Positions 1 to 64,000 are shown, counted from the stretch's first letter. The stretch is DNA of 64,000 bases from Candidatus Poribacteria bacterium (GCA_965208325.1 OZ242326.1:1248001-1312000), one strand, 5' to 3'. The notes: a model not told the origin generated them from the letters alone. Translations and numbers: made by a program.

Positions 1-217
1 TAGTCTCGTAATTGGCGGGCCGGATAGGTTTCACGGGCTTATTGACGAGTTTGCGATATTCAACATCCCGCTCGCCGAACGCGACATCCGCTCCGTCATG
101 ACCCGTGGGCTTGCAACCGTACTCGCCGTCGCCCCTAATCACAAACTCGCAACTTCATGGGGAAATATCAAAAACGGCTTAATCTCACGTAACAATATAA
201 TACAGGACACACGTTGA
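1..217 (+). CDS. 3' end of a LamG/concanavalin-like domain protein with C-terminal KLATxWG motif (partial)
   Basis: Frame from nt 2 reads SLVIGGPDRFHGLIDEFAIFNIPLAERDIRSVMTRGLATVLAVAPNHKLATSWGNIK..., stop TGA at 215-217. FxGxIDExxIFNxxLxxxDI is the typical LamG-like C-terminus. Confidence 0.8.
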   Translation, partial: SLVIGGPDRFHGLIDEFAIFNIPLAERDIRSVMTRGLATVLAVAPNHKLATSWGNIKNGLISRNNIIQDTR

Positions 218-247
218 ATATTTTACTTCTTCCCGGTTCGGTAACCA

Positions 248-321
248 CCATCTCCGAATCGCGGCACATACTCCCTTGTTCATTGCCCGTCATTCAATCA
301 CACTAATCACGATTCAAACAA
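248..321 (+). repeat. Dispersed ~74-bp repeat, copy 1
   Basis: Ungapped match to 4422-4495, 56/74 identical by manual alignment. Confidence 0.7.
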
Positions 322-413
322 CCGCACAACGCGACGTGCTTTAGGCAAAATGGTATAACCACTCGCCACAGGCCGCTTTTTACTGTTTATTGTGCAAACC
401 ATTGTAGATTTTC

Positions 414-443
414 TTGACAAGCAAAATAACTATTCCGTATAAT
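414..443 (+). promoter_or_regulatory. Sigma70-type promoter
   Basis: TTGACA (414-419), 18-nt spacer, TATAAT (438-443). Confidence 0.7.
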
Positions 444-497
444 TTTACAAGATTCCGGACTGTTTGATTTAAAATTCTAAAATGTATCTACAGCGAG

Positions 498-534
498 GCG
501 AGGGCGCTGTACAACGTCCACCCTCGCTTTTTTT
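498..534 (+). terminator. Putative intrinsic terminator
   Basis: GCGAGGG (498-504) pairs with CCCTCGC (521-527), followed by T7 (528-534); loop is long (16 nt). Confidence 0.55.
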
Positions 535-640
535 GTATGAGCGTAAATCGGTATTTTTCGTCCAACGAATCTGGAATGGCAACTAGCACCGCAGCATTTA
601 ATCAGAACTTAATTCGGGCGTGCAACCTGATGAATGCGAA

Positions 641-854
641 GTGTCCGAAAATTGAAACCTCGATTTAGGACACAAAAGGGCACAAAAGGACACTTTTCGG
701 CATGTCGAGACCGTCGCATTGCGCAGGGCGCCGGACGTGCCGCGGATCCAGTGTCTGAGCGGGATTTCAAGCATTCTTCAGATGCGCAAATCAATTGAAG
801 TCTCGCGTATGGAAGGGAGTGTCCACGGGGACACAATCGCGCTAGTGGGGACAC
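641..854. repeat. Array of GGACAC/GTGTCC hexamers, putative protein-binding sites
   Basis: GTGTCC 641; GGACAC 668; GGGCAC 678; GGACAC 688; GTGTCC 819; GGACAC 829; GGACAC 849. Confidence 0.55.
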
Positions 855-1107
855 CTTTGCCGACCGCAATATTTTGATATTTTCAAAAAACGGTGAATCG
901 CCCAAATCATGAAAACTGGCGACATTATAATAACCTTTGATTTTTGGTTGCAAAATAAGAACGCCAAATGTCACTGAAGATGGCTGCATAACGGTTCCAT
1001 TCGCATTATCTTCGCTCGAGTGCTGCGATTAAGTATCTTTACACCATTGCATTCTTCCCTCCTTCTCAAAATCACATCCAAAAAAATCCCGCAATTCAAA
1101 AAAGTGC

Positions 1108-1135
1108 GAATAAATTCCAAGAAATTTGACTCTAT
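1108..1135 (+). promoter_or_regulatory. Possible ECF-type autoregulatory promoter
   Basis: GAATAA-N17-TCTAT just upstream of the ECF sigma gene, resembling GAAC..-N16/17-TCTA type promoters. Confidence 0.3.
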
Positions 1136-1168
1136 TAGAGCATAGAGATACCTCTCTGTTTTAATGGA

Positions 1169-1723
1169 ATGAAAATGGAAATTTCCGACGAAATCTTAGT
1201 GCGGCACGCACAACATGGGGCTGAACACGCCTTTCGGCAATTAGTCCAGCGGTACAACGAGCGAATCTTCAATGTCTGCTTTCGGATTGTTGGAAACCAT
1301 CAGGACGCCGAGGAAGCCGCGATGGACGCATTCTTGGCATGTTACCAAGGCCTCGCTAGCTTTGAAGGCCGCTCCCGTTTTTCGACCTGGCTCTATCAGA
1401 TTGCCCGGCGTTGTGCCTACAAAAAGTTACGCAAATGCCCTCCGGAATGTGAACCGATTGACGAACTTGAAATTTCTGAGGACCGCTTAGCGGCGCAGCC
1501 AGAGAAAAATCTGCAGGAGCACGAGATTCGAGAAAGGGTTGAGAGGGCGATGGCAGCACTCCCCGATCACTTGAAAGAAATCGTAATCTTCTACTTTCTA
1601 GAGGGGCTTTCTTACCGCGAGATTTCGGAAATTCTTGAGTGCTCAATCGGAACCGTTGCTTCGCGGATTAACGCCGCACGTCAACTGTTGCAACGAAAAA
1701 TTCAACCCTACATTGAGGAGTGA
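1169..1723 (+). CDS. ECF-family RNA polymerase sigma factor
   Basis: Region 2 DAEEAAMDAF...FEGRSRFSTWLYQIA; region 4 EGLSYREISEILECSIGTVASRINAAR. Confidence 0.95.
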   Translation: MKMEISDEILVRHAQHGAEHAFRQLVQRYNERIFNVCFRIVGNHQDAEEAAMDAFLACYQGLASFEGRSRFSTWLYQIARRCAYKKLRKCPPECEPIDELEISEDRLAAQPEKNLQEHEIRERVERAMAALPDHLKEIVIFYFLEGLSYREISEILECSIGTVASRINAARQLLQRKIQPYIEE

Positions 1724-1727
1724 TACC

Positions 1728-2021
1728 GTGGCGAATTTAGACCAGATACTCATGCGCCTGCCCCGAAAAATTCCGGATGCCGGTTTTGTGGATAGGCTCT
1801 TCGCGCAGATTCGCGGTACAGGTTTCTCAACGCCTGCACAGTCAATAACCCATCTAGATTTTATTCTACTTGATCCCGACTGTATCGAGTCAACCAGACC
1901 GGCAATGCCGGGAGGTAAAGAATTAAAGCAGGCCGAGTCCATTTTTTCTCCACCGCCGGTAAAACAGAAAGCGTCCTCTCCCGACATCTCCCGGTTCGCT
2001 ACATTAAATCATCGGTCTTAA
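1728..2021 (+). CDS. Small soluble protein, putative anti-sigma-like partner (97 aa)
   Basis: GAGGAG RBS then GTG at 1728, directly after the sigma stop; N-terminus LDQILMRLPRKIPDAGFVDRLFAQI resembles anti-sigma N-terminal helices. Confidence 0.55.
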   Translation: MANLDQILMRLPRKIPDAGFVDRLFAQIRGTGFSTPAQSITHLDFILLDPDCIESTRPAMPGGKELKQAESIFSPPPVKQKASSPDISRFATLNHRS

Positions 2022-2053
2022 ACCGTTCCAGTTCATACAAGGAGAAACATACC

Positions 2054-4204
2054 ATGATTTTGACGGATGTACCGATTATCCGCTGCGACGGAATCTTTGA
2101 CATCATTTTCTATGATATCAAAGGAGAACTTTTTCCTGAAGACCACCATTTGGCTTGCCAGGTTGATGTAACCATCCGCGGTCTGATGAAGACGCTGGAC
2201 AAGGTGACATTCGCCTTGCATCCAACGCTAGAAGTTACAGAGGTGAAAGCGGCGGGCGAGGCGTTGGCTTCCGACCGGGCTACCAAAAATATCGATCAAC
2301 ACGGCGACGGAAGCGTCCTTAACATTTATCTAAAACGGCCATTGCAGCATGACGGTGAACTCACAATTACAATCAACTACCACGGTGAATTCATCGCTGG
2401 AGTGGAATCGCGCTACGACGGATACATCGGCGAAGAGGGGGTCTTCATCAGCCCTCACGCCGGATGGTATCCATACTGTGTTTATGCCGCTGTGCCGAAC
2501 TATTTCCCTGATGTTCCCTACCTCTTGGAGATGCGCGCCCCATCGGGGTGGACGCTATTTTTATATCCAGGCGACCCGCAGGTGACAGAGCAGAATGGCA
2601 AGGTGACATACAGTTGGGATTCCCGTCAGCCGCACCGGCGGCCGAGGGCGAATTGGGGAATAACAGTCATCGGCGGGAAATATCATAAAATTGAGCGAAA
2701 AATCGACAATCACAAACTGACGTTTTTCAGCCTCGATCAAGACGGCACAGCCGTTGATAAAATCCTTAACTCGTTGACCGAATGGTTAGGATGGACGGAT
2801 AATATTGGCGGCACGGCTTCTGTGACGCGCCACATTCAACTGGGAGAGTCGGCGCACTTTTTCCAACCCAACCGCGCAATGCCGAACATAACATTTTTTT
2901 CGCGGCATCTGATTGAGAACTACCCCCGAAAATGGTTGACCAGGGAATGGTTCGCGAGAGAAGAGATTTTGCAGCACTGGGGGGTATTATCCGGCACCGA
3001 TTTGGGAGGTCTATGGATGCTCGGAAATTATATCCTCGTCCTGTTTCAGGCGAGTCGAGAGGATACGCCGGAAGGCTGGTTGGCAGCGGACTTGGAAAAA
3101 CGCTTGCGTATGTATCTATGGTGGCGAATTAGGAATCCATGGCTCGGACACAGCGAGCATCTATTTGGCACCCGAGATTATTGGATATTGTGGATGTGGA
3201 ATCAAATCATTGGGGATGATGCGTTTTTTCGCTCCCTCGCTCGATTGAGTACCGGACCTCTGCCGCAAGACCGCCCCTTCACAATGAAAGATTTCTACCA
3301 AATGACCAGCGACGAATCAGGTATTCCGTATGATTGGTTTTGGGAGCAGTGGGTCGAAGGGGTTGGTGCAATGCAGTTTTGGTTCGAGAAAACAGCCGTC
3401 AAAGCGGACGATGACGGCTATTCTGTAGAGGTATGGCTCGATCAGACAGGAGAACTGTATCAGGTGCCGCTTGTAGTGCTATTGCGAACCGAAACAGAGG
3501 AAATACGACGAAAAATCTTTATTCGAGAGCGGATGAATCACCTTGTGTTTCGATGCCGCGGGAAGCCTTTGGAATTAGAAATCGATCCGGAGAGGAAGGT
3601 TTTCAAATCCTCAACGGTGAATAGGTGCAAACCCATCGACCTCGGGTTTTCGTTTCCATTCGGAGAGGATAGATGGTCGGAGGCGTTCCGCCACGGAAAG
3701 CGGCTAGTGATTGCGCCATCGGAATTGACATCTGTTGCCGAAGGGCTGTGCCCGTATCTCGAAAAGCGAGCAAGCTATTCGTCCCAGACCGTCAGTGCTG
3801 ACCCGAACTTCGATCGCAGCCAGCGGTTTACGGTTCCTGTAGAAATCCTCACGCCTGACAAAGTCAATGCTGAGATGTTAAGGTCGCATAATCTTGTATT
3901 AGTTGGCAACCCGCAGAATAATCCACTCATTAAAGATTATGGGCTAGACTCGCTTAGTTTCGGCGCGGACCGACTCGCCGCGGGAGAAGTCGTAATTGGC
4001 AGCACCGATCAAGCCTTAATCGTCCTTGGAGAACATCCGATGAACCCGGAACGTTTCTGTTTGCACGTGACGGGTTTGTCCAATGAAGCCATGCAAGAAC
4101 CGCCCGACTTCACAGAGTTGCCGGGCGATTTCCTCATTTATCGAAACGGAAACGCATTGAAGGTAGGCTATCAGAATCCGTACCGGCTGAAGTGTAAGTT
4201 CTAA
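2054..4204 (+). CDS. M1 aminopeptidase-like protein with degenerate zinc motif
   Basis: M1-type N-terminal region (ELTITINYHG, GWYP) and C-terminal motifs (DWFWEQWV, LEIDPE); the HEXXH position reads AREEILQHWG; AAGGAG RBS. Confidence 0.75.
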   Translation: MILTDVPIIRCDGIFDIIFYDIKGELFPEDHHLACQVDVTIRGLMKTLDKVTFALHPTLEVTEVKAAGEALASDRATKNIDQHGDGSVLNIYLKRPLQHDGELTITINYHGEFIAGVESRYDGYIGEEGVFISPHAGWYPYCVYAAVPNYFPDVPYLLEMRAPSGWTLFLYPGDPQVTEQNGKVTYSWDSRQPHRRPRANWGITVIGGKYHKIERKIDNHKLTFFSLDQDGTAVDKILNSLTEWLGWTDNIGGTASVTRHIQLGESAHFFQPNRAMPNITFFSRHLIENYPRKWLTREWFAREEILQHWGVLSGTDLGGLWMLGNYILVLFQASREDTPEGWLAADLEKRLRMYLWWRIRNPWLGHSEHLFGTRDYWILWMWNQIIGDDAFFRSLARLSTGPLPQDRPFTMKDFYQMTSDESGIPYDWFWEQWVEGVGAMQFWFEKTAVKADDDGYSVEVWLDQTGELYQVPLVVLLRTETEEIRRKIFIRERMNHLVFRCRGKPLELEIDPERKVFKSSTVNRCKPIDLGFSFPFGEDRWSEAFRHGKRLVIAPSELTSVAEGLCPYLEKRASYSSQTVSADPNFDRSQRFTVPVEILTPDKVNAEMLRSHNLVLVGNPQNNPLIKDYGLDSLSFGADRLAAGEVVIGSTDQALIVLGEHPMNPERFCLHVTGLSNEAMQEPPDFTELPGDFLIYRNGNALKVGYQNPYRLKCKF

Positions 4205-4345
4205 CTAGGAAAATAGATCCTGAGGACGAAAGTATTAACGGATTTGCAATGCTTAGCTCTTGTAGGTTGGGGAGTTTGCTAGGACGGGAATGATGCTGGT
4301 GACCGATTCTTATTCAACAGCTCGCCAGAGTGCATCGGATTAATC

Positions 4346-4369
4346 CTCCCCCTTACTGAGGGGGAGCTA
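4346..4369. repeat. Short palindromic REP-like element
   Basis: CTCCCCCT-tactg-AGGGGGAG-CTA; related copy at 42845-42868. Confidence 0.55.
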
Positions 4370-4421
4370 GAGGCGGCCATTGACATACCGTCGAGAATTG
4401 GAATTCAACGCGCCGTAGGCG

Positions 4422-4495
4422 CCATGTCCGCATTTCGACACGTACTCCCTCAATCATAGCCCATCAGTTAATCACACAAATCACAGTTCAGGCAA
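4422..4495 (+). repeat. Dispersed ~74-bp repeat, copy 2
   Basis: Ungapped match to 248-321. Confidence 0.7.
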
Positions 4496-4540
4496 TCTCT
4501 ACGAATGTCCCCAGCCTATTTTGCGTGGCAGGTTACTCCA

Positions 4541-5308
4541 TCAAACCGTAACGTTGCACCTATCAAACGCTGCTTTCATTGAATGGAAGGCATCGCCTTT
4601 CGGACTGAACTCATGGCCCACATAGAGATTGTATCCGGTTTCCGCAATCGCGCGCGCAACCCCCGGATAGTAAATCTCCTGTGCGTCGTCAAGGTCTTTA
4701 CGCCCCGGATTCCCCGCTGTATGAAAATGTCCGATATACTCAATGTTGTCCCGAATCGTGCGGATGAGATCCCCCTCCATAATCTGCATGTGGTAGATGT
4801 CGTAAAGCAATTTAACCCGGGGCGAATTTGCGCCTTTACAAACCGACACACCCCACGCGGTACTGTCGGACTGAACGTCTGGATGATCTACTTTGCTGTT
4901 AAGCAACTCGAGGCAAAGGTTGACGCCTTTTTCCTCCGCCGATTTTACAACGCGCAGCAGCCCCTCAATGGTATTATCCCGACCCTCTTCGTCCGATTTC
5001 CCCTCTCGGTTGCCTGGCAAACAGATGAGTCCGGGGATGTCATTAGCAGCGGCGAGCTCAATATTCGCCAGCAATTCCTGCTCAATCCGATTGTGATTTT
5101 CGCGTTTATTCAGTCCGTCGGGGAGCGATTTATGTCCAACGATTATGGCAACACGCATTCCATGCTCCCAAACAAGATCCCAGTGTTCTTGACCAAGCAT
5201 CTCGACGGACTTATATCCGATTTTTGCTGCCTCGCGAATCACCTGTTCCGGCGTCGCACCGCCGCGCGAGAAACAGCTGAAAACGATGGACTGTTTGATT
5301 GAATTCAT
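4541..5308 (-). CDS. Hydroxypyruvate isomerase-family TIM-barrel protein
   Basis: LELLNSKVDHP, LLYDIYHMQIMEGDL, HFHTAGNPGR, VGHEF motifs. Confidence 0.9.
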   Translation of the reverse strand: MNSIKQSIVFSCFSRGGATPEQVIREAAKIGYKSVEMLGQEHWDLVWEHGMRVAIIVGHKSLPDGLNKRENHNRIEQELLANIELAAANDIPGLICLPGNREGKSDEEGRDNTIEGLLRVVKSAEEKGVNLCLELLNSKVDHPDVQSDSTAWGVSVCKGANSPRVKLLYDIYHMQIMEGDLIRTIRDNIEYIGHFHTAGNPGRKDLDDAQEIYYPGVARAIAETGYNLYVGHEFSPKGDAFHSMKAAFDRCNVTV

Positions 5309-5408
5309 GAATGCTCCTTTCAGTTACGGTAACAGTTGCAGACGCCTAGAGATTTTCACGCAAATAACGGCGGTTTAACTTTACGCCGGAGAGAAACCGA
5401 ATGTTGGC

Positions 5409-6566
5409 TTATCTGTCCTCAACCGGAATAATCGTATCGGTGATTGCGCCGATTAACCCCTGATCGTTCCATCCGACCGGCCCCGTTCCAACGCGTGCGA
5501 CGACCAGATCGAGCGAAGGTATAACATAGCAATTATTCGCGTTGTAACCCCTTAACGCAAAGGCATCCCTCGGCAAACCCGCCATCATGGGTAGATTCGG
5601 CCAACCTGTCCCCTCGCTATTCACCCACCACGTGTAGCCATAGTCGGGATTCATTGATTGAGAGGTTTTGGTGGCGAGTTCCATCCACCACGCAGGGATG
5701 AGTTGCTGCCCGTCCCACATCCCGTTGTGGAGCGCAAGATAACCGAAACGCGCCAACTCTCGCGACGAAATATAAATTCCGCTATCCCCGTTCGTGTGAG
5801 GTCCGATGAACCCGCGGCCGCCCAGTAAATTCCAACTCAATTCTTCTATGCCGATCGGCGTAAAGACTCGGTCCTGCATGTAATCTCTCATTTCGACGCC
5901 CATAATGTTAGCAAACGCCAGCGAAAGATGCTGCAACCCGAGGTCGCTGTATTCCCAATGCGTCCCTGGATCGGCCGCCAATGCATCTGCCCAATAACCG
6001 TGTCGATTCGGGCATCTCCCAAGCACGTGTTCAAAAGCGCCCTGCCCCGTTTCCATCGGCATGCCGACGCAGCCTGAAGAATGTCCGGCTACTCCTGAAG
6101 TCATAGTAAGCAAATGTCGTATCGTGATATGCTCTTTGCGGGAATCGGTAAGCGGATACCCGTCGGGGATGAACGGGTATGCCGGGCTATCTAGCTCCAC
6201 TTTCCCCCCGTTCGGCAATTCGCTTCGGCGGCTAGCCTCAAGCAAAAGCCCCCACGCCGTACCCGTGAAGGACTTGGTCCCCGACCAAATGTTGAAGCGC
6301 GTGGGAATTGGGATATTGAAAGTGTGATACTCACGGACTAGATAGCCGTGCCGAATGATTACTACCGACCACTGGTCGCCGCCGTAATGAAAGGCTTGGC
6401 TCTGGAGAACGAGATCGAGTTTGTCCGGGTCGATGCCCGCCGCATCGCGAACCTGATCAGCATCTTCGGCGTAACGCCATTCGCCCATTGACTCCGGAGG
6501 GGGATAATAGCGGTCGACATCGCGTGACGGGATTAACAAGCCCGAACCTTCTGCTTGGATGGACAT
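5409..6566 (-). CDS. Beta-lactamase-family serine hydrolase
   Basis: SxxK (SGTK), ITIRHLLTMTSG, PGTHWEYSD, YGYTWW; start uncertain. Confidence 0.9.
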   Translation of the reverse strand: MSIQAEGSGLLIPSRDVDRYYPPPESMGEWRYAEDADQVRDAAGIDPDKLDLVLQSQAFHYGGDQWSVVIIRHGYLVREYHTFNIPIPTRFNIWSGTKSFTGTAWGLLLEASRRSELPNGGKVELDSPAYPFIPDGYPLTDSRKEHITIRHLLTMTSGVAGHSSGCVGMPMETGQGAFEHVLGRCPNRHGYWADALAADPGTHWEYSDLGLQHLSLAFANIMGVEMRDYMQDRVFTPIGIEELSWNLLGGRGFIGPHTNGDSGIYISSRELARFGYLALHNGMWDGQQLIPAWWMELATKTSQSMNPDYGYTWWVNSEGTGWPNLPMMAGLPRDAFALRGYNANNCYVIPSLDLVVARVGTGPVGWNDQGLIGAITDTIIPVEDR

Positions 6567-7165
6567 CTAAACCTCCTTAAACCGCTGCGGGCGACTTATG
6601 AAAACGCCTCTCGGCATCCAACCGAACCGCCAAAGTACGTCCACCGCGTTTATGCCGATGTAGGCGTTCATCCGACCAAGGAAGCGCCATTATATCAGTC
6701 GTTTCTTTTCGCTGTCAACCGTTTTCCACAGGGTAGCGTAATGAAGGTTGGGTCACTATTTCAGGAGCATACGCCGTGCAAGTCGTCGAGATTGAAAATG
6801 CCCTTACACGGCTTGCATTGTGCGAAGCAGCAGAGACTGTCGGCTTGCCGACAACCGATTAAAATTTGCGCAAACCTGGTACACATGGCCGCCAACACAT
6901 CGGCCCGGCCATTACGCGCCACGCCGCCATTCACGCAATCTACTTGACACAGATTCTACCAACAAGTAAAATATCTGACATCCACGGTGCGATTCAACGC
7001 GTGTTGCTTGTTGAGCAAGGGCTTCTGTCAGATTTCAAACTAGGCAAATGTGGTTAATGGGTCAAAAACGATGGAATGCCTTCAAGTTAATTATCAGATT
7101 CTGTACCGATGGATTAAGTCTGCCCAAGCGTCACCTAAACCACCGCAAGGAGGTACACACAAACT

Positions 7166-8419
7166 ATGAACGCCTTTAGTGCTTGCTTAAATCCCGTCTC
7201 AAAGATAAACAGGTACGCAGCAATAATGTTTTTGTTGGCAACTGTGCCCGTACTGGATGGCATCGCTGCATCAAAGCGAGTTGCGGTCTTACATTTTGAA
7301 GACCACAGCCGATTCGATTCCGCCACCGGTTGCGGCTGCATCCCAAATCCATTTGGGATATTTGGCACTGGTAAGGGTCGAACAAAGTGGAATTTGAAAG
7401 AAGGATTCCCATATCTTTTGAACCGCAAACTTAAACAGACTCAAGTGTACGAACCGGTTTCCAATGCGGAAATCAAAGATGCCATGGCGGAATTAGGATT
7501 ATCTCGAAAAGACGTTCGGTCAAAGGCTGAGAAGCGGTCACAGTTGGCGAAAGCGTTAAACTTGGATGCTTTTATTGTGGGGGACATACGGAAGTTCAAA
7601 CAAGAGAGAGCCAAGGCAACGCGTTTTCAGACACTTAAAGGGGCAGCAGGAAGCGGGTTTAATATGGCTGCGGGGTTCGTCGGCGGCGCACAACTTGTAG
7701 GATATTATTATAGCGCTACCGTTCACCTGAAAATGAAATTCTACGGCAGTTCCGGAGATGAAATCACAACGCGCAAAATTGCTGCGACCAAAAGGCACCA
7801 ACTTGGCGGCGCAAAGATTGCCGCCTTAGAAGCGGTTGTTAGCGAACAGGGAACGGAGTTTCAACTTGGGCAGATGCCGAATCCCGATAAAAAACCCCGC
7901 CCAATCGTTAGCTACATGAAGCTGAACCAGATAAAATTTCCCAGCCCAGAATACGATAGGACCTTATTCGGGCTTGCCACTGACGAGGCATTAACGAAGG
8001 TGGTGCTGGCCCTCGGCGATACCATCGGTCCCGAATTCGTCATGCCGGGAACCACGCCTTCACAGGAAGAGGGTTCAAAGGAAATCGCCTCGGGTAAACA
8101 CCACGGTCCTCTTAAAGCAGATGTCATTTATGTCAATCCGGACGATCCCGAAGATGCCTATATTAACGCTGGCTCGTCCAAGGGTGTTTTGGTGATGCAG
8201 CAACTAGCGGTTTATACGGAGGGCGAGGCGTTAATTGATCCAAACACTAAAGAAATACTTGGCAATGTCCCCAAAATGATTGGTAAAGTCGAGGTTGTTG
8301 AAATCAAAACCGACCGTCTCTCCCGAGTCCGAATCATCGAAGGTTCGGGCACAATTAAGAAAGGGGATAAAGTCGAACGGACACAGCCCTCACCATCGGA
8401 GACCCAGACAGCGAATTAG
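7166..8419 (+). CDS. Exported CsgG/TolB-N-like protein with FlgT-C-like C-terminal domain
   Basis: Signal-like N-terminus; KRVAVLHFED; C-terminal YINAGSSKGV...LIDPNTKEILG...IGKVEVVE...IKKGDKV. Confidence 0.6.
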   Translation: MNAFSACLNPVSKINRYAAIMFLLATVPVLDGIAASKRVAVLHFEDHSRFDSATGCGCIPNPFGIFGTGKGRTKWNLKEGFPYLLNRKLKQTQVYEPVSNAEIKDAMAELGLSRKDVRSKAEKRSQLAKALNLDAFIVGDIRKFKQERAKATRFQTLKGAAGSGFNMAAGFVGGAQLVGYYYSATVHLKMKFYGSSGDEITTRKIAATKRHQLGGAKIAALEAVVSEQGTEFQLGQMPNPDKKPRPIVSYMKLNQIKFPSPEYDRTLFGLATDEALTKVVLALGDTIGPEFVMPGTTPSQEEGSKEIASGKHHGPLKADVIYVNPDDPEDAYINAGSSKGVLVMQQLAVYTEGEALIDPNTKEILGNVPKMIGKVEVVEIKTDRLSRVRIIEGSGTIKKGDKVERTQPSPSETQTAN

Positions 8420-8454
8420 GGCTAGCATTCGCGGCGAAGCTGCCGGAGGATAAG

Positions 8455-9486
8455 ATGATTGGCAAAATTAGAATCTTCTTTGCTGCCGTTTTTTTCATGG
8501 CAGGCTCCATGAGTTACGGCGGTGAAAATGAACGGCAGCAGACAGTCGGAGATGGCATCAAAATTGGGCTGTCAATGGACTCGTTGCGGGTTGAACGTTG
8601 GCGAAAAGACCGAGATATCTTCATGAAACGTGCGAAAGTGCTGGGCGCAGAGGTGATTGTACAGCACGCGGACGGAGATGCGCGCAGGCAAAATGAGCAA
8701 GCGGAGAACATGATCACGCAGGGCGTTGATGTTTTAGTTGTAATCCCGAAAGACGGCGTTGCCGCGGCGCAAATTGTAGAAATCGCTCACAAAGAAGGGG
8801 TCAAGGTCTTGGCTTATGACCGGCTGATTATGAAGAGTGATGTGGATCTTTATATCTCCTTCGACAATGAACAGGTCGGCTATTTGCAGGCGGAATATAT
8901 TGCTCGTAAGATTCCTAAAGGGAACTACTTTTTGCTTGGCGGCGCCCCGACAGACAACAACGCGCATCTTCTGAGAAAAGGACAGATGCGGGCGCTGCAA
9001 CCGCTCATAGATCGTGGGGAAATAAGGGTTGTTGCAAAACAGTGGGCGATTGATTGGGACGCACGGGATGCGCTAAAAAAGACCGAGCAGGTTTTGACGC
9101 GTCATGATAACCGAATTGATGCGGTCGTAGCCTCAAACGACGGCACCGCAGGCGGGGTTATCCAAGCACTGGACGCACAAAAACTGGCGGGTAAAGTGCC
9201 AGTTTCCGGGCAAGATGCGGAGAAAGCCGCGTGCCAACGCATTCTCGCAGGGACGCAAGCCATGACCGTTTACAAGCCGATACACCTAATCGCAATTACG
9301 GCTGCAGAAGCAGCGGTTGCTCTAGCCAAAGGGGATGCAATCCCGCAAGCAACTCAAACGGTAAACAACGATAAAACGGAAGTCCCCGCCATCCTCTTAA
9401 CCCCAATCCAAGTGGATAAAGATAATCTTGACGTGGTCATCGACGATGGGTTTCACAAGCGAGAAGATATCTACAAGAAAAAGTAA
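8455..9486 (+). CDS. xylF: D-xylose-type sugar ABC transporter substrate-binding protein
   Basis: IGLSMDSLRVERWRKDRD, AYDRLI, YISFDNEQVG, GGAPTDNNA, ASNDGTAGG, SGQDA, MTVYKP. Confidence 0.85.
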   Translation: MIGKIRIFFAAVFFMAGSMSYGGENERQQTVGDGIKIGLSMDSLRVERWRKDRDIFMKRAKVLGAEVIVQHADGDARRQNEQAENMITQGVDVLVVIPKDGVAAAQIVEIAHKEGVKVLAYDRLIMKSDVDLYISFDNEQVGYLQAEYIARKIPKGNYFLLGGAPTDNNAHLLRKGQMRALQPLIDRGEIRVVAKQWAIDWDARDALKKTEQVLTRHDNRIDAVVASNDGTAGGVIQALDAQKLAGKVPVSGQDAEKAACQRILAGTQAMTVYKPIHLIAITAAEAAVALAKGDAIPQATQTVNNDKTEVPAILLTPIQVDKDNLDVVIDDGFHKREDIYKKK

Positions 9487-9491
9487 AGCCG

Positions 9492-11186
9492 TTGAAAGTT
9501 ATCCTACAATCGACTAAACCACTGAAAACGCGGGAAATATTTCTCATTTGCGTTTTGCTGAATCTTGCCGTCTTCGTGCAGAATCCCAATTCTGCAAATG
9601 CGCTTCCCGAATTTGTCGAGATTACCGAAGCCGCCGGTATCGATTTTGTTCACAATACAGGAGCATTTGGCAAAAAGTACCTGCCGGAAACTATGGGATC
9701 CGGTTGCGCATTCACTGACTACGACAACGATGGTTGGGTTGACATTGTATTGGTTACCTGTAAAGATTGGGAAGGCCACCCGACCGGAAAGCGGCAGGCT
9801 ATGGCGCTTTATCGTAACAACCTTGACGGGACGTTTTCGGATGTCACGGCGAGCGCCGGGCTTTCCGTGGAAATTTACGGGATCGGCGTCGCGGCTGCCG
9901 ACTACGATAACGACGGCGATGACGACCTCTATGTCAGTTGTCTTGAGGCGGATCGGTTGTTCCAAAATCAGGGCGATGCAACCTTTCTTGATGTGACAGA
10001 GCAAGCAGGCATTGACAACCCCGGTTTCGGAACTAGTTGTGCATGGTTCGATTATGACAAGGACGGCTATCTCGATTTATACGTAGCCAATTATGTGGAG
10101 TGGACCATTGAAACAGATATTTTCTGCACCCTAGACGGTACGAACAAGGCATATTGTACGCCCGAGTCCTATCAAGGGCAATCGAGCCGCTTGTTTAGAA
10201 ACCGGGGCGATGGCACCTTTGCTGATGTGTCACGGATTTCCAGGATTGAAGATCCGACCAGCAAGTCGCTAGGCGTCTGTATTTTCGATTACAATTCTGA
10301 TGGATTGCCGGATATTTTTGAGGCAAACGATACGCAGCCCAATAAGCTCTATCACAACAATGGCGACGGAACTTTTATCGAAACGGGACTAAACGTGGGC
10401 ATCGCGTTTAGCGAGAATGGTGTTGCAACCGGTGCAATGGGCATTGATGCGGGCGATTATGACGGCAGCGGCAGGGAAAGTTTGGTAATTGGCAATTTTT
10501 CTAATGAGATGATGAATCTCTACAATAACGAAGGAGAGATTTTTATTGATGATGCCCCTATCGCCAACATTGGACATGCCAGCCTGTTGACGCTGACATT
10601 TGCGTGTTTCTTCTTCGATTTTGATCTTGATGGATGGCTTGACATTTTTGCGGCGAACGGACACGTTGAAAATGAAATCAACGCCGTGCAGAGTGAGGTC
10701 ACATACGCACAAGTGCCCCATCTGTTTCGTAACACCGGTAAAGGGACGTTCCGGGATGTCGCGCTGAAGGTCGGCGATGACCTAGCGAAACCGGTAGTAG
10801 GACGCGGAGGCGCCTACGGAGACATTGACAATGACGGCGATTGGGATATCCTGGTCACCACGTCTAACGGTCCCGCCCATTTATACCGAAATGACGGCGG
10901 AAATCAGAACCACTGGATAAAACTGAAATTTATCGGCACCAAAAGCAACCGCAACGGTATCGGCGTTAAAGTTTCGATTACGTCGAAAACCGGGACGCAA
11001 ACGCGAACGGTAAAGAGCGGCTGTAGTTATTGTTCACAGAGCGAACTGTCTCTAATCTTTGGTATTGGACAAACTCCCCTAGTTGACATGATTGAAGTGA
11101 ATTGGCCCAGCGGGATTGTCGATCGACTTGTCAACGTAAAACCGAATCAACTTATTGTTGTTGAAGAGGGGGAAACCAAAGATTGA
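9492..11186 (+). CDS. CRTAC1-family protein (FG-GAP-like repeats plus ASPIC/UnbV domain)
   Basis: ETMGSGCAFTDYDNDG, repeated DYDNDG/DFDLDG motifs, C-terminal SNRNGIG...SYCSQSE...VNWPSG; start may lie further downstream. Confidence 0.9.
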   Translation: MKVILQSTKPLKTREIFLICVLLNLAVFVQNPNSANALPEFVEITEAAGIDFVHNTGAFGKKYLPETMGSGCAFTDYDNDGWVDIVLVTCKDWEGHPTGKRQAMALYRNNLDGTFSDVTASAGLSVEIYGIGVAAADYDNDGDDDLYVSCLEADRLFQNQGDATFLDVTEQAGIDNPGFGTSCAWFDYDKDGYLDLYVANYVEWTIETDIFCTLDGTNKAYCTPESYQGQSSRLFRNRGDGTFADVSRISRIEDPTSKSLGVCIFDYNSDGLPDIFEANDTQPNKLYHNNGDGTFIETGLNVGIAFSENGVATGAMGIDAGDYDGSGRESLVIGNFSNEMMNLYNNEGEIFIDDAPIANIGHASLLTLTFACFFFDFDLDGWLDIFAANGHVENEINAVQSEVTYAQVPHLFRNTGKGTFRDVALKVGDDLAKPVVGRGGAYGDIDNDGDWDILVTTSNGPAHLYRNDGGNQNHWIKLKFIGTKSNRNGIGVKVSITSKTGTQTRTVKSGCSYCSQSELSLIFGIGQTPLVDMIEVNWPSGIVDRLVNVKPNQLIVVEEGETKD

Positions 11187-11530
11187 TATCAGGAAGCGTT
11201 TTCCGCCCATACACCTCCTCGCGCGGCAAAATCGCGCATGCGAACCGCTACTCACCTAGCATTAATCACCGCCCAAACTTGCGCAGGGATTTCTGCCTCT
11301 ATCCAATTCGACAATGAGATCGCGGCCGCACATACATTTTCCGTAACGCGGCGTACACGAGCACACGATGTCTCGAATTTGGCTCGCAATCTAGCGCCCA
11401 GCCTTCAATCTTTCACGTTGGCGCTTTATTTTTGGAGCGAACAAGTTCCTAAACCTCACCTCACCTGCTGCGTCTAATTAGAGCAATTTGGAGCTAGATA
11501 AGCCGCAAAATTACATAGGCAGGTTCCTTT

Positions 11531-13285
11531 ATGCAAAATGCACTAGCTAAATCATTGGCTCAAGCGATGCTTGATTCACACCTCATTTCCGACGACACGT
11601 ATCGGCAGGTTTTTGAAGAGGTAGAGAACACAGGCGTTTCGATGGATGAATTGCTGAAAAAGCGCGTCGGTGAAGGCATGCTTGCACTTGCCAGAAAGAG
11701 CATTGAGTATGATGTCCCTTGCGTTTTGTTGGAGAGAGCTATTCCGGAGTCTGAGGCAACAGCCAAGGTTCCCGCAGGCTTTGCTTATAAAAACAAGATT
11801 TTCCCGATTCGCCTAGAGAACGAAACGTTAACCGTGGCAATGGCTGACGCGCTTGATGTTGTCTTGATCGATGAAATTCGACTGGTTGCAGGGTGCGAGA
11901 TAAAACCGCTCCTCGCGGACGAAGAAGACATCGAAGCCGCAATCATCCGCTTCTACGGCAAGACGGCAGCCCAAATTCTAAGTGAGAGTATTAAGGGGCC
12001 GGTCGGGGCGGTTGCCACACTTGAACGGGAGACAATAGAAGATTTTGGAATTGATGAGAAGGACCTAATCCAAGATCCAACGGTGATACACGCAGTTGAT
12101 CAGATGATAATTGACGCCGCACGCTTAGGTGCGAGCGACATTCACATTGAGCCGTTTCCGAGTGAACTAAAGATTCGTTTTCGAATTGACGGTGTTTTGG
12201 AGGAACAACCGCAGCCGCCGCCGCATCTGCAATCCGCAATTACATCCCGTGTCAAGATTATGTCGGGAATGAATGTCGCAGAGCGGCGCCGACCGCAAGA
12301 CGGAAAGATAAGCAGGGAAATTCGAAGTGTAGGAAACCGCCAGATAGATCTCCGTGTTTCGACAGTGCCAACCGTTGCGACGCTCCATGGCGAAAGCGTC
12401 GTCCTCCGAATCCTGGACAAGCAATCCATTTCCTACGGCTTAGAAGAACTAGGTTTAATGGAGGACAATCTAGAACAGTTTGACCGAATGATTCGCAAAC
12501 CTCACGGCATCATCTTGGCAACGGGACCGACGGGAAGCGGGAAAACAACAACACTATATGCCTGTTTGAAAGAGATTAATACACAGGATATCAAGATTAT
12601 CACGATTGAAGAACCGGTCGAGTATGAGCTGGAGGGGATTAACCAGATTCAGGTCAATCCGGATATCGGTGTCACATTTGCGGCCGGGTTGAGACACATT
12701 CTAAGGCAGGATCCGGATAAGGTGCTCGTGGGTGAAATTCGAGACTATGAGACAGCAGAGATGGCAATTCACACGTCGTTGACCGGACACCTTGTGTTCA
12801 GTACACTACATACGAACAATGCGCCGGGGGCAATTACACGGCTCATTGACATGGGTGTGGACGCCTATCTTGTGGCTTCAACATTGGAAGGAATAATCGC
12901 GCAGCGGCTCGCTCGGCGTGTCTGTCCAAATTGTTGTGACATGTACCAACCAGAATCGCATTACATCCGAGAAATTTTCGGCGGCCAGTCGTTAGCTGTC
13001 GATTCAAAATTGGTGATTCCGCGCGCTGTCGGCTGCAGTGAATGCCGAGGGAGGGGATATAAGGGGCGAATCGGCATTTTTGAGGTCATCTTGATGAGCG
13101 AGGAATTACGAGAAATGACTCTGCATCGCGCCTCGACAAGCCAACTCAGACGCGCAGCAATGCGGTTAGGTATGAAAACGCTGCGCGAAGATGGATGGAG
13201 AAAGGTCGCAGCCGGATTTACGACTGTCGATGAAATTGTGCGTCTCACCCAAGAGGATGATTTTGACACGCGGGAAGTCGTATAG
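11531..13285 (+). CDS. gspE: Type II secretion / pilus assembly ATPase GspE/PilB
   Basis: ASDIHIEP, Walker A GPTGSGKT, LRQDPD, GEIRD, TGHLVFSTLHTN, tetracysteine CPNC/CSEC. Confidence 0.95.
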   Translation: MQNALAKSLAQAMLDSHLISDDTYRQVFEEVENTGVSMDELLKKRVGEGMLALARKSIEYDVPCVLLERAIPESEATAKVPAGFAYKNKIFPIRLENETLTVAMADALDVVLIDEIRLVAGCEIKPLLADEEDIEAAIIRFYGKTAAQILSESIKGPVGAVATLERETIEDFGIDEKDLIQDPTVIHAVDQMIIDAARLGASDIHIEPFPSELKIRFRIDGVLEEQPQPPPHLQSAITSRVKIMSGMNVAERRRPQDGKISREIRSVGNRQIDLRVSTVPTVATLHGESVVLRILDKQSISYGLEELGLMEDNLEQFDRMIRKPHGIILATGPTGSGKTTTLYACLKEINTQDIKIITIEEPVEYELEGINQIQVNPDIGVTFAAGLRHILRQDPDKVLVGEIRDYETAEMAIHTSLTGHLVFSTLHTNNAPGAITRLIDMGVDAYLVASTLEGIIAQRLARRVCPNCCDMYQPESHYIREIFGGQSLAVDSKLVIPRAVGCSECRGRGYKGRIGIFEVILMSEELREMTLHRASTSQLRRAAMRLGMKTLREDGWRKVAAGFTTVDEIVRLTQEDDFDTREVV

Positions 13286-13320
13286 CGCAAAACTTCGTGT
13301 CAAAAAAAAGAGAGTTATCA

Positions 13321-14544
13321 ATGCCAAGATTTCGCTACGAAGCGCTCACTAGCACAGGCAACACCGTAAGTAACACCCAAGAAGCGAACTCTAAAGCCGA
13401 ACTTGTGTCTAACCTGAAAACAGAAGGGTATTGGGCAACAAGTATTGTTGAGGAAACTGCTTCGGAAATGGAGGAAATGCGGTTTCAATTTTCACTATTT
13501 CGTGGACGAATCAAAGCATCGGAAGTTGAATTCTTCACTTATCAGATGGCAACGCTCATCAATGCTCATGTGACTTTGCCGCGGGCTTTGGGAATCACCC
13601 TCGAACAGATTTCGAATCCGAAACTCAGAAGCGTTGTTGAGCAGGTCAAATACGATGTCGAACATGGCGCGATATTCAACGCTGCACTTGCACAACACCC
13701 TAAGGTTTTTTCCGATCTCTATGTCAACATGGTGAGAGCAGGCGAGACCGGAGGCGTGCTCGGCGTTGTACTCGAACGGCTATCTGAATTTGCCGAGCGG
13801 CAGCGCTTGCTGAGAAACGAAGTCATTTCGTCCTTATTTTATCCTGCGATTCTTTTGGTTTCTAGCATCATTGCTCTTGCTGTGTTAACAATTTTCGTCA
13901 TTCCCAAACTCACTGTAATGTACGCAGACATGGGGGTTGACTTGCCTTATCTGACCCAGTTTCTGATTGCCGCCACTGATTTTCTTAGCCTGTACGGGTG
14001 GATCGTTTTGGTAGCGTGTGTTGCTGCGGTTTTTGGGATTAGGCAATTCGTGCGTACAGAAAACGGCCGCCTAATGTCCGATCGCCTGAAACTCAGGCTT
14101 CCTCTCATCGGAAGTGTTTATAGTAATGTTGCTCTTGTGCGTTTTACGCGCACAATGGCAACCCTCCTCGAAAATGGAGTCGTATTGCTGTCGGCGCTTC
14201 GAGTTGTCAAGGATTCAATTGGAAATCAAGTTTATACCCGTGCGGTAACGGAATCCGAAAAAGGGATTGAACGGGGTTCCACCTTATCAAAAGAGTTGCA
14301 GGAATCCAATGTCTTCCCACGCCTCGTTACTCACATGATTACAGTTGGAGAAGAATCAGGCAATCTCGAACAGATGCTAGCAAAGCTATCAACATATTAC
14401 AATTTGGAAATAAAGAAAGACTTGGAACGGCTGACGAGTTCAATTGGGCCTTTGGTCATCTTGGTTATGGGTGTGGTGATAGGGTTTCTCGCGGTCGCAA
14501 TGATACTTCCGATTTATGGAGCCACCAATCTGGTGGCTGGATAG
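13321..14544 (+). CDS. gspF: Type II secretion inner-membrane platform protein GspF
   Basis: MPRFRYEAL start, HPKVFSDLYVNMVRAGETGG, YPAILL, VGEESGNL, AMILPIY. Confidence 0.95.
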   Translation: MPRFRYEALTSTGNTVSNTQEANSKAELVSNLKTEGYWATSIVEETASEMEEMRFQFSLFRGRIKASEVEFFTYQMATLINAHVTLPRALGITLEQISNPKLRSVVEQVKYDVEHGAIFNAALAQHPKVFSDLYVNMVRAGETGGVLGVVLERLSEFAERQRLLRNEVISSLFYPAILLVSSIIALAVLTIFVIPKLTVMYADMGVDLPYLTQFLIAATDFLSLYGWIVLVACVAAVFGIRQFVRTENGRLMSDRLKLRLPLIGSVYSNVALVRFTRTMATLLENGVVLLSALRVVKDSIGNQVYTRAVTESEKGIERGSTLSKELQESNVFPRLVTHMITVGEESGNLEQMLAKLSTYYNLEIKKDLERLTSSIGPLVILVMGVVIGFLAVAMILPIYGATNLVAG

Positions 14545-14575
14545 TGAAAACCTAGAATATTAGGAGGGTCAAACC

Positions 14576-15022
14576 TTGTTGAAACAATTGAAAGCAGGTG
14601 AATCTGGTGTGACGCTCATAGAACTTTTAATCGTTATCGTAATTCTTGGGCTATTGGCTGGGGTTATAGCCTTAAATGTGATGCCCCAAATAGATAATGC
14701 GAAGGTTGCTACATCGAGGCAAGACATTGAGAGATTGAAGATGGCGCTTAATTTGTACTCCCTTCAAGTTGGTGACTATCCAACGACTGAACAAGGATTA
14801 GAGGCGCTATGGAATCCCCCCAATCCCGTGCCTGCGAATTGGAATGGACCCTATGTGGAAAAACCAAAATTCGAGGATTCATGGGGAAATGAATACATTT
14901 ATCAATACCCCGGTAATCACGCGGGTTACAATTATGACCTCTATTCATTGGGCAAGGATGGCAAACAGGGAGGTGATGGGTATAACGCTGACATTACCAA
15001 CTGGATTGAGGAAACGCAGTAG
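14576..15022 (+). CDS. gspG: Major pseudopilin GspG
   Basis: G|VTLIELL prepilin motif; YPTTEQGLEAL, WNGPY, DSWGNEY, YDLYSLGKDG. Confidence 0.95.
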   Translation: MLKQLKAGESGVTLIELLIVIVILGLLAGVIALNVMPQIDNAKVATSRQDIERLKMALNLYSLQVGDYPTTEQGLEALWNPPNPVPANWNGPYVEKPKFEDSWGNEYIYQYPGNHAGYNYDLYSLGKDGKQGGDGYNADITNWIEETQ

Positions 15023-15692
15023 CTCCCGTAATTTCGATTCAGCTTTTACGTTAATTGAAATTATGATTGTACTGACGTTGATTGTAATTTTATCTTCGAT
15101 TGCGATGCCTTCTCTACGCGGCTTCACTGCGTCATCGCGCTTAAAATCATCAGTGCATGGCGTGCGAGACATGCTGCGTTTTGCACGCGACATGTCAATT
15201 ACAGAACGGTCCCCATATCTCGTAGTGTTTGATTTTGATTTGAACAAATACTGGCTCGCTTCCAGCGACACTTTCGAAATCACGGACCCGTCTGCGTCTT
15301 CGATCGCCAGTCCTTCAAGCACAGTTATACCGGTCATAAATCAGCAAAGACTGGAAGGTGAAAGTTCTGTGACGGGCCGCCCAATGATTTCGCGGACAAG
15401 CAATATCCTCGGCCTTCCGCAGTCTCTGGGCAAAAATGTGACCCTATCTCGCATGAAAACTAACCATAATTTTCAATCAAGGCAGGTAGACTCCGGTGTT
15501 GATTATATTTACTTCTCCCCAACGGGTTCTTCGGAAGAAACAACTCTGTATATTCAAAATCTGCAGGGCAAACTGATGTCCATCACTGTCGAGGGCGCTA
15601 CAGGGCGCATCCACACTGAAGGGCTCAGTAGTCAACAGGCTAAAGCACTGGGACATGTTAATACCGAGGAACCCAACCTCGATAGAGATTAA
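15006..15692 (+). CDS. gspH: Minor pseudopilin GspH/FimT-like
   Basis: A|FTLIEIMIV motif, IYFSPTGSS...ITVEGATGRI; start uncertain (TTG at 15006 chosen, overlapping the end of gspG). Confidence 0.8.
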   Translation: MRKRSSSRNFDSAFTLIEIMIVLTLIVILSSIAMPSLRGFTASSRLKSSVHGVRDMLRFARDMSITERSPYLVVFDFDLNKYWLASSDTFEITDPSASSIASPSSTVIPVINQQRLEGESSVTGRPMISRTSNILGLPQSLGKNVTLSRMKTNHNFQSRQVDSGVDYIYFSPTGSSEETTLYIQNLQGKLMSITVEGATGRIHTEGLSSQQAKALGHVNTEEPNLDRD

Positions 15693-15847
15693 ACCCTTGG
15701 GTTTCTATTGACCGCCGCGAGACATTCCACGTATCGGGCAATCTTTTATATATATTTGACTATCCAACAGAAGATACTTGAATTCGTTAAGTTCGACACC
15801 TTACACACACGAGCAAACTGCTAAATTTCCGGAAGGAAATTGGGGCT

Positions 15848-16294
15848 ATGTACATGACTCCTCCGAAGGTTTTTGTTGCGAATCTCCATATGTCGGCGCG
15901 CGGCAACAGCGGATTTACTTTGATTGAAATTGTCGTGACTTTAGCGATTCTTTCACTCGGATTGCCAGTGCTCCTCCAATCATTTTCTAACGCGGCAAAC
16001 AATCAAAGGAATTCGCAAGATAAGACGACTGCCATGTACCTCATCAAAACCCGCATGGCGCAAATCGAACTTGAGGGATATCCGGACATTGGTCAAGAAT
16101 CGGGAGACTTTGGTGAAAACTCTCCGTACCGTTGGCGCTCGGAAGTTCACGACGTGGTATCGGATGAGTTCGAGGAAGGGCTTCGTGCTGTCAATGTAAC
16201 AGTCACGTGGCTAGAGCGCGGGAAGGATGAATCAACATCAATGATTACCTATATCGCCAATCGACAGATGCCGCAACCGCAAAATGGCCGGTAG
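15848..16294 (+). CDS. gspI: Minor pseudopilin GspI-like
   Basis: G|FTLIEIVV, ESGDF...YRWR, VNVTVTW. Confidence 0.8.
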   Translation: MYMTPPKVFVANLHMSARGNSGFTLIEIVVTLAILSLGLPVLLQSFSNAANNQRNSQDKTTAMYLIKTRMAQIELEGYPDIGQESGDFGENSPYRWRSEVHDVVSDEFEEGLRAVNVTVTWLERGKDESTSMITYIANRQMPQPQNGR

Positions 16295-16325
16295 ATGCAA
16301 TAAACGTGGTGGACGGAAGGGCGGA

Positions 16326-17231
16326 ATGGATAAATCAAATTCACGAGACTCGTTAAACGTTTCGCATGAGGGTGGACTAACATTAATTGAACTGCTTATC
16401 GCCGTTAGTATTCTTGTCATCATCAGCGGTTCTACCTACACCGTTTTCAATGTGGCGATGGACGTATACGAGAAAACAGGATCGCGGATAGTAATGTCCC
16501 AGAAGTGTAGAATTGCGTTAGACCGAATCGTCACAGATTTAAGCAATTTGCAGGCGGTGCAGGGAGATGATGCGCTGACGCTCATTTCGCAGCAAAATTC
16601 ACATGAATCCGGCGAGCGGGATCTGATCAGCTTTGTAACACTCGCTCATGCGGCCCCCGATCCGTTCCTTGCTGAATTGAACGCGGCGAGAGGATTGGTA
16701 GATGAAGACGACGAAATACGGGAAACGCTCGTCGGCGATGTGCAGCGCGTCAGCTACTATATTGGTAGAGATCCGATTCGGGAACAGGGCGGTTTGGAGT
16801 TACGCGGTGCAATGTTAGGCATAAATGGCCAAGCAGATGAGACGCCGGCGCTTTTACGGGTGACCACAGCATCACTTAATCCTGAAACGGTGGTGCTACC
16901 GCTGATTGAAACAGGAACAATCCCGTCCGAAGATGACGAGGGCAATCCTATAGAGGTGGACATTGTGCCAATCATCAATCAGATTGTCTCCTTCGACCTA
17001 AAGTATTTTGACGGAGAAACATGGTACGATTCATGGGAGAGCGGAGAGATGATTCCAAAGGCAGTTGAAGTGACCATTGCCGTTTCTAGCGAGAATAACA
17101 TTCAACGGAGAACACAAGCCCCACGCCAAGGTGTTGCGCACGAGACCCAATCAACGATGGTATATCTGTTAATGAGCGCAAATTTTAACGAGCAACCGCC
17201 CAGTATCCCCAACGCAGCACCGGGCGGCTGA
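16326..17231 (+). CDS. gspJ: Minor pseudopilin GspJ-like
   Basis: G|LTLIELLIAV, FDLKYFDGETWYDSW...IPKAVEVTI; start at 16326 or 16284. Confidence 0.8.
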   Translation: MDKSNSRDSLNVSHEGGLTLIELLIAVSILVIISGSTYTVFNVAMDVYEKTGSRIVMSQKCRIALDRIVTDLSNLQAVQGDDALTLISQQNSHESGERDLISFVTLAHAAPDPFLAELNAARGLVDEDDEIRETLVGDVQRVSYYIGRDPIREQGGLELRGAMLGINGQADETPALLRVTTASLNPETVVLPLIETGTIPSEDDEGNPIEVDIVPIINQIVSFDLKYFDGETWYDSWESGEMIPKAVEVTIAVSSENNIQRRTQAPRQGVAHETQSTMVYLLMSANFNEQPPSIPNAAPGG

Positions 17232-17239
17232 ATGGGTGA

Positions 17240-18799
17240 ATGAATAATTTTAGGAAACCACATCTATACATCTCAGGAGACAAATTCGGTGTCCCGCATT
17301 GCCGCTCCCGCCCGGCATGCAACTGCGAATTAGGGCTGTCACTGATCGCCACTCTGTGGATATTGACAATCCTCTCTGTGCTAGTAACGCAGTTTCTCTA
17401 TTCAATCCGCCTCGAACAACGAGCGCAGGCTAATTTTGTTGAACGAACGAAGTTCTACTATGCGGCGAAAGCAGGCTTTGAGAAATCAGTCGCAATACTG
17501 CGCAGTGATACGACGCCCTACGACGCGCTGGGCGAAAACTGGGCGCAGGAGATGGAAGAGCAGATTGAAAATGCAAGCAACGTTGGGGACGCGCTAACCT
17601 ATCGAGTGACAATCACGGACGAAGAATCTAAAGTCAATTTGAATTCGGCGGATGTAAACGTCGTTCGAGGGTTGCTCGGTACTGTGGGCTATGAGGTGGC
17701 GGAAACTGCAGAACAATCGCCGCTTGCAGACGCAATCGTAGAGGGGCGCCCCTATCGGACAGTGCTGGACGTGGCGCGAATTGATGGCATGACACAGGAA
17801 ATTCTCTACGGCCGGCGACGCCTCACACAAGGTTACTCCGCCGAAAATCGGAATCAAGGTGCGGCGGAAGGAAGTAACACGAAGAGTCTAATTGATTATG
17901 CGACAGTTTATTCTATTGACAAAAACACCGACGCTAACGGGCAACCCAGGGTAAACGTCAACAGTGCAGATGCTCAACAGATTACACAGATCCACGGCTC
18001 TAATAACCAGCCGGTGTTTTCGCAAGGCGAAGCGGAGTCGCTAATCCATCAGCGATCGCTCAAGGGAATAGGCGATTTGATAGACGCTCAAGCCGTTTCA
18101 AATCAGATTTTTGACAACATTCGCAATCGAATCACCGTAGAAGACAGCGATGGGGAAAACAACCAGGAAAACGCTGAGAACGACAATGAGAATAGCGATA
18201 AGGAAAGCGATGAGAACAACCAAGAACAGGTCAACATTAACACCGCCGATGCAGGCAATTTAGCATCCCTTGACGGCATCGATCAAGGAATTGCCGAACG
18301 GATCATAGAACATCGCGAAAACGAGGGCGCGTTTGAAAATGTGGACAAACTCAAGGAAGTTAAATTAATTACATCAGATGAGTTCAAGAGCATTGTCGAT
18401 CGAATCACCACCGTTGACGAAGCGACGCGTAGCGGACTAATTAACGTCAATACCGCGTCCAACGAGATTTTACAGTTGTTGCCGGGGATGGATTCAAATA
18501 AAGCCCAAGCAATTGTTAACCGCCGTGAGGCAGCTCCGGCAAGCGGACAACAGAATCAGGCATTAGTGCAAAATGCAATTACCGGAAATCCGTTTACAAA
18601 CACCGCTCAACTGCTTGATGTAGAAGGAATTGATCCAAACACGTTCCGGCAGATTGTAGATCTCATTACCTACCGGTCGCACGGCTTTCTCATCGAATCG
18701 TCTGGAGTCGATTCACAAGGAAAAATTCTTGCTTCCTGTGTCGGGGCGATTGATCGGTCCGCACCTCAGGTTGTCGTCAAATATTGGAAGCAGGATTGA
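17240..18799 (+). CDS. gspK: Minor pseudopilin GspK with four HhH/ComEA-like units
   Basis: G|LSLIATLWIL, YYAAKAG, YDALGENW, ITDEESKVNLN; four (V/I)N(L/V/I)N(S/T)A units. Confidence 0.85.
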   Translation: MNNFRKPHLYISGDKFGVPHCRSRPACNCELGLSLIATLWILTILSVLVTQFLYSIRLEQRAQANFVERTKFYYAAKAGFEKSVAILRSDTTPYDALGENWAQEMEEQIENASNVGDALTYRVTITDEESKVNLNSADVNVVRGLLGTVGYEVAETAEQSPLADAIVEGRPYRTVLDVARIDGMTQEILYGRRRLTQGYSAENRNQGAAEGSNTKSLIDYATVYSIDKNTDANGQPRVNVNSADAQQITQIHGSNNQPVFSQGEAESLIHQRSLKGIGDLIDAQAVSNQIFDNIRNRITVEDSDGENNQENAENDNENSDKESDENNQEQVNINTADAGNLASLDGIDQGIAERIIEHRENEGAFENVDKLKEVKLITSDEFKSIVDRITTVDEATRSGLINVNTASNEILQLLPGMDSNKAQAIVNRREAAPASGQQNQALVQNAITGNPFTNTAQLLDVEGIDPNTFRQIVDLITYRSHGFLIESSGVDSQGKILASCVGAIDRSAPQVVVKYWKQD

Positions 18800-18835
18800 A
18801 TTGACGTTTCGCACCATCTAACTTAAGGCACAATT

Positions 18836-20590
18836 GTGGCTAAGCATCAGGTTGTATCCATTGACATTGGCGCAAGCGCAGTTAAATTATCGCAGCTAGA
18901 GCAAACGCCGGCAGGGCTGCAATTGGTTAGTGCAGGAATAGAACAGTACACGCAAGATAACCCCACGGGGGAGATTGACGACAAGACGATTCAACAGACG
19001 TTGCAGAAACTCTGGAAGAGAATACTAGGACGAAAAAAAATTCCAGTCGTCTTATCCATTCCCAGGCTGGTGGTGACTTCACGGCGTTTAACTAACCTGC
19101 CAGATGCCGTGACTGACGATCAGCTCCCAAGTCTTGTTGCTATCCAAGCGGAAACTGAATTGCCATTCTCGCCGGAACAAGCCGTCTTCGATTATCATGA
19201 TGTGCGTCGTGACGGCGAGACCGGGGTGTCCGTGGAACTCATTGCAGCGCGGCGGGACGCGGTACAAAAACAGATAGATTATCTGCAACCACTTGGACTT
19301 CTGCCAAGGGCGATGTTGCCTTCGACGTTAGCAATTTGTGTGTTGGCGGGCATGGAACTCAACGGTAATTCGTCCGATCAGCGAATATTGGTCGTGGATA
19401 TTGGGGCAAGCCGGACGGATTTGTGTGTTATGCGAGGGAACCTCCTTCAGTTTTCGCGGAGTTTTCCTACCGGTGGAGATTCATTAACGCGCTACTACCA
19501 AAGTGAAACAGGTGACGACTTTGGGAACGCTGAACGTAATAAGATTGGTAACGCTGAGCTAAACGGGCGGTCTCAAAGCGCAACACCTACTTATGTATGG
19601 GCGAAAGAATTCATTACTGAACTGAAACGGTCGATTGGCGCGGCAAGCCGGGAACTCGATTTGACGGCGAGTGAACTCGTCCGTGAAATCTGGTTATGCG
19701 GCGGAGGTGCCCGAATCTCCGGCTTTTCGACTTACGTCGCTGCTCAACTGCAAATTCCCGCACGTATATGGAACCCACTCGACGTACTGAGGTCTTCAAT
19801 CCCCAATCAATCCTTGGAAAATCTGGATGAATTACAGCCGAACCGCCAATCTAATGAGGGTTTTGGAAGCGGTCTAGCAGTGTCGCTGGGGCTCGGCGTG
19901 AATGCCCTAACTCGTCAGATTACGCTCGATCTCCTTCCAAAAGAAGAAAAAGCTAAGCTCACGCAAGCGGAAAGAAAGTCGCAGATGCTCTTGGGTATCG
20001 CCGCAGGAGCGGTACTGCTCTTTGGGTTGGTGCTAGGTGGGTTGACATGCCGCGCATCCCACCAATCGAAAATCGATGACTTGGACGACGAGATTCGAAG
20101 TATAAAAGGGGCGGAATCTCGCGCAAAAAATGCATTAGTCAAAAATCTGGCAATAGCCGACCAATTGACGCCTCGCAATTCGCCCTTAGATATTTTCCGT
20201 GAATTTAGCCTCCGCTTCGCCAATCGCACAAAAATCGCCTGGACAACTTTGAACATTAGTCATCTTGATGATCCCGATAGAGCGAAGATTGTGTTTAGTG
20301 TTGAAGCTAGCTCCCATCAAGAAATTAGCAAAATGCTCAGCGACATGGCGCAATCTGGGTTGGTCAAGGACATTAAATCCGGACAGATTACAAGTGTCGA
20401 ACGTGACAAAAAACAGATATCCCAGGTGCAGGTGACTTGCAGCCTGTCACCGCAATCTGCGCGACTGTTTGCTCAAGCGCGGCACGTCCAGCCGGGTGAG
20501 GGGCAGATTGAGAAAGAAGACACGGATATTTGGTCAGAAAAAGAAGAAAAACAGTCTGAACCGGCAGAAGACGACAACAACGAAAAATAA
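18836..20590 (+). CDS. PilM-PilN fusion (GspL-like)
   Basis: Actin-like motifs SIDIGASAVK, VVDIGASRT, IWLCGGGA; then LDLLP, one TM segment and a coiled periplasmic domain. Confidence 0.85.
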   Translation: MAKHQVVSIDIGASAVKLSQLEQTPAGLQLVSAGIEQYTQDNPTGEIDDKTIQQTLQKLWKRILGRKKIPVVLSIPRLVVTSRRLTNLPDAVTDDQLPSLVAIQAETELPFSPEQAVFDYHDVRRDGETGVSVELIAARRDAVQKQIDYLQPLGLLPRAMLPSTLAICVLAGMELNGNSSDQRILVVDIGASRTDLCVMRGNLLQFSRSFPTGGDSLTRYYQSETGDDFGNAERNKIGNAELNGRSQSATPTYVWAKEFITELKRSIGAASRELDLTASELVREIWLCGGGARISGFSTYVAAQLQIPARIWNPLDVLRSSIPNQSLENLDELQPNRQSNEGFGSGLAVSLGLGVNALTRQITLDLLPKEEKAKLTQAERKSQMLLGIAAGAVLLFGLVLGGLTCRASHQSKIDDLDDEIRSIKGAESRAKNALVKNLAIADQLTPRNSPLDIFREFSLRFANRTKIAWTTLNISHLDDPDRAKIVFSVEASSHQEISKMLSDMAQSGLVKDIKSGQITSVERDKKQISQVQVTCSLSPQSARLFAQARHVQPGEGQIEKEDTDIWSEKEEKQSEPAEDDNNEK

Positions 20591-20601
20591 GGTGACCGTA
20601 G

Positions 20602-22131
20602 GTGAAAAAATTTACCAAGCGTGAAAAAGTACTGCTGGTGCTTGTTGCCTTTGTTGTTGGCGTCATTTTAATCGTGCAGCTTGGACGTTTAGCTCGTCAA
20701 GGGTTTTCAGGAGGAACGTTGGCTGATAAACGCAGCGCTCTGCAGACCGCTCGCAAATTGGTTTCCCTTTCCGAAATAATCGAACGAATTGACGGAAAAC
20801 TTCTGGAGAATGTCGGTCTTCAGGGACAGATTATCTCCGATTCCTTATATGATGTACTCTCAAGTCAGATTGACCTAGACGACCTTAATCGTGCGCAGCG
20901 CGAGTCCGATCTGGCAGTTTTGCACCCCGCTCTTGGTGGAAAAGCAGATTCCCTAATTGCGCATAAGAATCGGAATGGCGATTTCGAGAGTTTAGATGCG
21001 TTGAAAAAGGTGCGGGGCCCCATTTTTGAGGGAGAGCAGCCTGAGGCGGTGATATCACGGCGAATTGCTATTCTTGCTGGGAAAGCGGGGCTCCGGCCGA
21101 ACTATCAACTGAACATGAAGGCTAGACCGGGCAGGAATACGGAGGCGATTACATCTCATGTGAAAAGAAGTCTCGTGGTTTATTTATACAATAGTGAATT
21201 AAACGAGGAATTAACACAGTTACTAGCGCCGCAGAAAGCAATTGAGGAAGAAAGCAATACCGGAATGGCGGAGATGGATGAGGAGGTATCGGACGCAATG
21301 CTTGATGCATGGCTGAATGATGATAAATCTGATGCGGGGAAATCAGAAGCAATGGAAAACGCCGCGGCGGACAAACCGCAGACAAAGGGAGAATTGAACG
21401 ATATTTCCGCGGAAAATCGAGATGTAGAATCGAATTTGTCTAACGGAACCGAAGAAAATTCTCCATCGTATCAAGCTTCTCAGTTAGTGACTTCTACCAC
21501 GAGCAAGAGTGAAAATGCCGCACAGCCGACGCCATCTAATCGTCAGTTCATTCCATTGCCTGCAGTCATCGATTTACGGGTGCGTATTCAGCTAATCCAA
21601 TTTATACAACACAACTTAAAACTTGAGTTGGCAGGTGCCGCAGAATTTAAGGGAGGATTTGTTGCAAATGAAATTGCTTCCGCGTTAGACGTGGCGCAGG
21701 GCAAGTTTTTTGGGTTTAGTTCAAAACGGCAGACAGTAAGAGTTCAGTTAAGACCGGATAGCGAACTGCGGCTAAAACTTTGGGAATTGGTCAATCGGCG
21801 TGAAAGCGAACAGGGCATGATTGAAGGCGAGATTGCAGAATCAATCAATTTTGATGAACAACTAATTGCACTCACCGCATACGTCGCGGACATTCAACAG
21901 CGTATAGAGGAACTGCTAGGAGTGTTGGCAAAAGTCCCTTCAACCTACCAGCCGGAAAAATATATTGTTGAAATGAACTTCAAAGGCGAAATGGGTAAAA
22001 TTGTCGAGCTAATTCGATTAATCGAATCGTCATCAAGATGGTTGTTCGTCAGAGATCTCAGGATATCCATCGCGGACAGGAAGGAAACAGTGCTCAGTGC
22101 TGATTTGTCCATGATTGCAAAGGTGTTTTGA
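20602..22131 (+). CDS. GspM/PilO-position protein with internal HhH-like unit and acidic linker
   Basis: N-terminal TKREKVLL plus TM; C-terminal VEMNFKGEMGKIVELIRLIESSSRWLFVRDLRI is PilO/GspM-like. Confidence 0.7.
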   Translation: MKKFTKREKVLLVLVAFVVGVILIVQLGRLARQGFSGGTLADKRSALQTARKLVSLSEIIERIDGKLLENVGLQGQIISDSLYDVLSSQIDLDDLNRAQRESDLAVLHPALGGKADSLIAHKNRNGDFESLDALKKVRGPIFEGEQPEAVISRRIAILAGKAGLRPNYQLNMKARPGRNTEAITSHVKRSLVVYLYNSELNEELTQLLAPQKAIEEESNTGMAEMDEEVSDAMLDAWLNDDKSDAGKSEAMENAAADKPQTKGELNDISAENRDVESNLSNGTEENSPSYQASQLVTSTTSKSENAAQPTPSNRQFIPLPAVIDLRVRIQLIQFIQHNLKLELAGAAEFKGGFVANEIASALDVAQGKFFGFSSKRQTVRVQLRPDSELRLKLWELVNRRESEQGMIEGEIAESINFDEQLIALTAYVADIQQRIEELLGVLAKVPSTYQPEKYIVEMNFKGEMGKIVELIRLIESSSRWLFVRDLRISIADRKETVLSADLSMIAKVF

Positions 22132-22136
22132 CCGCC

Positions 22137-22967
22137 ATGAAAAGACACTTGCTTTTATACATTGCCCTTGCATTTTTCACCATTAGAATATTGCCCGTAA
22201 GCGGCGAGATGGACATACCCCCATTTGCGAAGGAGATACTTGAAAAACAAGGCATTTCAATATCCGACTTACACAAAGATCCGGAACTTCGAAAAAAATG
22301 GTTGAGAAAATTCCGGGACATGGGAGGAAAAGAGCAAAACGATAAAGCACCAAAAGACGTTGGCGTAGATTTGAACCCTGACCCTCAATTCTATAAGGTC
22401 ATCACTGAAAACAACCTATTCCGTCCACTCGGATACCGCAAGGAAAAACCGGGACCGCCATTTGAACTTATTGCTACCGTCGTCAATCATGAATCTGCCG
22501 AAAGCAAAGCTTTAATCCGAAGCAATGCTGATCAGCAAGTCTATTATGTCGGCGTTGGTCAAGAGTTTGCCGGCGCAAAGGTTGAGTTGATTGAACCACT
22601 AAAAGTAATGGTTTTCCACCACGGGAAATCACAGGAATTTCGAGCTTTAACAGGAGGGTTTCTCGGAGGTGGGGGTCATGAGCGCAAACATCAGCAGCGG
22701 ACGGGCAACCGTGAAACTGCCGAAAAATCGGGGGGAAGAGATTCCAATTTTGGCCGCGGAGGCCGCGATTTTGAAGGTGTCGAACGAAAGCTCAGACATC
22801 TGCCGCCAGAAGAACGAAGGAAATTTATGCGTGAAATGATGCGAAAGCGGAGGGAAGCATCTGGAGGCAAACGTCGAGGGAATCGGGGCAAGGAACGTGC
22901 AGAAAAAGAGGATAGAGAGGACGAAGAGGAGAAGAAAGATGACGATCGCGACGGCGAGAAGAAGTAG
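22137..22967 (+). CDS. GspC-like protein with highly charged C-terminal tail
   Basis: NNLFRP...FELIATVV...ALIR...VGVGQEFAGAKVELI resembles the GspC HR domain; position directly before the secretin. Confidence 0.65.
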   Translation: MKRHLLLYIALAFFTIRILPVSGEMDIPPFAKEILEKQGISISDLHKDPELRKKWLRKFRDMGGKEQNDKAPKDVGVDLNPDPQFYKVITENNLFRPLGYRKEKPGPPFELIATVVNHESAESKALIRSNADQQVYYVGVGQEFAGAKVELIEPLKVMVFHHGKSQEFRALTGGFLGGGGHERKHQQRTGNRETAEKSGGRDSNFGRGGRDFEGVERKLRHLPPEERRKFMREMMRKRREASGGKRRGNRGKERAEKEDREDEEEKKDDDRDGEKK

Positions 22968-23190
22968 AAATAGTAGTTGCAATTAGCGGATGCTCGAGTA
23001 AACTGTAAATGTGGCACTCTCTTCATTGTGTCATTAGGAATTCAGAACGTAAGATATAGAAATCAATGCCGAAGGTTTTCCGTTTTTCGCCATACATACT
23101 TTGCACTAGGGTCGGGCTGAACATCCAAAGCTATTCCATACATTGATTAGACATTTGAAGTTATTTTAAAATTCAGTCTAGGGGTACTCC

Positions 23191-26100
23191 ATGAAAATGA
23201 ATTCCGAAGCAAATCAGAGGATAGAAAACTTCATATTCTTGGTACTAGCGGCAATTGGTACAGCGTGCACCGCCGGGTATGTAACGCATGCCTTGGGCGA
23301 AGAAGACAATCGGAAGGGGATGCAAGTCGCAGAACGGGATGAAGCCGGAACAGCCGTCAGATTCGACTTCGACTTCTCAAGTGGAGATTTGCAAAACCTA
23401 ATTAAGTTCATCAGCGAGGAAGCCGATCTCACGATTGTCGCCGCCGAAAACGACATCAAAGACAAGAAGTTTGCACTAACCAATCTCAGAAACGTGACAA
23501 TTGAGGAAACGCTGGAGGAAATCAAAACCGTATTATCACAGTACAATCTAACAATGATACGTACTAATAAAACAGTACTAATCACCACATTCAATAAAGC
23601 AGTACAGATGAAGGTGCCGGTCAAGCGTGTAACTGCAGATCCCAACCTGATTGAACCGACTGACGAAATCCAAACCTACATAATCCAGTTGAATAGCGCT
23701 ACTGCATCGGAGTTGGTAGGCGGTATTAAACCGTTACTGAACAGTGCGGCAAACATTTTCGCCGACGCAAACAGTAATTCGTTGATAATCACCGACCTCG
23801 CCTCCAATATTCGCAGGATTGTTACCATTTTGCAGGTCGCGGACGAAGATCCGGACGTACCGCTAAAGGTCGAGGTAATTCCATTGACCAATGCAACAGC
23901 CAGGTCCCTAGCACAAACCCTAAGCGAAGTGTTTCGCCAAGAAGAACAAGTTACAAATATACTCAGGAAAATGAGCTATACCAGCAATCCGGATGAAATG
24001 CGTGAGATGATGGAGAAAGCCAAGAACAGCGGCGCGGGAATTGACATGATTCGCGGCCGCATCCAGATTGCCGCAGACGAAAGTTCAAATTCGCTCATCA
24101 TTAAAGCGTCCGAGCCGAATCTTGTTGTGCTCAGGGAACTGATTCAGCAATTAGATACGGCACCCAGCGTCCAAACAGAAATGCGAATCTTCCGATTGAA
24201 ACACGCTATAGCTGAAGATATCGCTCAAACCCTCGAAGAAATCATTACCGGTCAAACCGCCGGGCGTCGTCCGGGCCGATACGCGAGTAGGTGGGAAAGA
24301 CGTGAATGGCAGAATCGGCGCAGTCGTTTACGCAAAGAGACCGCTGAACAGGAACATCAAGGCATTGTCGGGACGGTAAACATTGCATCGAGTGATCACT
24401 TGAATGCGGTGGTTATCGCCTCAGATCCGCGAAACTTCCCAATAATCGAAAAACTCATTACAGAACTCGACCAGTCCGACCCGCAAGAAGAGATTCGACT
24501 CTACTTTATGAAATTTGCACAAGCCGTGACAATAGCCCAGAATCTTCAAGATCTCTTTGAAGGCGGCAGCGCGGGGCGGGACCAAAACAGATCCTGGTGG
24601 GATCGGCAAGAACTTTCTCGGACAGATACATCCGGTTTTGGTATCCAGGGCCCTGTCCACCTTGTACCGGATGCACGCTTGAATGTATTGATGGTTTCCA
24701 CTGCGGAACAAAATTTTGAAACCATTGAGGATCTCATTAAACGCCTTGACGTGAGCATGCCGGACCAAGAATGGGCCACACGGCCTTATTTCTTGGAATA
24801 TGCAGACGCCGAGAATGTCGAGACCATTATCAACAACCTATACCGCCAGGGTAGCGGTACATCGCGCGTGTGGTGGATGCCTAATCAACCGAACCAAAAT
24901 CGGAGCGCGCTTGCCGGAAATGTGACAGCTGAGGCATACCCCACGCTGAATGCAGTCTTCATCTCAACCGCGACACAGCGTAATTTCGAACTCATTTGGG
25001 AGGTGATTAAGCAGATTGATGTGCCGACACCGGAAGCGCAGAAAGAAATTACAAAACCCATCCGGCTTGAATACGCCAACGCAGAACAGATAAAGGATGT
25101 GTTAAGCGAAGTATGGGAAGGTGATGATGACCGCCAAGGTTTCAGTTGGAGACGCTACTTCACGCGCGGTGGACGCGGTGAACAGAAAGATATCAATTCG
25201 CTGCGCGGTAAAGTCACCGTCTTTGCGGACCCAGACACCAATTCGCTCATCGTAACCACGGCTCAGCGCTATCTGCCGGATGTTGAAGCCCTGATTCGCG
25301 GCCTTGACTTCGTGCGCGGTCAAGTCTGGATCGACATCCAGATTCTTGAGGTGACGTTGGATGAAACCACGAAACTAGGCCTTGAATTGACTGCCCAAGA
25401 GAACAGGCTATTCGGTGAAGAACTGCGCGCTGGCAATCCCCTCGTCGGGGGTCTAGATACTAAATTCGCTCTTGATCAGGAAATTAGTGGTTTCACCTAC
25501 AGCGTGGCGACAAAAGAATACATGGCGCTTCTTCACACACTAATGCGGGAAAACAAAGTGAAGACGTTATCGACCCCTTCACTGCTAACGCGGGATAACC
25601 AAGAGGCGACGTGGAGCCGCGGGCGTTCGATACCGTATCTACAGAGTGTTGATACCAGAAGCCTTTTGGGTGAAACGGTCAATCAGCCGTTGTTCAATTA
25701 CGATTTCATTACGCCGCCTGTCGGTATCAACATCACGATTAAGCCCCACATTGCGAAGTCTAAAGCGGGACCAGACGGTAAACGCACCATAGGGTTGGAG
25801 ATTGTGCAAATCCAAGCCAGTAACTTTATTGAGTTTACAGACTTCAACGCGCCAATCACGGAAGATAGCTCAATCAGCGCTTACATTGACGTGGAGGACG
25901 GACAGAGAATTGTGGTAGGGGGAATGATTAAGCAAAAACAACAGAAAATTGAAAGTAAAATGCCGGTCTTGGGGGATATTCCATTTTTGGGCAATTTGTT
26001 CAGAAGAACAGAAACCGCGACGGAAAACTCTGAGATTGTAATCATTATCACGCCCCACATTATTGATATCAAAAATCCGAACGATCTCCGCAGGTTAGAA

Positions 26101-26205
26101 GAACAGGCAAAGGAGTGGCGTTCCAACAACAATAGTACGGCAATTGAACAAGAGCAAGGTGAAGGAGGTATCAGCGAAGAACCGATCGAGAAAACGGACA
26201 AGTAG
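23191..26205 (+). CDS. gspD: Secretin GspD with six N-domain repeats
   Basis: N0 (FDFSSGDLQNLIKFISE), six repeats of LxxAxA...N(S/A)(L/V), QVWIDIQILEV, LSTPSLLT, KMPVLGDIPFLGNLF, IIITPHII. Confidence 0.95.
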   Translation: MKMNSEANQRIENFIFLVLAAIGTACTAGYVTHALGEEDNRKGMQVAERDEAGTAVRFDFDFSSGDLQNLIKFISEEADLTIVAAENDIKDKKFALTNLRNVTIEETLEEIKTVLSQYNLTMIRTNKTVLITTFNKAVQMKVPVKRVTADPNLIEPTDEIQTYIIQLNSATASELVGGIKPLLNSAANIFADANSNSLIITDLASNIRRIVTILQVADEDPDVPLKVEVIPLTNATARSLAQTLSEVFRQEEQVTNILRKMSYTSNPDEMREMMEKAKNSGAGIDMIRGRIQIAADESSNSLIIKASEPNLVVLRELIQQLDTAPSVQTEMRIFRLKHAIAEDIAQTLEEIITGQTAGRRPGRYASRWERREWQNRRSRLRKETAEQEHQGIVGTVNIASSDHLNAVVIASDPRNFPIIEKLITELDQSDPQEEIRLYFMKFAQAVTIAQNLQDLFEGGSAGRDQNRSWWDRQELSRTDTSGFGIQGPVHLVPDARLNVLMVSTAEQNFETIEDLIKRLDVSMPDQEWATRPYFLEYADAENVETIINNLYRQGSGTSRVWWMPNQPNQNRSALAGNVTAEAYPTLNAVFISTATQRNFELIWEVIKQIDVPTPEAQKEITKPIRLEYANAEQIKDVLSEVWEGDDDRQGFSWRRYFTRGGRGEQKDINSLRGKVTVFADPDTNSLIVTTAQRYLPDVEALIRGLDFVRGQVWIDIQILEVTLDETTKLGLELTAQENRLFGEELRAGNPLVGGLDTKFALDQEISGFTYSVATKEYMALLHTLMRENKVKTLSTPSLLTRDNQEATWSRGRSIPYLQSVDTRSLLGETVNQPLFNYDFITPPVGINITIKPHIAKSKAGPDGKRTIGLEIVQIQASNFIEFTDFNAPITEDSSISAYIDVEDGQRIVVGGMIKQKQQKIESKMPVLGDIPFLGNLFRRTETATENSEIVIIITPHIIDIKNPNDLRRLEEQAKEWRSNNNSTAIEQEQGEGGISEEPIEKTDK

Positions 26206-26395
26206 CAACTGCCGACTGAATTCGCCTCGCATTGCACAGCTTAAATTTTATCGCGCTCGCATTATGTGCTCTCGGTAAACATTGGAGACGGCAGCTAATC
26301 TCGTTGTGTACTCCCGATTTGGTGTATACCATTTGAGTTCGTGAAAGGATGACATCGTACTGCGAAAATATAGCGCCTACCTTCCCGCCCTCCTT

Positions 26396-27541
26396 ATGGA
26401 TTTCTGTTTTAGCGCGGTTTTCACAAATACCGCATTCTATTCAAGCTACCTCCATCTCACTTCAACCTTTTTAGGTACGCTCACTGCGATTAGCACCGGC
26501 ATCTACGTTATTCTTGCCATTCCCTTCGGACGGCTCTCCGATCGAATTAACCGAACCCACAATCTCGCCGCGGGGTGCCTGTTACTCGCGATCCTTAGCT
26601 TTTCGCTTCCGTTCTGTTTCCGTAAGCTGCATCTAGCGTTGGTTTTTCCATGCGTTGGCGTGAGCCAAGCGTTATTTTGGCCAGCGTACGAAGCGTGGCT
26701 TGCTGAACGAGGAAGCGGCAGGCATTTGATTAAGCGGCTGCGGCTCTTCAACCTGTTTTGGAGTACCGGTATTACAGCCGGACCTGTAACTTCGAGTTAC
26801 CTGTATCGGGGAAAAAATCCGGTTATTCCATTCTATCTTGCCGGCGGTTTCAGCCTGCTAAATTGGTTCACCATTAACGCCCAGGCGAAGAAGCATCTAC
26901 ACGTAGAAAACCCTGCAAAGCCTACCTCAAGTCTCGAAAACACATGGGAGGAAACACAGCCGCCTCCTACAACGCAACGCATTTTTTTGCAGATTGCGCG
27001 GATTTCTAACTTTGCATCGTGGTTTTGCTTGGGCGTCTTGAGGCGCATCGCACCAAAATTAACGCTAGAAATGGGCATCTCTGCAAAGATGTTCGGCAAT
27101 CTTATGTTGACGCTGGGTGGTGTGCAAACCTTAACGTTTCTTTGGTTCGGCACGGATAACTCGACGCGATGGCATTACCGGTTAACCCCTCTGGTATGTG
27201 TGCAATTACTAGCAGTGATGGGGTTTGTGGGAATGTGGTGTTGGACGCACGCCGTAATTTGGGCGTTCGCTTTTGCATCTTTAGCAGTGTGTGCAGCCGT
27301 TACCTATTTCAGCAGTTTGTATTACAGTTTACATGAGGAGGAAAGCAAGGGTGACAAAAGTGGATGGCACGAAGCAATACTTGGGAGTGGAATCTTGTTG
27401 GGCCCCGTTCTGGGTGGGGTATTTGCAGATTCGACTTTGGGGATCAAGAGTCCCTATCTGCTTTGCGCCGGCGTAATTGCATTCTGCCTCTTCCTTGAAG
27501 GATTGAAACGGCTGCGGGCACCGGAATGCCGCATCAGCTAA
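26396..27541 (+). CDS. MFS transporter
   Basis: Multiple TM helices, motif A FGRLSDRINR; frame is open upstream to a possible CTG start at 26360. Confidence 0.85.
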   Translation: MDFCFSAVFTNTAFYSSYLHLTSTFLGTLTAISTGIYVILAIPFGRLSDRINRTHNLAAGCLLLAILSFSLPFCFRKLHLALVFPCVGVSQALFWPAYEAWLAERGSGRHLIKRLRLFNLFWSTGITAGPVTSSYLYRGKNPVIPFYLAGGFSLLNWFTINAQAKKHLHVENPAKPTSSLENTWEETQPPPTTQRIFLQIARISNFASWFCLGVLRRIAPKLTLEMGISAKMFGNLMLTLGGVQTLTFLWFGTDNSTRWHYRLTPLVCVQLLAVMGFVGMWCWTHAVIWAFAFASLAVCAAVTYFSSLYYSLHEEESKGDKSGWHEAILGSGILLGPVLGGVFADSTLGIKSPYLLCAGVIAFCLFLEGLKRLRAPECRIS

Positions 27542-27576
27542 CCTCTCCAGCGGGTTCCTCATCCTACCAAATTCTC

Positions 27577-29838
27577 TCATTCCGATAGCATCTTCTGCAT
27601 CTCATTGATCTGTTGACGCGCATAGGCGACAACGACGCTTTCCGGATGACTATCTATCAACGTAGAATACATTTGCATCGCTTTTCTAACGTCCCCTAGT
27701 CGCCAGCGATAGATATCGGCAATCTTAGACTGTGCTTCCGGCGCGCGTGGACTCTCGAAATTGACAACCTGATGATACGCATCGATCGCGCTAGTGTGGT
27801 CACCTTGATTCAGATAAATATCTCCGAATAACAGCCTCAACTCATCAATGATTAGCGCATGAGGGTATAAGTCGATCGTTTCTGCACCTTGCTTTAATGC
27901 GTCATCCGTTTGCCCTTTCAGGTATGCATGCAATGTTTTGACGTAACGCTTGAGTGGTTCGCGGTTAAAATCTGAATTGGAGTTGATTAGGACGATTCGA
28001 TCCAGAGCGTCATTGCTCGCGGGATGGAACGCGGCAATTTCCAACACGGTATGGTACGCCGTAACTGCATCCTCAAAGCGTTCCTGAAGGAGTAATGAAT
28101 CTCCAATTAACTTTTGGGCTTCAGCTTTAAATTTGCCATGTCCTCCAGCCATTGGGCGCAGTACATTCTGAGCCAGATTGTGCTGACCTTGTAGAATTTG
28201 GCATTCTGCCAAACGCAGTTGAACTTCCGTCTCTTGTGCAGATGTCAATGGTTGACTCATTAACGATTGGTAAGTTTTCATCGCCGCCGCAACATCACGG
28301 ATGCCATGTAACCATACATGTCCCAAGAGGAGCAGCGTGTTTACATCCTCGTGCCGCTGCGCCATCTGGTTCAAAACCGCTAGTGCATCCTGCCAGCGTG
28401 CCATCGTTACGTAAATCCGCGCCAACTTCATCTTTGCGGTCCAAGCCATAACGCTATCCGGAAAAAGCGAGATGATTTTTTCGTAATAATCAACGGCTTT
28501 AGGATGCTTTTGCCGTTCCAAAATGTGCGCATATTTCTCCAAGTATCGACCGCGATCCGGCGGATAAACCTGATGAATTCGGGAAAAACTCTCAAGCGCT
28601 AAATCCAAATTCCTTTGATGAAAGTAAATTTCGCCCAATGCCAAAACGAGCTTCGGATTCTGAGGACTTTTCCGGCGTTCGGTTTTTAGGCGTGCAGCAA
28701 TCTTCGCAAATAAGCGATCCTGTTGCTCTCCTTCATAAATTTCGGCGATGTTCTCAATGAGTCTGTCACGACTGCTATACCCAATATCAACCGCATTCAA
28801 CGCCCGTAGATAGGTGTTGATTGCGTTTTCGATTTGACCCTGAATTTTGTAAACATCAGCAAGCTTAGTATAGAGGGAAACGCTTGTTGTATCGCGTATC
28901 AGTGCAGTCTGATATACTTCAATCGCCTCATCATACATCTGATTAGAAACATAGATTTCACCTAGTTGTTGGTATCGGTGTGGTTGAATTGAACCATTCT
29001 CGATGATTTTCGACCACTCGTGAACGGCTTGATTACGTTCGCCGCGCTCCGCGTGTAATTCACCAATTTTTTTTAAGAGATTAATATCGTTCGGATTGTG
29101 CTCAAGCGCCGCATGGTAAAGGCTAAACGCCTCACTATGTTTACCCTGTTGTTTATATAGGTCTGCCAGTTGCTCCATCAAGTCTGTATCGCCGGAATTT
29201 TGGCGGAGATAATCTTGAAGTAATTCGTGTGCCTCGTCGTGCCGGTCTCTCACGAGGTATAGCCGAACGAGGCTGTGCAGCGCGCTGACATGGTAAACAG
29301 AATTCGGATAATCATTCAAAAACCCGCGGTAATTCTGAATTGCCTTATCGACCATGCCGCCGGAGTTCAAATACTGTGCGATTAAGTAGCGCGCAATTTC
29401 TGCTGCGTGAGATTTCGGATATTTCTGTACGAGGTCATTGCACGATCGAATTGCATCATTGTATTGATACCTCTGGATATAGAGATTTCCTATTTGGTGG
29501 ACCGCCTGGCTCGCGTATGAACCGCTTGGATTATCATCAATAATGGCGCGGAAAGTTTGGGCGGCAAGCGCATCTTCGCCGAGATGTACATAGCAGCGTC
29601 CCATATTTATGCGGATTGCATCTCTCGTATTCGGACGAAGTGGTGTTTTCAAAAGGGGCTTATAAGCCGCAATCGCCTCTGAATATTTCCGAATGTAGAA
29701 GAGGTCATGGGCAGACTGGACAGCCTCGACATCTTCCTGCACATCTTGGTTTTGGGCAGAGACGGCCAGTGGCATTAACACAGTAAAAATAAATTGGGCA
29801 CAAATCAACAATTTTGCAATCAAGAAAATTCTCCTCAA
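27577..29838 (-). CDS. Exported tetratricopeptide-repeat protein
   Basis: Signal peptide (AVSA) and many TPR helical pairs, several of the YP.S type seen in BamD/CpoB-like repeats. Confidence 0.9.
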   Translation of the reverse strand: MRRIFLIAKLLICAQFIFTVLMPLAVSAQNQDVQEDVEAVQSAHDLFYIRKYSEAIAAYKPLLKTPLRPNTRDAIRINMGRCYVHLGEDALAAQTFRAIIDDNPSGSYASQAVHQIGNLYIQRYQYNDAIRSCNDLVQKYPKSHAAEIARYLIAQYLNSGGMVDKAIQNYRGFLNDYPNSVYHVSALHSLVRLYLVRDRHDEAHELLQDYLRQNSGDTDLMEQLADLYKQQGKHSEAFSLYHAALEHNPNDINLLKKIGELHAERGERNQAVHEWSKIIENGSIQPHRYQQLGEIYVSNQMYDEAIEVYQTALIRDTTSVSLYTKLADVYKIQGQIENAINTYLRALNAVDIGYSSRDRLIENIAEIYEGEQQDRLFAKIAARLKTERRKSPQNPKLVLALGEIYFHQRNLDLALESFSRIHQVYPPDRGRYLEKYAHILERQKHPKAVDYYEKIISLFPDSVMAWTAKMKLARIYVTMARWQDALAVLNQMAQRHEDVNTLLLLGHVWLHGIRDVAAAMKTYQSLMSQPLTSAQETEVQLRLAECQILQGQHNLAQNVLRPMAGGHGKFKAEAQKLIGDSLLLQERFEDAVTAYHTVLEIAAFHPASNDALDRIVLINSNSDFNREPLKRYVKTLHAYLKGQTDDALKQGAETIDLYPHALIIDELRLLFGDIYLNQGDHTSAIDAYHQVVNFESPRAPEAQSKIADIYRWRLGDVRKAMQMYSTLIDSHPESVVVAYARQQINEMQKMLSE

Positions 29839-29930
29839 CGCGGCGTTTACCCTCGGTCATTGGATTCGATTGCAGGGTTAGCCGGGTGAGACACGTCCGC
29901 TGTGAAATTTTCAGCTGCGAATGCGATGTT

Positions 29931-30887
29931 TCATGTACGGGGCAACAACTTCAAAACCATCACTTCTAGTGCCAACGTGCTGTTGACGTTACGTTTAAGC
30001 AATTCCCTGGTTTCAAAAACTGTTTTAATAGCTGTTTGCAGTTTCAACCGTGAATATCGGGACGTCAGTTGCTGCAGACGCTGCGCATGAAAGATATGAG
30101 TCAGTGAATCCACCGGGGCGCCTTGGTGCAACAGTAACAAATCTCGATACCAAGATACAAGTTTTTCAAGCGCATCCGGATCCCGATTGAACTTCTCGGC
30201 TATGCGAAAAGCCGCCAATCGGTCGCTAGACTCTATAATCTCCGGGATTTCCTCATAAGAAATATCTTCTTTTTCTCTCAATCGGGTCAACGCATTTCCA
30301 ACTGCGCCGCGTGATAACGAGGCGATGTGAAAAGCTTTGTGTTCCTCAAGGTTGAATTGTCGCACAAGGTACTCAGAAAGTTCAGGAATGGTAAGCAGGT
30401 GAAAGTCAATAATCTGGCACCGGGATCGAATCGTAGGCAATAACGCATCTAAATTCGAAGTAATCAACACTAACACCGATGCCGCTGGCGGTTCTTCTAA
30501 AGTTTTGAGTAGGCAATTCGCCGCCTCCAGATTCATGCAATCTACTTCATTCAGTATATATACTTTTCGATTCCCCTCAAGCGGCCGGTAGACAATCCGT
30601 TTTTGCAATTCGCGAATCTGATCTATTTTCATCCATGCGCCCAATGGATTTATTATCTGCATATCCGGATGGTTTCCGTTATCGATTTTGCGACAAGACA
30701 AACAGGAGTTGCACGGCCCCTGTTCCAACGCCGTGCAGTTAATTGACTTCGCAAAGTACAGGGCGACGGTTTCTTTGCCGACATTTGCGGGTCCTGCGAA
30801 CAGATATGCTCCTGCCACACGATTCGATTCAATGGCATGGAGCAGTTGTTCTATTATTTGTTCGTGGCCAATGATAGGTGACCGCAT
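29931..30887 (-). CDS. holB: DNA polymerase III subunit delta'
   Basis: AYLFAGPANVGK, CNSCLSC, HPD, AANCLLKTLEEPP, LPTIRSRC; follows tmk. Confidence 0.95.
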   Translation of the reverse strand: MRSPIIGHEQIIEQLLHAIESNRVAGAYLFAGPANVGKETVALYFAKSINCTALEQGPCNSCLSCRKIDNGNHPDMQIINPLGAWMKIDQIRELQKRIVYRPLEGNRKVYILNEVDCMNLEAANCLLKTLEEPPAASVLVLITSNLDALLPTIRSRCQIIDFHLLTIPELSEYLVRQFNLEEHKAFHIASLSRGAVGNALTRLREKEDISYEEIPEIIESSDRLAAFRIAEKFNRDPDALEKLVSWYRDLLLLHQGAPVDSLTHIFHAQRLQQLTSRYSRLKLQTAIKTVFETRELLKRNVNSTLALEVMVLKLLPRT

Positions 30888-30913
30888 AGGCGGTGAATCA
30901 ATGGAACGAAATC

Positions 30914-31567
30914 TTACAGTTTACGTTCCACTCCCTTCGTTCGCAATAAGTCGTCTACTTCCGACTTAATCAATTCATGTATGCTATCCACGTTTGCTTC
31001 GGCATCAATTATGGTAATGCGATCAGGCTCTTGACTTGCGATCGCAAGATAGGCTTCGCGGATTCGATTGTGAGATTCGAAATCCTCTAAATCCAAACGA
31101 TTCATCGCACTCCTTCTCTGCTGCACACGTTTTAAGCCGATTTCTACCGGCAAATCTAACACAAAGGTGCGTTCCGGTGACAAGCCGTGTGCCGCGATAC
31201 GATTTAGCTTATGAATCAGATTCAAATCCAATCCGCACCGATAGCCTTGGTAAACGACCGTTGCGTCCGAGTATCGATCGGAGATAACAATCTTCCCACC
31301 ATCCAATGCGGGTAAAATAACCTCGGACACATGTTGCGCCCGCGCCGCGGCAATCAATAGCAACTCCGTCGTTGATTCCATTTCGTTGTGATTGGGATTC
31401 AAGAAGATGCCGCGAATTTCCTCCGATATGGGTGTCCCGCCCGGTTCACGTGTAACGCACACGGCATAGCCCGCTTGACTGAGAACCGCGGACAGCCGTT
31501 GAATTTGCGTCGTTTTTCCTGAACCTTCTATACCCTCAAAAGTAATTAACAAACCGTCTTTTACCAC
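30914..31567 (-). CDS. tmk: Thymidylate kinase
   Basis: ITFEGIEGSGKTTQ, TREPGGT, SDRYSDAT..YQG. Confidence 0.97.
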   Translation of the reverse strand: MVKDGLLITFEGIEGSGKTTQIQRLSAVLSQAGYAVCVTREPGGTPISEEIRGIFLNPNHNEMESTTELLLIAAARAQHVSEVILPALDGGKIVISDRYSDATVVYQGYRCGLDLNLIHKLNRIAAHGLSPERTFVLDLPVEIGLKRVQQRRSAMNRLDLEDFESHNRIREAYLAIASQEPDRITIIDAEANVDSIHELIKSEVDDLLRTKGVERKL

Positions 31568-31859
31568 AGTTCACCTTAAATTTCTTGACTCATGTGAAAG
31601 CGTAGGAATTGCCACTAGTAAGCATCTTCACCAAGAAAAGTAGAAATGCGAAATTTTACTGAGCATACCCTTGGCAAATTTGACGGCGAGATTGGTCTGA
31701 AATTATTCTAAATCTACCCTGTGGCAGCGATTATCTGAAATCCTCCCGAACTTCCGCGCTAAAACTCGGCGCAGCATAATGGTAGGCAGATAGTCGCTAT
31801 AGGTGCGTGTAGCGTGCTGGCACTGGTGAAGACCTAGTTGGCAAATCGGTTTTGCAGGT

Positions 31860-32765
31860 TTATAACTGTACCGATTTCTGAATTTCAGAATAGCGTTGGT
31901 TGATTTCTGCGGGGGTCAGGGAGCGTTGTCGGTTTAGACTGAAATCCTCAACGTTGAATGAGGCGATGACCGTCCCGTATATTATGGCTTTGCGAATAGT
32001 ATGCTCTGACGTATCGCCTGTAGACGCCAAATAACCCAAGAATCCGCCTGCGAAACTATCGCCGGCACCGGTTGGATCCGACACGATTTGCAGTGGGTAA
32101 GCCGGCGCGGAAAAGAAAGTGGAGTCCGTCAAAGAAACCGCCCCGTGTTCACCCTTCTTAATAATCACTCGGTTCGGTCCATAAGTTAGGATTGCCTTCG
32201 CGGCGCGTATAAGATTGCTTTCATCCGTTAAAAGACGGGCTTCGCTATCGTTGATAATCAGTATATCAACCTTGCTCAAGGTTCGGATGAGTGCATCCCG
32301 GCTATTATTAATCCAGAGATTCATTGTATCGCAAACAATTAACTTTGCATCCGTTGTTTGCTGGAGGACGCTCAACTGTAGTTCAGGATTGATATTCGCT
32401 AAAAACACGAAGTGTGTATCTTTATGATTTGCGGGCAACTTCGGATTAAAGTCGCCATAGACATTCAAATGAGTGAAAAGTGTAAGCGCAGCGTTCGGAT
32501 CATCCGTATAACGCCCGCCCCAACGAAAAGTTTTGCCGCCTTGAATCAGCTCCAACCCGGTTAAATCAATTGCGCGTGATTGAAGGAAGTGAATGTGTTC
32601 TTGAGGAAAATCATCGCCGATGACAGCCATTAAGCGAATAGGATTGTGAAAAAAACTTGCTGCCACCGAAAAATAGATTGCCGATCCACCTAGTGCGTTC
32701 TCGACTTTACCGGCGGATGTTTCCACTGAATCCAGTCCAACCGATCCAACAACCAAAATACTCAT
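31860..32765 (-). CDS. PfkB-family kinase (possible adenosine/nucleoside kinase)
   Basis: ILVVGSVGLD, LGGSA, IIKKGEHG, DPTGAGDSFAGG. Confidence 0.9.
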   Translation of the reverse strand: MSILVVGSVGLDSVETSAGKVENALGGSAIYFSVAASFFHNPIRLMAVIGDDFPQEHIHFLQSRAIDLTGLELIQGGKTFRWGGRYTDDPNAALTLFTHLNVYGDFNPKLPANHKDTHFVFLANINPELQLSVLQQTTDAKLIVCDTMNLWINNSRDALIRTLSKVDILIINDSEARLLTDESNLIRAAKAILTYGPNRVIIKKGEHGAVSLTDSTFFSAPAYPLQIVSDPTGAGDSFAGGFLGYLASTGDTSEHTIRKAIIYGTVIASFNVEDFSLNRQRSLTPAEINQRYSEIQKSVQL

Positions 32766-32846
32766 CAATCAACCTTTCAGATTGGCACGCCCTTTTGGTT
32801 TTAACTTTCGAGATTTCGAAGCTTTCGAAAGCCTATGAACGCAAGT

Positions 32847-33065
32847 TCATCGACGATTTTTGTTCCTCAGCGCATACACGACGCGGCGAACGCGGCGAAC
32901 CAAGATAACGACGAGTGTCACCAACAAAACTCCTTGGAGAATTTGACCGAGCCGAAACATACCTTCAGATAGTCGTGAAGGATCGGACTGCAATAACCAG
33001 ATTGGCAACAATAAAATCGCCGCAAAAAGCAATATTATACTTTCCCATAGCTCCGATTTCTTCAT
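32847..33065 (-). CDS. Small two-TM membrane protein (72 aa)
   Basis: GAGG RBS, two hydrophobic segments, Arg-rich tail; co-oriented between ahcY and the PfkB kinase. Confidence 0.65.
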   Translation of the reverse strand: MKKSELWESIILLFAAILLLPIWLLQSDPSRLSEGMFRLGQILQGVLLVTLVVILVRRVRRVVYALRNKNRR

Positions 33066-33103
33066 CAGTCGGATATCCTCAAGATACGCGCATGACTTGA
33101 TTC

Positions 33104-34366
33104 TTAAGTGCCCATCGTCCAGGAATTTAGGTAAGTATGCTGTTCTTCAGTCAACTCATCAATAGTAACGCCGAGTGCTTGTAATTTTAGCTGGGCGACG
33201 GAGGCATCAAGTGCCGGCGGTACGAGGTAAACACGGTTTTCCATTTCCGACTCGTTCCGGACGATGTACTCGGCGGACAATGCCTGATTAGCAAAACTCA
33301 TATCCATGACACTTGCGGGATGGCCTTCAGCCGAGGCTAGATTGATTAACCGCCCTTCACCAAGCAAACAAAGTCTACGCCCATCTTTCAAAGTATATTC
33401 CTCGACATATTCGCGGGCTGTTCTCACATCAATGCTCAAATCTTTAAGCGCTGGGATATCAATCTCAACGTTAAAGTGTCCCGAGTTACAAATAATTGCG
33501 CCGTCCTTCATCACCTCAAAATGTTCGCGGCGCAACACATGAATATCCCCCGTCAATGTAACAACAAGATCCGCCTCCGCAGCCGCATCAATCATCGGCA
33601 TGACCCGGAATCCATCCATCACTGCTTCTAATGCACTCAATGGGTCAACCTCAGTGACGATGACGTTCGCTCCTAACCCTCGCACCCTGTTGGCAAATCC
33701 ACGGCCGCACCAACCGTAACCGACAACGACAACAGTTGTTCCGGCGATTAGCAAATTGGTCGCACGAATTATGCCGTCCAATGTACTTTGCCCCGTACCG
33801 TACCGATTGTCGAAGAAGTGCTTTGTCTTGGCGTCATTGACGGCGATGATTGGGTACCGAAGAACACCTTCAGCAGCCATGCTTTTGAGCCGAATCACCC
33901 CAGTTGTCGTCTCCTCTGTCCCAGCGAGCACCTTTTCGACGTGAGCGGGGTTCGTGTTTTCAGAATGGAGTTGTGAAACTAAGTCGGCGCCGTCATCCAT
34001 TGTAATTAACGGCTGAAAGTTTACAGCTGCATCAATGTGTTGGTAGTAGGTGTCATTGTCCTCGCCTTTTATTGCAAAGACAGAGATGTCCTCATGTGCC
34101 ACGAGGGACGCAGCAACAGCATCTTGGGTGCTCATTGGATTTGAAGCGCACAAGGCAAGTTCCGCGCCGCCTGCCTTCAAAGCTCGCATAAGGTTAGCGG
34201 TCTCCGTTGTAACGTGTAAACAGGCAGAGATTCGTACCCCGTCCAATGGACACTCTTCAGCAAACCGTTCACGGATTAGGCTGAGCACTGGCATAAAACG
34301 TTCCGCCCAATCAATCCTCTGCTTCCCTTCCACTGCAAGATCTACGCTTTTAATATCGTAATCCAT
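33104..34366 (-). CDS. ahcY: Adenosylhomocysteinase
   Basis: [46 protein letters not shown]. Confidence 0.98.
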
Positions 34367-35542
34367 TTAATCTCCTGTGTAGCGCTGTGCCTCAGATCTG
34401 AGGCGTTCGACATAATCGGTCAATTCCCATGTGAAACCGTCTTCTTCGCGTCCGAAGTGTCCATAAGCCGCCGTCTTTTGATAGATTGGTCTACGCAAAT
34501 CCAAGCGTTCGATGATTCCTGCGGGTGTTAAATCGAAAACGTACTTCACAACACTAGTCAAAGTTTCATCTGAAAGCCTCACGCCTCCAATAGTTCTTCC
34601 GGTACCAAATGTATCAACCATAACTGATATTGGTTCGACCACTCCAATGGCGTAAGAGATTTGGACTTCACACCGTTCTGCCAGCTTTGCCGCCACAATA
34701 TTTTTCGCTGCATGCCGGGCAGCGTAGCAAGCGCTTCGATCGACCTTCGTTGGATCTTTCCCGGAAAACGCGCCGCCGCCGTGCCGTCCCATGCCGCCGT
34801 AGGTGTCGGCAATTATCTTTCGTCCAGTTAAACCTGCATCTCCCTGTGGACCGCCGACGACGAATCTTCCGGTTGGGTTAACATGGATTACCATGTCTGT
34901 GCCCCGCAGTTCCGGCGGGATCACATGGCAGATAACTTCTCTAGTAATGTCGTCGTTCAACTCGTCGGTGTCAACTTCTGAGTGGTGCTGGGTGGAAATT
35001 ACAACCGTATGGACATACGCAGGCTGCCCATCAATGTACTGAACCGTAACCTGCGACTTTCCATCAGGACGCAGATAATTGAGTACACCTTCTCGCCGCA
35101 CTTCTGCCAGACGCCGCGTCAGTTGATGAGCCAGCATGATCGGCATCGGCATCAATTCGTCAGTTTCACGGCAAGCATAGCCGAACATCATGCCTTGATC
35201 GCCAGCGCCGAGGCGATCAACACCCATCGCAATATCGGGGGACTGTTTATCAATCGTCGTCAGCACTGCACAGTGGTCGGCGTCAAATCCAAAATCACAA
35301 TTGATGTATCCTATCTGTCGAATCACTTTTCGGGCAATGGCGGGAATATCAATGTTGCTGTTCGTGGTGATTTCGCCTGCAATTAGGGCAAGCCCGGTTG
35401 TCACCAAGGTCTCGCATGCGACGCGTCCGTTGGAATCTTCGTTCATAATTGCATCAAGTACCGCGTCAGAAATCTGATCTGCAATTTTGTCAGGATGACC
35501 TTCAGTTACAGATTCTGATGTAAATAAAAAATTTCGGCTCAA
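34367..35542 (-). CDS. metK: S-adenosylmethionine synthetase
   Basis: [34 protein letters not shown]; start set at TTG 35542 after an AGGAG RBS. Confidence 0.98.
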
Positions 35543-36138
35543 TTGATTGCTCCTAACCTCAATTGTAGGTGGATGCATATTGCGTGTTTTAGCGATAAAC
35601 CGTCGCAATATTTCTCGTGTTTGTCCCCGCCCAATCTTCAATACAGCACGTGCGGTAGATACGCGTGGCTTCCCTGAATCAACTCAAACCAACTCAATTT
35701 GATGTCGAGATCCCAATAAACCTATTCACCAATTCTCTCCGCAGACCATTCAATGATTGAGCGATTTCAGGTCATCCGGACGCCTTGGATATCCGGTGCG
35801 CTGCCGCCGTTGTTCACTGCCCGGATTTGCGTCTAAACACAGTGATGCCTACGGTCCCAATCTAGCATAAGGAAAGAGGACAAATTACGAGTCTGATATT
35901 TGCCTAAATCCACGTCAAAGAGGGAGGGGGGAAAGTCACCGGCAAGATTTTATTTGGAAAGGAATTAAAAGCAGTTTTCAACAGTGATACCATCACAGAA
36001 CACACAACACAATAACCTTGTATTCTACGGCATCAATCTCACGAACCGCACGGCAACCCACTCTTCCGCACGACATGCAGTAGATTCATTCAATGGCGGA
36101 ACTTAAAGATTCAGCGATTGCATATCATTCCGGTTCTG

Positions 36139-38157
36139 TCACTCCTCAGAAGCGGATTTATCAAGTTCTTCTCTAAGCAAGGCACCCAATGTAGTGGTCG
36201 GCTCCTCGGGGTCCTCCGTTTCTTGCTGTTCCTGATATTGCGTTACGGTTGCACGTTCTTGCGCCGTTCGTGCTCCCTTCAGACTCAAACCGATGCGGCG
36301 TTCCGTCGCATCAAGATGAATCACTTTTAGGTCAAACACGTCGCCAATTGAGACAACATCTTCAGGCTTATCAATACGTTGGTTAGCAAGTTCAGAAATG
36401 TGAATGAGTCCCTCAATGCCATCCTCAAGCTTTGCGAATGCGCCGAAATTAGTCAAATTCACAATTTCTCCGCGAACAATTGAATCAATGTTGTACTTCT
36501 CGGGAACCTGCAACCATGGATCGGGTTCAATCTGCTTAAGGCCCAAGGAAACCTTTTGCTCTGCGGGATCTATACTTAAAACCATGACTTCAACCTCATC
36601 GCCTTCCCTGAGAATCTCACGCGGGTGTACATCTCGCTTGACCCAAGAAAGGTCTGTCGTGTGTATCAGACCATCCACCTCATCTTCAATTTCAACAAAG
36701 GCGCCAAAATCTGTCAGGTTTCTCACGCGGCCAACAATCTTTGTACCAATCGGATACTTGGTTTCCAATAGTTCCCATGGATTGGGCTGGAGCTGCTTTA
36801 ACCCAAGGGAAATTCTTTTGCTCCCTCTATCAATCTCAAGGACAACTGCCTCAACCTTGTCCTCTTTACTGAAGATTCTCGAAGGTGCAACATTTCTTTT
36901 TGTCCACGACATTTCCGATACATGAATGAGTCCTTCAACCCCTTCCTCAAGTTCAAGGAACGCGCCATAGTTGACAATATTGACAACACGCCCTTGAACC
37001 GTGGATCCAACCGGAAATTTTTCTTCAACAGTGAGCCACGGATCTGTGGTTTTTTGTTTCAAGCCGAGCGAAATTTTTTCGCTTTGGTGGTCAATGTCAG
37101 TAATTTTTACATTAATTTCGTCGCCAATCGAAATCATCTCTGAAGGGTGATTCACTCTACTCCACGACATATCCGTCTTGTGGAGCAACCCGTCAATGCC
37201 ACCGAGATCAACAAATGCGCCGAAGGAAGTAATATTCTTAACCACCCCGGACCGAATCTGCCCAACTTCAAGTGCACTGAGCAATTCCGCCTTTTGCGAC
37301 GCCAATTCTTCTTCGAGAAGTATTCGGCGCGACAAGACAATGTTTCGGCGACGCCTGCTGACTTTCACTACCTTCATCTCAAGTGTTTTACCAATGTAAC
37401 GCTCGAAATTTTGAACAGGGCGCAATTCAATCTGTGAAGCTGGTAGAAACGCGCGTAATTTACCAACCTCAACCCGAAGTCCTCCTTTGATGTGTTCTAC
37501 AACTTTGCCTTGAACGGGTTGCTTATCTTCGTGGGCTTTGGCGATTTCGTCCCAAACAATCTTTTGGTCGGCAAATTGTTTGGACAAGACAATTTGGCCT
37601 TCGGCGTCTTCTCTGCGTACAATATAGACATCAATCTCATCGCCAACGGACACAGACGGCAGCCCGTCTTTCCCGACCTCAAATTCTCCTGTAGGAATAT
37701 ATCCCTCGGATTTAAAACCGATATCAATCATGATTTCGTCGCGATTGACATCGACAACGGTGCCTTTAACAACTTCGCCTTCCGTGAAGGCTTTAAGAGA
37801 GTTATCGTACGCCTCTTCAAGCGACTCCATGTCCGAGATATCGGCGCCTGATGACTCCCCGCCTGAATCCCCGGTTGCATCCGCACCCGCGGCTTCGATT
37901 GAAGACGTATCATCAGTTTTTGCAACTGCTACGATTTGACCCACTTTTCCCGTAGCATCAACCTTTGCATCGCCTTCTACAGGTGCTTCCTCGCTTGCCT
38001 GGATCGTTTCTTGCTCGGTCGTTTGGTTAGTAGCAGCTGCAGAACCTGAGTTATCTTCGGACTCAGACTGCGTCTCCACTTCAGTCGCGCCCGCCTCATC
38101 CGCTTCAACTGCGAATTCACCGGCATTCACTACCTCATTTTTTGAATCATCATTCAT
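36139..38157 (-). CDS. rpsA: 30S ribosomal protein S1 with long acidic N-terminal extension
   Basis: Six S1 repeats (IDIGFKSEG, AFLPASQI, FGAFVDLGGIDGLLH, YGAFLELEEGVEGLIH...); start at 38157 inferred. Confidence 0.95.
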   Translation of the reverse strand: MNDDSKNEVVNAGEFAVEADEAGATEVETQSESEDNSGSAAATNQTTEQETIQASEEAPVEGDAKVDATGKVGQIVAVAKTDDTSSIEAAGADATGDSGGESSGADISDMESLEEAYDNSLKAFTEGEVVKGTVVDVNRDEIMIDIGFKSEGYIPTGEFEVGKDGLPSVSVGDEIDVYIVRREDAEGQIVLSKQFADQKIVWDEIAKAHEDKQPVQGKVVEHIKGGLRVEVGKLRAFLPASQIELRPVQNFERYIGKTLEMKVVKVSRRRRNIVLSRRILLEEELASQKAELLSALEVGQIRSGVVKNITSFGAFVDLGGIDGLLHKTDMSWSRVNHPSEMISIGDEINVKITDIDHQSEKISLGLKQKTTDPWLTVEEKFPVGSTVQGRVVNIVNYGAFLELEEGVEGLIHVSEMSWTKRNVAPSRIFSKEDKVEAVVLEIDRGSKRISLGLKQLQPNPWELLETKYPIGTKIVGRVRNLTDFGAFVEIEDEVDGLIHTTDLSWVKRDVHPREILREGDEVEVMVLSIDPAEQKVSLGLKQIEPDPWLQVPEKYNIDSIVRGEIVNLTNFGAFAKLEDGIEGLIHISELANQRIDKPEDVVSIGDVFDLKVIHLDATERRIGLSLKGARTAQERATVTQYQEQQETEDPEEPTTTLGALLREELDKSASEE

Positions 38158-38281
38158 CAGAATATTCGGTTCAATCCCAAAACGCAAAACAGCGTTCGAT
38201 TTGACCCACCAGTTCCTCCTTTTTCCAAGTCACCCTCCTAATTTTTGGACGGTTAAGACATTGGTTCAAAATTACCGACAT

Positions 38282-38311
38282 AGTATAGCACAAATTAGTG
38301 CATTGACGCAA
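38282..38311 (-). promoter_or_regulatory. Putative rpsA promoter
   Basis: Minus strand TTGCGT-N18-TATACT with extended TG. Confidence 0.45.
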
Positions 38312-38599
38312 CTTCATTCCCTGATTTGTTAAAAATTTCCCCTTATTATGGTCAATTCCTTTCACATTTTCACAAGTTTCGGTCGGTCCGGTCTTTAAAC
38401 CCCGTCCGATTTCGATGCGCGCCATTCCACAAGTTTGGGTGCTCCGCATACCATTAAGCCTGCAACCTCGCGAGCTGCCTGCACAAAAAATTATTGGTCT
38501 AAAAAAACACTAAATCATCGGCGCATTTTTCAGTGCCACCCCAGAAATTCTGATTGGTTGCCGGTGGTTATGCGGCATAGGCCAGGAAACGCAAATGCC

Positions 38600-38628
38600 T
38601 TGACAACCTTGGGGGCCTCATGTATCAT
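38600..38628 (+). promoter_or_regulatory. Sigma70-type promoter
   Basis: TTGACA-N17-TATCAT upstream of the CDS at 38667. Confidence 0.55.
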
Positions 38629-38666
38629 CGCCCCGTGCTAACATAAGTTTTTGATGGGAGCTAAAG

Positions 38667-40574
38667 GTGGTACGAGACGTAAAAAGCGGCACAATCTCCG
38701 ACGTGCATACACTGCGTACGCGTTTCATTATCCGTGCCCTGATTTTCGGCTCAATTCTCATTATACTCAACTGTTATTGGATTGTATCCGCGGAAAATCG
38801 GGTTGTGTGGGAATTGACAGACTTTTCAATTTTCCCCACGGTACTGTTTACACTCTTCCTCGCGGCACTGGTCAACCTATTGTTGAAGCGATTCTTTAAA
38901 CGTGCGCCGTTGAGCGAATCGGAGTTAGCAATTGTGTATATCATGGTTTCGGTCGCGACAGCGCTCGCAGGTCACGACATTGTCCGCCAGTTGGTGCCCA
39001 TGATGGCAAACGCGTTCTGGTTCGCAACCCCCGAAAACGAATGGGAGGCACTCTTTTTTCGATTCATCCCGTCATGGCTCGCGGTTGAAGATCGAAGCGT
39101 TTTACAAGGGTATTTTGAGGGTGATGATAGCTTTTGGCGGCGTGAGTATATTGATGCGTGGCTCACACCCATGCTCGCGTGGACGGCCTTCGTCGTCGTT
39201 ATTTTGTTCGTCATGCTCTGCATCAACATTATAGTTAGAAAGCAGTGGATCGACCATGAGAAGTTGAGCTATCCGCTGACCGTAATGCCGGTGGAAGTCA
39301 TCGGCGGCAGCTCCAAATTATTCACCAACCGGCTCATCTGGATTGGATTCGGTATCGCTTTCTGCCTCGAAATCCTCTCCGGTATCAACTATCTTTATCC
39401 AGTTGTTCCATCACTCAATGCAAAGTACGTAATTCAATTCGTCGAAAAACCGTGGAACTCGGTCGGTTGGGGAGGCAGCGGCGGATTTCCAATGTATGTC
39501 TACCCTTTTGCCGTCGGTTTTGGATTTCTGATGCCGCTCGACCTATCTTTTTCGTTATGGTTCTTCTATCTGTTTTGGACCGCACAACGAATCTTTTTCA
39601 ATGCGATTGGCTGGACAACCGCAATCAGCTTGCAAGCGCAGCAAAGGTCAGGTGCATGGCTCGGCGTTGGAATTCTGGCGCTTTGGACCATCCGAAAACA
39701 CATCGCCCGTGTAGTAAACGGGGTCTTTTTTTCCAAAGCCGCTGACCCGCTTTATCGAACCGCTGTCTTAGGCATCATCTTCGGAATGGGATTCATCCTA
39801 TTCTTCTGGTTTCAGGCTGGGCTGTCGCTTTGGGTGGCGTCGGGATACTTCGTTATCTACTTTCTGCTCTGTATTGGAATGACCCGCATGCGTGCCGAGT
39901 TGGGTCCGCCGACGCACGAATTGCACAGCGCCCACCCGGACCAAATTATGATTTGGTTGATCGGTACCCGTCCCATTGGCGCAGGAAATTTAACGAATAC
40001 AACACTCTTGTCGTGGCTGGCTTACGGTTATCGATGCCACCCCATGCCCCATCAGTTGGAAGGATTCAAAATCGCATCGCATTTCAAAATCAGCGAAAAT
40101 CGGCTGGTCGTGGCGTTCATCGTGGCATCGGTCGTCGGTACAATCATGGCGATTGGCGCGCACGTCGCGCTTTACTACAAATTCCAATTCCATCACTGGG
40201 GCGTTGGCGAAACACACCGTCTTCACAGTTGGATTGCGTTTCCGCAAACGACCGACGTACCCGCAATTCAACACATGGGGTTTGGCTTCCTTTTCACTGC
40301 GGCACTTACCGTCCTGAAAAGACGATTCCTGTGGTGGCCCCTATACCCCGTCGGCTATGCTGTCGGAAACGGTTGGGCAATCGGTTGGATGTGGCTGTCC
40401 ATCTTCTTCGGCTGGTTGTTTAAACGCCTCCTTTTTGCCGCTGGCGGTGTCACATCCTACCGCCGCGCATTGCCCTTCTTCCTAGGACTGATTTTCGGGC
40501 AATTTCTTGCCGGCAGTCTGTGGAGCCTTATCGGCGTTGTGCTAAACACAAATGTCTACACGTTATTCCCATGA
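38667..40574 (+). CDS. Polytopic membrane protein, DUF6785/DUF6784-like (OPT-related)
   Basis: Many TM segments; RKQWIDHEKLSYPL, TRMRAELGPPTHE, WWPLYPVGY, LPFFLGLIFG. Confidence 0.75.
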   Translation: MVRDVKSGTISDVHTLRTRFIIRALIFGSILIILNCYWIVSAENRVVWELTDFSIFPTVLFTLFLAALVNLLLKRFFKRAPLSESELAIVYIMVSVATALAGHDIVRQLVPMMANAFWFATPENEWEALFFRFIPSWLAVEDRSVLQGYFEGDDSFWRREYIDAWLTPMLAWTAFVVVILFVMLCINIIVRKQWIDHEKLSYPLTVMPVEVIGGSSKLFTNRLIWIGFGIAFCLEILSGINYLYPVVPSLNAKYVIQFVEKPWNSVGWGGSGGFPMYVYPFAVGFGFLMPLDLSFSLWFFYLFWTAQRIFFNAIGWTTAISLQAQQRSGAWLGVGILALWTIRKHIARVVNGVFFSKAADPLYRTAVLGIIFGMGFILFFWFQAGLSLWVASGYFVIYFLLCIGMTRMRAELGPPTHELHSAHPDQIMIWLIGTRPIGAGNLTNTTLLSWLAYGYRCHPMPHQLEGFKIASHFKISENRLVVAFIVASVVGTIMAIGAHVALYYKFQFHHWGVGETHRLHSWIAFPQTTDVPAIQHMGFGFLFTAALTVLKRRFLWWPLYPVGYAVGNGWAIGWMWLSIFFGWLFKRLLFAAGGVTSYRRALPFFLGLIFGQFLAGSLWSLIGVVLNTNVYTLFP

Positions 40575-40603
40575 ACCGTGCCTACCGTTTAAAAAAATGC
40601 TTG

Positions 40604-40632
40604 TTGTAAATTCTTCCGGGTTATGCCATAAT
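40604..40632 (+). promoter_or_regulatory. Putative sigma70 promoter
   Basis: TTGTAA-N17-CATAAT with extended TG. Confidence 0.4.
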
Positions 40633-40828
40633 AGCTTTTCATTTCGGTTGAGATTAAACTCTCAGCTAAGCGGGTAGGGAGAGAACAAGCGAGCAATTAG
40701 GAAGTGCGATAGTATTCGTCTTCTTTAGCTTTTCCCATCGAAATTGAGGTAATCTGCAATCCTTAATTACAATTACCACATCCTTTTAAATTACCAAGCC
40801 AGCCAAATTCAGGAGGCTCCGAAACGCC

Positions 40829-42283
40829 ATGAATACGAAAAATATTCTTCCGAACTACATTGGTAACCAGTGGCGCCATTCTAGTGCACTCGAGCACCTA
40901 GACGTGTACAATCCCGCCACGGCTGAAGTCATCGGCGCCGTTCCCCTCTCGCCCGCCGCAGAAGTAGATCAGGCAGCGCAAACTGCCTCTAAAGCGCTCG
41001 TCGAGTGGCGCCGCACCCCGCCGACCGAAAGAGTGCAATTCCTATTCAAACTGAAAATCCTGCTTGAGGAACACTTCGATGCTATTGCACGCACTATAAC
41101 CTTAGAATGCGGCAAGACGCTTGATGAATCGAGAGGGGAACTGCGCCGAGCCGTTGAGAACGTCGAAGTCGCCTGCGGCATTCCGACCCTGATGCAAGGC
41201 TATAATTTGGAAGACATCGCCGCCGGAATTGACGAGATGATGATCCGTCAACCGGTCGGGGTCTGCGCCGCAATCGCCCCGTTCAACTTCCCCGGCATGA
41301 TCGTTTTCTGGTTTCTTCCGTACGCTATTGCCTGCGGCAATACCTTCATTGTTAAACCGTCGGAGAAGGTGCCGCTGACCATGCAAAAAATCTTCGGTTT
41401 GCTGGAAGAGATTGGCCTGCCGGAGGGCGTCGTTAATTTGGTGAACGGCACGAAAGAGACGGTTGATGCCATCTTGGATCACCCGACGATTAAAGCCGTT
41501 AGTTTCGTCGGTTCGACCGCTGTCGCCAAGTCTGTCTACGGTCGAGCCACGGTGAACGGCAAGCGGGCGCAGTGCCAAGGCGGCGCCAAGAATCCCATCA
41601 TCGTCCTGCCCGATGCCGATATGGAGCTCACACAGCGCACTGTTCCTGAAAGCGCGTTTGGCTGTGCCGGACAACGCTGTTTGGCGGGTTCGCTTGCGAT
41701 TACTGTTGGCGAGGCGCGAAATTGGTTCACGAACATCATGGTAGACGCGGCCGCGAGTCGAGTAGTCGGCAACGGATTACATCCTAATGTCGAGATGGGG
41801 CCCGTAATCACGCCCGAAAGCAAAACTCGCATTGAAGGATTGATTCAAAAAGGCGCTGACGAAGGCGCCAAAATCCTCGTAGACGGCCGCAACACCGAGA
41901 TTTCAGGATACGACAACGGATATTTCGTTCGTCCAACCTTGCTCGACGATTTGAATCCAGACAGCGAAATCGCACAAACCGAGATTTTCGGTCCAGTGTT
42001 GAGCCTGATTCACGTCAATACCATTGATGATGCTATCGCGTTGGTCAATAGCAGAAATTACGGCAACATGGCGTGCCTCTATACCAGCAGCGGCGCAGCC
42101 GCCCGAAAATTCCGATACGAGGCGGAAATTGGCAATATCGGAATTAATCTCGGCGTCGCGGCGCCGATGGCGTTCTTCCCTTTCAGCGGCTGGAAGGATA
42201 GCTTCTTCGGGGATTTACACGGCCAGGGTCAAGACGCTGTCGAGTTCTTCACTCAAAAGAAAGTTGTCGTCGAACGTTGGTAG
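40829..42283 (+). CDS. mmsA: CoA-acylating (methyl)malonate-semialdehyde dehydrogenase
   Basis: [52 protein letters not shown]. Confidence 0.92.
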
Positions 42284-42304
42284 CGCTGGTAGCAAGGAAT
42301 CGTG

Positions 42305-42778
42305 ATGAAGAGACGTAAAACCGTATACCTCGCGAACCCTTACGGATTCTCGGACCAACAGCGGACTGTCCTGTTGCCCGCGCTCGTCCAGGCACTCGAA
42401 GCGCTGGGCTTAGAAGTGTGGGAGCCGTTTGCGCGGAACAACGAAGACACCTCGTCTTCGGGTTGGGCTTATCGTGTCGGGCAGGCGGACATGCAGGATT
42501 TAATGGAGGCGGACGCAATCTTTGCCGTTGTTAACGGCGTGCCACCCGACGAAGGCGTCATGGTCGAACTTGGAATGGCGATAACCGCGGGCAAACCAAT
42601 ATTTCTATTTCGAGACGACTTTCGCCGTGCCGCTGATAGTGACGAATACCCGCTCAATCTCATGCTGTTTACAGGACTGCCGCAGCAAGGCTGGGAACGC
42701 TTCTATTACACATCAATCGCCGAAATCTCATCACCCGAAAAAGCCCTGACCCACTGGTCGAATGAAAATCAAATATAA
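42305..42778 (+). CDS. Nucleoside 2-deoxyribosyltransferase-family protein
   Basis: VYLANPYGFS, VWEPF, PDEGVMVELGMA. Confidence 0.85.
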   Translation: MKRRKTVYLANPYGFSDQQRTVLLPALVQALEALGLEVWEPFARNNEDTSSSGWAYRVGQADMQDLMEADAIFAVVNGVPPDEGVMVELGMAITAGKPIFLFRDDFRRAADSDEYPLNLMLFTGLPQQGWERFYYTSIAEISSPEKALTHWSNENQI

Positions 42779-42844
42779 ACGTCATAGTCACTAGCTATTG
42801 GTCACTGCATATATCGGCTGTGCGTCACGTCGAATCGTAAATCC

Positions 42845-42868
42845 CTCCCCCTTGACAAGCGGGAGCTA
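42845..42868. repeat. Short palindromic REP-like element (second copy)
   Basis: CTCCCCCTTGACAAGCGGGAGCTA versus CTCCCCCTTACTGAGGGGGAGCTA at 4346. Confidence 0.55.
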
Positions 42869-43043
42869 AAGCTAGAGTAGATGATCGTTTTATTCTGCGG
42901 TAAATTCGAATTCCTTACCGAACCAGTATTTATGCAGTGCGCTGGTGCGGTCAGAAACTGCGCTGGCCGCAACTCTAGGGCGGGCCAACTTCAACGTTTA
43001 CAACGTCGTATCTTCGAGACACAGCCCGTTGAGAACTCCATAC

Positions 43044-43391
43044 ATGAAAATTGATACGAAATCAATTTGGATTCCCCAAGCCATAGTCATTGCGATGCTA
43101 TTGTACACTCCTTTTTTTGGGGATCTATTTTATCCGCATTCAACCTTGCTTAAGTGAGTCTGCTGTCCGGCGTTCGCATATCTCGCATCCGAGGCATGGA
43201 AACGACAGAAAACCGGTTGGGTCTGGGTCCTTGGGACCGTCGCCGTTTATTTCAATCCCATTTTCCAGCCTCATTCAATATGGAAAATGTGGTATATTGA
43301 GATTCAATCCGTCATAGGCTTAGCCACGGCCTCAATCTTAGTCCTAAATTCCAAAAAAACCAGAAAAATGACACCTGTACAGAAGCTGTAG
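43044..43391 (+). pseudogene. DUF6804-like small membrane protein interrupted by an in-frame TGA
   Basis: MKIDTKSIWIPQAIVIAMLL...LLK*VCCPAFAYLA...GWVWVLGTVAVYFNPIF...; TGA at 43155-43157 sits where a Trp is expected. Confidence 0.65.
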
Positions 43392-43913
43392 GTTAGGTTG
43401 AGCAGTTTAACGAAAAACGCCATCATTAGGTGGGGGCACCGCAACTGAATAATGTTACAAAACCTCCATGACGTAGCGTAACCCGACGCGTTATCTAAAT
43501 CCGAACCTGCTTTCTGCAATGACATACGTCCCAATATTTGACTGAAATTTTAAGGGATCGATGAGTTTTTTGTAATTTGTGCTGCGGAATCAACCGACTA
43601 GATTGGGTGGGCGATAGGGTTCTCTGGCGGTCTCTAGACTTTACGAAACTCAACGCAATTTGAATCTTCCGAGCCACCAACCGTTTTATTCTGACGTCAT
43701 AACTTTCGATCCAACTAAAATCAACAAGAGTCAAAGGAGGAGTTCGGTGTTCAGAAATCTCCAATCCATACGAAGGGTTTTCGTTGGGAGGGAGACTGGG
43801 GAAGACTATCATACTTGCAGTTCGCGCATTTGATTAGTTGCTCATCGTTCACCTGATGTCTATAAAAACTACAAAAATGACTATTTTATCGCGCATAGGA
43901 AGGATACCCAATA

Positions 43914-44978
43914 ATGCAGAAAAATCGCCCGTGTTTAAGTCAACTTTCCTCTCATGCTAGCTTAGCAATAACTATAGCTGTGTTGTTCGTTATCACCATT
44001 AGTAGCTGCGACATGATTCAGGAACTTCTCATAACGGAAGACGTCCCGGAAGCCTCCGAAACCACAACCGTTACTATTCTGGGCGGCACGCCGGGCGGCA
44101 GCTTTACGCCATTTGCGCACGCAGTGAGTAACATCGCCACGCAGAATCAATCGAAATTGGAAATAGCTGTTGAGGCATCTCCGGGATCGGTAGCGAATAC
44201 ACGCCGTGTAAACGAAAATCAGGATTACCTCGGTATCGCCTTTTCATCGGAAAGCTATTTGGGTTTCCACGGGCAAGAAGTATTCGCTGAAGAGGGTGCG
44301 AAAACTAACATCAGAGCCGTGACGCTACTCTATATTGCGTATTCCCAGACTGCCGTGCTGGCTGATAGCGATATTCATCAATTTGAAGACTTGGTCGGCA
44401 ACACAATAGCCAGCGGTAGAATCGGATCCGGCTCGGCACAAACGATAGCGCGCTTGGCAACATCGGCTGGTATCTGGGGCGAATTTGTGGTGGTGCATAA
44501 GGGCAGTGATGAAGGTGCAACAGCGCTCCGGACCGGAGAAGTCAACGCTTTTCATATGTTGGTCAGCGTGCCGAACGATGCGATGGCGCAGCTCGCTGCA
44601 ACTAACGACATCAGAATGCTTGACATGGACGCACCCGCGCAAGCATCTGGGTTTTACGACCAGTACCCGTTTTACCTATCCGGAGCACTTCCAGTGGATG
44701 CTTACGGGGGCAAAGTTGAGACAGTTAACACACTATTGATGCCGACATTGCTAATCGCTCACAAAGATATGTCAGCAGAAATAGTTTATGCAATCCTCCA
44801 GCGGGTTTATACCTCAGAAGGATTGCAAGCAATGCGCGATGCCACCGGAGGCGCTGCGGCGGATATGACGCCTGAAAATGCCCCAAAAGCATTTGTAATA
44901 CCGCTCCACCAAGGCGCCTACCAATTTTGGAGTGAACAAGGCCATACAATTCCTGCACACGCGATGCCGGTGGATTAA
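43914..44978 (+). CDS. TAXI-family TRAP transporter solute-binding lipoprotein
   Basis: Lipobox ISSC; SPGSVAN, NIRAVTLLY, IPLHQGAYQFW. Confidence 0.88.
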   Translation: MQKNRPCLSQLSSHASLAITIAVLFVITISSCDMIQELLITEDVPEASETTTVTILGGTPGGSFTPFAHAVSNIATQNQSKLEIAVEASPGSVANTRRVNENQDYLGIAFSSESYLGFHGQEVFAEEGAKTNIRAVTLLYIAYSQTAVLADSDIHQFEDLVGNTIASGRIGSGSAQTIARLATSAGIWGEFVVVHKGSDEGATALRTGEVNAFHMLVSVPNDAMAQLAATNDIRMLDMDAPAQASGFYDQYPFYLSGALPVDAYGGKVETVNTLLMPTLLIAHKDMSAEIVYAILQRVYTSEGLQAMRDATGGAAADMTPENAPKAFVIPLHQGAYQFWSEQGHTIPAHAMPVD

Positions 44979-45494
44979 GGAAAATCGCCCTCTTTTTGCG
45001 TTCGATTTTGAAGAGATGTGTTAGTGGGTCCTAACGATTCTCAATCCAAACACATTTTCTCTGCAAGCCAGTTCGGGTAAGTTGCGAACAGCAATTAACC
45101 GAGTAGGGTCCACTGAGCGGATAGCGAAGGCGATAATTTTCTACCCGCTGCGATAGTCTTCTCTAGTGTTTTCGAAGCCTAACGCTGATGAACCATAAGG
45201 GAAACAAACCGGGCAATTCAAACAGCACAATATTTGGGACAATAAATAGCAATTACAGGCCAGAGACAGATCTGATGTTCGGTATCACTTAATCCTCAAG
45301 CCGCATTTTTGTTGTCCATAGGTTTTAACACCGTTGGGTTTCGCTCCGTTCAACGAATATCGAACGCATTTACCGGTAAGACGATTTATCAGAATGCACA
45401 TGTTTCATTTTCTCCGGCCTACCCAACCTACAAACACTGACATGATGCATCTTTATCGTATATAAGCACACCGACCTAATTCTTGGATTATGGA

Positions 45495-45523
45495 TTGACC
45501 GTCTAGGTGGGATTTGCTATACT
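45495..45523 (+). promoter_or_regulatory. Sigma70-type promoter
   Basis: TTGACC-N17-TATACT with extended TG. Confidence 0.55.
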
Positions 45524-45617
45524 ATGCTTACCGGGTAATTATGATAGGCATCGGCTGAAGAACTGAGATGCGCTGCGTCGAGGGGATATATTTTTTTCGA
45601 GCTTAGCAATTATAGAA

Positions 45618-46313
45618 ATGGCGCCATCGTTGAAAAGTATGTATATGACACACGTATCTGAGGTAACCAAAAGTTTGCAAACAAGATTGCTAATGATAGT
45701 AATAGGAATTTTGTCATGGACTATTATCAATTGCGTGTGCGCCGGCGCAGAAGAAATTGAAAATCTCGCCCGAGGCGGAGATTTCGAGACGCCTGACGAC
45801 ACGGCGCAGTGGGGGCTATGGAAAGCGGCGGCGACGCAGGGCAACATGAAATTAGACAAAAAGAACGCCGCGGTAGGGGAATCCAGCCTCTACGTCTTTG
45901 ATATTATCTTGGATCCGGTTGACAAATGGAAACCCAATATTGTACAAGTGGATGTTTTTATCCTTGAGAAGAAAAAGATTCATACTTTCTCCGCATTTCT
46001 AAAGGCGGAAAAACCCCGCCAGCTTAGACTGACCTTTATCGATCATATCAACGAGCCGTGGCCTATGGGTCCGGACAAGATTTTTGATGTCGGCACTGAA
46101 TGGAAGGAATACTGGGTGACCAGCATACCCGCCGCCCTAGCGGGTTCGCTGCAAATCACCAACGCGCCCGAAGGGTCAAGAGTGAATTACTGGATAGATG
46201 GCGTTCGGTTCTACCGTGGCGAATTTCAGCCGACCATCCCACCCAAGGCGGTGTCGTCGGCAGACAAGCTCGCAACGAAATGGGGAACCTTAAAAACCCG
46301 ATACGGTCGATAG
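45618..46313 (+). CDS. Exported CBM4/9-like carbohydrate-binding protein with KLATxWG C-terminal motif
   Basis: Signal region, NLARGGDFE, FSAFLKA, VGTEWKEYW, WIDGVRF; tail AVSSADKLATKWGTLK; start uncertain. Confidence 0.75.
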   Translation: MAPSLKSMYMTHVSEVTKSLQTRLLMIVIGILSWTIINCVCAGAEEIENLARGGDFETPDDTAQWGLWKAAATQGNMKLDKKNAAVGESSLYVFDIILDPVDKWKPNIVQVDVFILEKKKIHTFSAFLKAEKPRQLRLTFIDHINEPWPMGPDKIFDVGTEWKEYWVTSIPAALAGSLQITNAPEGSRVNYWIDGVRFYRGEFQPTIPPKAVSSADKLATKWGTLKTRYGR

Positions 46314-46566
46314 TTTGCATCGCCATTGAGTTGTTATCGTCGTTTCTGTTGATAATTACACGAGGCGTGATTGAAGGGCGAAAGTCGAGGGGCGGAAACT
46401 TCTCCTACAGACCGAAGTAGAGCCTTTGCGGGTGATGTTTACACACGGAAGGATTGACCGACTAATAATCGAGACGAGGAAGCCTCTCTCACAAATTAAT
46501 GAGCAAACCTATTACTTGTAGTTGTAATGACCATATTTTCTACATCATGACAGAAGGTGAATCATC

Positions 46567-47376
46567 ATGACCCCAGAACAAGAGAAGGTGCACTTCGACA
46601 CGTTCGGCTTTATTATCAAGCGGAGCTTGTTTAATTCGGAAGAGATGGAGCAGTTTTCCCGCTGGTTTGACGAGGGGTGCGACGCGGTGTGCGGACCGTT
46701 CGCGGGCGTTGGTCAGATGGGTTACCCCGGATTGAGCATTCACGCAGGTTTCTGCGATCATTTCCTTGATGACCCCCGCATTATGGACAGGCTAGAAAAC
46801 TTAATGGGGGACGGGTTCCAACTCATTGCGTCAGACGCGCAGCGCCACGGCGGGAATTCGAGTTGGCACCAGGACACGGTCATCCCGATGGAAGCCGGTA
46901 AGCCGACTGAATACCTGATGCTCAAGGTGATAATGTATCTGGACGACCACAGCGAGGGACCGGGTTGTCTCTGGCTGCTCCCGGGAACACACCGCAGGGG
47001 CTACGGCGATGCGCTGCGCGGGTTGATTACGATGGGCAATCCGAGCGATGCAGACGCTTTAACGCCGGCGGGCGTGCCGCCGACGGACCTTCCCGGCGCC
47101 ATCGCCACGAACACGCGCCCAGGTGACATCATCTTTTTCAATCAGAAACTCGGACACTCCTCATGGGGCGGAAAGCCGGGGCGCCGGTTCTTGGGGCTGA
47201 CGTTCGGCGCGAAACCAACGGAGGATTGGCAGGTCGAATGGCTGGAGCATCACGGCGAACAGTGGAAGCATAGCTGCGCGAACGAAAGGAATTCACAGTT
47301 TCCGGATCACTTGGTAAAGTCGGCGGGACCGCGCCGCAGAGCACTAATCGAGTTCATGCACAGCCGAGGGTATTGA
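46567..47376 (+). CDS. Phytanoyl-CoA dioxygenase (PhyH)-family protein
   Basis: WHQD, GCLWLLPGTH, PGDIIFF...H. Confidence 0.88.
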   Translation: MTPEQEKVHFDTFGFIIKRSLFNSEEMEQFSRWFDEGCDAVCGPFAGVGQMGYPGLSIHAGFCDHFLDDPRIMDRLENLMGDGFQLIASDAQRHGGNSSWHQDTVIPMEAGKPTEYLMLKVIMYLDDHSEGPGCLWLLPGTHRRGYGDALRGLITMGNPSDADALTPAGVPPTDLPGAIATNTRPGDIIFFNQKLGHSSWGGKPGRRFLGLTFGAKPTEDWQVEWLEHHGEQWKHSCANERNSQFPDHLVKSAGPRRRALIEFMHSRGY

Positions 47377-47404
47377 GCGCGTCAACGGGAAAAAGTGTTA
47401 CAAC

Positions 47405-48193
47405 ATGACAGATAACGTTATCCCCATCAGCGATCAACAGATTTTACAGTACCGGCAACAAGGGTACATCACCGTTGGAGGGCTATTCACGGCGGACGAA
47501 GTCGAATCCGTGCGAAGCGAAATTACCAAAATTGTACGGTGTTATCCGGATGGCCCTGACGGGCTGGTGGAATTTGAGCCGTCAGTTGAAAGCGGCGAAA
47601 ATGCGCCTGACGAGATTGATTTAAGGGTTCGAAAACTCTCCAACGTGGTTCGACACAACGTCTTCTTCCGAAAGCTAGCCTTCCATCCAAAGATGGCAGC
47701 GATTGCTACAGCACTGTTGGGGCCCGACGTTGTTCTACTTCAAAGCATCATGTTGCTAAAACCGCCGCGCATTGGCAGCGCCAAGGTTTGGCACCAAGAC
47801 AACGCCTATTTTCGACGCAATCCAAACCATATTGTCGGATTTTGGATTGCTTGCGATGATGCCACAGTCGAGAACGGCTGCATGCATGTTCTCCCCGGTT
47901 CGCACACACTCGGAATCCTAGAACATGGTGGCTTCAAGAATGAATACGGCACGCTAAAAACGCCGTCTTTTGAAGAAGCCGTAGCAGTTCCGTTGAAGGC
48001 GGGCGGTGCGTTGATTTTTCACGGCGAGTTGTTGCACGGGTCGCCGCCAAATAATACCGCCGAGCGTCGGCGTTCGATACAATACCATTACGCATCGAGC
48101 AAATGCCGCCGATCCGAAGGGTGGGAAATGTACAAGGTTAAGCCGGAGGTGCACGTTGCCGGGCGGGATTTCGGTTATGATTTGGCGGGGTGA
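47405..48193 (+). CDS. Phytanoyl-CoA dioxygenase (PhyH)-family protein
   Basis: KPP...WHQDNAYF, ENGCMHVLPGSH, LLHGSPPN...RR. Confidence 0.92.
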   Translation: MTDNVIPISDQQILQYRQQGYITVGGLFTADEVESVRSEITKIVRCYPDGPDGLVEFEPSVESGENAPDEIDLRVRKLSNVVRHNVFFRKLAFHPKMAAIATALLGPDVVLLQSIMLLKPPRIGSAKVWHQDNAYFRRNPNHIVGFWIACDDATVENGCMHVLPGSHTLGILEHGGFKNEYGTLKTPSFEEAVAVPLKAGGALIFHGELLHGSPPNNTAERRRSIQYHYASSKCRRSEGWEMYKVKPEVHVAGRDFGYDLAG

Positions 48194-48407
48194 TCCCTCC
48201 CTTGACCAACCGCGGGCAGTGAACCCCTACTATACAGATACGGTTGAGAACTGTCGGTAAGGGAACCCAACCCAAACGATTGGCCATTTGGATGGAGTTG
48301 CTCCGACTGTGATTATTGCGCCCTCTAACTCCCCGTTGATAATGGGAAGGATGCAGAAGGCGGCAACCAATTATGATTTATGGTCAATGCAAACGGAAAT
48401 AGGAGAA

Positions 48408-48767
48408 ATGCGAATGAAACGCTATGCACAGACTGTTCTGCTGAAGGATGACACGGAAATCATCAGGCAGTACGAAGAGTACCATGCCAATCCGTTTCCG
48501 GAGGTAATACAGGGCGTCCAGAACTGCGGCGTATTGCGGCTTTTCATTTACCGTTACGGACGGCAACTTTTTATGTTCATGGAGACTGAAGACGACTTCG
48601 ACATGGAACGAGATATGCCAAAATACATGGAGCACCCTAGAGCTAGAGAATGGGACACGCTGATGCGCACTTTTCAAGAGACAGTTCCGGGGGCGCCAGA
48701 AGGTTCGACTTGGGTAGAGATGAAAGAGGTTTTCGCCTATGACGGCGAACTCATTCCGCAGTCTTAG
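48408..48767 (+). CDS. L-rhamnose/L-fucose mutarotase-family protein
   Basis: MKRYAQTVLLKD...YEEYHAN, IYRYGRQLFM, WVEMKEVF; AGGAG RBS. Confidence 0.85.
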   Translation: MRMKRYAQTVLLKDDTEIIRQYEEYHANPFPEVIQGVQNCGVLRLFIYRYGRQLFMFMETEDDFDMERDMPKYMEHPRAREWDTLMRTFQETVPGAPEGSTWVEMKEVFAYDGELIPQS

Positions 48768-48840
48768 CTGAAACTTGAGAATTCCTAAGCGAGTCGGTTA
48801 CGCGTAGTGATGCAATTTCGAAACAGCCGGAGGTATCGAC

Positions 48841-49704
48841 GTGGCTCCTAACGTAATGCCAATTCCGCAAGATTTTACTAAGGTGACGCTAATCACTGGC
48901 GGCAGCAAGGGTATCGGGTCCGGATGCGCGCGGGTCTTTGTCGAAGCCGGCGCCCCCGTCGTAATTTGCGCCAGAGGCAGAGAAGCCGGAGAGGCGTTGG
49001 CGGCAGAACTAAACTCTCAAGGATCGGGCGAATGCCATTTTCGGCAGTGCGATGTATCCGTACCAGAAGACATTTATCGAGTCATAGACTGGACTGTTGA
49101 CAAGTATGGACGCTTGGACTGTCTGATTAATAACGCCGGTATGCATCCACCGCATAGAGCGATAGATGAATTTTCGGTCGAAGATTTTAAGCAATTGTTG
49201 GACCTGAACTTGGTCAGCTATTTTGCCGCCTCCAAGTACGCCCTGCCGCATCTGAGAGAGGTTCGCGGCAGCATCATCAATATGGGAAGCTTGGTCGGAA
49301 CTATGGGGCAGCAGTTGGCGACTATCTATTGCGCGACCAAGGGCGGCATCAGTGCGTTCACCAAAGCGCTTGCTATTGAGGAAGCGCGGCACGGCGTACG
49401 CGTCAACGCGGTGCTGCCGGGCAACATCTTGTCAAACAGCCGTGTCGAGGGGGTGGCTCAATCGGAGAACCCTGAAGAACTCGATAAGCTGGTAGATAGC
49501 TGGCAGTGGGCGGGACGCAGCGGTTCAAATGAGGAAGCCGGTTATGTCTGCCTGTTTCTAGCGAGCGATTGGGCAAGTTATGTCACCGGTATTGACCTGG
49601 TCATTAGCGGTGGGTCGGAACTGGGGTACGGGGTCAAAGCGCCGTGGAAGATAGGGTTGGATTTGGTAAAATCACAGTATCCTGATCCCGTTCATCCGAT
49701 GTAA
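48841..49704 (+). CDS. SDR oxidoreductase, HSD17B14/L-fucose dehydrogenase-like
   Basis: TGGSKGIG, NNAGMHPP, YCATKG, SGGSELGYG. Confidence 0.85.
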   Translation: MAPNVMPIPQDFTKVTLITGGSKGIGSGCARVFVEAGAPVVICARGREAGEALAAELNSQGSGECHFRQCDVSVPEDIYRVIDWTVDKYGRLDCLINNAGMHPPHRAIDEFSVEDFKQLLDLNLVSYFAASKYALPHLREVRGSIINMGSLVGTMGQQLATIYCATKGGISAFTKALAIEEARHGVRVNAVLPGNILSNSRVEGVAQSENPEELDKLVDSWQWAGRSGSNEEAGYVCLFLASDWASYVTGIDLVISGGSELGYGVKAPWKIGLDLVKSQYPDPVHPM

Positions 49705-49915
49705 ATTGGGTCATATTTGCATTTTTAAATTAGAAACAACCTGCTTTTTTAGGATAGTGCACAAATCGTTAATAAACTGCGGTGGTTCGGTTTCCTAGTC
49801 TAAACGGTACTATCCAGTCCCTAGATGCGGTTAGATATCGCACCTACCGAATCATGTTTAAAATGGATGAAATGGACTTTAACATGAGGCAAAATGAAAT
49901 TAGGAGAATTTTTTT

Positions 49916-50698
49916 ATGGGTCAAGCAATTAACAAGTTTCGAGAGAAACTCAAGTCAGGAACAATCTGCCTCGGACCGGGCATCACGCTAACGGATCCAC
50001 TCGTTACCGATGCATTGGGCGACTCGGTAGATTTTTTTTGGATTGACTTAGAACATAGTTTAATGAGCCCTGAAGCGCTCAACGGGCACCTCTTGTCGGC
50101 GCGTGCTAGGGAAGTCGCTTCTCTAGTCCGTGTGAGCGGCAGCGCAACACCGTTTATCAAGCCGGTGCTGGATGCGGGCGCGGACGGGATAGTTGTGCCG
50201 CAGGTTAAGACTGCGGAAGAGGTGCGGCAAGTTATCCGCGATTGCCACTATCCTCCGCTAGGCACCCGCGGCTTCGGTCCGCGAGTGCCGTCCAATTACG
50301 GCCGTGAGGGCGGGAGTGAATACGTTGACCGCGCCAATGCAGACATCTTCGTTGCTGTCCAGATTGAAACTATGGGCGCGCTGGAAGCTATCGACGAGAT
50401 TGTAGCCATACCGGGAATAGATTCTTTAGTCATTGGTCCCCAGGACCTTTCGGGGGCGTTGGGACTGCTCGGCGATGTCGAACATCCCAAAGTCGTCGCC
50501 GCGATTGAAACGATAGTCAAGAAGGCGCGCGATGCCGGGCTGTTTGTCGGCGCGGGAATGGGAACAGACCCAGACTACGCTTACATTATGGCGAAACGCG
50601 GCGTGCAATGGCTTCAGATAGGCGGCGACTTTGGATACCTAATCGCTTACATGGACGAACTCAATTTGTCAGTGCGAAGCAGGATAGAGAACGCATAA
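49916..50698 (+). CDS. HpcH/HpaI-family aldolase
   Basis: WIDLEH, LDAGADGIVVPQV, YPPLGTRG, QIET, IGPQDLS. Confidence 0.92.
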   Translation: MGQAINKFREKLKSGTICLGPGITLTDPLVTDALGDSVDFFWIDLEHSLMSPEALNGHLLSARAREVASLVRVSGSATPFIKPVLDAGADGIVVPQVKTAEEVRQVIRDCHYPPLGTRGFGPRVPSNYGREGGSEYVDRANADIFVAVQIETMGALEAIDEIVAIPGIDSLVIGPQDLSGALGLLGDVEHPKVVAAIETIVKKARDAGLFVGAGMGTDPDYAYIMAKRGVQWLQIGGDFGYLIAYMDELNLSVRSRIENA

Positions 50699-50726
50699 GA
50701 TAAATAGGCACGGGAGGTATAGCACT

Positions 50727-51650
50727 ATGCTGATTGACGCACACGCGCACATTTTCCCCGAAGTGAACGGGATGAATGCAGCGGGCCCCACGCGCGGGTT
50801 AGGTTACGGGCGTGTCACGATTGGGGATCAACCGCTTCAACTATTTCCGCCCAACGGTGCGAAAACCGTAGTCACTCCCGAAATGCTTTTGGCATACATG
50901 GATTGGGGCGGAGTTGACAAGACGATGCTGCTTCAGGGTCCGTTTTACGGTGAGTGCGACCAATACGTCCTGGACGCCATGAATCGTTATCCGGACCGCT
51001 TTATGGGCGCTGCTTACCTCGATCCTTGGGCGTCGGATTGCCGTGATGCATTGGACAGAATTACCGCGTTATCGGGTTTCCGCGCCGTAAAAATGGAGTG
51101 TTCTGAAGCTTCAGGGCTGTGCGGGATTCACCCCGAGGGAAGGCTGGATGCGCCTGATATCATATGGATTTGGCATGAACTTGAGCGCCGCGATTGGGTA
51201 CTCGTTTTCGATTTGGGTGCGGTAGGCAGCCGTTCTTATCAGACAAGTGCGGTGCGCGGAATTGCGGAATCGCACCCCAAGCTTCGAATTGTAATTGCGC
51301 ATTTGGGGCAGCCGAACACACGAGTTGAGTCCGACCCGGAACTTTGGGGGTTGTGGCAGGAACAGATAGATTTGGGTACGTTACCCAATGTATGGTTTGA
51401 CAATTCCGCAGTGCCGGCTTACCTTGCGGATGAAGGCTACCCGTTCCCGAGTGCGGAGCGGTATATGCGTTTAGCAATCGACCGCATTGGCCCGTCAAAG
51501 CTGATGTGGGGTACGGATGTCCCGGGGCTATTATCACAAGCGACCTATCCGCAACTCGTGAAGTTAGCCGAACTGCACACGCATTTTCTATCCTCGGGCG
51601 AACAAGCTATGGTGCTCGGCGGTACGGCGATGCAGGTGTATGGGGGATGA
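50727..51650 (+). CDS. Amidohydrolase_2-family protein (possible lactonase)
   Basis: IDAHAH, IVIAHLG, LMWGTDVP. Confidence 0.88.
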   Translation: MLIDAHAHIFPEVNGMNAAGPTRGLGYGRVTIGDQPLQLFPPNGAKTVVTPEMLLAYMDWGGVDKTMLLQGPFYGECDQYVLDAMNRYPDRFMGAAYLDPWASDCRDALDRITALSGFRAVKMECSEASGLCGIHPEGRLDAPDIIWIWHELERRDWVLVFDLGAVGSRSYQTSAVRGIAESHPKLRIVIAHLGQPNTRVESDPELWGLWQEQIDLGTLPNVWFDNSAVPAYLADEGYPFPSAERYMRLAIDRIGPSKLMWGTDVPGLLSQATYPQLVKLAELHTHFLSSGEQAMVLGGTAMQVYGG

Positions 51651-52021
51651 GGTAATCTCAAAATAACCGCTTACATCAACAGACGATCTGTCCGGTAATT
51701 ATACGCTTTTATCGCCGAGTCAGGATGGTAATAACGGTGTCTAAGTAAGATTGCATCTAATCGCAATTGGAGAACCGTTATTTGATGGACGCAACATGAC
51801 GTGTAAGATAAACATTATAGGCGTTAAATCTTTTACGCACCAACAACGGTTCAAACTTGACATTTAACCGGGTAAAATTTGGTTTATTGATTGGGGCGTA
51901 GTTAGCGAGGGCGGGAAGTATCATTGGGACGGGCATCGTCCTGTGATTTATTATGACGCCGCTTTGATCCATGATGTGCTGTCGTTGAAATTGGATTAGT
52001 TTTACGCTATTCCATATAAAT

Positions 52022-52723
52022 TCAACTTGAATTCGCATTGGATGCAACACGCACTTGTTGCATGAGTACATTCAACCTCTGGCGATCTCGTATACCCTTC
52101 TCCGATTCAACGCCGGAACAGAGATCGATTCCAAAAGGACGGACGTTTTCAATCGCCGCCTTGACATTTTCAGGGCGAATTCCGCCCGCCAAGAACGCGG
52201 GAATTTTTGAATCGCCTATTAGTTGCCTTGCAAGTTTCCAATCGCTAGTCTTGCCGGTACCGCCAAATCGAGCTCTTCCCGCGCCGAAATCGACTGTGTC
52301 GAACAACAGGGCATCTGCCCCAGCGTCGACGTAAGTTTTTGCTTTTGCATTGATGGCACGAGCATCAAATTCTCTCCCGGCATCTGACGGCAAAAAAAGC
52401 GATTTCCAGACTTCGCACGACAGCACCCGTTTCAATCTAAAGATTTCATCGGGCGTTTCATCTCCAAGCAGTTGAAGCGCAAAAGGATTTATCTTGCCCA
52501 CGGCTTTTTCAATCCAGTCTACCGGCCGATTATATATCAGCACGACCGTTGAAATCTTGGTAAAACGTGCAATTTCGGCAGCGTGATAAACAGAAACAGA
52601 CCGCTCGGAAACAGACGCTTCAACTACTATCCCGGTGTAATCCGCCTCGGCCTCGGCTGCCATCTGCGCGTCTACAATATTGGTTGTACCGCATATTTTG
52701 ACTTTGCAGCGAGTATTTGTCAT
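52022..52723 (-). CDS. trpF: Phosphoribosylanthranilate isomerase
   Basis: KVKICG, LLFDT, GGTGKTSDW, FLAGGIRPENV, IDLCSGVE; start at Met 52723. Confidence 0.9.
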   Translation of the reverse strand: MTNTRCKVKICGTTNIVDAQMAAEAEADYTGIVVEASVSERSVSVYHAAEIARFTKISTVVLIYNRPVDWIEKAVGKINPFALQLLGDETPDEIFRLKRVLSCEVWKSLFLPSDAGREFDARAINAKAKTYVDAGADALLFDTVDFGAGRARFGGTGKTSDWKLARQLIGDSKIPAFLAGGIRPENVKAAIENVRPFGIDLCSGVESEKGIRDRQRLNVLMQQVRVASNANSS

Positions 52724-52905
52724 ACAATTCAAGCTCGCTTTCATTTTGCAGATTATTACTTTTATACAGCCGTTGCTAACGAAGCAGTATTTACCACCTT
52801 CGTTGCAGTGGCGCATTCCGCATCCACCGAAACTCCGATTCGTCACCTACCGGTACTCGCGACATCATTACTAGTAGGTTAAGGCTTTGCGCAAAATACT
52901 GGTGA

Positions 52906-53655
52906 TTACAGATTGAGCACATCACGCATGAATCGACAGCTCATGGTGATACTGTCGTTGGGTGCTTTGTCAGTCCGATCCTGCTCGACCATCAACCACT
53001 CCACGTCAACTTCGTCGACTGCCCGCATAATTGCCTCCCAATCGAGAATTCCGTGCCCAACTTCTCCGAAAGAGCCGTCAGGGTTCATATCTTTGAAGTG
53101 AAGATAGGCAACTCGATGCGCATACCGCATTAAAAACTCCGCGGGGTCGTCACCGCCGCTCTTTACCCAATACGTGTCGACACAAGCATGCACATATTGT
53201 GGATCTGTCGATTCATACAGTTTCACGATTCCGGTGGTCCCGCCAAAATCCTTAAATTCCCAATTGTGATTGTGGTAGCAAAGTTTTATTCCCGCATTGT
53301 TGCAACGTCGTCCAACCTCGTTGAAGACTTCAGCGGCGCGCTCATAGTCATCAAGCGAGTCGTTTCCACCAACACCGGAAACCATGAGGTAGCCACACCC
53401 CGCCGCCTCTGCGGCTTTAATCATGCCGTCAAAATGCTCAGGGCTGCCGTAACCGGTGTGAACGCCTGCTGTCACTAAATTGTGGGACGATAGCAGGCCA
53501 TTTACTTCCTCAATTGACCGTCCTCCTGCGGTCGGGTCTCCGGTTTCTATACCATCGTAGCCGGCAGCGGAAATTTCGGTGAGGACGCCTGGGAGATCGT
53601 TGCTTGGGCGATCGCCGTAGATTATGAAATGACAACCAACTTTATACTTGCTCAT
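52906..53655 (-). CDS. Sugar phosphate isomerase/epimerase (IolE-like TIM barrel)
   Basis: YHNHNWEF, DTYW, LHFKD, EVGHG, VEQD. Confidence 0.88.
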   Translation of the reverse strand: MSKYKVGCHFIIYGDRPSNDLPGVLTEISAAGYDGIETGDPTAGGRSIEEVNGLLSSHNLVTAGVHTGYGSPEHFDGMIKAAEAAGCGYLMVSGVGGNDSLDDYERAAEVFNEVGRRCNNAGIKLCYHNHNWEFKDFGGTTGIVKLYESTDPQYVHACVDTYWVKSGGDDPAEFLMRYAHRVAYLHFKDMNPDGSFGEVGHGILDWEAIMRAVDEVDVEWLMVEQDRTDKAPNDSITMSCRFMRDVLNL

Positions 53656-53931
53656 AGCACCCCTCCTCATGTTGTACGGAATTTCGCAGAAATTTTAATT
53701 GAAAACTTTAAGTGGCATCGACGCTCTCTAAACTGAAAGTGTTAAAATTTAGTATGCGTTGCGAATTTTACAAAATGACACACATTCGGTACGTCATTCT
53801 TTGCGCCCGTTATCAATCATTCAATTTCTTGCGAAAACGCAAATTACTAAAGCTGAATTATTCACTCAAGAAAGATACCATTTCAATATGCAATACCGCA
53901 AGAGATTTATGAGATTGCTAGTTTTTGTGTC

Positions 53932-53960
53932 TTGACAAGATTTCTTGACTGTGATAGAAT
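53932..53960 (+). promoter_or_regulatory. Sigma70-type promoter for the giant permease operon
   Basis: TTGACA-N17-TAGAAT with extended TG. Confidence 0.6.
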
Positions 53961-54075
53961 CTCAACGATTTTCGTAAGGTGCGAGAAACTGCCCAAAATT
54001 GTACGATCCCCAAATTCATCATTCGACCTATCTTCGCCTTGTGCAAACAAGGAGACAATCAACGGAGAACAAAAC

Positions 54076-57000
54076 ATGACTGCGAGAAACTCGTTTGTCT
54101 GTGTTATAGGATTTTTCCTGCTCACCTTGATTTCCTCGCAGATGCTGTTAGCATCCGAAGGAGACCAATCCATCGGCCTTTCAGAAATTGCTGTTGAGAT
54201 TCGGGATCAGGTGGATATCGGCAGTATGCGAAAGGACATCGCACGGCTTTCTAGCCTATCGAGCCGCGTGACGGGTTATCCCGAAGCGGCTTCCGCCAGC
54301 AAATACATCTTCGACCGGTTTGCAGAGATAGGCTTGCAGAATGTCGAAAGCCGCGAATTCCCAATCACCGTTCCGATGGACCATGGCGACGGAACGCTTG
54401 CGGTGCTTGATGAACACGAGAATGCGATCGTGACGATTGATTTGCGGTCGGTTTGGCCAAACCTCGTCCGAACCTCACTACTTCCCACAGGAATTAAACA
54501 TCTGGTTGAAGGCGGAGAATCCTTAGAGGCAATTGCTCAATCCTACCGCGTTGACATTCAATCCATTCTTGATGACCCTCACAATAAGTTTCTCCAAGAT
54601 CAGGCGACCGACGGGCGGGACAACAACGGCGATGGATTGGTCGATGAACCCGGGGAATTCGCGTTGATAGACGGAAATAAGATATTTATACCTACCGGCG
54701 GATTAACCGCGCCGCTTTTTTACGGCGGCGGCGGCGAATTGGTAGACTTCAATGGAAAAGACATCGGCGGTTTTTGGTACGAGGTTCAGCCGGGTGATAC
54801 CCTGCGAGACATTGCCCATCGCTTTCGCGTCGGCGTCGGGAGCATCACCGATGATGTACTAAACGGTCATCTTCAGAAAACCGAGGACGGTATTGATAAC
54901 AACGAGAATGGTCAAATTGATGAATACGGGGAAATCCCACTCCTCGCGGATATTTTGCATTGGGATACAGACGGCATTGATAACGACGCGGACGGCTTTA
55001 TTGATGAGCAACCCGGCGGAGAGACGGACGGCATAGACAACAACAACGACGGACGTATTGACGAGGATGGCGAGTTCATCGCTGCTTACGAATCGAGCAT
55101 CTTTATACCTCGCGGCAGCGTAGTATTGATCGATTTCAACTCCAGTACCAAATGGATTAACGCAGCAATGCTCGGCGCGAAGGCGGTAGTTTTCATTGAA
55201 CCGGAAACCACAATTCGCGGTGAAGCAGAGAATAAGTTCCTGACTGTTCCCGCCAACATACCGCGGTTTTGGATTTCTCGGACGGATGCTGAAAAACTGT
55301 TAACGATGCTTGGTGAAACTTCCGACCCTACCTCATCCGGCGGCGAACAACATAAGGAGGCCAGGGACGTCACTGTCCGTCTCAGTGCAACGATGACTTG
55401 GGAACGACGAATTGGGCAGAATATCCGCGGTTTTCTTGATGGAGGCGATCCAGCACTCAAGGATGAACTTGTCGTAATCACGGCGTATTATGACTCCATG
55501 TCGGTTGTTCCTGCGATTGCGCCAGGCGCTGATCCTACCGGTGGGATCGCTGCGCTTCTCGAATTAGCGCGCATTTTTAGCAAAGCAGAATTCCGGCCGG
55601 GGCGTTCAATACTGTTCGTTGCTGCGGACGCACATTTTCAGGGGTTGGCAGGAATGCGAGCGTTCATGGAGGGGATTGGCCAAGATGTTGTGGGGCGCGA
55701 AGCCGATTCACCCGGAACGCCAACCATGCGCGGACTGCGACGGGGTTTAGCAGCAGACCTGTTTGAATTTAAAGAACTCGGCCGCAAGCTGTTGCTGTCT
55801 ATAGATAGGAACGTATTGGTGGATTTGCCTCCGAATTTCTTTTACGAAGTCCATCAACTTGACGCTGCCCTCGATTCACTCCAAATTACATTAGGCGATC
55901 TTGAAGGGACTCGAGGCCGTGTCGAATGGTTAAGGGACGCTCAAAGGGATTATAAAGAAAAACAGAAGAAGAAACTAGAAACTACTAAAAAACGCGAAAA
56001 ACAGGGTTTTACCCAAGAGGAGCATTCCCGCCTCGAAATAAACCTGGCTAAGTACAAAAAGGATGCGTTACAGACTACCCAATTTTTGCGATCTGTAGTC
56101 AGACGTGTGGATAATTTACGTTCTCAAGCCTTGGAAGAGTCTCGAAAGGCGCAACGGGATCTGATTGAGAATATCGCGTTGCCGATGGCGCGGCTTGATG
56201 AGTGGGCGATTACCAAGCTAGAGGCCGATCTGGCGGCGAAAAACATCGGTGGCAACTACGACCGAACGGCTGACAGTTCCTACCTTCAGCCGAATGCGGA
56301 CGAAGACGGAAATTACCACCTACAGGTACCGTCCGATTTGGTTGGCACGCCTTTGGCAGAAGCAGTGATTCGGCTTTCCGGCCATTTAGAGGATTGGGAA
56401 CTCAAAGACCGCCGAAAGTTTGCGCTTCAATATGCTCAAGAACAACTCCTGGATCGGCATCTCGATTTTCACGGCTTGGAACAGATAAAAGAAGCCCGCA
56501 CAATTGTACATCGCGCGACTAGAGCCTTAAGCGAGTACATTGCCGAAGAGGAACAGGTCTTATTCCGCACGCTCCAAAAGATACCTTCCGATTCAGACTC
56601 GGCGTCACGCATCAAAACCGCCATTAACAGTTTACGAAGGGATGCTGCATATGCTCCGGATGATATAGACACGATTGTCGGTCCATTCCTTGGCGAATCC
56701 AGTCTCGACCGATTCAAGACCATTCAAAAACAGCTTCGTCAAAAATTGGCGGAAATCGAGACCGCCGATGCCGGCGCAGTAGATCGAGAATCGCATGCCA
56801 TTTTCATTGAAGAACTGACTAAAGATAAACAAGCCATCTTCGAAACCGCCATGCGAAATGCAAGACTTGAACGGCAGCGAATTGAGTCGCTTTTGGAATT
56901 GCAACGCCACGCGTCGTTGAACCGACCGTATCTTGAGGAAGAATTACTGGTGTTGAGCCACTACCTTCCAGCCGACGAAGTTGACACGGCGATAGAGGTA

Positions 57001-60000
57001 CGCGCCCAGGTTGTCGCACAACTGGAGCAACAACGTCTGCTTCGGCTAGTTAAACAGCGTGCGAAGAACGATGTTGTAGAACTTCAGAATATGTTAAACC
57101 GCTTAGACGAACTCGACCGAGATCTTCCAGAAGAGATGAAGACGCTGCTTCGCGATAACATGCTAACGCTGCGAAATGCCAGATTCCGTAACATCCAAAA
57201 ACGGGTGCAGGTGATTGCACGAATTAGCAAGTCGGAATATGACCGGAAAGTTACCAACATCGAGCAGGCAATTGCCCTACAAGACCTTTTCAACCGCTAC
57301 TATACCTCGTTGTTTGTTTCTATCGACTTATCTACCCAAAATGACAAATTTGGTGTGTTCAACAAAGGTTGGTTCTACGACCAGCAACCTGAATTTGTGC
57401 TGCGGCGCGAGTTTGCTTTCATCGGCAACAAACTCGCCGAGTATGCCGAGGATGTAGATTTTGGCGTCCGTATTAACAACCTTTGGACGTTTACGGACGA
57501 TCAGATTCGGCAGGCGGTGATGAACAGTCAATGGGAAATCGCATCTGGCATTGAGTCCAAACAGGCGATAGAGGGCAAATCGTTGGAGACGCTGATTGAC
57601 GAACACTACACGACGTTAGTCAAACTTTCCGGCGTTTCGCGTTTAATGAAGATGCAGTTTGAACAGATGAGAGACCGAGGCGAACCGTCTGAAGATATGC
57701 TGAAGGATATGGACTATATCCGTAAGGAGGTCGAGCGATTCATCCGAAACGATCAGCGCGAAGCCCGAAAAGAACGCAAAAACAGTATTCGCCTCTTCAA
57801 TCGGCTGCCTGCAATGCTTGCCCTTCGGAAAGTGAAACCGTCCGATTTGACCGAGGAGGAAATTGATGACATCAAGACTCTTATAGACATTGTCGGGTTA
57901 GGAGGGGCTACCAACTTCGTTAACGCTATTTCTGCTTCAGGCGGAAAAACATGGACAACGTATATCCCCGGCAAAATTGCATTTGACAGCGAAGTCGCGA
58001 CGCTAGTCGGTAAAACGGGGATTGCATTTGCCACCATAGATGATGCGCGGGTGCTCACGGACACGCCTTTAGATACAATTGATAAAATGGATTTGAGGGA
58101 AGACGGTAATTTACACAGACAGGCGAAAACGCTCGCAGCAATTCTAATTCAGGCGATGCGGGACCCGAAGATGCCGACCGCGGCGCGTGTAGGCAACTTC
58201 TATTGTAATCTGTTTGGCGACGTTGTAGAGTACGATGCACGCGAAAGCGCTTTGCCGAACAAACCGGTGCCGCATCCAATTCTTACGCTGCGGCGTAAAA
58301 ACAAGACAATGATGGGTGTTCGCGGCGATCTCTTTACGATGGGAGACAACAAAGGCGTGTTCGAAGTGGTCGGATTGGCGATGGAAGGGCGCGCCATTCA
58401 ACGGCGCGGCGGCACGCAAGAGGTCGAAGCGTATATCCTTGATTCCGATTCGGGAGATATTTCCTACGCACCCGATTTGGGCAACTTTGGCGCAGAACTA
58501 CTACCGAATAAGGTGCCTATCACCACACGCCGGCGCGGTTGCCGCATTGTGGTTTTTCCGTGCGTTTCCACCACCATCTACGACTTGGTCGACCAGCGGT
58601 ATTTGCGGACACTTCGCGAATTGAACGTCTATGATGCGCGAAGCGACAGTCCTCCGGAGAAATACGGCGTTTCCAAGCCGTGGCAACAGCCGATGGTCTC
58701 GGCGACAGAACCGATTGCCTTGGTCTATTCTGAACCGAATTCCCGCATCAAAATCGGCATGGCATACGGCCAAATTGGCAAACGGCTGCTGCTGATTAAA
58801 GCAGGCAAGAGCGGCGCCAAAAACCCGACCCTTTACACTGGAGAAGGGTTCGTCGTGCAGGAAAACGGCTCTGTGCGCCTCACTCCGTACGTCGTCGTGC
58901 GCGACATGTGGTGGCTGGATGAAAACCGCACCAGCCTTTACAAACGGTTCGGTATTAGCAGTGATCGACTCGACAAACTACACCTTTTTTCGAACGAACA
59001 TTTAGAACAGGCAGAAGTTGCTTTGGATAAAAAGGACTATTCCATGGCGATGAAACTGGCCCGCGGGGCATGGGGCTACGAATCGCGTGCATATCCAGAT
59101 GTTAAAAAGACCGGCAACGATGTGGTTAACGGTGTTATGTTCTATCTCGCACTGCTAATCCCGTTTGCGTACTTTATGGAACGCCTAATTTTCGCATTTC
59201 CGGATGTTCACAAACAGATTCTCGGTGTGTTTGCCATCTTTCTCGTAGTGTTCTTTTTCCTCTCGCAAGCACATCCAGCCTTCCAGATTACCACGACGCC
59301 AGTTATTATACTAATTGCCTTCGTTGTGTTAGCATTAACTGTGATCGTGATAAGTATCATCGTCCGGAAATTTGAGGAGCAGTTAGAACAGATTAAGCAG
59401 GAACGGTCGAAGGTTTATAAAGCGGATGTTGGCCGCCTTGCCGCGTCCGCCGCAGCCTTTAGCCTTGGCATCTCCAATATGCGCAAGCGGAAAGGCCGCA
59501 CTCTCCTTACATGCGCCACGCTGGTAATTTTAACATTCACGGTAATCTCCTTCACATCGGTTCGAACCTTTATGCAACCCAACAGCACCTCTTTGCCTTC
59601 TGTAACGCCCAAATACACGGGGATGCTGATTCGAGATCAATACTGGATTCCATTGGAGGAACCGGTAATTACGTCCGTAACGAACGATATGCGTAAAACG
59701 CGGATTGGCGAAAATGAACTCCGACTCCTGTTGAAAAAGAAAGGGAAGTCGCCCGCTGAAGTTGATTCGCTGCTTGCCTCGGCTAAAATTGATGGGGATA
59801 ATGGTACTGGGGCAGAGGTCAGGTCCTCGACTGCGGCCAGTGGGCTGAAGGATCAAGCGTATATCACGGTGCACAATGTTGTCGCGCCGCGGGCATGGTA
59901 TCAGTCTTCGGGTACCGGCGATCAATCGTTCGTGCAGTTGACGCGTATTGAGAATTCCAAAGATCCTGTGCCGCCGAAAGATCCATTGACCGATGAACCG

Positions 60001-61512
60001 CTAAGTTTTGCGGCAAACATGCTGGTGGGAATGAGCCCTGATGAGCCGGGTGTCACCGGTATTGACCGTTACCTCCAGTACGGCAAATGGTTTGACCCTG
60101 CAGACGAAGCGGAATGGCCGACCCAATGGCCGTATGTGTGCGTATTGCCGAAAGGTATGGCGGATCTCTTGGAAATCAGCGAATCTGATATGGGGAAAGC
60201 CACTATCTCAGTTTATGGTGCCAAATTCACTGTAACCGGTGTGTTGGGCATTGGGTTTAAGGATTTGACAGATAATGACGGCGAAGAACTCACTCCTGTT
60301 GATTATCAATTGATGCATCAGCAGCAATCGCGCGGGGGCGAGGGAGAAGAAACGCTTGAGGGCGAGTTACAGAAGTATCTCCACCTTACGCCGGATAGCA
60401 TCGCAGTTTTGCCATACGAGGTAATAATTAATCAAGGCGGAACACTGCGATCGGTCGCGGTTAATATGAACCCTCAAGAAGGCGATCCGCCGTTCCTGAC
60501 CGGCGTTGATAAACTAGATTTAATAATGGCACCCCTAATGAGCCGCATTGCACTCGACTTTTTCGTCGGCCGGAACAAAGATACTTACCTCTACAGCTCA
60601 ATTGGGATGACTTCTTTCTCCGGCATGGGGAACTTATTTGTGCCAATACTTATCGCGTCACTAATCGTACTGAACACAATGCTCGGCGCCGTGTATGAAA
60701 GAGTTCGGGAAATTGGTATTTACAGCTCTGTCGGGCTTGCGCCGGTGCATATCGCTTTTCTGTTTCTTGCAGAGGCGTGTGTGTACGCGATTGTGGGGGC
60801 AGTGTTGGGTTACTTACTCGGTCAAGTCGTGGCTACTCTCCTAGTGAATTTTGGCTGGCTTGCTGGATTGACCCTCAATTACTCATCAATGTCCACAGTG
60901 GTGGCAACCATTATCGTTATGTTAGTGGTCATAAGCAGCACACTTTACCCCGCTGTAAAAGCCGGACGGATGGCTGTGCCCGACATTGAACGGAAGTGGA
61001 AATTACCTGAACCGGAAGGCGACGAGTGGCACTTTGACCTTCCCTTCACTGTTCTATCCGAGGAATCACTTGGTTTGAACGTATTTATGCGGGACTATTT
61101 TGAAGCCCACTCCGACGAATCTGCGAGCGATTTCTATACTGACCAAATCTCTTTTAACCGGTCAACCGAGGAGATTGAAGGCAGGGAAAAAGAAACGTAC
61201 GCGATAAGCATGATGGCATGGGTAGCCCCTTACGATTTAGGGGTCGGTCAATCCATTCGATTTGTGACTTCTCCGGTTGGCGGCGAAGAAGAGGATCTCT
61301 ACAACATCACCCTTGATGTGCACCGCGAAAGCGGCGAAATTGCCTCTTGGAAACGCGTCAACCGGCGTTTCTTGAACCTAATTCGCAAGCAACTGTTGGT
61401 CTGGCGAACCTTCAGCGCCGATGTTCGCGGCGAGTTCCATGAACGCGGTCGGCACGATCGCCAATTCACGGATGCTCCTAACCTTGAACTAGCACCACAG
61501 CCGGCGGACTGA
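54076..61512 (+). CDS. Giant membrane protein: LysM x2, DGxDN repeats, M28/PA-like region, helical insertions and FtsX/MacB-type permease
   Basis: Signal peptide; SRVTGYP; LysM YEVQPGDTLRDIAHRF; VVITAYYDS, PGAD; SNMRKRKGRTLLT; NTMLGAVYERVREIGIYSSVG; start at Met 54076 after GGAG. Confidence 0.85.
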   Translation: MTARNSFVCVIGFFLLTLISSQMLLASEGDQSIGLSEIAVEIRDQVDIGSMRKDIARLSSLSSRVTGYPEAASASKYIFDRFAEIGLQNVESREFPITVPMDHGDGTLAVLDEHENAIVTIDLRSVWPNLVRTSLLPTGIKHLVEGGESLEAIAQSYRVDIQSILDDPHNKFLQDQATDGRDNNGDGLVDEPGEFALIDGNKIFIPTGGLTAPLFYGGGGELVDFNGKDIGGFWYEVQPGDTLRDIAHRFRVGVGSITDDVLNGHLQKTEDGIDNNENGQIDEYGEIPLLADILHWDTDGIDNDADGFIDEQPGGETDGIDNNNDGRIDEDGEFIAAYESSIFIPRGSVVLIDFNSSTKWINAAMLGAKAVVFIEPETTIRGEAENKFLTVPANIPRFWISRTDAEKLLTMLGETSDPTSSGGEQHKEARDVTVRLSATMTWERRIGQNIRGFLDGGDPALKDELVVITAYYDSMSVVPAIAPGADPTGGIAALLELARIFSKAEFRPGRSILFVAADAHFQGLAGMRAFMEGIGQDVVGREADSPGTPTMRGLRRGLAADLFEFKELGRKLLLSIDRNVLVDLPPNFFYEVHQLDAALDSLQITLGDLEGTRGRVEWLRDAQRDYKEKQKKKLETTKKREKQGFTQEEHSRLEINLAKYKKDALQTTQFLRSVVRRVDNLRSQALEESRKAQRDLIENIALPMARLDEWAITKLEADLAAKNIGGNYDRTADSSYLQPNADEDGNYHLQVPSDLVGTPLAEAVIRLSGHLEDWELKDRRKFALQYAQEQLLDRHLDFHGLEQIKEARTIVHRATRALSEYIAEEEQVLFRTLQKIPSDSDSASRIKTAINSLRRDAAYAPDDIDTIVGPFLGESSLDRFKTIQKQLRQKLAEIETADAGAVDRESHAIFIEELTKDKQAIFETAMRNARLERQRIESLLELQRHASLNRPYLEEELLVLSHYLPADEVDTAIEVRAQVVAQLEQQRLLRLVKQRAKNDVVELQNMLNRLDELDRDLPEEMKTLLRDNMLTLRNARFRNIQKRVQVIARISKSEYDRKVTNIEQAIALQDLFNRYYTSLFVSIDLSTQNDKFGVFNKGWFYDQQPEFVLRREFAFIGNKLAEYAEDVDFGVRINNLWTFTDDQIRQAVMNSQWEIASGIESKQAIEGKSLETLIDEHYTTLVKLSGVSRLMKMQFEQMRDRGEPSEDMLKDMDYIRKEVERFIRNDQREARKERKNSIRLFNRLPAMLALRKVKPSDLTEEEIDDIKTLIDIVGLGGATNFVNAISASGGKTWTTYIPGKIAFDSEVATLVGKTGIAFATIDDARVLTDTPLDTIDKMDLREDGNLHRQAKTLAAILIQAMRDPKMPTAARVGNFYCNLFGDVVEYDARESALPNKPVPHPILTLRRKNKTMMGVRGDLFTMGDNKGVFEVVGLAMEGRAIQRRGGTQEVEAYILDSDSGDISYAPDLGNFGAELLPNKVPITTRRRGCRIVVFPCVSTTIYDLVDQRYLRTLRELNVYDARSDSPPEKYGVSKPWQQPMVSATEPIALVYSEPNSRIKIGMAYGQIGKRLLLIKAGKSGAKNPTLYTGEGFVVQENGSVRLTPYVVVRDMWWLDENRTSLYKRFGISSDRLDKLHLFSNEHLEQAEVALDKKDYSMAMKLARGAWGYESRAYPDVKKTGNDVVNGVMFYLALLIPFAYFMERLIFAFPDVHKQILGVFAIFLVVFFFLSQAHPAFQITTTPVIILIAFVVLALTVIVISIIVRKFEEQLEQIKQERSKVYKADVGRLAASAAAFSLGISNMRKRKGRTLLTCATLVILTFTVISFTSVRTFMQPNSTSLPSVTPKYTGMLIRDQYWIPLEEPVITSVTNDMRKTRIGENELRLLLKKKGKSPAEVDSLLASAKIDGDNGTGAEVRSSTAASGLKDQAYITVHNVVAPRAWYQSSGTGDQSFVQLTRIENSKDPVPPKDPLTDEPLSFAANMLVGMSPDEPGVTGIDRYLQYGKWFDPADEAEWPTQWPYVCVLPKGMADLLEISESDMGKATISVYGAKFTVTGVLGIGFKDLTDNDGEELTPVDYQLMHQQQSRGGEGEETLEGELQKYLHLTPDSIAVLPYEVIINQGGTLRSVAVNMNPQEGDPPFLTGVDKLDLIMAPLMSRIALDFFVGRNKDTYLYSSIGMTSFSGMGNLFVPILIASLIVLNTMLGAVYERVREIGIYSSVGLAPVHIAFLFLAEACVYAIVGAVLGYLLGQVVATLLVNFGWLAGLTLNYSSMSTVVATIIVMLVVISSTLYPAVKAGRMAVPDIERKWKLPEPEGDEWHFDLPFTVLSEESLGLNVFMRDYFEAHSDESASDFYTDQISFNRSTEEIEGREKETYAISMMAWVAPYDLGVGQSIRFVTSPVGGEEEDLYNITLDVHRESGEIASWKRVNRRFLNLIRKQLLVWRTFSADVRGEFHERGRHDRQFTDAPNLELAPQPAD

Positions 61513-61609
61513 TGAATTGATGAGTCGGAAAAGCACCGGTAGAATTCCGCGAATTCCTTAACGAGAAAGTTGCGGCATTTAGCACATTACGCGAAGGGAA
61601 ACAATACGC

Positions 61610-61789
61610 ATGGTAAACTTTGGAGAAAAGTTAGCAAGCTTTTTTATCATCATCGGCGTAATTCTTTGGGTCATATCTATCTTCTTTTTGGGTGGGCGAT
61701 GGCAGCCGCAGGTGCTTTCGGCCGCAATTTTGGTTGTCGCCATCTTTATCGCCCACATCTGGGAGGAACTCTTTCAGCAAAAAAAATGA
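61610..61789 (+). CDS. Small two-TM membrane protein (59 aa, absent from ORF track)
   Basis: MVNFGEKLASFFIIIGVILWVISIFFLGGRWQPQVLSAAILVVAIFIAHIWEELFQQKK*; AAGGGA upstream. Confidence 0.65.
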   Translation: MVNFGEKLASFFIIIGVILWVISIFFLGGRWQPQVLSAAILVVAIFIAHIWEELFQQKK

Positions 61790-61863
61790 CCGTGCGTAAT
61801 ACGAACGCGTAGCACTCTTGACTTTCGCACATTTCGTCATGTGCTACGAAAGGAGAATTAAAT

Positions 61864-63852
61864 TTGGCGAGAGAGAGAATATCGCAAGCCGAGGAGTGGC
61901 AGGCTTGGGCGCAGCGTTACGATATGGAGGGCGGGATTCGGACTTTTGAATCCGGATTAACTCTCAAAGTCTTTTTAGGGGCGCTTTTTGTAGGGCTGTT
62001 GATGATGCCGGGCTCAATCTACCTGCAATTAGTGTCGGGCCAAACGGGCGCGGGCGCCGCGCCGTGGGTAGCGGTCATTCTATTTACAGAATTGGCGCGC
62101 CGCTCATTTACGACCGCCAGACGACAGGAGTTATTCTTACTGCTTGGACTTACTGGTGCGGCGGTCGGTTCGGGGCTTCAGTACCGCGGCTTCATCTGGT
62201 ACGCCTATTTTGTGCAAACGCCTCAAGCAGAGTCCTATGAAATAGCCGACAAGATTCCTTTTTGGGTCACGCCATCACCGGATTCGATTGCTATTGCCGA
62301 AAGATCGCTTTTGCACATGGATTGGTGGACGCCTATTTGGATCTTTTTGGTCATGCGGCTGCTTGGGACAATCCGACATATCAGCGCAGGTTATTTTTTG
62401 TTCCGGCTCACTGCTGACCTAGAACGACTTCCGTATCCACTAGCGCCTATTGAAGCACAAGGAGCGACGGCTCTGGCAGAGACCACAGGCAGGGCGGAAA
62501 CGTGGCGTTGGCGTGTGTTTTCTATCGGTTCCATGGCGGGGTTACTGTGGGGTTTTCTCTATATCGGTATTCCTTCACTTACTGGCGTGATGATGTCAGA
62601 GCCGATTGAGATTCTAAAAATCCCATTTATTGATTTTACGCCTAGTATTGAAGGTTTTGCGCCGACAGGAGTGTTTGCGCTCTCCACCGATTTTGGACAA
62701 ATTCTCTTTGGGTTTGTGCTGCCATTTCCAATCGTGATGACTGAATTCATCGCGGCAATGTTTACCCAGTTTTTCCTGAATCCGCAACTCTACCAACATG
62801 AAATTTTGTATCAATGGCGTGCGGGTTTGGATGTCCGCGGCGTGGGTTTGTTCAATGGCTTGGATTTCTGGATTAGCGCCAATATGGGTAAAGCTTTCAG
62901 TTTCGCAATCGTTGGACTTGCTGCATCTGTTCCCATGCTAATGAAATTTCGGTCTGCTAGACAGGAAACTACCGGTACGCGCGGGTCGCTTCAAACACCA
63001 CCGGGACGCGGAGATTTTCCGCTCTGGCTAATGGCGGGATTGTGGCTTATCGGCATGATCGGTTTTGTGTGGATGGTGCATTGGATGGTACCGAATTTTC
63101 CGATGAAATTTTTGCTCGGCTTTGCTTTTATATACACCCCGCTAAATTCCTACGTCACTGCGCGTACATTTGGGGTATTGGGGCGGGATCTCTTTGAAAT
63201 CCCCTATATCCACGAGACTACCTTTATCTTGAGCCGCTACGAGGAAATCGACATTTGGTTCGTTGAATTACCAAATGAGGACTACGGCCGCGGCACACAA
63301 GGTTGGCGTGTGTGCGAACTGACGGGAACTACGTTTACAAGTAACATTGCAGCCCATCTATTGATTATGCCGATCCTACTAATTTCTGGAATTCTGGTAT
63401 GGCATTTCATTTGGAAAATTGCGCCAATTCCTTCAGCGCAATATCCTTTCGCTCAAACTTGGTGGCCAATTTACGCAACCAACGAATGTCTGTGGAAGAC
63501 CTCACTTCGAGATGGAAGCAGTCAGATGTTGCAAGCCATCAGAGGCGACTACGTTGCGACCGGATTGACCGGCTCGCTTGCTATCTACGGCCTCCTCTGG
63601 TTAGCAAAGATGCCTAGTATGTGGTTTTACGGCATCGTGGGCGGTATCGGCGCCGACCCAGGGATGATGATTCCACGGCTAATCGGGGCAATAATAGGCC
63701 GCTTTTATATGATCAAGCGATTCGGGTTGAAACGGTGGTTTATGTTTAATCCAGTTTTGGCAGCCGGTTTTACCTGCGGTGTTGGCCTTATTGGAATGGG
63801 AACGGTGGCTATCGCATTGGTTTCCAAAGCAGTCATTGTTAAACCGTTCTGA
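61864..63852 (+). CDS. OPT-superfamily-like polytopic membrane protein (putative peptide transporter)
   Basis: Many TM segments; AAPWVAVILFTELARR, DLERLPYPLAP, IAPIPSAQYP; AGGAG RBS before TTG. Confidence 0.75.
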   Translation: MARERISQAEEWQAWAQRYDMEGGIRTFESGLTLKVFLGALFVGLLMMPGSIYLQLVSGQTGAGAAPWVAVILFTELARRSFTTARRQELFLLLGLTGAAVGSGLQYRGFIWYAYFVQTPQAESYEIADKIPFWVTPSPDSIAIAERSLLHMDWWTPIWIFLVMRLLGTIRHISAGYFLFRLTADLERLPYPLAPIEAQGATALAETTGRAETWRWRVFSIGSMAGLLWGFLYIGIPSLTGVMMSEPIEILKIPFIDFTPSIEGFAPTGVFALSTDFGQILFGFVLPFPIVMTEFIAAMFTQFFLNPQLYQHEILYQWRAGLDVRGVGLFNGLDFWISANMGKAFSFAIVGLAASVPMLMKFRSARQETTGTRGSLQTPPGRGDFPLWLMAGLWLIGMIGFVWMVHWMVPNFPMKFLLGFAFIYTPLNSYVTARTFGVLGRDLFEIPYIHETTFILSRYEEIDIWFVELPNEDYGRGTQGWRVCELTGTTFTSNIAAHLLIMPILLISGILVWHFIWKIAPIPSAQYPFAQTWWPIYATNECLWKTSLRDGSSQMLQAIRGDYVATGLTGSLAIYGLLWLAKMPSMWFYGIVGGIGADPGMMIPRLIGAIIGRFYMIKRFGLKRWFMFNPVLAAGFTCGVGLIGMGTVAIALVSKAVIVKPF

Positions 63853-64000
63853 TGGGCGGAGACTGCGTGAGTAGACAGGACAGGTGTGCGGATTAACATT
63901 TTTTAACTAATCCACGGGCAATGTAGGTATGTCAGGCGGGGATTTCACGCCGCGCGTATGACGGTATGGAATGGACAAATTTTGGTTGGGCGGGTATCAC

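Follow-up and report, generated by a model that had tools for sequence, protein, structure and literature searches.

Type VII ABC systems (MacAB-TolC, LolCDE, YbbAP-TesA, YtrEF, HrtBA, BceAB) have in common a LolD/MacB-class ATPase and a four-TM FtsX core in which TM1 and TM2 are separated by a periplasmic domain. In FtsEX systems that work with EnvC, PcsB or RipC, the ABC motor is combined with a periplasmic module that binds the wall, has long helices and is catalytically silent or regulated; EnvC carries a degenerate LytM domain. Inactive M28/PA-type proteins include the transferrin receptor and Nicalin, in which an M28-like fold without the di-zinc site serves as a binding or scaffold module. 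In TRAP and TTT systems, which have no ATPase, an extracytoplasmic binding module serves a permease of secondary-transporter fold. OPT/Yellow-Stripe-like transporters (PF03169, TC 2.A.67; HvYS1, PDB 7wst and 7wsr) are described, in excerpts of PMC12831333 and PMC9131082, as proton-coupled importers of peptides or metal chelates.

The operon described here was found in a stretch of 64,000 nucleotides from a Candidatus Poribacteria bacterium (the window) and is very probably the variant, in Poribacteria, of an uncharacterised envelope module of wide occurrence that joins a type VII ABC permease to an OPT-fold permease. It consists of six genes, encoding a giant protein, a microprotein, an OPT-fold permease, a 310-aa protein of unknown role, a PqqD-like protein and a LolD/MacB-class ATPase ( Table 1 ). 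The 310-aa gene straddles the window end and the last two genes lie entirely beyond it. An earlier note, made from the sequence alone, had described a protein of about 2480 aa with an M28/PA-like region, LysM domains, a TM block, a MacB-like region and an FtsX permease, preceded by a near-consensus promoter and followed by a 59-aa two-TM protein and an OPT-like polytopic protein. This outline was confirmed by Pfam and fold matches along the 2478 aa of the giant, the two smaller genes being real and co-ordered and the OPT assignment being borne out by fold. It had also rightly seen no ATPase in the window, the ATPase gene, last of the operon, beginning 1338 nt beyond its end. Its statement that no characterised system is known to have this architecture agrees with a literature search, which recovered no description of such an architecture, or of any known OPT protein with an ABC partner.

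Table 1. Features of the operon and of the giant protein (positions counted from the first letter of the window; those past 64000 are extrapolated from locus L002).
Feature	Position	Strand	Evidence
Sigma-70-type promoter-like site TTGACA-17-TAGAAT with upstream TG extension	53932..53960	+	11/12 matches
Giant gene, 2478 aa	54076..61512	+	ORF; Pfam; full-length colinear homologues (65-91% identity) in 10/10 related genomes
Signal-peptide-like N-terminus, aa 1-27	54076..54156	+	Hydrophobic segment 5-28 (Kyte-Doolittle scan)
N-terminal part of M28/PA-like head, aa 30-540, remodelled metal site	54163..55695	+	Pfam M28 and PA; homologue alignment to YwaD 6hc6, matches to Nicalin; 24-sequence alignment
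Poribacteria-specific insert 1, aa 137-205: LysM-like module broken by one D-rich loop (DGxDNxxDGxxDE)	54484..54690	+	Pfam, alignment
Poribacteria-specific insert 2, aa 231-345: LysM (Pfam, over cut-off) broken by three D-rich loops	54766..55110	+	Pfam, alignment
Charged helix-prone expansion inside M28-like fold, aa 541-1280	55696..57915	+	Composition; tblastn, 34-67% identity within Poribacteria
Last M28 motif (last zinc-ligand His is Asp), beta-rich domain, helical stalk, aa 1281-1681	57916..59118	+	PDB alignment, AF2 model
Three extra TM helices ahead of MacB core, aa 1682-1768	59119..59379	+	Hydrophobicity scan, AF2 model, cross-phylum comparison
MacB/FtsX-type core: TM1, periplasmic domain aa 1830-2179, TM2-4	59494..60966	+	Pfam FtsX, Foldseek, VIA
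Cytoplasmic C-terminal alpha/beta domain, family-specific, aa 2300-2478	60973..61509	+	AF2 model, comparison
59-aa two-TM microprotein, conserved GRWQ and AHxWEE motifs	61610..61789	+	ORF, hydrophobicity scan
662-aa OPT/Yellow-Stripe-fold permease	61864..63852	+	AF2 (pLDDT 78.8, pTM 0.80); Foldseek; in 39/41 relatives
310-aa cytoplasmic protein, orphan family	63966 to extrapolated 64898 (L002:966-1898)	+	Conserved in related loci
139-aa PqqD-like protein	extrapolated 64918-65337 (L002:1918-2337)	+	Pfam, 47.4 bits (cut-off 23.4)
271-aa LolD/MacB/FtsE-class ABC ATPase	extrapolated 65338-66153 (L002:2338-3153)	+	NCBIfam, identity to other phyla

The 600-nt stretch scanned for promoters contained two sites matching at least 9 of 12 positions, against 1.5 expected in shuffles. 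The start codon of the giant is preceded by a GGAG motif 8 nt upstream of the ATG; a longer TTG frame from 53932 was rejected because it begins inside the -35 box. Full-length, colinear copies of the fusion in 10/10 related genomes rule out an assembly chimera.

From its N-terminus, the giant comprises the M28/PA-like head, the helical expansion, three extra TM helices, the MacB/FtsX-type permease and a cytoplasmic tail domain. Hydrophobic segments (Kyte-Doolittle) occur at 5-28 (a putative signal peptide, probably cleaved), at the three extra helices, at 1807-1829 (TM1) and at 2180-2297 (TM2-4). The core has the FtsX-type TM2-4 bundle and the four-TM arrangement, TM1 and TM2 flanking a periplasmic domain, that characterise type VII ABC permeases. 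Pfam FtsX covers residues 2189-2299 (46.2 bits, cut-off 25.5), with MacB_PCD scoring 21.4 bits, under its cut-off of 27. A Foldseek search with the C-terminal AF2 model retrieved MacB (5gko, E 7.9e-10) as well as LolCDE and HrtBA, and VIA gave as best matches of the C-terminal part YtrEF (Z 17.5), 5xu1 of the pneumococcal Spr0694-0695 type (Z 16.7) and MacB (Z 16.1), with a further match to the MacB periplasmic domain 3ftj over 188 aligned residues (Z 12.1, rmsd 3.9). FtsEX structures, including FtsEX-EnvC, were also matched (8tzj, Z 14.5; 8hd0, Z 12.6).

In contrast to other type VII systems, three extra TMs, which are among the parts of the giant best conserved across phyla (46-65% identity), precede this core, and an extracytoplasmic N-terminal portion of about 1650 aa (head, beta domain and helical stalk) is fused to it in cis. 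Also, it ends in a family-specific cytoplasmic domain, for which no convincing relative was found, its gene is locked to that of the OPT-fold permease, and the system lacks a membrane-fusion protein, LolA-type carrier or lipase partner. A further insert (1878-1933), within the periplasmic domain, occurs only in Poribacteria. With respect to FtsEX, the silent module here is M28/PA-like, not of LytM or CHAP type, and forms part of the permease polypeptide instead of a separate protein, and neither the FtsX nor the FtsE equivalog model is reached: the giant scores 19.4 bits against an FtsX cut-off of 255, and all NCBIfam equivalog scores of giant and ATPase are far under cut-off. We know of no counterpart of the OPT-fold permease or the PqqD-like protein in FtsEX systems.

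Homology of the head to the M28 fold is supported by Pfam Peptidase_M28 (450-532, 34.3 bits, cut-off 21.3), with PA under its cut-off (20.4 bits, 23.9), and by PDB matches of a homologue to YwaD (6hc6, E 6.9e-12) and Nicalin (E 1.6e-4). The canonical M28 set (His, Asp, Glu, Asp/Glu, His and a catalytic Glu) is not preserved in the giant family, one ligand position lying outside the mapping. The first His is replaced by Tyr, Phe or Met, the Glu-Glu pair by Ala or Gly followed by His plus a variable residue, and the last His by Asp; each of these replacements was seen either in the PDB alignment or in 24/24 of the family members aligned, and the substitutes are conserved. Since His, Glu-Glu and last His are all replaced, peptidase processing by the head is unlikely, and the domain is best regarded as peptidase-like but probably non-catalytic. 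Its M28 ancestry and conserved substitutes suggest that it may instead bind a ligand. It thereby resembles Nicalin, from which it differs in its fusion to an ABC permease, in the large helical insertion that interrupts it and in its own conserved substitutes (Tyr/Phe, His, Asp). The beta-rich domain that follows gave a borderline lead to a transthyretin-like beta-sandwich (Z 8.9, rmsd 2.2, 79 aligned).

Within the head, Pfam LysM matches residues 235-258 (28.6 bits, cut-off 20.9), covering profile positions 1-24 of 43 only, and a second LysM-like stretch at 143-166 stays under cut-off (20.9 bits, 29.3); each module is broken by D-rich loops ahead of a plausible last strand. These inserts are present in 8/8 Poribacterial and 0/16 other sequences of the family, so that glycan or cell-wall binding appears to be a lineage add-on and not part of the machine core. 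The earlier note had proposed that cell-wall or glycan binding and processing are coupled to uptake or sensing; what stands of this is a single conserved envelope system, while processing is improbable given the replaced M28 site and LysM is a Poribacterial addition. The expansion splitting the head is partly lineage-bound, about 470 aa of it being found in Poribacteria only (572-607, 644-800, 811-914, 965-1002, 1126-1148 and 1158-1271), and the composition of residues 601-1300 (33-50% E/K/R/D/Q, little Gly or Pro) fits long helices.

The predicted model of the 662-aa protein matches HvYS1 (7wst_A) over nearly its whole length and at similar size (Foldseek E 2.3e-11, TM-score 0.64/0.69, 675 alignment columns), at 14% identity. 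Only two matches reached E <= 1e-3, both to HvYS1, the next having an E of 0.02. Pfam OPT (PF03169) did not match the protein itself at E up to 1, but it matches 2/16 of its homologues (best E 6.3e-7), and precomputed PF03169 assignments occur on 4 among 120 listed homologues. On this model the protein is OPT-like by fold, not by Pfam on the protein itself. The link to DUF6785 drawn in the earlier note was not sustained: no Pfam match to DUF6785 or DUF6784 was obtained and hhalign against the DUF6785-bearing P0357 gave a probability of 0.1, even though in P0357, a member of the giant family that several assemblies contain at full length, a polytopic DUF6785/DUF6784 protein is joined on by a natural fusion.

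The operon ATPase shows recognisable Walker A, signature and Walker B motifs. Its top NCBIfam models (LolD, MacB, YbbA, DevA, FtsE) all remain under equivalog cut-offs, and it is 69-72% identical to in-cluster ATPases of other phyla. Its sequence identifies it as the probable cognate LolD/MacB/FtsE-class motor of the giant permease. The protein encoded just before it is, like the 310-aa one, a cytoplasmic accessory protein; its PqqD domain, of a peptide-binding type, is recognised by Pfam, the NCBIfam PqqD model scoring 34.1 bits, under its cut-off of 46.

All six genes are colinear in 10/10 loci from four families, and their order is also kept in 47 Poribacterial loci wherever the locus has room. 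The microprotein is the exception: it matches at 42 loci, in every case between giant and OPT-fold genes, and was undetected in the other five (L061, L063-L066) and outside Poribacteria. The giant and OPT-fold genes each occur in 39/41 relatives; the two genomes that lack one also lack the other, and neither yielded the 310-aa protein or the operon-type ATPase. One relative, G020, which is 96% complete, lacks the operon, which means either that this genome can do without it or that the assembly does not contain it. Examination of homologue neighbourhoods and of sequence past 64000, as the earlier note had proposed, thus yielded both syntenic OPT-fold genes and a LolD/MacB-class ATPase in the operon. 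In many other phyla a shorter giant core (~1500-1900 aa) adjoins the OPT-fold gene; of the 31 non-Poribacterial loci, 22 have a same-family fusion immediately upstream of that gene, 8 lack it and one has no flanking sequence. Genomes without this adjacency have three paralogues elsewhere (5/5).

The most likely reading of the operon, which we advance tentatively, is that a type VII ABC mechanotransducer and an OPT-fold permease act on a peptide-like envelope ligand. Capture and import would be a possible, if doubtful, mechanism. By analogy with other type VII ABC systems, cytoplasmic ATP binding and hydrolysis would be transmitted through the FtsX core into motion of the periplasmic head, which would bind a peptide-like ligand without cleaving it and present or gate it to the neighbouring OPT-fold permease, to be carried across the inner membrane. 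In Poribacteria, the two LysM inserts and the long helical extension might place the head at the peptidoglycan, and the ligand may plausibly be a wall-derived peptide. The giant would be comparable, by analogy and not by homology, to the binding modules of TRAP and TTT systems, with the difference that here an ATPase would drive the module. In favour of this reading are the conserved gene order within Poribacteria and across phyla, the type VII and OPT fold matches, the class of the ATPase, the remodelled M28 site, the import described for OPT proteins, the Poribacteria-only LysM inserts and the natural fusion P0357, although the DUF6785 partner in that fusion has no detectable sequence similarity to the 662-aa protein. 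The absence of a Pfam OPT match on the 662-aa protein and the absence of the operon from G020 weigh against it.

A bolder proposal, which we consider unlikely, is a hybrid transporter in which the type VII ABC motor is physically coupled to the OPT permease. An ATP-driven, dead-peptidase "hand" would capture ligand outside the membrane and load or gate the permease and, fitted in Poribacteria with LysM modules and a helical arm, would harvest peptidoglycan-derived peptides. If true, this would constitute a new transporter class and, in Poribacteria, an ATP-powered machine for capture and recycling of wall peptides.

Rather than importing, the system could control wall remodelling in the manner of FtsEX-EnvC, with the ABC motor moving a silent, wall-anchored head (LysM, long helices) to activate or position a separate peptidoglycan hydrolase or synthase in growth or division, and the OPT-fold protein recycling released stem peptides or acting only as a scaffold. 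This alternative, also rather unlikely in our judgement, draws on the fold matches to FtsEX and FtsEX-EnvC, on the resemblance of the pseudo-enzyme head to the degenerate LytM domain of EnvC and on the Poribacterial LysM inserts, but LysM is missing from 16/16 non-Poribacterial members and none of the operon genes codes for a hydrolase partner. In other phyla, the cluster is followed downstream by genes for a SPOR protein and FtsZ (L091, L096, L097), FtsW/RodA lies between the OPT-fold and 310-aa genes (L083, L085, L089) and MreB occurs nearby (L094); such division and wall genes suit control of the wall as well as or better than import, yet they come from few, related lineages. The host genome contains no FtsX or FtsE over NCBIfam cut-offs, and the operon ATPase is its best match to the FtsE model (209.2 bits, cut-off 264.85; next 208.6); however, the FtsX_Gneg model is narrow, and its silence means little because it passes its cut-off in only 1/14 control genomes. 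Also, the three paralogues that genomes of some lineages carry would suit uptake better than division.

Capture and import would be reversed if the PqqD-like and 310-aa proteins handled a peptide-like or lipid-linked product in the cytoplasm, which crossed the inner membrane through the OPT-fold protein and was then extracted or passed on by the MacB-type motor and head, much as MacAB, LolCDE or YbbAP-TesA act on their substrates from the periplasmic side. Characterised type VII systems do expel or extract rather than import, according to excerpts of PMC12646458 and PMC8333309, the ATPase is accompanied in Poribacteria, and in 4 Armatimonadota-type loci, by conserved PqqD-like and 310-aa proteins, and its NCBIfam matches include ATPases of exporters (DevA, DarD, bacteriocin exporters), none of which reaches its cut-off. 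Export is nevertheless improbable, given that OPT proteins are described as importers in the excerpts cited above and that the cluster has no conserved gene for a biosynthetic enzyme, a precursor, a membrane-fusion protein or an outer-membrane factor. Finally, a RiPP cluster, with the PqqD-like protein as leader recognition element, the 59-aa ORF as precursor and the ABC system as exporter and protease, is scarcely credible despite the Pfam-supported PqqD domain, its weak NCBIfam matches (under cut-off) to lasso-peptide and PQQ chaperones and the small ORF, because neither the operon nor related loci have a conserved radical SAM, cyclase, YcaO or other maturase, the 59-aa product is a conserved two-TM membrane protein rather than a leader-core peptide and goes undetected outside Poribacteria, where the PqqD-like gene is detected, and the operon, unlike secondary metabolism, is near-universal, mostly single-copy and 65-99% conserved across an order.

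All three open reading frames of the system that lie in the window are co-directional, and a GGAG motif is found 8 nt 5' of the ATG of the first gene at 54076. Three more genes follow past the window end, encoding a 310-aa open reading frame product, a 139-aa PqqD-like protein and a 271-aa ABC ATPase, the gene for the latter directly abutting that for the PqqD-like protein. The earlier note reported that no ATPase was visible, which is true within the window, but the gene is present in the next 3.2 kb and the missing ATPase is thus an edge effect of the window. The best models for this ATPase are LolD, MacB, YbbA, DevA and FtsE, with every score below the equivalog cut-off. Neither Pfam nor NCBIfam assigns the 310-aa protein to a family, every named homologue carries the annotation "hypothetical protein", its Atlas clusters are hypothetical only, and a profile search against PDB sequences returned nothing below E 0.4. 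The genes flanking the operon look unrelated to it on both sides, those upstream (window 49916-53670) encoding an HpcH/HpaI aldolase, an amidohydrolase, TrpF and a divergent xylose-isomerase-like TIM-barrel protein, and those downstream (L002:3984-13789, a fetched locus) an aldehyde dehydrogenase, a DUF3857/transglutaminase-like protein, EF-G and a TonB-dependent receptor.

Table. Features of the operon located in the window.
Feature	Position	Strand	Basis
Promoter-like site, TTGACA-17-TAGAAT with TG extension	53932-53960		11/12 matches
Giant fusion gene, 2478 aa	54076-61512	+	ORF
Microprotein gene, 59 aa	61610-61789	+	ORF
OPT-fold permease gene, 662 aa	61864-63852	+	ORF

Three Pfam families match the giant protein above cut-off (FtsX at 2189-2299, Peptidase_M28 at 450-532 and LysM at 235-258, the last covering only the first 24 of 43 profile positions), while MacB_PCD, PA and a second LysM-like stretch (143-166) fall below it. 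A hydropathy scan revealed an N-terminal signal-peptide-like segment, a block of three transmembrane segments at 1682-1768, TM1 at 1807-1829 and TM2-4 at 2180-2297, as well as two transmembrane segments in the 59-aa protein. By analogy with MacB topology, residues ~30-1680 and 1830-2179 of the giant would be extracytoplasmic and its last 180 residues cytoplasmic. The AF2 model of residues 1280-2478 (pLDDT 67.9) matches MacB, LolCDE, HrtBA and YtrEF in Foldseek, and in VIA-align it matches YtrEF (Z 17.5), 5xu1 (Z 16.7), MacB (Z 16.1), FtsEX (Z 14.5) and the MacB periplasmic domain (Z 12.1). At model residues 98-217, a beta domain is similar to the transthyretin-like domains of carboxypeptidase D, with a borderline Z of 8.9 (VIA-align). 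For the C-terminal domain, the search against PDB sequences returned designed proteins only and the Atlas leads were weak; VIA matches to Bet v 1-like and KA1 folds, near Z 8.3, do not rise above the noise.

In an alignment of the M28-like head with YwaD (6hc6), Tyr takes the place of the first zinc-ligand His, His-Phe that of the Glu-Glu pair and Asp that of the last His. Nicalin, an inactive relative, is also matched by the head. Across 24 family members the first zinc-ligand position is occupied by Tyr, Phe or Met, a His is invariant at the position of the catalytic Glu, and an Asp-Thr-Pro-x-Asp motif is also invariant. Judged by these residues the head is not a canonical peptidase, and the conserved substitutes would point to a remodelled, functional site and not to decay. 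It is, in this respect, a clean example of an enzyme fold turned into a non-catalytic module with conserved residues of its own. Since the last M28 motif lies beyond residue 1280, residues 541-1280, which are charged and helix-prone, are inserted within the M28-like fold. Three members of the giant's family (P0268, P0277 and P0279; 2769-3053 aa) carry Big_5 Ig-like domains ahead of the head, so separate lineages have decorated it with different surface-binding modules.

The AF2 model of the 662-aa protein (pLDDT 78.8, pTM 0.80) has barley Yellow Stripe 1 as its sole clear match (7wst_A, E 2.3e-11, TM 0.64/0.69), the next unrelated match being at E 0.02. By sequence the protein falls outside Pfam OPT, with 2 of 16 homologues inside. 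Its named homologues come from Candidatus Poribacteria, and a 99% identical locus is present on a Poribacteria chromosome record. P0357, a 2120-aa relative of the giant, continues at its C-terminal end into a complete polytopic protein with DUF6785 and DUF6784 (E 9e-120 and 3e-29), and this fused form occurs full length in several assemblies. The DUF6785 label was nevertheless rejected for the 662-aa protein, given that hhalign of A1 (the query on the side of this protein) against P0357 shows no similarity; BLASTP of P0357 and of P0347 against the 662-aa protein returned nothing significant. Longer versions of the 662-aa protein, as a fusion would produce, were looked for and none turned up, although the weight of this negative is small. 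Complex prediction of the OPT-fold protein with the three-TM block plus TM1 of the giant gave a score of 0.25, the mark being 0.32, and counts neither for nor against their association. In genus g5 (G007 and others; L012:9650-13745) the OPT-fold gene occurs as a tandem duplicate, with two copies in 15 of 16 genomes that are 78-84% identical to the query; the giant is single copy there.

Both the giant and the 662-aa protein (the latter at 74-99% identity) occur in 39 of 41 related genomes, the same two genomes being without either. In tblastn searches with the six operon proteins, all six were recovered, colinear, in 10/10 loci from four families, the giant appearing as a single full-length HSP of 65-91% identity (at two of these loci its N-terminal end is cut by the fetched range). 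The earlier note had allowed that the fusion could be an assembly chimera; these full-length colinear homologues in related genomes exclude it and the fusion is genuine. In the two exceptions, G020 (96% complete, 2 contigs) and G036 (80% complete), the giant, the OPT-fold gene, the 310-aa gene and the operon-type ATPase were not found, reflecting either loss as a unit or an assembly gap. On the evidence from all these genomes, the operon behaves as one unit. Being near-universal and 65-99% conserved across an order, the operon probably has an important envelope or nutrition role in these uncultured Poribacteria.

Several variations on this layout were also observed. A second full-length giant paralogue is encoded elsewhere in five genomes of family f3 (G026, G029, G032, G035 and G038), with open frames of ~2560 aa that are 75-81% identical over the last 788 aa (e.g. 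G038:C1:4485091-4487673). Just 3' of the ATPase gene in G032 (L013:14238-14518), two tandem tblastn matches at 62-65% identity, both to the ATPase's last 40 residues, have the appearance of a repeated C-terminal fragment. Insertions into the operon account for 1-3 kb between the giant end and the microprotein or OPT-fold gene at seven Poribacterial loci (L047, L052, L053, L025, L026, L030 and L031), and for an ATPase located 2-6 kb further downstream than usual at six (L037, L050, L051, L054, L055 and L058).

Scanning one genome per species with a pattern based on an alignment of 662-aa homologues yielded at least 516 confirmed relatives; the 78 loci retained comprise 47 from Poribacteria and 31 from other phyla. 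The latter include, among the matches listed, Armatimonadota, Abditibacteriota, Planctomycetota, WS1, Zipacnadia, Latescibacterota and Gemmatimonadota. Immediately upstream of the OPT-fold gene, 22 of the 31 non-Poribacterial loci encode a fusion belonging to the giant's family (~1500-1900 aa); eight with full flank are without it, and for one there is no flank. An ATPase 69-72% identical to that of the operon is found in 9 of the 31, the 310-aa protein in 8 and the PqqD-like protein in 4. The synteny with OPT-like genes that the earlier note proposed to look for is borne out, and an ABC ATPase of the LolD/MacB class belongs to the operon. Five genomes without the adjacency have three fusion paralogues each, located elsewhere. 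With a profile of giant residues 1280-2478, 1641 of 1.84 billion representative clusters scored E <= 1e-30, and the top 150 are mostly 1450-1900 aa long; public names in the family are limited to "M28 family peptidase", "DUF6785 family protein" and "hypothetical protein".

Some features of the giant are restricted to Poribacteria. A total of 712 residues lie in segments gapped in at least 14 of 16 sequences from other phyla (137-205, 231-345, several within 572-1271, and 1878-1933, the last falling in the periplasmic domain). Segments 137-205 and 231-345 are two LysM-like modules, each broken by D-rich loops (DGxDNxxDGxxDE); the first insert is present in 7/8 and the second in 8/8 Poribacterial sequences, and both in 0/16 of the others. 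Four such loops occur across the modules (window 54484-55110, giant aa 179-330), and these may resemble the calcium-binding loops of thrombospondin type 3 or dockerin repeats. Also, of the 47 Poribacterial loci, 42 have a match to the 59-aa protein, which in each case precedes the OPT-fold gene and has conserved GRWQ and AHxWEE motifs; within the 78-locus set it was not detected in five deeper Poribacterial loci or in other phyla.

A MacB-type permease and its matching ATPase are inherited across phyla together with an OPT-fold permease and two cytoplasmic accessory proteins, and we consider this reading of the architecture very probably correct. What is new in this type VII ABC system is its in-cis head and the class of its partner; a full-text literature search, at abstract level and with subscription journals outside its scope, returned no description of the giant/OPT-fold architecture. 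Known jobs of type VII ABC systems are efflux, lipoprotein release, wall-hydrolase control and heme or lipid extraction. A family of 1641 clusters locked to an OPT-fold permease would extend this list, and its linkage would pair a primary motor with a secondary-transporter fold, a partnership of a new kind. To our knowledge OPT proteins are almost unstudied in bacteria, and the operon gives them a genetic context.

With regard to mechanism, passages in PMC12646458, PMC11491553 and PMC8333309 describe type VII ABC systems as using cytoplasmic ATP turnover to drive movement of periplasmic domains and not transport through the permease, and passages in PMC12831333 and PMC9131082 describe OPT proteins as proton-coupled importers. 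By analogy, ATP-driven movement could act on the fused head, which may bind a peptide-like ligand without cutting it and present or gate it to the OPT-fold permease. In Poribacteria the LysM inserts and helical extension suggest that the head may work at peptidoglycan. This passing of a ligand from head to permease is put forward tentatively.

The main rival, that the system is an FtsEX-EnvC-like controller of wall remodelling, appears rather unlikely. It would fit the pseudo-enzyme head with LysM, and it draws on neighbourhoods with SPOR plus FtsZ (L091, L096 and L097), FtsW/RodA between the OPT-fold and 310-aa genes (L083, L085 and L089) and MreB (near L094); however, these hints come from few, related lineages, LysM is lineage-specific and some lineages have three paralogues per genome. 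Also in favour of this rival, neither FtsX nor FtsE was found above cut-off in this genome, although the FtsX model is narrow. A role in export or extraction is less likely still, and a RiPP cluster, highly improbable, was rejected.

Armatimonadota-type loci have a short FtsX-only gene (227-270 aa) adjoining the ATPase. Its counterpart here is 41% identical and lies at G000:C1:1171220-1172648, ~76 kb upstream of the window, which spans G000:C1:1248001-1312000, beside a second ATPase 61% identical to that of the operon, and this pair occurs in 40 of the 41 relatives, including both genomes without the operon. In a Zipacnadia locus (L089:8712-10434) genes for a DarT-like ADP-ribosyltransferase and then a Macro-domain protein are found downstream of the cluster, by Pfam a DarTG-type toxin-antitoxin pair.
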